64,000 bases of DNA, taken from Ginglymostoma cirratum. Taxonomy: Eukaryota. The stretch covers positions 10,831,735 through 10,895,734 of the forward strand of contig JAHRHZ010000047.1 in assembly GCA_024137785.1 (NCBI GenBank). Direction: 5' to 3'. How positions within the stretch are numbered: the first letter of the stretch is position 1; every line of letters begins with the position of its first letter. Shown here in pieces: positions 1 through 64,000 of the stretch. A program made the translations under genes and the position numbers. Below the pieces are notes generated by a model. It made no database searches. It saw only the letters and a list, made by a program, of their open reading frames with translations, and was not told the origin of the DNA.

Positions 1-322
1 GAGAAGTCAATTACCAGGGAGCAAAGATTAACAAGACTGGCATCTGTATCGAGTGGTTTTGGGGGCGATGGAGCAAAAGGAAAACATTTCCTCCCAAAAG
101 ATGATGGATAGCTTGGATTTGTTGCCCAGTTTGGTGTCTGTGGGATAAACCTGCAAATAATCTAAGAAGAATGTGGATCTGCACTCGATGTGCTACAACC
201 TGCAAGGCTATGGACCAGGTGCTGGAATGCAGAAATAGAATGGGGAGGGCTAGGTCATTTAGCTGGCACAGGTATGAATTGCTGAATGGCCCATTTCTGC
301 AATGTAACTTTTCTACGGTCTA
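1..322 (+). mobile_element. LINE (CR1-like) 3' end
   Basis: GGCTATGGACCAGGTGCTGG..GCTGAATGGCC..TTCTACGGTCTA resembles the other CR1 tails in the window. Confidence 0.6.
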
Positions 323-1383
323 TACTAAAGTACCCAGGGACTTTTTACTGAGTGAACAGACTGAAGCACATGACCCTCGTTTACATTCAAGCACCCACCA
401 TGCCAACCCCTCCGCCTTCTCTGCCTCCCCACTCCTTCACTGTCTGCAATTACCGCAGTCAGGCTTCACTAAGCACCTTCTAATACATTTATCTTTATTC
501 AGAAATATATAATTGCACTACAGCTAGTTTCTGTCAAAGACTGATTTATAATGACCACAAATATGTTCCCCATGCACTCACAATGTTGGTCTACCTCAAC
601 CACGTTCAACAACTTAGTGATGATTGGAACTGTGATGAGAACAATTTAGAACTGTGTTGATCTGTCTCAAGGTGCTTTTGTCGGGGGGGGGGGGTTGGTT
701 TCAGCCAGTGCAGCACACTGTAGAGGTGAAGCCATGAGCAGTACCTGAATCATCCGGTATGAGGACCTAACACACACAGCCACGGCATCACAAATACAAA
801 GGCACCTGGCCTAAAACCTCGCTAAATCTAAATCTAGTTAAAGTCCTTCTTCACAATTGAAGTGCAAAGACGTATATTGTTGCAATACAATTGAGGGTGG
901 ACCTAAGGAGAGAGCAGCTTATTCATACTCTGGTTCGAGTGCTACTTTGCTGGTGATGAGAGAATCCCGATGGCCTCTTCAGTTACCAATTTTATTTTGG
1001 ATGAACGATCAACATTGAGGCTAGAGGAAAAAAAATGTCAAAATGTGGTTCCACCGGCACCTCATTGGGTGACACCCGAAAGTTGCAGAGTTAATCTGTA
1101 CTGATTTAACTGGTCTTAGTGCTACAAATGATTAGTCAGGGAAAGGAAAAAAAATAAGCTATTCAATTCTAGGATATGTATTCAAGATGAATCAAGATCT
1201 GCCCAGTTTGCAATGCCCAGCACGGGGAAGTTGCTAAAAATTACTAAAAATCCGTTAAGCAGAGAAAAATAGATGGATGAAAAAAAGGACAAAGTCAATT
1301 TCACAAAACCAACATCTGCCCTAGGCATCCACCTATTCTTGGTCCCCTGCTGGGCTATTCCGTATCACCAGGTGAGCCCTTAC

Positions 1384-1572
1384 TTATAATACTGCTTCTG
1401 TGAGGCTGACATTTCCACCCTCAGAATCTGTTCAACTTTGGCAGGAAGTGATTTTTCAACATCTTTCTTAACTCTGCGCAACAAGAAGGGCTCCAAGACT
1501 CTGTGTAGACTCTGGAAACCATTTTCTCTTCCCTTCCCGTGTTCTTCTTCAAAGTCCTCCCAGGAATCAAAC
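1384..1572 (-). CDS. CHD2: CHD2 exon 17, [18 protein letters not shown]...[35 protein letters not shown]
   Basis: 189 nt, TTGTCTCTAG| acceptor, AA|GTAAGG donor. Later exons lie outside the window. Confidence 0.97.
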
Positions 1573-2286
1573 CTAGAGACAAGAAAAACAATTCAGATGT
1601 CAAGTGCATGTCTGAATGCTTCGAGGAGTAGTGATATGACTGGATACAGCTCCTCCAGCCACGCAGCACTCCACTGGCACTGCAACTGAGAGTCAGCCAC
1701 ATTCTGTGATGCGAGTCCTGGGGCTTAATAAATCATAGAACCCAGGACAATGCCATTTGAACTGCTACGCCTGTGTCAGCTCTGTCACTGAGCTATGACA
1801 TTAACCTCACTCCCCACAACACTCTTCCTCCATACCCTGCACAATTGTCTCAGAGGATGTACAATGAAGAGCTCTGGGGTGTTATTTGTATCAGATGGAT
1901 GCTCATCATCTGTGATAATTAGTCCATGTGTTAAACAGATTATTTAATCTAGACTAAACTATTAATACCTTCACATCCAATCACAGCTGATTAAACGGGT
2001 AAAATAACAGCCGAACCTTTACTCTCCTGACTGCTATGAAGTTACATCAACTAGGAAGTACGTGTCAGGAGATGACTCAATTCAGTTATTAAACAGCTTG
2101 CTACCAGAAGGAGACAACTTGCTGCAAAGAAGTTGGGAGCACAAGGTGACAAAGGGAGCTTTGTACCTGTGGAGCTGGTCTCAGTGTGAACGTGATTAGC
2201 CTGACAGGGATTAATGGGTGGGACAAGTGGTTAACTACACCTTGTAAATCTTTATTAATTGTTGGTTTGGCTGAGAGGTGGCTTAC

Positions 2287-2477
2287 TTTTCAGGCATGAT
2301 GAAGTGCAGGAGTGACCAGAGCTCTTTCAGTGAGTTCTGCAGCGGTGTCCCTGTTATCAGCAGCCGATGGTTGGACCTGAAGTCGATCAAAGTTCGATAC
2401 AAGAGGGAGTCATCATTCTTCAACCGATGAGCTTCGTCCACTCCCAGGAATGCCCAGTTTATACTCCCCAAAACATT
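2287..2477 (-). CDS. CHD2: CHD2 exon 16, DEAH box ([14 protein letters not shown]) and motif III (TGTPLQN)
   Basis: 191 nt, TTTCCTGTCAG| acceptor, AA|GTAAGC donor. Confidence 0.97.
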
Positions 2478-2854
2478 CTGACAGGAAAGAAAAAGACTTC
2501 AATAACAATTAAAGAGTGACATTTCAGCACTGATGGAAACTATTAAGGCTCAGCTGTCCATATCTCAACTAACTCCACGGCAGAGCTTTCTGTTCTAACC
2601 TCAGAATTCTGCTCTTCTTGCACTGTCCACATCTTTGGATGTTTCACTGGTTTCAGCACTTTTCCAAGTTTTGCTGAAATATTATGACGAACCTGGCTTC
2701 ATCAGCTGTTTGTGGTAAAGCATTCCACAACCCCTCAATTTTTTGTTAAAATATTATTTCCACGTGCCCATGTTGAATTTGATCTCCCTTGATGACCGAA
2801 CCAATTTATTCTGAAGGGCTTCAAATTCCCCATCACTGCCTGTGGGTTTATTAC

Positions 2855-2944
2855 CTTATCCTTCAGCAAAATTTCATATGTCGTTATCAATACGTTGAAC
2901 TTCAGTCTCTTTGTCTCAGGGTGTAACCAATCGTATTCTCGGAT
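2855..2944 (-). CDS. CHD2: CHD2 exon 15, [30 protein letters not shown]
   Basis: 90 nt, CTTTCTGTTACAG| acceptor, AAG|GTAATA donor; translated by hand. Confidence 0.96.
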
Positions 2945-3397
2945 CTGTAACAGAAAGTTTTAATTTGTTTTGTGTTGGAAGTCAGTAATTATTAACAATA
3001 TATTGATATATATCAACAGGTCCAGAGTTCTGGACGTTGTACAAATATGTATATCAACAATGTACTGGTCAGACAGCACAAGGTAACAAATGACACCAAT
3101 CTCAGGAATTAGTAGGTTTCACATCCTCAGGTTTTACCTCCTTACAGAATAAGCCCAAGATTAGCTCCTGGAACAACCGGTTAAGACCGGGAGTAACAGA
3201 AAACCAAAAGATCTTTACCTGATCCCATCTAAGCTGTAATACAGAAAGCAATATTACAATATCTCCATACACTTCCTCTTATAGAATGAGAATTTAGGAG
3301 GTGAGAGGGAGAAACTGGTTCACACTCTCAAATCTTTATCACTGTCCAACAGACTGAGGGAAATTTGAGGAAGTGTAAAAAATCATCATTGTCTTAC

Positions 3398-3575
3398 CAG
3401 GCCAGAGGGCTGTTCTCACCGAGAGAAGACTGGTGGTGGTTTAAGCTCAGGGACACCACACCTCAGGTGAGGGGTGAGACTGAGAAGGAGAGTCCTTCAT
3501 GGTAACCTCAGCCTTTGCAGGTATTGAACCCACAATACTGGCATCACCCTGCAGCACAAACCAGCAATCCATCTG
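3398..3575 (-). mobile_element. tRNA-derived SINE, second family, reverse orientation
   Basis: The reverse complement matches the 39474/44532 family (GGGTTCAATACC..CATGAAGGACTCTCCTTCTCA). Confidence 0.68.
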
Positions 3576-4202
3576 AGCTTCAGATAGGAAAACTAGGAGA
3601 GGGGAAAATCATAAATTGCTGGAAAAACTCAGCAGGTATGGTTGCATCTATAGAGGAAAAGAAAAGTTAACGCTACAGGTCCAGTGATCCTTCTTCAGAA
3701 CTCAGACTGTTTCTGGTTTCCAGCATCTGCAAGTTCTAAGTTTTTAAGGTTCTGAAGTTTTTCGTTTAGGACAAAATCACGTTTGATTATACTGTCTTCA
3801 CTTTTGACTAGATGTTTAAAAATGAAATCTCATCTAGGAAATTATCCCAGCTTCCTTTTACTTTTTCATGAGACATGGATATCACTGGCTGGCCAGCACT
3901 TATTACTCATTCCTGTTTTGAACACTCCAAGCCCCACAGAAATACATCTTAGCCTAGTAATGGAGAAATAGTCAGAGGGCACGTATGGCAGTGTAACTAC
4001 GCTGGGGCTCTGACACACACCATCTGGACCCGGAGAAGGAAAACAAATCAAGTTCACAATAAAAGCTTCAGGATGACCACCTACTCAAGACATTATCCAG
4101 TTTCTCAGGCAATGATTAACCTGAAGCACATATTCTGCATTTAACACAATTTCAAATTTCCCGAATCTCCATCATGAGCTTTAAGCAATGTCTTGAACTC
4201 AC

Positions 4203-4419
4203 CGTATTTCGGCTCATGACATCACCGATGTAAACAACCACGTTCATGCTGGGCTCCCAGATTTCGAATTCTCGCTGCCAGGAAGTGACAGTGGACAGAG
4301 GTACAACCAAGAGGAAGGGACCATAGAGCTGATGCTGATTGAATAGGTTTGAGAGGAATGAAATAGTCTGGATTGTCTTACCCAAACCCATTTCATCAGC
4401 CAGGATCACACTGTTACAC
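4203..4419 (-). CDS. CHD2: CHD2 exon 14, Walker A ([13 protein letters not shown])
   Basis: 217 nt, CACACAG| acceptor, ACG|GTGAGT donor; SNF2 motifs I and Ia. Confidence 0.97.
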
Positions 4420-4539
4420 CTGTGTGGGTTTTCAAACAGAAAATGTAAACAGCGAACCTACTGAGCCAAGCGAAGTGTGACATAAATCTAGATTTTAACA
4501 AATGAAACACCAAAACAAAACTGTAAAACCAACTGCATT

Positions 4540-5640
4540 AATACAACTTTGATAAAGTAAGGCATCCCAAGTTGTTTCACAGGGGTAATACAACCCAAAA
4601 TACAACACCCAACCATATATGGGAGATATATGGGCTGATGTGTCAGTCATTTAAAGCACGCTAAGTAGCTCTTTAAGTTCAAAATCTTGCCCAAAGCATT
4701 TGGTTTTGAAGAATGTCTTAAAGGAGGTAAAATGGCAAAGAGGGTCATGGAGGGACATGAACACAAGTGATGGGAATGGTTAAAATCTGGGGCCCTCAAA
4801 AATCCAGAATTGGAGGAACAATGATACTGGAGAATTTTGTGGAGACAGGAGCATGGTTATGCCATAGTGCACTCTTAAAACAAGAATCAAATATTTAAAA
4901 TAGTGTTACTTAGCTAGGAGCCAGTCTAAATCAGCGAGCACAATGACTACAGGTGAATGGAATTTGGTGCAAATTAGGTACTGGGCAACAGAATTTTGGA
5001 TGCGTTCAACTTTATGGAGGGCAGAATGCGAAGGGCAAGCCAGGGTTGCAATGGAATAATCATGTCTGGAAGTTTGAAAACTAAACCACAGCTGAGGATT
5101 TCAGCACGAACTGAAGTACAGAAGAGGCAGGCAATGTTATATGGGTGGAGATACATGGCCTTAATGACAGCATGAAGACACAGCTGAAAGCTCACTCTGA
5201 GTCAAATAAAACTGCGTTGCCAACATTCCATTTCAGTCTCAGGTAAGTGGCTTGGTAGAGGAATGAAATTGTAAGTAAAGGAACAGTTTGTGGTAGTGGC
5301 TAAAGCCAGCTGCTGCAGTCTTCCTAATGTTTAATTGAATGACCTTTCTGCTCCCCCTGCACTGAATGTCAGACAAGCAACCTGACAAGGTAGAGACAAT
5401 GGAGGGGGTCAAAGCAAGTAGTGGTGAGGTAAAATTTGATACAGTCTGTATACTTGTGGAAAATTATGTGGTGTTTCTGAGTGACAGTGGCAAGTGGTGG
5501 CATGTGGATACAAAATGGGTGTGTGTGTGGTGTAGGGCAAGGATAGTTCCTGGGTACTCCAAAGGAAACTGTGTGGAATGGAAAGCAAACCCACTGATGA
5601 CCATTCTTAGGTGCAATTAAATAGACTTGAGTAGAAAGAA
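4540..5640 (-). mobile_element. Ancient L2-clade LINE remnant
   Basis: ORF 5369..5671 reads GVPRNY..IHMPPLATVTQKHHIIFHKYTDCIKFYLTT, a decayed version of GVPQGS..IYMLPLG.IIRKH..FH.YADDTQLYL. Confidence 0.7.
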
Positions 5641-6249
5641 GGAAGTATAGTCCTGCCCAGCAGAATAACAAAGGAGAATTTCCAATGAGTCACAAACTAA
5701 CAGCCTTTTAATAAACCAGTTTTGTTGTTAAAAGGGGTCCGTTTTAGCTGTGGTGTGGCTCATCCTGCAATGGTCCTCATCCTTACCCAGCTTTTACTGG
5801 TTTGCTCCAAATAGCAGTCACATCTGGGTAAACTGCTTTGACAAGCAAGGTCAAACTAGGTGAGGATGGTCCTCTCTTATCCTTGGTGTCTTATGAAATT
5901 TGCTTACCCTAGTTGGCAAAGACTCATCCAGGCAAATTGTATAGAGACAACTCTTCTAGGTCCAACCATCTATAATGCAGCTCATGACCATGTTGAGGAA
6001 GCCATACAGCATGATACAACACAGAAAACAGAAAATGCTGGACAAACTGAGCAGCTTCTCTGGAGAGAAGAACAGAATTCCAAAGAAGTCACATTCGACT
6101 TGAAACATTAACTTTGTTTTGCTCTCCACAAATGCTGTCAGACTTGCCAAGTTTCTCCAGCACTTTGTTGTTATTTCACATCTCCAGCATCCACAGTACT
6201 TTGCTTTTGTTAAGATGCAGGTGACGTTCTGATCTCAAACTACATCTGG

Positions 6250-7425
6250 TGTTGTGAAAGAGAAATCATGTTTAACCAATTTATTGGAGTTTTTCGCGGA
6301 AATAATGTGGATAAAGGGGAACTGCTGGATTAACACTCTAATTAACTTCCAGAAGGTACTGATAAGGTGTCATGTTAAAAGTTATTGCGGAAAATAAATA
6401 GGTGGAGAGGGTAGCACATTAACGTGTACAGAAGATTAGCTAGCTAACAGGAAACAGTAAACATAAATGGGTCATTTTCTGGTTAGCAAGATGCAGTGAA
6501 CGATGAGCCATAGAGGTCAAGACCTCAATGTTGTACAGTTTATATAGAAGACTTGGATGAATGGACCAGAAGTACAGTTGCTAAATTTGCTGATGATAGG
6601 TAAGTTGGAAAGTAATTTGTGAAAAGGACATAAGGAGGTTACAAAGGAATACAGACGGGTTAAGTGAACAAGTTAAGATTTGTAAAATGGCGCAAACTGC
6701 AGGAAAATGCGAAGAAAGAAAGAATGAAAAAGTGAACATATTATCCAAATACTGAGGAATTTCAGAGCTCTAAGGAGCTGACAAATTTGAGTGTTCTAGT
6801 GTAGGAATGGCTAAATGTAAGTGTGCAGGTCCAACAAGTAACTGGGAAAGCAAGGAAAATTGAACACTAAAGTGAGGAAGTTATGCCTCAGTTACAGAGG
6901 ACACTGGTGGTACCACATCTGGAGTACTGTGTCTAACATTGATCTCCTCACTTAAGGAAGGGTGTAAATGCGGTGGAAGCTATCCAAAGGTTTACTAGAA
7001 ATAAGCGGAATGGGCACATTGCTCTTTTTGAGGGAATATCTGACAAACCAGGCTTATGTCTGCTGGAGATTAGAAATGCAAGAGGCGACGTGATTGAAAT
7101 ATACAAGACCCTGAGGGGGTCCTGAAACGGCAGATGTGCAAGGGATGTTTCTTGTTGTGGGACAAACCAGAACTAGTGTCACTATTTAAAATTGAAGGTA
7201 GAAATTATGAGAATATTTTTCTCTCAAAGGGTAGAGTGGCTTTGGAACTCTCTTCTTAGTGGAAGCAGTCAACACATGTTTTTAAGGCAGAGGTAGATGG
7301 ATTCTTGATAAGCAAGGGGGTAAAACAATACAAGGGACAGACAGCAATGTGAGGTAATCAAATCAGCCCTGATCGATATGAACAGTCGTAAGGGGGTAAG
7401 TGTCCTACTCCTGCTCTTAGTTCAC
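6250..7425 (+). mobile_element. Old CR1-clade LINE fragment
   Basis: Degenerate RT segments (GCTAAATTTGCTGATGAT; CCACATCTGGAGTACTGTGT) and a CR1-type 3' tail. Confidence 0.8.
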
Positions 7426-7955
7426 ATACACAATTCTCCCCCAATCCAATCTAATTCATGCACGTCAGTTTCACCATCTTTCTAATGTCATCTGTTTTTA
7501 AAATAAGGCTGGCTGTGAAAAATAGCAATGTATCTAGTTCCTGCCCCCACTGGGTTTGAACTCTACTGAGTCCTGCTCATAGGGGATGAAAGAGTATGAA
7601 TGATATCTTAAGAGTCAAAACACCATTTTTTGTCTGCTGAAGCAGGTGACCTGTGGCGGGATCCAGAGGTAACCATCATTCTCTTGCAGCTCATGTAGGT
7701 AGTCATTTTCCATTTGTGAGCAGAGACGATGTGTTTCAATGAGTGATCTGATGATGGGAAATGCCACAATTGATACTGAGCCTGTCCAAGATCAATATCC
7801 ATACATCTACTGGTCACGGTCACAGAGCTGTGATCCTGCATACCGTATCCCGCCCCTAACACATGAAGACCAGCTATAAACCCCGAAGTGTGGCCCAGGT
7901 GAAATAAAGTCGACCAAATTCATTACACGCTCTTAGATTACATTGAAATCCGTAC

Positions 7956-8080
7956 TTGCACCAGGAGTGAACGAGCCAGTTCAGACCCTCAAGTTGGTAA
8001 TCCCTCAATTCCAAGCCCTCACTGCCGATATAGGAAGGCTGCTTCTTCATGGTAACAAACCTAGGCCTCTGTTTCAAGAC
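7956..8080 (-). CDS. CHD2: CHD2 exon 13, [19 protein letters not shown]...[17 protein letters not shown]
   Basis: 125 nt, CTTTTCAG| acceptor, AA|GTACGG donor; SNF2 Q-motif. Confidence 0.97.
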
Positions 8081-8615
8081 CTGAAAAGCAAGAATTGAGT
8101 TTCCACTTATTTCTTAATACACGAACAAGTGAAGTCCCTTGTGATCAGATAGAAACACAAACTGTCAGCAAATGGATCATTTGATTGAACTGCACAGCAA
8201 ACAAGACATGGAATCCCATGAGATGTCTCACTCACCTCTAGGCATATACCTTGTCAACAGAAAAATACATACAGTATTAATCATGCTTTTGTAACTATTT
8301 TTGGCAAGCACACAGAAACAGTGTCATAAAGAAGAGGAGAAACAAATATTTGGATCTATTATTTCAGTGAACCATTGGTAAAACTAGCTCCTTAGGGAAT
8401 GGATGGATAGCAGACTAAGATATTGGGACCGTAAGGAAATAATATGAGACATGACAGGACAGGCAAACTTGGATCTGTGGTTCCAAAAGTGGACTTTTCT
8501 CACCTTACACAGAGGTTTGTTGTAAACTAAGCAACAGAAATTTGTCAGTACAATTAATCAATACTTTAACATTATAAAACAACTAGTAGGTTTGGCAGAA
8601 GGGGAAATGGACAAG

Positions 8616-9801
8616 CTACTGCGAGAACGTAGAAAGTAATTTATTGGTGATGACGCAATAATTCATACAATGCTGTGGTGTGCCAGGAAGTCCGGGTGAA
8701 GAAGCCTTCAGTCTAGACTAGTAGATGACCCTTCTCCTACATTCCTAGTTATTTGCACTGGGAAGAAAGCTATGAGTAGATATTTAAAGGTAAGAGTAGA
8801 TATTCTTTGAGGAGGTATTGAGCAAGTTAGACAAAGGAAAACCAGTGGACATGATCAATTTGGATTCCCAAAAAGCCTTTGACGAAGTACCTCATGGGAA
8901 GCTGTTAAATAATATAAGCGCCCATGGTGTTAGTGAAGAGCAGTTGAGGACTCTAGGTCTGTACTCGATGGAGTTTTGAAGGATGAGACAGCATCTCATT
9001 GAAACTTACAGAATACTGATAGGCCTGGATATACTGGATGTTTAGAAGACGTTTCCACCAACAGGAGAGACTAGGACTCGAGCGGACAGTGTCAAAAAGG
9101 GATGTCCCTTTAGAACTGACATGAGGAGGAATTTCTCAACCAGAGGTGGTTAATCTGTGGGACACGTTGCCACGGAGGGGTGAGGAGGCCAAGTCATGGT
9201 TGTCTTTAAGACAGAGATAAATAGGCCCTTGGTTGGGAAAGGGAACAAGGGTTACGGGAAGAAGGGAGGAAAATGGGGCTGAGAAACGTCAGCCACGATC
9301 AAATGGCAGAGCAGACTCAATGGGCCGAATAGCCTAATTCTATTTCTTATGGTCTTACATTTAAAACCGTGAGGAGTTTTAACAAAGTAAATGGAGGATT
9401 TTTGAGTTTAGTGAGAAATGGTAAATTGAAAACTGTCAGATAGTGAAAGATGTGGTTAACAGAAATTGCTTCTTACGATTATTATTAAATGAACTGTTTT
9501 GCTTCAATCAGCATATGAAGCAGTGAACATTAAACTGTTTAAAGGAAGAGTAAAACATTTGATTCAGACAAAGAGGGCTATTCAAATAAAACAGGATACA
9601 GGGAATAATTTTTGATTGCTCTAAAAGCATTAGGTACAGATACAATGGGCAAAGCCCACTCCTTTAAACAGCTGCTTCTTTGATGACAACCTACTGCGAG
9701 AACATAGCAAGTAATTTATTGGCGATGAACCAATAATTCATACAGTGCCGTGGTGCGCCAGAAAGTGCTGGTGCCAAGAAGCCTTCAGTTTAGACTAGTA
9801 G
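8616..9801. repeat. Two copies of a ~110-bp element (8616-8724 and 9691-9801)
   Basis: Both copies run CTACTGCGAGAAC...AGACTAGTAG with scattered substitutions and unrelated flanks. Confidence 0.9.
8790..9357 (+). mobile_element. Internally deleted CR1 fragment
   Basis: DFQKAFD-like segment joined to 3'-end CR1 sequence and the tail TTCTTATGGTCTTA. Confidence 0.8.
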
Positions 9802-11527
9802 TTGTTGGCCAGTGCTTGTTACAAGTACTTTCAGTGTCACTCCACTAAGAAGAGCTAAATACAGCCAGTATTCGAAGGCTAATCAATAAGCCCCACCACA
9901 AAAGTGTCCGTGAGGATATTGAGGATAAGGCTCAGGTGTGATCGCTCTGTGCCTACCGAAAGGCAGAGTCCAGTGTGCACTTACTCAACTGGTACCTGTG
10001 CAACAAGTCAGTAACTTCAGGAATGAAGAGAACTATTTTTAACGGTAACACAATCAGGAACACAAAGTCACATTTTCGTTTTCTGAACTGAAGGACCATC
10101 AAAGCATTTTAGATCCAACGCGGATTCATACTCATGCATACCCACCTCTATTTACCATCAATATGCAACTGCACTCTGCTGTAACAGTGCAAGTTGTGGA
10201 AATACACTGGTTGTGCTCTGATTCATACCAAGCTTGACATAATGAACCACTGTGTACAATACCAGCTCAGAACTGGCGCAATATTGCGCAACAAATGGCA
10301 AATGTATCGTGTCTAAGTACATTACTATCAGCATAATTGTAACATTAGGGACAGCACAGTCTGTAACACTCGCACCTTTCAGGCAGAAAGGTGATGGGTT
10401 AACTGGGAACTTGAATGAATCTGCACTGATACACTAATGGAGCACTGAGAGGGTGCTGCATTGTCGAAGGTGCCAAGCTTTGGTATTTGAATGAGAACAT
10501 GAAACTGTGACATCATGTCACTTTTCAAAAACAGACCAATGGAATTCTCCAGCTAATACTGAATACAAGTAGAACATACAATGCTGGAAGACCTAGCAAG
10601 CCAGGCAACATCTGCAGAATGAGAAACAGAATCTGCTTTTAAAGGTCAGTGACCTTTAGTCAGACATGCACAGTAGTCACAGCATTTTGTTTATTCTTAA
10701 GATATCCAGCCACTGCAATATTCTGCTTTATCATTAGAGATCGCCAACTACCCTTTTGGAGACTTGCTATGTGAAAATTGGCTACTAAAAGCACTTCTAT
10801 AGCAGAAGAGGTCAAGAAAGTAATTCATTAATGGACAAGCATCCCAGAACTGAGGACGTTATTTTGTAATATCAAGTCTCTTTAATCTAACCTGCTTGAC
10901 GTTAATTTCCATCTCCCCAGTAAAGCCTCTCTTTGTGACCATTACAATGTATGTCATGAAGTGGCAATGTTAAACTGGGTAAACTGCATCTGGGACTTGT
11001 TTTTGTTCTTTCTGATGCTGAGCATCCAGTGTGTAAATGAACCATGGAAAGTAAGTAGCCCATGGCTCATCTCTGTTTTACACTAAATGGGCTGACCTCA
11101 ACTGAGACAGTAGTAGGTGTGTTATAAATTTTTTGCCATTCATAACAATCTTGAAGGTCCTGCTTGAGAACAAGAGGAAGGTTGGAAAGGCAAGCATTTT
11201 TATTCCCAAAAGTCAAAGAGACTGACACATCATCTCCGGTTTGCCTGAGAAACTGTGCCATTTGTCTAGAGGACTGGAAAATGTTGGTGAGTCTGACACC
11301 CATGTTTAAGAATCAATGTCCTGAGAAGGTGTTGGAACAGAATTTGGAAGCATTGTGGTTAATATTGTGCCTTACATCCATCAATCACAAACTTCACTTG
11401 CTTTTCCACCTTATTTTGAACAGTGAACATGTAACATGCAAGTGAAAACCAGCCATATTTTTAACTGTAATGTATTAAATAAAAACACATTTAACACAAA
11501 CGTGGTACCTTCGCATATGACAATCAC

Positions 11528-11709
11528 CTTGCAGTCTTTCGAGGGAATAGTTTTGGAATTATGACGGCTATGGAAGGCATCGATGCACGCCTGGAATTTT
11601 CTGGAAATAAGAGCTCCATCCTCCCAGCTGCAGTCCACATATGGCAAACCCATCCACTTACACAGGTAGTCTGGCTGGCCAGAGGATGATGTTTTATGGC
11701 TGGAATGTG
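11528..11709 (-). CDS. CHD2: CHD2 exon 12, chromodomain 2 ([19 protein letters not shown])
   Basis: 182 nt, TCCCTATAG| acceptor, AAG|GTGATT donor. Confidence 0.96.
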
Positions 11710-13028
11710 CTATAGGGATAAATATGAGTCAAAATCTCAGTGCTACTATACAGTTTACTACAAACAGCTACTAAGTTTACAAAAACACATTTATTGCTCA
11801 TCCTTAGGTGGACGGAAACCACTGGCAGGAATGTGAAGCTGTGGCAGAGGGCAAGCTAAAAGTCAACTGTGTTAATTGGGAGTCACATACAGGCCAGGAA
11901 GGGAAAACAGGTTTCTGTCCCTAAAGGGCAACAGCAAACAGTTAGTGTTGTTTACCCGGAGCCAGTTTTGCAGTCACTTAATTCTAAAAGTTTTAGACGA
12001 AATTCAAGTTCTTTAACTGGCAGAGAGGAATTTAAGCTCACTTGTGTATCACCAACACAGACCTAAGGACTACAGCACCTGGAACATAACTGCTAGAATA
12101 TGAAATACTGCATTTATTTCTCTTAATGTTAAATAAGTCAATTCTCTGGTCTGTCTTATACTTCACATTAGATCATGCAACTCAAATTTAACACACGTCT
12201 GCAAAATTAACATGAGTGATAATTGCATTTTAATTGTACTTATTTGTAGGCAAGTGATGGGCTTGAACTGGGGGTTCACGTGTGCCTTTATGATTTAAAA
12301 AATGCTGAAACTGTGGTTGTTGGGTTAAAATGTGTTTGCTTGTACTGTAAATGTGTAAATAGATGCTTGTAAAAGCATGTAAAGATTGGCCTCAGTTGTA
12401 CCATCCAGCAAAGGCTTTCTGGGATATAAAAGTTATGTAGGGGAGGCCGATGAGCCAGGGTTTCACTGCCAATTGCCATCTCTGTCATCCATTGCTTTAA
12501 AAAGCACATGCAGATGGTGGATTAAAATAAAATCAACGTCAGTTCTGTTGCTTCTTCCTCAATCACACTGTTTGCTGATATTCACACATGCAACGTGACC
12601 AGCTGCGCAAGGTAACAGGAGCAAGGGAATCTTTAAATGGGATGTTTTGCGGAAGTTTATGTCATAATGCACAAAGCAGCAATCCCTTGGGTGGTTTCCT
12701 TTGGATTCCACCCACACTCTGATCCCGGGGCATCAACAGAAAAAGAACATGTTGACAACCTGGCAGATACCAAAATGATATGTGCTTAACACTGACATGA
12801 AGGCTCGCTCCAGAGAAAGCACAGTCAACCTGCACACCTCTTAATCCACAGAGCAGTTAGAACGTGAAACTCTACCAAATGAAGTCATCAAGACAGGTTT
12901 ACATAGCTACCTTTACGGTGAAGCTCAATATATAGACTACGGAGAAGGGAAGAGCTGGATGGATGGAATGGCCTATTTCTTTGTTGCAAGGGTGGCATGC
13001 ATTGGCACACTTGTCAGTACATAACTAA

Positions 13029-14420
13029 CACAGAGTCACAGATATATACAGCACAGAAACAGACCCTCTGGTCCATGTCGACCAGATATCCTATATAAAT
13101 CTAGTCCCATTTGCCAGCATTTGGTCCACATCCCTCTAAACCCCTCCTATTCAGATACCCACCCAGATGCCTTTTAAATGTTGTAATTGTACCAGCCTCC
13201 ACCACTTCCTCTGGCAGCTCACTCCATATACACACAACCCTCCGCTTTAAAAAGATGCTCCTTAGGTCCCCTTTATATCTTTCCCTTCTCATCTTAAACC
13301 TATGCCCTCTAGTTTTGGATTCTCCCACTGCAGGGGCAAGACCTTGCCAATTGACCCTATCATGCCCCTCGAGATTTTATAAACCTCTATAAAGTCACCT
13401 CTTGGCCTACGACACTCCAGGGAAAACAGCCTCTCCCCATAACGCAAACCCTCCAACCCCAGCAACATCTTCATAAATCTTTTCTGAACCCTTTTTTGTT
13501 TCACAGCATCCTTCCGACAGCAGGGAGACCAGAACTGCAGGCAACACTCCAAAAGTGGCCTAACCAATATCCTGTACAGCTGCAACATCATCTCCCAACT
13601 CCTCTACTCAACGCACTGACCAATAAAGGAAAGCAAACCAAACACCACCTTCACTACGCTATCTACCTGAGACTCCGCTTTCAAGGAACTATGAACCTGC
13701 ACTCCAAGGTCTTTTTCTTCAGCAACACTCCCCAGGACCTTACCATTAAATGTATAAACCCTGCCCTGACTCACCTTTCCAAAATGCAGAACCTCATATT
13801 TATCTAAATTAAACTCCATCTGCCACTCCTCAGCCCAAAGGCCCATCTGATCAAGATCGCATTGTGCCCTGAGGCAACAAAGAACAAAGAAAATTACAGC
13901 ACAGGAACAGGCCCTTTGGCCCGTCAAGCCTGTGCCGATCCAGATCCTCTACCTAAACCTGTCGCCTATTTTCCAAGGATCTGTATCCCTCTGCTCCCTG
14001 CCCATTCATGTACCTGTCTAGATACATCTTAAATGACGCTACCATGCCCGCCTCTACCAATTCCGCTGGCAACGCGTTCCAGGCACCCACCACCCTCTGC
14101 GTAAAGAACTTTCCGCGCATATCTCCGTTAAACTTTTACCCTCTCACCTTGAAATCGTGACCCCAGTAATTGAGTCCCACACTCTGGGGAAAAAGCCTTT
14201 CTTGCTGTCCGCTACATCACCAATTTTGGTGTTATCTGCAAACTTACTAACCACATCCAAATTATTTATATGAACGACAAAAAGCAGTGGACCCAGCACC
14301 ACTGGTCACAGGCCTCCAGTCTGGAAAGCAACCCTGCACCACCACCCTCTGTCTTCTACCTTTGAGCCAGTTCTGTATTCAAATGGCTAGTTCTCCCTGT
14401 ATTCTGTGTAATCTTATGTT
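13029..14420 (-). mobile_element. CR1-clade LINE fragment hosting a nested insertion
   Basis: Minus-strand ORFs read WAEEWQMEFNLDK, LVRPLLECCLQFWSP and TRGHRFK. The RT portion resumes after about 14198. Confidence 0.92.
13877..14197 (-). mobile_element. Nested CR1 3'-end fragment of a different subfamily
   Basis: Interrupts the host CR1 between ...GAGGCAAC and CTTTCTTGCTGTCC...; carries its own 3' tail (plus strand AACAAAGAACAAAGAAAATTACAGCAC). Confidence 0.8.
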
Positions 14421-14584
14421 GGCGCGGTTTCCAAATACAGATTCTCCAATAATACAAGGCATACACTTTTTTTGGGAATAGTCAGTTGTCTTCCGACCTA
14501 CAAAATGATTTACACCGATGCGTGCTGTCAAAGGTGTCCGCATCCTACCTGCAGTTTAAAGGTGTGCATCCTATTGCCAGTGTA

Positions 14585-14812
14585 ACAAAAACAGAAATTG
14601 CTGGTGGAACTCAGTAAGGATGGGAGCATCCATAGGGTGAAAGCAAGGTTAATTTTCCCAAGTCCAGTGATCCTCCTTCAGGGCGGTTCTGATAAAAAGT
14701 CACCAGACTCGATACATTAACTAGCTTTCTGCCCACAGATGCTGCCAGACCTGTGAGTTTTGTCAGCAATTTATGTTTTTTTTTAAGATCTCCTGCATTT
14801 ACAGTTCTTTTA
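14585..14812. mobile_element. Fold-back Penelope-like short element with two head-to-head cores
   Basis: Inverted arms ACAGAAATTGCTGG.. and ..CAGATGCTGCCAGACCTG, with central inverted CTGAAGG../CTGATAA.. motifs. Confidence 0.7.
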
Positions 14813-15037
14813 TTACACTGTCAGCATACCTTGTCATTGCTTTAAAATTTGTCTTGGGTTTTCCAATCATCTAGTACAATGCCCAATCCCAGAAGCCAAT
14901 ATAAACCAGACACAAAGAACTGAGACCCAATATGTGCCACACACCAAGCATAGGATTAGAGAAGAATGTGGATGTTCAGACAAAGAAACTCCAGTGGGAT
15001 ACAGTTTAAACCCAAAGAGTTTCAAAAAAATACTTAC

Positions 15038-15082
15038 ATGGGAATTCAGAGTGACTTGATGAAGATTTACTGGTCTTCATTG
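15038..15082 (-). CDS. CHD2: CHD2 exon 11, 45-nt small exon (A)MKTSKSSSSHSEFP
   Basis: TTTATTTCTCTCCAG| acceptor and CAT|GTAAGT donor, phase 1-1. Resembles the CHD2-specific insert (human AVKTSKSTLGQTDFP, recalled). Not present in the ORF track. Confidence 0.92.
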
Positions 15083-15721
15083 CTGGAGAGAAATAAATCT
15101 TTGTTCAGTACAGGGTGACTCAATATACTTACAAGTTTCATTGAACAGACATGCAAATTAATTCAGAAATCTTGAATAGGATTGTAACACAGGTGTACAC
15201 GACTGAGAATTGTTTGATTAAAATGTTTTTCAAACCCATGCAATATTCTTGGATAAGAAATGATTTGGAATAAATAATTATGATTTGTTCTTGTCATAAA
15301 TTATTTTTACATGGAGAAATACACAGACAGCAAGAAAGTTGGCCATTTCGAAAACAAACAATCATATAAACGCTTTTGACAACAGTCATGACCCAACTCT
15401 TTCTGAGTCCAGTGACCAAGAGCTTGAAGTTCTATGAAAAAAACAGGGCTCATGTGGCCCAGTGTTAATGTCTCTACCTTTGAGCCAACCTCAAGTCCCA
15501 CCGGTTCTAGAGATCTGAATAGGTTAATTAGAAAATATCTAAAACAGCTGCTTTATTTATCCAATGGGGGAAGAAGCTATTTAAAAAAGCTTTGAAAAAA
15601 TAGCAAAGATTTACAATAAAGGGGTTGTTGCTCCAGCCCACACACTATATTACACTACCAGTAATTTCAGCAATTCAGACATCTGCACAAACTGGAGAAG
15701 CTGGAACTATTCTTCAAGCAG

Positions 15722-15900
15722 AGCAAGTTAGGTGGATTGGCAATGCTGAATCACCCCACAGTGTACAGGCTAGGTAGATTAGCCATGGGAAATGCGGGTT
15801 ATAGGTATAGGGCAGGGGTTGGGTCTGGGTGGAATGCTCTTCAGAGGGTTGGTGCAAAGGGCTGAACAGATCCTTTCTGCACTGCAGCAATTGTATGCTA
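15722..15900 (+). mobile_element. HE1-like SINE 3' half
   Basis: GTTAGGTGGATTGGC..TTAGCCATGGGAAATG matches the other copies. Confidence 0.75.
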
Positions 15901-16640
15901 CTATGAGAAACAAATCTAATGGCTACTTTCAAAGGGAACTATGAAAATACTTAAAAGGGTTTACAAAAGCTTACATGGCCATGGAGTAAAACACAGTAAT
16001 TGGACGTTATTGGATAGCTCTTGTAAAAAGACAGCACATATGCGGCGGGCCAAACGGCCTTGCTGTTTATGCTGTGAGACTGACAGTATTGCAGTTAAGA
16101 TGGAGGTTTAAAACAGCAGATTAATCTGTACTTTATTGCTTACAGATGTCCGAAAATCTGTTGCACGTAACAATATACATATAACGCAAGACAAATCAAC
16201 TCATTTACAGACACGTTGCTCAAAGGAGACTACAAGTTGAAGGTTTTAATCTTGCACTCATCAGAAGTAGGATGCATGAAACAGGCTTGAGAAAACAGAC
16301 ACCATTTTATATGGCACAAGAAGTCTGCCACCAAGTCTGTCTCATGTGTCCTAGTTCTGACGAGTGCAAGTTCAAAAGCTTCAATTTGTAGTCTCCTTTT
16401 AACAAAGTTACATTCCGCGCTACCAAACATCTATTTGGAAACAGCTGTATATATTTTTGGTTTGGTTACGTTTTAAATAAATATTTTGTAAGTAGCACAA
16501 ACTTGCAGTATACTGTTGGCTACAATGCTAAAGCACTTTGCTATTTTGTCTGGAATTTCAGTTAAGTCTTGCTCGACAACTGAGAGCAAGAGGGTGAGCA
16601 AATATCACTGCGCATTGTGGCTTAGAAATGTGCAGTTTGG

Positions 16641-16715
16641 CACAGATTACACTGGGAGAAAATGGGGGTTTGGCAGCTGTAGACAAACCCCCATTTTCTC
16701 CCAGTGTAATCCGTG
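16641..16715. repeat. Perfect 28-bp inverted repeat (hairpin) in intron 10
   Basis: 16645-16672 is the exact reverse complement of 16684-16711, with an 11-nt loop. Confidence 0.95.
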
Positions 16716-17706
16716 GATCCATTTTTGCTGACATAGGGAGGCAACGGGAGAGGATGAGATGAGAAAAAAATGACCCACTATAAAATATTTGAGAAGAATT
16801 TCCCCAAGTCTATGCGGCGCAGCCTCAACAGAAAATTAATATTAAAACAGTCTAAACTCAGTTATATTCCCAAGGCTCTCTGTGCAATCGGCTTCCCCAA
16901 AATTTGAAAGGAGCAACTTAATGAACCAGTTTTCTGGAATTAAATATAACATACCGAACACCAATATACACAAATAATCAACAACTATTGCATCGTGAAG
17001 AAAACTAACTTGGAGCTGGGATCCTTGCCTGCCCTCACTTTTCTTCTAAAAGCAATTAATGCATGTTGGGTTCATACCCTTAAGCATATATTCCCTCTGG
17101 GAAACATACTAAATTCCTCACACAAGGGAGAGCACGGAGGAGCTGACTACGGAGTCATCCCAACTAAATTCAACTCATCCTCTCCCTAATACAGATCAAT
17201 GAATGGATGGTGACAGCAAGGGCCAAACATGGCTTCTTCTTTAACCGTTTGTGACCCAGGATACTGAGGCCAGTAGAGAGATTCCTACCACAACTCCAGG
17301 AATGGATTCTAGAACTTTGCATTCTGCACTGTTGCTCCACTTAATAAATTACCAAGCAAGTTAATACCAGTCTCTTATTCATTGGCTCCTCCTCGTCTTC
17401 ATGAAATTTTCATTTGCAGTTTGACAGATTAATAAATGGTGAAATCCAGGCCCTGATTGCATCTCCACAGAACAGCTTGCTTGGTGAATTTAAAACCCAA
17501 AACAGACTGTTTCCTTTAATGCAAAAGATTAAAAATCCAGATTATTTTAATACCACTTCTTTTTCTGACATTTATTGAAAGGTTAAGATGCACAAACTCT
17601 GCATTATTGTACTCTTCCTTCAAATTTACTTTGCCTGTAGATTATTGAAAGGAAAAAATGTGAAGAGTCTAATTATTCTTTCTGATATTCCCCGCTCATT
17701 CCTTAC

Positions 17707-17807
17707 CAATCACCCTCTCTACAATCTGGTATTGCTTATTGAGGTCGAAAGCCATTTCTTGCTGACAGTTGTAGTACTCTATATCTTCTGGGGATGCTTT
17801 GGTCAGC
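17707..17807 (-). CDS. CHD2: CHD2 exon 10, [33 protein letters not shown]
   Basis: 101 nt, TTTCAG| acceptor, TTG|GTAAGG donor. Confidence 0.96.
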
Positions 17808-19582
17808 CTGAAATTGAGAACACAGAATAAATAACAGCCAATGACCAGGTGTAATAGGATCACTAGCGAAAGGACACTGCTTTGATGCAAAGCCTTTTTG
17901 ATGCAACCTTGATTGTTTATCTCTTATTTCATTCATTGGTCAGTGGAATCTGATCCAATACAGAGAACAGACACTGTATACAGACATTCCAAGTTAATTT
18001 GTCAACGCAAAACAGTTCCTGTTCTGTGCATCCACTTTATTTACACTTACACAAAATGCCTGTCATGAAGATTTATTATTTTAGGACTTGAGTACTGAAA
18101 GGTTGTGGAAAAATTGATTTATTTTAATGTTCTGTGGATACCTGGACCATTTTCTTTTAAAAATAGGAAGGTTACTTTGAACACTGGAACATTTGTTTTT
18201 AAAGATGGTAAACACATTTCTTGGTCCACATGGTTTCAGTTAATTGTCTGATTTGCTTGCTGGAGATCACCTCCCTGGGTTTAATGACTGCCAGAGAGCT
18301 CATGACCAACTTGAAGAAAAGAAACTTCCTAGCTCACCTCTCCTGTTTGTGAAAATAAAACACTGATTCAGCTGCCCTCCTGAAAAGCCTGAGGTAGCTC
18401 ATCTCAATAGTTCCTGAATAGCTCATATGTAAAGCTCCCAGAGACAACTGTGTATAGTGACCTGTCCTCTCAGAGGGGAAAATGCCAGATTAACACCCAT
18501 CTGAACACTCCATACCGCACCCCTCTTGCCTTCAATTGATAATAATTATTGGCCAAAGGTATTTTTACCCCCTCACCAAAGTCAATTTCTATACAAAACT
18601 CTTGTGTTCCTTTACGTGGTATGCACATGCATGTGTGTTGGGCAATTTAGAGAGGTTAATGCTTACATTTTCATGTCATCAACTGTGTAAGGGTATTAAG
18701 CAATTTGGCAACTTCATTGAAATAATAAATCAATACATTTGCCTTTATTAAAGAAACCAGGTTGAAGGATCTTTTTAATCTAAGCCTCATATAGATAACT
18801 GCATAATCGGCTGCACAGGTTTTTGGGTAAAACTTTTAAACTGATGTTGTCACAAGTGGAGTAATGGAACTAAGCAGGGGAGGGAGACAGGGGCATGGGA
18901 AGAGGAGGTGGGGAGGGGGTGTGGGAGAAGAGACAAAATATTCTTCAAACCCGAGTCATAACATGTTATAGACAAACCTTTCAGCTGAAATAAAAGCACA
19001 GTACAGCAGATGCTAGAAATCTGAAACAAACATCGAACATGTTGGAGAAACTCAGCAGATCTGGCAGCATCTATGGACGAAAAACAAAGTTAATGTTTCG
19101 ATTCTGTTATGACTTTTCTTCAAAACTTCACAGATGCTGCCAGACCTTCTGAGGCACTCCTGCAATTTCTACGTGTGTTCCTTTCAGCTGAAAGGCTATT
19201 AATTGCCAAGAATATGTAAATAGACAAATGGTCACGAACTACACCACGAATAACAGTTTCTGCTTTAATGACTAAACAGCAACCTGGATCTTAGCTGTTG
19301 GTCTTTAACCAAATAGAAACTAACTGCCACTGAAGCACGAATTAACGAGATCTCAGTATTACTGCTGCTTTCTGATGTCAGTAAAGAAAAAACAGTAACA
19401 AGCCCATGGAATTTCATACAAGGCCCATCCCATTCTTAAAGGAGATTTACTGCAGTTGCAGATGGTGTCCTTCTAAAAATCTAGCTGCATCTTTGGAATG
19501 CCTTTCATGATCTGCATTGCACAGTTAAGCTGGACTCTCAGCTACGACAATTTCCATTCATCAATGGTGACATAATTTGGGA

Positions 19583-19900
19583 TGGCACAGTGGCTAGCAC
19601 TGCTACCTCGGCATCAGGGACCCAGGTTCGATTCCACCCTCAGGCGACATGTCTCTGTGCACATTTGCTCTGTGTCTCCACGATTTCCTTGCACAGTCCA
19701 AAAAATGTACAGGTTAGGTGGATTGACCGTGGTAACTTACCCATAAGGTCCAGAGATGCGGAGGCTGGACGGATTAGCCATGGAAATTGCAGGGTTACAG
19801 GGAAGGGTAGGGGATCAGGTCTGGGTGGGATGCTCTTTGAAGGGTCAGTGTGGACTTGATGGGTCAAATAGCCTGCTTCTGCACTGTAGAGATTCTATGA
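19583..19900 (+). mobile_element. HE1-like tRNA-derived SINE
   Basis: A-box-like GTGGCTAGCACTG, B-box GGTTCGATTCC, core GGTTAGGTGGATTG, and a CR1-like tail. Confidence 0.85.
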
Positions 19901-20105
19901 TTTACAGTGGGCCTGAAACAGCAAAGCACATTCAGCCAGTGCAGCAACAATTCCAAAACTCCATTTGGCTTCAAATGCGTGTGTCAGTTATTTGACACTC
20001 ATCGGAGTTTGCACATCCTCAGATGTAAGCTAATCTATTCTGATGAGGTTCCACTAAAACCAGTTCTACCACAGGTGGGGTTTAATAAGAGAGCCATATA
20101 ATTAC

Positions 20106-20331
20106 CACTGGTTTACTTCTTCCTCCTTTTTGATAAAGTTCTCTAATTTCTTCATTCCTTTCACTTTCTGCTGTCTCAATGACTCTTCACTCTCCCAGGT
20201 GTTATGGATGTACGACCAGCCTTTCCACTTGATGAGATATTGCACTTCCTTCTCATCCTTCTCTGGATCAAAGTCTGCCCCTGGATTTCCGTCAGCCTCT
20301 ACTGCATAGACGGTAGTTGGGGCTCCAACGA
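20106..20331 (-). CDS. CHD2: CHD2 exon 9, chromodomain 1 ([20 protein letters not shown])
   Basis: 226 nt, CTTTGCAG| acceptor, TG|GTAATT donor; lies within ORF 20102..20398. Confidence 0.97.
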
Positions 20332-20961
20332 CTGCAAAGTGGGAAGGGGGTAGAAGTGGAGGAAAACGAACGCAGTAAAATGATTCAAAAATCACCATCT
20401 ACCCAAAAATGTTCAATTCCTGAATAGCTCATATATAAAGCTCCCAGAGACAGACCCATGTGGTGGTGGTGGTGATGGGTCATGGTGTCAAGTGATTGAA
20501 AACAGGAGGGGCTGAGCAAGACAGAGCCACACAAACTGAATTGTCTGCCTAACTTTGGCCTAAGTAATACTAGGAATTGTATAAAAGCAGTATAATTTAC
20601 CACGCATACCAAGTCAATATTTGAATGTAACTCTTTACTGTTACTGATTTCCCATGCAAACTGGCAACCTGTCTTTCCATTGCCTGTTATTTATTTCCAT
20701 AATTTTCAAATTTCTAGCAGAAATGTTCTATGTATCTCCCACTCTGGTGAAACATAAATCCTACTTTCACATTGAAGAGATCTTAGTAAATTAGCAGTTC
20801 TAATCCAAAGCTCCTACACACCTGAAATAGCCAGAAGTGAAACCTATCATTCAAGAATATTTTCAATTCGAAGCCAGAGCAGGCCTATTGCCAGGTCCTT
20901 TAGAGAACAGGAAAGGATGCACCATTCTCTACGTTAAATGAAGAGTCTGCATTCATCTTAC

Positions 20962-21095
20962 CTCCTTTTTTCCAAATCCGGGAGTCAATCACTTTCTCAA
21001 TGGTTTCACTGTCATCATTCTCCTCTCGTGCTGGTTCGCCTGTAACTTCGATGAGATCATCTGAATCAGTCTCAAAATCATCATCTTCTTTATAA
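20962..21095 (-). CDS. CHD2: CHD2 exon 8, [17 protein letters not shown]...[15 protein letters not shown]
   Basis: 134 nt, GTTTTCAG| acceptor, GAG|GTAAGA donor; start of chromodomain 1. Confidence 0.96.
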
Positions 21096-22211
21096 CTGAA
21101 AACACAATGACAGTCAGATTATAAAAAGCCAACATCCACTACCCTGGGGACTGCAATTAAATCCTTTCTAAGCTCAGAAAAGGGTTGCTGCACAGTTCCC
21201 ACGATTATTGATCCTCATCTCTCACTTCAGGAAGTGGTGAGGGCAGCAGAGTAATCATTGTTATTCTCAAATAGCATGGTGAATTAAATGCTTAGAAACA
21301 TGATGGTAGGGACTGAATTAGAGGGCTAACAACTGTCCAGGCACAAATCTCGAGAAGCAGTAAGGTGAGATGTATCAGTAAGGTACATTCAAGACAAAGC
21401 ATTAAGTGCCCCCAAAATGACAAAGACCCTTTAGGTTCAGACCTGGCGTTCACTAGGAATAAAATGAATGTAGTGTTGCATCATTTAAATAAATTGCTCA
21501 CTATGCTTGAGCTTTGTAAACTTAAAAAAGTTCTTCCTGTATTTCTTTTCCTAACTTTTCTCCCTCAAAGGTCGATGGATGCAGTTCTACCAGGTGTAGT
21601 GGCCATTTAGTGCTATATCTGTTCAGACAATTCCTAGTTTTTATCTATTCCAGACATAGAATGAGTCTGTAACTGACCAGTTTCAACCCAATCCCAACCA
21701 AAAAAAAATTAAAACAGCAAGCATGAAATGGCACAGGTAAGGTATATTCAGAATACTGGATACGAATAAAGAGCTACATATATATGAGAAAAACCACAAG
21801 AGCTACCTTCTGACACTAATTAGTCAAAATGATCTGTCAGACAGGGCAGTGGAGTCCCCGGTTGCCAACTACAGTGGTACGACAGAGGAACGAATTTCAA
21901 ACAAGTGAATTGCACACACCAATGCAGCTAATCAACAGAACTGTACCAAGGCTACAGACTTCACAAGCGTGCAAGCACGGTTCACTGGGACACTTAGAAT
22001 CTGATTAAGGATTGTGCCATTGGGGTTTACCTGCCATTGACATTTCTCATTCTAAGCTCACTGATCAAAAAGAAAAATATACGCCCCATCAGCATCTCCA
22101 GTGAAGTCTGATTTAATCTCATTGACCCCTCACGATGACTTACTCAGTTCACAGTGAAACTTTCAAAGGTGACTGGAAGGACTTTCAGACTAAGTTACAG
22201 ACTCCACTAAC

Positions 22212-22346
22212 CTCACATTTTTAGTTACACATTTGCGGGTCTGGCGTTTGGGAGTGTCGTCATCATCATCATCGTCAGAAGAATCCCTTCTCCTTTTCTT
22301 TCCCCTCCGAGTCTTCTGCCTTTTACCTTGAGTCCTGGCTGGCAGT
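22212..22346 (-). CDS. CHD2: CHD2 exon 7, LPARTQGKRQKTRRGKKRRRDSSDDDDDDDTPKRQTRKCVTKNV
   Basis: 135 nt, TTTTCCTAG| acceptor, GAG|GTTAGT donor, basic NLS-like stretch and PKRQTR motif. Confidence 0.95.
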
Positions 22347-22489
22347 CTAGGAAAATTACAATCGTCAGTAGATGAAGAGATTCCTAAGCAATGAGTATTA
22401 CTAACACACAGTCTATTGCTAAGGTCGCCATGCTCTTCTTTCATTCACAGATCGTCCGAGGTCCCACGGTGGCGTTTCCTATTGGTCAA

Positions 22490-23945
22490 TTTGGGACCAG
22501 TGCCTTCTTGATGTACATTAATAATGTGGAGAAAAGTATTCAGGATGTAATTCCAAAAGCTGCAGGTGGCAAAATATGCAAGTGCAGCAACAAGTGAGAA
22601 GGCTAGCGACAGACTCCAGAGGTCTCACAGAGACCGCTGAAATGGCTAAACAAATGGCATAAGAAATTTAATGCAGAGAACTATCTTTAAGTTGTTCCTG
22701 GTAAACAGACTTCGCTGGCAAGGCCAACATCTCTAATTTTCCTTCAGGAGACAGTATAACACCTTCAAGTGCAGTGCTGAACACTTTGATTACAAGTATT
22801 AGGATGCTCAGGGAGGAGTTCTACGAATTGGACCCAGTGATAACAGAGAAACGACGATATAATTCCACACGAGTGCTTTGAAAGAGAACTTGCAGGTGGG
22901 GATGTGAAGCAATTCCCTTTAGCAAGAAGAATTGGTACATTATGCAGTGTACACTACAATAACAGGAACTACAAAAACAGAGAAAGCTGGGTGTACATTC
23001 CGAAGTCACTGAGGATGACTGTAGGTCAAATTGAAAAGATTGTTAAAAAGACATCAGAATCTTGAATTTTTTAAATAAAGCAAACTCTTTATTAAGCAGC
23101 ACCTATGGAAGCAGGAGTGTGCCGGATGATCAAATATTCCGGACATGCAAGGGGTTCACATAACCTGAGTAAACCCTGACCAAGCAAAGCTTTGAGACAT
23201 CAACATTCCTCAAAAGATCTATTTAAAATAATCAATACACTCCCTAAAATCAATGTGAAAATACACATTAAGAAACAGAAATGTAAGGGATGCAGTTACA
23301 GACGACACTATTGCACATGATTTACAGTATAAATACTTGAGAATTGCAGCACTTCAGTTTTATCATTTTTGCCAGTTCCTCAAGAGAGCCTGCTGATAAG
23401 ATGCAGGTAAGAACAAAGTTTGCTGTAGCAGTGCAAGAGTGCAAAGACAAACAGATTGCATCAAATTTCCAGTAAAGAAAAAACTGGCTGGGCCACAGTA
23501 TTAGGGCACATTTCAGAAAGGACATCAGGGCTTCAGAGGGAATGCAGAGATTTATTACCATGGTGTTAGAAGTGCAGGACTTTGTTACATGGATGAACTA
23601 ACAAAATTGGGGTTGCGTGCCTTCAAGCCCATGAAGTTACATGGTGGTTTAATACAGTTGTACAAAATTTTGTGGTTTGGTGAAGTGTGGAAAGAAACAC
23701 TAATAGGGGGGCTGAAGGTTTGGGTGACCAGAAGACTGAGGCTCTAAGGTGACTGGCCCCCAAAAAAAATAGGAACACAAAGGAGGGGGGGGGAAAAATG
23801 ATTTGTTATTATTTGGAAATGATGGATCCAACAGCAATCGTTAAAAGGGAACTAGGTAATAACTGGAAGAGAATTTGTGGGGCCATGCAGGAAGAACAGT
23901 GAAACTGTAATGAAATGGAATGTTCTTCCAAAGGGCTGGCACAGG
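22490..23945 (+). mobile_element. Highly degenerate, fragmented CR1 remnants
   Basis: Scattered CR1-like segments (AAATTTAATGCAGAGAA; GGAATGCAGAGATTTATTACC). Confidence 0.5.
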
Positions 23946-23973
23946 CCAGTTAAGATCTATACTTTTTCCCTAA

Positions 23974-24250
23974 TGGCACGGTGGCTCACTGGTTAGCATT
24001 GCTGCCTCACAACGCCAGAGTGCCAGGTTCGATCCCAATCGTCAGTAAACCATCTTTGTGGAGTTTGCACATTCTCCATGTCTGCGTGTGTTTCCTCCCA
24101 GTCCAAAGATGGGCAGGTTAGGTGCATTAGCCATGGTAAATCCAGGGTTACAGGGAATAAAGTTAGGGGGAGATGGGTCTGCGTCTGATGTTCTTTGGCA
24201 TGGACTCAATGGGCAGAATAGCCCGCTTCCACACTGTAGCGATTCTATGA
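23974..24250 (+). mobile_element. HE1-like SINE
   Basis: GGCACGGTGGCTCACTGGTTAGCATTGCTGCCTCAC..GGTTCGATCCC and TGGAGTTTGCACATTCTCC. Confidence 0.85.
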
Positions 24251-24774
24251 GTTACAATTAGAGATGATGGCCTTGACAGTGAAGACCACTTTCCAAGAAC
24301 AAACTGAGAACAAAGGTACTTCTCCGCATTGAAACTAATTTAACACGTTTTTAGGCATTTCATTGAGCAGCTTAATTCTGAGCTGAATCATGCTTTGTTT
24401 CTTAGTAACAGGGTGCAAGGGAACAAATGTGTGTGGATCAGTGGGAGTGCACAATACAATGAATCACAATCATTTGAAGAGGAAAGTAAATGTACAGACC
24501 ACAAACTTTTGACGATTTGTTTGAAAAATAAATCCAGGATCTGATCAGAGGAGGGCAATTACTTTTAATGACTTTAAAACCACTGGTTTTGCATTTAACA
24601 GCATACAGCAAAGCCTTCCAAGTTAACTGTCGGCAAAAAACAATCTGGAGGCGAGGAAAGTCTCCAATAATTATTTTCAAAGACAACAGAAATCTGAAAA
24701 AAACAGTTATGAACAGTGCAATGATGTACACTTGTCCTAACAGAATTCACAGCAACAAGCACAAAAGACACTGC

Positions 24775-24975
24775 AACAACAAAAACAGAAGTTGCTGGAA
24801 AATCTCAGCAGGTCTGGCAGCACCTGTGGAGAGAAATCTGAGAAAAATCCGTTCTAAGCATCACTCGACCTGAAACGTTAACTGATTTCTCTCCACAGAT
24901 ACTGCCAGATGTGCTGAGCTTTTCCAGCAATTTCTGTTTTTGTTTCTGATTTCCAGCATTCAGAGTTCTTTTGGT
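24775..24975. mobile_element. Fold-back Penelope-like short element
   Basis: About 60-bp inverted arms (24779-24838 and 24884-24943). Family members at 3605-3735, 6020-6210, 10560-10730, 14585-14812, 18990-19180 and a partial copy at 36700-36797. Confidence 0.75.
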
Positions 24976-25004
24976 TTTTACAAACGATACTGCCCCAAGC
25001 TCAC

Positions 25005-25169
25005 CTTCTGGTAACTGGTCGACGGGCTCTGACTTTTCTTTCAGGCTCACTTTCAGCGCTGCTAGCTACTTCTTCCTCCTCCTCATCTTCATCTTCCTCC
25101 TCCTCCTCCTCGTCTTCACCTTCTTTTTCCTCCTCCTCCTCTTCATTCTCAGATACTGCACTTTTCCAG
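25005..25169 (-). CDS. CHD2: CHD2 exon 6, WKSAVSE-(acidic tract)-VASSAESEPERKVRARRPVTR
   Basis: 165 nt, TCTCTGTCAG| acceptor, AAG|GTGAGC donor, contains SAESEPE..ARRPV motif. Confidence 0.93.
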
Positions 25170-36445: not shown

Positions 36446-39400
36446 ATTACAGATCTGCACAGACACAACTTAATCCCTCAAGGACCACACTTCAAGGGTC
36501 AATGTTTTAAACAAACTTCGCTCCTATGACCCAATGGTTTAGATGACTTTGACTATTCCACAGCACCACAATAAGTAAATGAGGGCACTTCAGCACTGTA
36601 ATTAACATTCCTTCTTTATTTGCTTCCACAAAACAAAGGTAAATCATTTCTGTAAGTGAGATCTTATTGTTGACCTAACAGTTGAAAAGAACTGATGAGG
36701 GAGAGAGAGAAAACTGTTCTGGTCTCTCAAATCTGCTGGGGGCTTCCAGCATTTTCTGTTTTTATTTCTGTTTCAGCATCCTTAACATTTTGCTTTCATA
36801 CAAACGAGGGAAACCAGTCTGGCCCACCAAAGTGCCAGCACAGACAGAACACTCAATGCCCTTGAGACAATTACCTACGCTTCCAAAATATTTAAAATGT
36901 ATTTAGCATAGATAAACCAGTGCACGGGTAGCAGTTTCTCGTGAATTTATAAAGTCTAACTGAAGCTGGGAGCAGAAGCAAGCTGCTGCCTAAGACTGGA
37001 ATTTACTACTGGAAGTGGTGACTGGTGGCTTTTATAAATGTACTGTTAAAACAAAAATGCTACATTATCTGGTGAAATTCTGGACACTGAGATCTAATTG
37101 ACTGACTCATACTTACATCAAATATTTGAGTCACTTTTAAGGGGCGTGAGCTTCAGTAGGAACTCCCACACACACTTGGGATGACAAATGAAACATGATG
37201 CATTTTGAATAAAGCAAAGCAAAGCAAATCAGAAACATATGACATGCAACTTAATGGGGAAATGACCAGAAATTGCTTTTCCAAGCCACAGAGGAGACTG
37301 CAGTAATAGGATCTAAACCCTCCTATTCAGATGCAAAAGTCAATTTACTGATTCAGAGCCCTCTCAAGGGGGAAGGTAATTGATGCTAATTGGACAATAC
37401 TGAGGTGGTGCCTGCCATATTGAAGCATGAACTACAGTGTAAGCATCCATGTCAAACACTTACATAACCAGGCCTCAGAAGACAAAGTTGCAACATCAAA
37501 TTAATTTTTCAGGTAATGGTGGTGTATGAACATATGGCATTTAAGTCTGCCTTGGCAAAATGCTCATCTTCTAAAAGAAAGACAACTTTCCTGTTTGTTC
37601 ATTGGAATCACAAGCAAATAATTGATCATTTTACCCCATCTCAAAGTGTGAACAGAGGAAGGTTATACTCTAGTGACTAACTCCTTTTAAGATCAAGAAA
37701 AAATAGGCAGTGCTTAAATATAGCATCCTCAAAGACCCAATTTTCTATTGCAAATGCACCTGTACAAAGGTCATTGCTTTTAAAGAGTTTCACTGACTTG
37801 GGCCAATACTACCTATCTGGACTTGTCCATTTGCTCATGATTTTTAATTTCCATCATACCTGGGGATCAGAACCAATCAATTTTAAAAAGTAAATTTAAA
37901 AAAACTTCAATTGTACAACAGTAGCAAGGACTGAACTGCAGTACTGTACCAGAAGAGCCCCATATTAGTATATGCGTACTCTCAATCACAACTCCAGATC
38001 GTATTTGATTCATTAAAATAATATTACCCTATTACATGAAAACTGTAAATTATTTGCTACAGGTTAACAGTGTAATTAAAATCATGAATTCCACAGTAAT
38101 CCCGAAGAACAAAAGTCCAGATCTTGAGGTTTTCCCCCTGCAAATAAAGTGGTCATAGAGGAGCACAAAGTGAACAGTCTTAAATATAACTTAAAATGTT
38201 AATCATTAATGAAAATTAGGAACAATTAGCTAAAATACCCAGGACCAAGCTACAGGATGAACAGCTGTTTCTGCTCATTAGTTTCAGTCCATTAAATTAA
38301 AGATTAGTAAACAGCCCCTTAAAAAGCACAGAGGAAAGAAGTCGATTTTAAAAATCAAAAAAGAGAGGGATTCCACTCACTTAGTGAAAAAATACAAGTC
38401 CAAACAACTTCAACCCATAAGCTCAAAGCCAAATGATGCTGTACAGATGCAGCACTATCACCGAAATGGTTAAATATGAATCATGTATGCAAAGTAAACA
38501 ATATTTCCACAAACCATGATTTGCAGTAGAGGTTTGGATCATTACATACAACACTGGAAATGTTCACAAGTCCAAAGGAAATATTTAGAGAAAATCTGAA
38601 TTCCTTTAAGAATTACAGAAGTTTGAAATTACTCAAATTTAAATTACATTCTGAATTTAGTCCTCAGCACAGTGCAAGGCGCAACAGAAAATATAACAGC
38701 TCTTAGTTGATGAGAATACGCACAGCACAACACTGCATGGGGCAGCAAATGCTTAACACAGCATTAAAAAGGATCAAAGCTTTTAAGATTAAAAAATACT
38801 GAAACACTCAATCTGTGGAGATGCTTTCAGAAATGTAGATTTCAATCACTATCCCAAGAATAAGCTATCACAATCAAAGTAGAATTCCTCAAAAAAAAGA
38901 ACTGAGTGAAATATAAACATTATACAATGATTAATTGCCTGAATAAATTTAATTAAAAAAAACCCGAAAATGTTCAGAATCATCTTTCATTTGCTCATAA
39001 ATGTCACCCAATGATAAGCCGGATGCAGTAGTTCTGGTTGTTTCTTCCCTTCACTACAAGATGGCAGCACTGGAACTCAAACTGCTACAGTTCCAGAAAG
39101 TTCCATGGATCTTGGTATTTTGCCAACTCCAATCGCCATTTTAAAGCATTCTACTTCCACCATTTCAGAACAACATCAGTACCCAATCAAAAGAGTGACT
39201 ATCTCTAATTTCAGACTATGCATAGGATGTTAAGAACCACTCAATAAGTCCAACTCCAGTCCTTTGGCCCAACAATGCATCCATGAATCCCAACATCGAG
39301 CACTTTTATTCATTTTTTTTTGTAAATTATGATGTTTACTTTGTTCACACAGCCAAGAACTTAATTTCTATCAAACCTAGCACTCATTAGGGGAAGGGCA

Positions 39401-39473
39401 AGCCCATGTGGTGATATTTTTTTCTTCCAACTAAGATTAGCAATGCAGTATCCCAGTATCCTTTCGCCCCAGT

Positions 39474-39700
39474 CGGGCAGTGGTTAGCTCAGTTGGCTAG
39501 ACTGCTGGTAGTCAATACAGTGATTCCAACAACTCGTGTTCGATTCCCACACCAGCCGCGGTTGCCATGAAGGTCCTACCTTCTCAACCTTGCACCATGC
39601 CTGAGGCCTGGTGACCCTTAGGTTCAACTCACAGCTAGTCAGCTCTCCCTAACGAGCGCGCAGCCTTATGGTCCTCTAGGGCAATGGTGACTTTATTCTT
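39474..39700 (+). mobile_element. tRNA-derived SINE, second family
   Basis: GGTTAGCTCAGTTGG and GTTCGATTCCC boxes; similar to 44532-44750 and to 3398-3575 (reverse). Confidence 0.75.
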
Positions 39701-39749
39701 TTCTTCCATACTCTAGGGTTCAGAGTTTGAGAGATAATTCTCATCTTGG

Positions 39750-40600
39750 GTCTTGGATAACGCTGCATTAGCCAAGAGGAGGCTGATCTTTGATCCTGCA
39801 CCAACACAATGAGAGAGTTGGAAACATTTGGGCCAGTGGTAAGGTGTTGGATATCTTTTCAGTAAAGAGCGGCATAAAGCAAGGATACGTTGTTGCCCCT
39901 CAATTTGGCAAACTGTCACCAGAGACAGGGCTGTAAGTATAAACATTGTTCCTCTCAGAGAAGCTGTTCAATCGCTCCTGGCTCCGTGTCTCCACTTCAG
40001 TCTGTCAGTTGATTGTGCTCTAGTTGCCAACAACGTCCAAGACTACGGCAAGCATATCCTTGAGTGCCACGAAAATAGTTGGTCCCTGAATCAATGGTTC
40101 CATGTCTGAGGTTATGTTAGTGCCAGTACCAGGCACATGTTACGAAGCACCATACGTAACGATTGGTGGCACAAGTCTAAAAGAAAATCAAACCTTAAGT
40201 AACTGTCCTCGCCAGCCTGTTGTATGGTGCTCAATTCTTGATCTACTATAGGCATTACAACAAAAGAGCGCTTCCACCAAAAGCATCCAAGCTCTATTAT
40301 GAGAATTCAATAATAACATGACAATGGGTTCAAGAAGATGGATAGGTGGCCACTCCACAGAAAATTCAGCTTAAATGGGAAGTCACATTCCCACATGGAT
40401 GACCACAGAATTCTCAAGCAGATCTTCTTATGGAAAGCTGTTCTGCAGCAAACATCACTTTCATCAGTTAAAATAATAAAAGGAAACCCTAAAAAAGACA
40501 AGCTTCTGCATTGCAGACCTCCTCTCTGGGGATAACTCTGCAGCTGATTGGAACCTCATGGAGGCAAGCACTGAAGTATGGTTTCCATTATCATTCACAC
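39750..40600 (+). mobile_element. Degenerate RTE-clade LINE remnant
   Basis: HMDDHRILKQIF resembles the RTE C-terminal motif HV.RM.D.RIPKQ.LYGEL; the upstream RT is decayed. Confidence 0.55.
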
Positions 40601-42394
40601 AAAACATGAACCATCTAGCATGCCCAAGGGATCTCTGAAGCATTGATTATGATAACATAAAATGCCATTTCTGTAGTGCTCAAGTCAATCACGCATCTGA
40701 ATTTTTAATGGGTCCATTCGTGACAGATGACAATGAAGTTATTTACAATTTGGACATTCTCAAATAATGAGAAATCTGTCACCATTCTTCCCTTTCCATT
40801 CCCAATTTGCTTCAGATTTTCCCAAAGTAGCGACTCTTCATCAGCAGTAAAAGATGAGCCAACTCCAAGCTGGAACCACAGTAACTCAAGAATACACTCA
40901 CAAAAAGGTATCTAGATTTAAACCAACGCAACATATCAGACATTACCTATATGAAAGTGAGTTCCACATATCATCAGATTTCAGATTCAAACTACCATGT
41001 TCAGGTAACGGTACTGGCATCACAATTCAGAGGGACACAAAGACTGCAAAACAGAAATCCGAAGATTCCTATTTCTCTGTTCAGTGATCTTTGCTAGAAA
41101 TAACAAGACATGGATTCTGATTAATGAGATTTAGTTCTGCTGAGAAGCCACTAATGTGTGATCATCATAATGTAAGCCTAGCTTGTGGCTCAAGTCTGGT
41201 CACTGGGCAAATCAATGCCTCTTGAAGCAGGGAGGAAAAAATATCCAAAATTTTATTATGGAGGATCAAGTTCAAGCAAGTTTGAGAAAAAACACAAAGC
41301 AACATAAAACCCCAAATATCAATGCATGCAGCACCATCTTCAACTAATAGATGACCCAGTCGCAGCTTGTAAACTTACATCTTACAAACAGCTTAGTGTC
41401 ATTCGCATCAAACAGAAATTTATGCAAACCAGAAGCAGCAACGTAAAAGGTCATCCAAACACAGAATGGCACACTCAAGGATTTTGTTTTGAAAATACAA
41501 TGCAGGATTCCTCCTCCAGCAATCTGTACCTCAAATCAGACAGAACCCAGGACTCATGCGTTAAGTCTATGCAGGATAAGAAGTCTTTCATTGTTGCCAA
41601 CTTAAAGTTATTATAGCTGGGACCAAGGGGCTATAAACAATTTCCTAAGTCAAATAAGGAAGCGCAAAAATCCTAATGAGAATGATGCTGTAAGTAGGGT
41701 TTCAGTCAACAAATGGAGGAAATGCTTTTGAATTCTTTCATGTCATCACAAATTGGTATGAGACTTCTTCACTGCGGAGACCAATTTTTCTTTTCCCTGA
41801 CATTGTATAGAAACATAAAACTTAAATTGAATTGGATTAGATACTAAAGTACAATAAAATCTGGTTACTTAAAATTAACCCAATTTCAACTGCTATTCCA
41901 GAAGACATGGTCTTACAGAACTTATCCTGCCAACTTTATCAAACAAAACAGACGGCAGTGACTGACATTCTGGAGACCCTCCAGCTTACTACACAATTGC
42001 TACCAGCATATATGCTTTTCTCCAGCACTGTTAGTGCAATTAATCAGCCCAAGGTGCTGAACAGTGGGAAGAAAAAAAGATTCAAATACTAGGAGGTCAC
42101 AAAATTATCAGCTAAAGGGTGATATAAACTGCAAAGGCAGGGCACGAGGCTCGGATGACAACCAAAGCATCAGGTTACAGTTCAATATGGTGCTGAGGAC
42201 CAAAGCAAATGTGAGGTTTGGTGTGAAAGACTGTACACTAAGACTGATATATCAGACCTGAATAAGCTGGTAAAGGCAGACATCATGATTTACTAAATGT
42301 TTGCATTTCAAACTTCTCAAGGAGAAATTTTAGACAGACATGACCATTGCCCTAGATCCATAAGAAAACTTGCATAGTGCAACCTTGCAATTAG

Positions 42395-42870
42395 CCACCA
42401 CATTATAGGAAGGATCTGATTGTTTTAGAGGGGATGCAGAGGAGATTCCCCTGGGAGTTGTTTGGGCTGAAGTATTTATTTATGAACACAGACTACATTG
42501 GCTGGGGTTACTTAGAACAGAGAAAGCTCAGGCAGGGATCTAATTGAGATGTACAAAACGATAAGGGGCATAGATAGCAGAGATAGAAAGAAACATACCT
42601 TCTCAATAGAGGGATCAATAATCAAGGGGAAGGTAAAGGGCAGCAGGTTTAGAGAGGAAGCAAGACAATACTTTTTTGCACCCAGAGACTGCTGAGTAGT
42701 TGCAATTCTTTTCCTTAAAGGTGTGGTAGTAGCAGGAACCATCGCAACATACAAAATGTCAGATGATCACATCATAAGTGCCACTGCATACAAGGCCATG
42801 GGCCAACTACTGGAAAACAGATTAAAGATGCTTGGTGGCTGTCCTGACCATGATGGACTGAAAGGCCTCT
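42395..42870 (+). mobile_element. CR1 3' fragment, degenerate
   Basis: CCACATTATAGGAAGGAT..GCAGAGGAGATT and ATTGAGATGTACAAAA segments. Confidence 0.75.
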
Positions 42871-44531
42871 CGCTGTGCGGTAAAATTTTATTGCAAGGCC
42901 TGGTTCAAGTAATTCTTGTGCTACGAACCTCCATCTTCCGACCCCTCTCAAACAACTTAAAATGACTAACGTAATCTGCAGAAATTTTTCCATCTAACTC
43001 GGGTTTCCCAATTTGTGTACACAAAAACATTTAAACACATTTTACGCTTCACTAAAAATCAAATGCACAATTGTTCAAACAAAGTAAACAAAGGCAGGCT
43101 AGTTAATCGCATGAAAGGCTCCAATTAGTTATTGTACATGTTTTCCTGATTGGTGCCCAATGCAAATCCTGTATTACTTAAGTCTTCATTATAAATCAAG
43201 AGTATGAATAACCCATAAGGTTTCCTGTGTTGGCTTCCACGTTAAGTTGCATGCTGTTTTGTAATTATTTGACGTATTTGTAATGTGACTCTCACACCAA
43301 TTTACTTTTTACAAGAAAATAAAGAAAACTGTTCTTTTAACTGAAAAAGTTGCAGAGAGCAACACTTTAGAAGAAAAATGTGCCCTATGTATTTTTGCAT
43401 CTGGACAGAAGAGAATGAAATAGTATAAAGGAAAACTGACAGAGGCAGTCCCAGAATTTGCACTGAAATACAACAGGAAATATTAATCATGGTAAATGAA
43501 GTTTAAAGTCAGTTTGTGTATCGTAAGTCATGACATGTCCTGCTCATGCTCTATTTCCCTCCTCCTCTCCCCTAAGTATTTATATTTACTTATCTACTAC
43601 TTTTGGCCTCATTAAACAGTCAATGATCATATAATTCCTGCTGAAAATACATTGATAACTTGTAAATGCACTTTTCCATTGACACAATCTCACACGATGC
43701 AAGTCTAAGTGTGATTCTCAGTACAAAAGATAAAATTTCTTGATTACAAAAAGTAGAGACCATATCAACAGCAGATAGACTTAAGCAATAACATCTACAC
43801 TAGAGTGACTACTCTGGTTGAAAAAAGAAATAAGGTAAAACAAACAGGAGATTTACACCCAAATCTAACCTAAACTGATGCGATGCAAGTTTCCCAATTG
43901 CTGATGGGAACTACGGCAGAATTCACCATTTGTTCCTGTAGAGGCAAAATTATAAGTCTTTCACCTGCACTCACCCCAGACAACTAGGGGTGGCCAGTTA
44001 TGATAATACAACTGAAAATCAAATGAGATAAATTTGCATAGTCTAAATTCAAGCCTGCTGGAAGGGGAGAAAAAAAATGTTAATCAGCTAGACACATGGG
44101 AAGTCTCAGGATGGACGGTGAGAGACTTGGAAGTACATCACACTGGGGCAGGAAGCATTGTTCTTTTAAAATTGTATGCGCAGGTCTTGAACAGATTGTA
44201 GTTAGCAAAGTCATCAGGCTCTTTGTGCTGTATGACTCCAAGATGACAATTATACTTAAATGAGACTGTTACCCACCCACTGAGTGTATTATCCATTTCT
44301 GAAAATTACAAAAAAGGTGGTCAGGAATGTGCTGGCTTGGATAACTAAATCTCAATTAATTGCTCAGTTCACTTTTGAATCTCTCTCCTAGAATGGTCTT
44401 CATAAGTACCACCAGAAATGTCACAGTATCTCTCTCACACATGGGTCAGGAAGACAATATTTTGTTACTAATTCTGACCCAGGATGTTCACTCATCCTCA
44501 CTTTTTTTTTTTTAAGATAGATGTGTCTAGT

Positions 44532-44750
44532 GGGGGCCAGTTAGCTCAGGTGGCCAGACAGCTAGTTTGCAGTGCGGAATGACACCAAGTGTGTTGACTC
44601 AATTTCGCAACCAGCTGAGATTACCATAAAGGACTTTGCTTCTCAACCTTGTCAGAGGCATGCTCGCCCTCGGGTTAAATCACCACCAGTTGCCTTTCTC
44701 TCATGAGCGTCTGCAGCCCTATAGTCTAGTAAGACTATGGCAACTTTATC
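44532..44750 (+). mobile_element. tRNA-derived SINE, second family
   Basis: GTTAGCTCAGGTGG..TTCTCAACCTT..CAGCCCTATAGTCT, homologous to the 39474 copy. Confidence 0.72.
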
Positions 44751-45054
44751 TTTGTGTTTCTCGAGGACAAAATTTCTGTTACGACAGTCAAGATGCAAAC
44801 CAGTACAGTACGGTCACCACATGATGAATAGAGCAACACAAGAACATTCTATAAAAACTCATGACAAATCTGAGCAAAGAATCTCACTATGCAATCCGAG
44901 TCCCTTTCATTCCTTAGATGAATCATCTTGACTATTTTTGGAGGAGTATAACAGAGAAATGACGTATTTCAGTGAGAGGGGCAGACCATGTGCTCATGCT
45001 GGTGATACTCCAAATCAGGAATTCTCTACTCCAATCCCATTTCACCTCTTTCTC

Positions 45055-45143
45055 CGATAACAAGGTGTAGAGCTGGATGAACACAGCAGGCCAAGCAGCA
45101 TCAGAGGAGCAGGAAGGCTGATGTTTCGGGCTGAGACCCTTCA
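45055..45143 (-). mobile_element. Short Penelope-like 3' fragment with target-site duplication
   Basis: Flanked by the direct repeat TTCACCTCTTTCTC (45041-45054 and 45140-45153). Minus strand reads TGAAGGGTCTCAGCCCGAAACATC. Confidence 0.75.
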
Positions 45144-46242
45144 CCTCTTTCTCTGCCTTGACACTTAGTTTATCCTGAAAACATTGCTAGATTTCAGCAG
45201 CCCCTTGTTGCATATGCCACATTTTAATAATTCTACAATTGGCAGCCAATTTGCCCCCAGTAAATAACTTGGTAGTCCATTTCTATGATATTAATGGAGG
45301 GAGAAATACTGACCAGGAAACTGGGAAATAAAATATTGCCTTTGGACTTCTTAAATCAGCTGACAGAAAAATAATGAACACTTGGAAACACATAGCTAAG
45401 TGGTGGATGAAGAGAGATAAGCTTTTGAAGAACAGGTTCGTATTTTAGTTGAAGGTCAAATTCTGATCCAGAATTTTCAACGAAAACCTTTGCTTGTTTT
45501 TATGTCTTTCAGATAGCTGACGAATATCTTGTAGCCATCATTTTCTCTGCCTGAGAAACATATTTTAGACTCATTAATGACTTAATCAGTCTCTTCTGGT
45601 CGTGTACACCCCTATGTGAAAGAACCGTACATGAACTACAACTTACTCTACATGACCACATGAATAGTGCCAATTTAAGTATAATAATAATGCCCAGGAA
45701 GTAGACAGGGAGAAAATTAGCTCGAAGCACGAAGGAGAAAATTACCTTGAAACATATTCAATGATATTTCATGCGGCACTGAAAAATGTTGCAGTGTTAA
45801 AACAGTTGCCTTTCAGCTGAGGTGTTCATCATTCTTTGTTCTGGTGAATGCACAAATCTCTACTGCAGTATGTGAAGAGTAGAGAGATTACTCATTGGTG
45901 CTACTACTTTTGACCATCAACGAATTCACATTCACATTTATTTATTGCAAATACAGTGAAAAGTGTTGCTTAGTGTCCCCACTCACCAGCACCATTGTAA
46001 AACACAAACTAAACCAAAAAAAAATATAAAAAAACAGAAAAATAAAACAGCATTTTTTTTTGCAATTTGTGGGATCTGCTCTACCATTAGTATAACAACA
46101 GCTACATTTCAAAAGCATTTAATTAGCTGAAAGCAGTTTGGGCTTGTCCGAGATTGTGAAAAACTTCATTAATGCTACCTTTTCTTCTAAAGGTCACTAC
46201 ACATCAAAGTAAGTGTATGAAGGCCATTGAAAGGATACAAGT

Positions 46243-46630
46243 TGTGGCTCAGTGGTAGCACTTTTGCAGTGAGCCAGAAAGTTGTTCATTCAATGGCTCA
46301 CTCTAGCACTTGAGCACAAAAAATCAACGCCAACATTCTACTGTAACATAAAGGAATTGCCAATTTTGGGAATAAAAGGATCTCTACTGGCATTTCATCC
46401 CAAGTGGTGGCAGAAGATCACAAAGTATTATTTAATTCGCTAGTCTCATGATCAATATTAATCCATCAACATCACACAAACAAACAATCACGTTCCTGTT
46501 TGTAGAAGCTTTCTGTGGACAAATTGGAAGCCTTGTTTCACCACTATAACCATGACCAACCTTCTGAAGTTCTTTCCAGGCAGTGAAGTGCTTTGGGACA
46601 TCCTACAGTCATGAAAAGTTCTATGGGAAA
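46243..46630 (+). mobile_element. Ancient Deu-domain-like SINE (related fragments at 10395-10860 and 45770-46185)
   Basis: GTGGCTCAGTGGTAGCAC head, CTTGAGCACAAAAAATC core, and L2-like tail GCTTTGGGACATCCT. Confidence 0.55.
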
Positions 46631-49600
46631 GGTAATGCTTTTCTTTCAAAATCCAAGGATCAAAACTTCTGTGACTAATGAAATGTAGTCTTATACAACC
46701 ATAGGGTATATTGTTACTAAAGAACGAACAACTTTTCCAAGACAAGAGAAAACTGGATTGCCACAGCTGCAATGGCAGCAACAGCTTTTATTGGTTAGCT
46801 CGGAGTCTCCTATTTATTAGTTGCTTGGTATTACAGAACTTGAGCAGTCCTGAAAAAAAAACAAAGCTTTTTTGCCTTGCAGTCATCCAGATAATTCATC
46901 AGAATACTAATAACATTTTTACTAAATGCCAGTGGAATACTAACCAGTTTTCAACTGGACTCTGGTTGGTAAAGCATTGCCATGGGAATGCACCCTTTAA
47001 TGACAACTGACTTAACTGTCAGGCTTTGCTTCAATTTCAAACCAATCAACTTGACTCAGATTTCCTCAGGACAAAACTAGCAAATATTAGTCACCTGTTT
47101 AGTTGAGTTGAAACAGGCACACTGCACATAGGACGAAATGTTTCAACAAAGTGTACTTATTATTTCCTTTATGTTTGCTAGAAGGGGGTGGGGTGAATTG
47201 TTTACCAATGTATTTTCTGTCACTTATGACAGAAACTGCTGTTTGAACTTATAGCAGCTGTACCTAAATAAGGCCATCAAAAGTTTCACACTTCGATGCG
47301 ATCTCGTGGGCTGCTGCTTCAAATTTTGCATTCATTCTTCCAGCGCAGTAGAAGCATGAACTTGCTCTTTGCCACATGCTCTTCTAAAGACCAAGAGGAT
47401 GATTTGCCGAGTCCAAAAATACATGCAATTCAATAACAAAATGAAAGTAAAACTTTGGCTGCGGGTAGTCTGCTCGAAAGGCCAAACCACTTTTGCTCCA
47501 CAAGTGTATTTTTAAAAAAAGGCTGAATTTCGAGACTGTTTAAATGACTAGCATGTGACGATCCTCACTCCACTAGAGTAACAGGACAATGGTAAATAAT
47601 TAGAATAGCCAACCATGGCTATCAACTGTGCAGAAATTAAAGGAAATTGCAAGTATGAGAAAACATTAAATCAATTAATTTTAAATGGGTCAGGATAGTC
47701 AAATGTTACACAACACAGGGTACCATCAATCCCTGCTATTCTCTGAGTCATCATAGGAGTTTTTTAAAAAATTTATCTGATTTTCAGTTCAGGAAAATAC
47801 AGATCAGGTTTCTGTACTTAAGAATTACTATTTATTACAAGTTAAGAGACTCTAGCTACAGATAAACAATTCTGAACTATCTAAAGGAAAGAAATGGGTG
47901 TTACAGGCAGAAGGTCAATTGGGGAAGCAGTTTAGTAGTCTCTTCACAGGATGTGCACAGACGGTTCTTGTGTTGATCCGAATGCTGCCTATCGGTCCGC
48001 CTTCTTTGGATGCTTTCACTGGCTTGCAGGAGGCTCAATGTTCACACATATAAAAGATCTGCGACTCACGAACTGAAAATGACAGATTACAGCATCTGTT
48101 AAAAGGAAGATGAATTAGTTTTCTTCAGGCTTACCTGCAGAGAACAGAGAGGTCCTGACCTGATGTAGATTGTAAGGTTTCTCACTATCTCATTCAGACC
48201 CCTAAGCTGGTCAGTTACACAAGATCCAGTTATATAATTCTTAGTAGGAAGCAGCCTTTGTCATCAGCCACTGGTCACTAGTCCACAAACTATTAACCTA
48301 CTCAATGCTAGCTGAGCTTCCATACACATTTAGCTCCAATTCATTTACAAATTACACTTCAACTACTGCTTGAACGGCAGATTTGTAAACAATGCTGACA
48401 ATGCATGTCAGGGTACTTGCTTTTCAAACTACAGTAATAATTAAACCAGGTTTTTTTAAAAAAGTCTTCTTCCCCATTTCAGTCCACATCAAAAAGTACA
48501 GAAAAATAAAAAATGCCTCCACACAAGAATATGCTGAAAGGATCCATTCCTATAGTCTTTGTTTGAAGAACTGTACTTAAGTAATCAGAGCACAGAACCA
48601 CGTAAATTGTGTAAATTGACTTAAGACTTTTACCTACACTGTTGTATATATTGCCTTTTCAGCCAAAGCCAATTTAACTAACAAGGACAACATTCAGCAT
48701 AAGGTCTAATTGACCAAATAGTTCTTGCTCTACCTGAATGATTCACATCAGTGTGTTAATCAAACCTATATACTTAGCATAGCAGCCCTGCTACCATACA
48801 AGTAATAATCAGGTCTGAACTAATAATTAAGAGAATGCATTAAATCCTGAGATGGCAGTATCAGAACTTAAATTCACTTTAAAGAAAACTTGGATAAGAA
48901 AAACAGTTATTGATAAATTCCAGATGGTTCATTACTGTCCTGAAGGAAAAGAAACCTGCCAATCCTTTCCTGGTCTGACCTGTGACCCCTATACCACCCC
49001 AATATAATTCATCCTGAATTGCCAACTTAAAAACAAAAAGAAACCTCACGGTCCTAGTGAATACTGGACAATGCTTTATAGGTCTCTGATCACCTCCTCT
49101 GCACAAGCAGAGACAGTAAAATAAATGCTGTTTTTTTTTTGCTAAGGATGCCCATGGCTTGACACTAAGTAAATAGATGAGGCAACATAGGCATTACTCC
49201 TTCATCAACAATTTCCCAGTGACCTTCTAAAACAATATGGCAAATGATAATAGCATGGCCATCTCTCGCCAGTACTGTAGCCAAACAAGCCAACCCAGTG
49301 TCCACCAACTAACTTTACCAAGTTTGGTAGTGCACACAAGACTAAATTAGGCTATTTTATGTAACATTTAATTAATTTTGACGCAATCATGGTTTTGGAT
49401 AGTTCACTCAAGAAGATAAGCCTCTTGACAGCATGATGGGAGTTCACCAAAAGGGAGAGGTGAAGAGGTTTAGAGATTATCCTTGAACTTGAGGGTTAGG
49501 CAGCAGCAAACACAGTCACCCATGGTGGAATGACTAATATCAAGAACTTGCAAGATGCCAGAATTTCAGAACCCTGGCCTCAAGCGAGGACTAAAAATCG

Positions 49601-49724
49601 TTAGAGAGGGTGAAACGAATATCAGAATTTGAAATTAAGGATAATGGTTTTCAAGTAGCGGTGATGTTGGAGCTAGGATCAGACTTGGTATGAGTTCTTT
49701 TTACATCAATAAATGGAATGTATG

Positions 49725-62489: not shown

Positions 62490-63260
62490 TCTTGAAATAA
62501 AATAAATTTATTTTCAAAATAAAGAATTATATACAGATATAGAGGTCAAATAATACCAAAACAAAATAAGTATTTTACAGGCAGAATTACTCCCAATTAT
62601 TTTAAAATAATGAATTTTATTTTTAAAAATATAAATCATAATTTAAAGTATTGCTTTGTAGTGGCATGTAGTTAAACTAGTCCATTGAAATCAACTTGAT
62701 AAAAAAGGTATTTTTCTCAATAGGCAGCAGTACAAAAATTATTTTCACAGGTTGCAATGCTTTTGTAAACATCAATGTCAATTCTCTTGATTCACTTGAG
62801 GGATTATTTCTTGTTCTATAGTCGCACAGTTAATGCACCCCAATAACAATATTATTGGGTCAGTTTATCATTTGCCAAGTGGCAAAGCTTTCGATAGTCC
62901 ACTTCCTTTATGTCCAAACAAGTCAAAGACAAAGCGGGTGTCATCTTGGTCATATACTGGTGGTCTCCACATGAGAATGTCCTCAGTTGAAAGGTTTCTT
63001 TTTTAGGAAAGAGAAAATCTCGGTGTTGGTATGATATTGGCATTGCGGAAGAACACTTATTTAAACATTACCTGCAATGTCTAGCTCATTCTGCACTCCA
63101 CAAGGGATAAGTTCTATATTTCTTTGATACTATAAGACAAAGGTAATTTCTATTCTGATTAAACCAAGCATTGCTTTGCCCAAAAGGGTGAAGTATTTAG
63201 TTTAATAATATCTGAACATTTGAACACCTTACCTTGTACAGTAAAGTTTACACATTACAT
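62490..63260 (-). ncRNA. Candidate 3' exons of a CHASERR-like upstream lncRNA
   Basis: Located upstream of CHD2 on the same strand. Minus-strand AATAAA at 62616-62621 and 62507-62512, the latter followed by a GU-rich tract. Plausible 103-nt GT-AG intron at 63130-63232. AAGATG and AATGGA motifs present. Confidence 0.3.
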
Positions 63261-64000
63261 CTGTTTTGGATTTGCATTTACCTCCAGTTATTTCACACGT
63301 CAGTATTACCACATTTTATAGTACTTAAATTCAGAGCAATGCAATAAATTTTGTGCATTAAATCATTTTTCATTCAAAATAGTCACAATTCCAGTAAAGA
63401 GTGGAATAAATAACAACATTTGATGTTGCAGTGTTTTAAATACAAAGAAACCACAATTATCTGTTTTATTCAAACTTAAGTATTTAGGAAGTATTACATT
63501 TCTGTAACGAAAAATAGCATTCAAACTAAACCAAATCAAATTTGAACTCCATCTTAACCTAAACCACTGGGTATCTGCAAAGTCTACATCATACAAATAG
63601 TATACATGTATGCTGCAACATTTTTGCAAAGCACTAACATTTCTGGCCTCAAATGCCAAAAATTCTGGCTTGTTTGGTGAATTTTTAGAATCAGTTCTTG
63701 ATTATCTGTGAAGTTGTTGGGATACAGTATTACTGAAGTAACATTATCAGCTCTATGTCAATGTTGCAATTTAGAAATAATTAACTTTTGATTGAATATT
63801 ATAATGCAAGATTTACCACAAGTCCTATATGCTCTTGCAAAATCTTAAACCATCAGTAGTGATTTGCTTCATGACAGCACCAATCCATATAATGATATAT
63901 TTCCCACAGTTTGCTAATTGCAAACCAGGTGAACTTAATTACAATTGTCAAATTTGCTAAACAAATACAGTATTTTGCTTTACTCTTTCTTTTAGAGAAA

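Follow-up and report, generated by a model that had tools for sequence, protein, structure and literature searches.

Exon 2 of CHD2 in Ginglymostoma cirratum is spliced in RNA to two acceptors, with exon starts at 48072 and 48095, which lie in an old dispersed repeat copy within intron 2, and the repeat-derived, truncating exon opened by them is probably a last exon in its own right. All positions refer to the window, i.e. the whole stretch of 64,000 nt that was analysed, and motifs are read on its minus strand. In the earlier note the site (48064..48155) had been read as a recursive splice site, an AG|GT at 48135/48134, with a poison RS-exon; this reading was left unsupported, its defining acceptor and donor being without a junction in the RNA sets X21 and X3.

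The minus strand of the window carries CHD2, here an elasmobranch gene. Exon 3 (32158..32380, minus) gave its best match with zebra shark CHD2 (96% identity, E 8.5e-24), its top matches being CHD2 of shark, ray and chimaera; zebra shark CHD2 aligns exon after exon along the window, and a CHD1-like C-terminal domain follows on this strand of the contig about 29 kb past the window. Exon 2 (56788..57053, minus), which supplies the upstream donor, is identical to zebra shark CHD2 in 86 of 88 residues. Intron 2 runs from 56787 to 32381 and measures 24,407 nt. In X21, 16 polyA reads span the intron 1 joint (57053-57302), as does one X2 contig. At the end of exon 1 (57310-56850 region, minus), an ATG opens a 71-residue in-frame extension before the exon 2 ATG, and this N-terminal extension matches annotated shark and ray CHD2 isoforms.

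Every motif claimed for the site was found at its minus-strand coordinate. Acceptor 1 (48129..48151) reads CTCTCTGTTCTCTGCAG|GTAAGC with its junction at 48135/48134, i.e. a pyrimidine tract of 12/13 followed by CAG|GTAAGC, in which acceptor and donor are fused. Acceptor 2 (48096..48118) consists of a branch-point-like CTAAT at 48118-48114, its putative branch point, followed by CTTCCTTTTAACAG| at 48096/48095 (exon start 48095), and acceptor 3 (48073..48082) of TCATTTTCAG| at 48073/48072 (exon start 48072). The donor-like motif TTC|GTGAGT (48064..48072; junction 48070/48069) is seen in the sequence 65 nt downstream of the AG|GT. The reading frames predicted from these motifs were likewise reproduced: a 65-nt form reads AGG TAA, an immediate stop after exon 2, a 26-nt form shifts the frame, and a 3-nt form adds one Ser. 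Such an extra Ser at the exon 2/3 junction was present in 0 of the 28 related CHD2 proteins in which the junction was displayed (35 examined).

Five of 24 listed runs were compared with the window. RNA use of these motifs was assessed with X21, a set of polyA reads, and X3, a set of contigs guessed to be RNA, in the close-up region 47940-48250; X2 contigs are without a listed piece over 47976-48191, X22 yielded 0 reads, and the junction evidence for the site comes to four raw X21 reads and the X3 contigs, one run each. At 48075 the four X21 reads depart from the genomic sequence and continue with exactly the letters that end exon 2, which gives the junction exon 2 to 48072. The same junction was carried by an X3 contig at a depth of 29.2, and X3 record 14 consists exactly of the last 30 nt of exon 2 and 27 nt from 48072. 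A further X3 contig joins exon 2 to 48095 (depth 14.4), so that acceptors 2 and 3 are both in use, acceptor 3 most. X3 record 11, the shared exon-side sequence, has a depth of 36.4 vs 7.8 for the unspliced intron just upstream.

Of the exon that the earlier note had placed here, splicing from exon 2 and the use of two of the three named acceptors (48095 and 48072) thus stood, while its outer borders did not. No junction or loose end at 48134-48137 occurs among the listed X21 and X3 pieces (X21 depth is 2 there, and contigs drop rare forms), and X3 record 15 crosses the AG|GT unbroken; the predicted junction 56788 to 48134 is accordingly missing. At the donor 48070 no junction, to 32380 or elsewhere, is found among the loose ends listed in X21 or X3, and X3 records 11, 14 and 16 run across 48070/48069 unbroken and without a fork, so transcripts read through the GTGAGT. 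With no junction at either place, none of the 65-, 26- and 3-nt cassettes is seen among the listed X21 and X3 pieces at the level that contigs retain. An early stop in the product had also been claimed, and here the claim was borne out, both RNA-supported forms (48072 and 48095) being truncated.

The 48072 form reads Ser-Ser-stop, its stop codon ending at 48066, and the 48095 form adds 20 new residues before a stop codon ending at 48035. Predicted products comprise 93 (48072 form) or 111 (48095 form) residues from the exon 1 ATG, and 22 or 40 residues, respectively, from the exon 2 ATG. In X21, four exon 2 to 48072 reads vs 16 intron 1 reads correspond to about 25% (exact 95% interval 7-52%). 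This suggests that roughly a quarter of the transcripts in the X21 sample enter the cryptic exon, a share that is probably inflated because polyA selection favours short RNAs.

The body of the cryptic exon (47880..48095, minus) was observed as far as 47940 and would continue to 47880 and beyond. X21 depth falls from 6-8 at 48006-48071 to 2 at 47940-47961 and to 0.69 in 47282-47672. No donor is used within 47940-48095, the region of high-resolution RNA, and no GT donor with at least 6/9 consensus matches occurs between the 48069 motif and 47422. An AATAAA, the candidate poly(A) signal, lies at 47831..47836 (minus), 236 nt from acceptor 3, and is the only one within 1 kb downstream of that acceptor. 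Taken together, the fall in X21 depth, the absent donor and the AATAAA favour a last exon, with a 3' end that we infer from these three features. At its start at 47975, an X2 contig bears 21 non-genomic letters that resemble a template-switch adapter, which we take to be a library feature and not a splice junction.

The alternative that fares best next to a last exon is a longer internal poison cassette with a donor farther downstream, or else part-spliced pre-mRNA, the product being an NMD target; we regard it as possible, though clearly the less probable reading. It draws on the 3' end of the exon, at which neither a poly(A) tail nor a downstream junction was seen in the RNA examined, and on one X2 contig that spans 47975-47236 through the AATAAA, so that read-through or pre-mRNA exists. 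X3 record 11, if collinear, would moreover end near 47880, short of the AATAAA, and this end could mark a fork. There is, however, no GT at 47880, the stretch from the 48069 motif to 47422 offers no good donor, and for an NMD target one would expect less than about a quarter of the intron 1 count in untreated polyA RNA.

The repeat origin of the exon was established by a search of the shark's own genome with 47900-48300, in which 40 of 377 candidates were scored, i.e. the window copy and 39 others with 66-79% identity. The other copies align over 47770-48512, the extent of the shortened window copy, and the alignment stops abruptly at 48512; the family measures about 0.9-1.0 kb in length, its copies share boundaries, and no flank is common to most copies in the approximately 300 nt of flank examined. 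Mean identity is 65% between the window copy and the others and 67% among copies, from which it follows that the family is old. No long reading frame was found (longest 170 codons stop-to-stop, 40 loci), and an Rfam scan of the window gave 0 matches. Several copies begin with TGT and end with TTTAC(A), and 5-nt direct repeats flank 2/39 copies by eye (L009, L038); by its copy ends and flanking direct repeats the family appears LTR-like, no internal region having been found. At 47800-47850, about 20-30 X21 polyA reads show fixed differences and run off into unrelated sequence; these reads stem from a transcript elsewhere in the genome that contains another copy of the same family.

Comparison of the copies indicates that acceptors 1 and 2 and the AATAAA are features of the repeat family: the AG of acceptor 1 is present in 25/37 ungapped copies, that of acceptor 2 in 29/39, and the counterpart of the AATAAA at 47836-47831 in 9/23 aligned copies. 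The AG of acceptor 3, on the other hand, occurs in 3/37 copies, and GTRAG at the proposed donor 48070/48069 in 5/33. Between acceptor 1 and TAAGCC, 36/39 copies hold 9-12 extra nt, and the other three have deletions of their own at this junction. The AG|GT exists because the window copy is without these approximately 11 nt; the exact fused 18-mer occurs once in the genome, in the window, vs 22 times for the spaced form. By this alignment a single small deletion, at a place prone to such losses, produced the 'recursive' AG|GT. An apparent AG|GT in copy L012 (1/36) was rejected as a gap artefact, as L012 has 11 nt in between.

According to the earlier note, the proposal would be refuted if the site lay inside a repeat consensus, and this was found in part, the tract and the AG of the site being repeat-derived. 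On the intron sense strand, YAG|GTRAG was observed twice vs a mean of 0.54 in dinucleotide shuffles, and in combination with a 12/13 pyrimidine tract once, which 1 of 200 shuffles also produced (mean 0.005). The AG|GT therefore beats random sequence, yet with tract and AG both derived from a dispersed repeat, shuffled sequence was not accepted as the relevant null. The other YAG|GTRAG of the intron, TTAG|GTAAGT at 50212-50205 (minus), is without a pyrimidine tract, and none of the listed junctions lies there.

Conservation was assessed in one relative, organism B, one contig of which spans 47424-49714 and shows 127 differences over 2,320 letters (about 5.5% diverged). Between 47940 and 48250 the alignment is gapless with 20 differences; 15 of these are listed, and the remaining 5 were taken to sit near the ends of the region. 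The AG|GT, acceptor 2 and GTGAG are unchanged in organism B, and since the AG|GT is unchanged the deletion predates the split. Acceptor 3 reads AA in organism B, as in most repeat copies, and by this comparison the most used acceptor is probably a recent gain. The 92-nt site holds 3 differences vs 17 in the other 219 nt (Fisher p 0.20), so that the conservation check named in the earlier note, made in one relative at 5.5% divergence, did not rise above background. Within 48082-48151 no listed difference falls in 70 nt (chance of such a gap among 20 differences 0.10), and at acceptor 1 the window copy is closer to the family than 35/39 copies; the unchanged stretch and this closeness may be weak hints of constraint. 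On the alignments used, the region does not appear significantly conserved (p about 0.2), and they give no sign of selection on the exon.

For the repeat exon the following course is proposed. The acceptors of an old repeat copy in CHD2 intron 2 would capture the exon 2 donor, and the early-stop RNA would likely end at the repeat's own AATAAA, with cleavage expected 15-30 nt after 47831, which would make the exon a probable cryptic last exon. Acceptor 3 may have arisen by a one-base gain and would now take most of the flux. Acceptor 1 would be disfavoured because the deletion moved a strong U1 site up to the first base of its exon, and because the downstream CTAAT would serve acceptors 2 and 3. 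As a net effect, part of the CHD2 transcripts would be lost to a non-coding dead end, and the cryptic exon is likely without a selected role; against this last point counts its usage (4 vs 16 reads), which is high for pure noise.

A selected role is the substance of a further alternative, in which the repeat copy was co-opted in this shark lineage as a splice-and-terminate attenuator that lowers CHD2 dose, with turnover of its acceptors. Exon use may be substantial, organism B retains acceptors 1 and 2 without change, and precedents exist in mammals, where, in the available text of PMC6841665 and PMC7798263, CHD2 dose is controlled via CHASERR; for human CHD2, the accessible part of 10.64898/2026.01.19.700316 describes an abundant NMD-inclusion event (PSI 21-49% in human cells). 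The main acceptor is, however, absent in the 5.5%-diverged organism B, conservation is not significant, and the window copy is farther from the family than 37/39 copies at acceptor 2 and than 33/39 at the exon start, so that we consider a co-opted attenuator unlikely. In an extended version, equally doubtful in our view, an ancient shark repeat with acceptor and poly(A) signal would serve as a natural gene trap and would have been retained in CHD2 intron 2 to brake dosage in addition to CHASERR; the deletion would have adjusted its strength by making the strongest acceptor an AG|GT switch between recursive skipping and termination, and the later acceptor gain would have adjusted it again.

Recursive sites consist, in the sections available of PMC5126111 and PMC6224609, of a fused acceptor and donor, to which the upstream exon is joined before it is spliced again, in competition with a downstream donor. 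With its polypyrimidine-YAG|GTAAG and a second donor less than 100 nt downstream, the shark site resembles vertebrate recursive sites and RS-exons; it differs from them in having neither an upstream junction at the AG|GT nor use of the second donor, in being repeat-born, and in lying in a 24-kb intron. Saw-tooth human recursive sites of Sibley et al. are tabulated in the available part of PMC10156609 with introns of 172-875 kb, whereas the lariat-defined human sites of the same source show weak conservation and span introns of 0.2-248 kb; neither intron size nor weak conservation therefore excludes a recursive site by itself, 24 kb being compatible.

A working recursive splice site at 48135/48134 with a poison RS-exon ending at 48070 could further invoke its fit to the Y5+N0-4YAGGT filter (PMC10156609, as far as available), the second donor 65 nt downstream, the rarity of the motif in shuffles, its unchanged state in organism B, and the short life of RS intermediates, which would be rare in polyA RNA and lost from contigs. 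The case against it rests on the missing junctions in these polyA and contig data, 48134 and 48070 being without one in X21 and X3 while the neighbouring acceptors are seen. The motif itself is a repeat acceptor plus a deletion at a place where 3/39 other copies also lost bases, and eight bases would remain unchanged by chance with a probability of 0.64 at organism B divergence. If the donor at 48134 were spliced again to acceptor 2 or acceptor 3, the introns removed would measure 39 and 62 nt, respectively. Introns of this size are too short or borderline for splicing, and recursive re-splicing was ruled out on length as a route to acceptors 2 and 3. Among the readings weighed, a functional recursive site is the least credible and very improbable.

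Cryptic last exons agree better with what was seen. In the available sections of PMC7997972, typical RS-exons are without cleavage signals, unlike cryptic last exons, and the latter usually lie less than 10 kb from the upstream exon, which the 8.7 kb between exon 2 and the shark cryptic exon fits. The SFPQ-repressed cryptic last exons of that source, so far as described there, share with it the long intron, the predicted early end and the short peptide; the shark exon differs in that it was seen in ordinary public RNA runs, and its cleavage site is a predicted one.

In the accessible part of PMC11846448, alternative last exons often take their acceptors and ends from repeats, e.g. antisense Alu/SINE. 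The shark exon lies within a repeat copy whose acceptors 2 and 3 are joined to exon 2, as is the case for TE-derived exons, and as in the TE exonisation of that source, in the part available, the AG and its polypyrimidine tract come from an intronic repeat. Here also, a further acceptor appears to have been activated by a point change, and the product is non-coding or truncating. The difference from Alu exonisation is that the element is an old LTR-like repeat, of which one copy gives both acceptors and the candidate poly(A) signal. With the human CHD2 NMD-inclusion event the exon has in common unproductive splicing of the same dosage-sensitive gene; homology between the two is not expected, because the shark exon derives from a repeat of its own genome. 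No published description of the shark CHD2 repeat exon was found among the papers listed on CHD2 or on shark alternative splicing, and the available text of PMC6889285 contains nothing on it.

The site is a modest, well-resolved case of repeat exonisation, in which one copy uses an acceptor that it inherited, probably gained a new one that is taking over, and holds a deletion-made AG|GT that was not seen used. It also serves as a warning that RS-like motifs from genome scans need a repeat check. If the leak from CHD2 were regulated or conserved, premature termination within intron 2 would add to the points of control, and this would matter more because CHD2 dose is tightly held in mammals.

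Three other places in and near the gene were recorded. Upstream of CHD2 on the same strand, an AAGATG at 62947 is followed by AATAAA at 62621 and 62512; in the available part of PMC7798263, AAGATG and AATAAA are conserved in CHASERR last exons, which are spaced less than 2 kb from CHD2. As a candidate CHASERR-like last exon, 63040-62500 is a weak lead, as it lies about 4.5 kb from the apparent CHD2 start and thus beyond that spacing. In the 5' part of intron 2 (56787-54195 region, minus), X21 depth is 2.7-8.0 in bins over 54320-55883 and 0.47 in 53929-54319, and AATAAA occurs at 54625 and 54195 (minus); possibly a second premature-polyadenylation isoform ends here. A single-copy 97-nt exon candidate lies in intron 2 at 41043-40947 (minus), with a good acceptor and a GTAATG donor. 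Placed after exon 2 it brings an in-frame stop, and translation from an ATG within it, at 41020, would continue in the frame of exon 3. Over 24 residues the peptide from this ATG agrees at 20 with the start of whale shark CHD2 isoform X3; when the first 40 residues of the whale shark isoform served as a protein query, none of 23 candidates matched, which is uninformative. By its sequence features 41043-40947 would be more promising than the repeat exon as a conserved poison exon or alternative-start exon.
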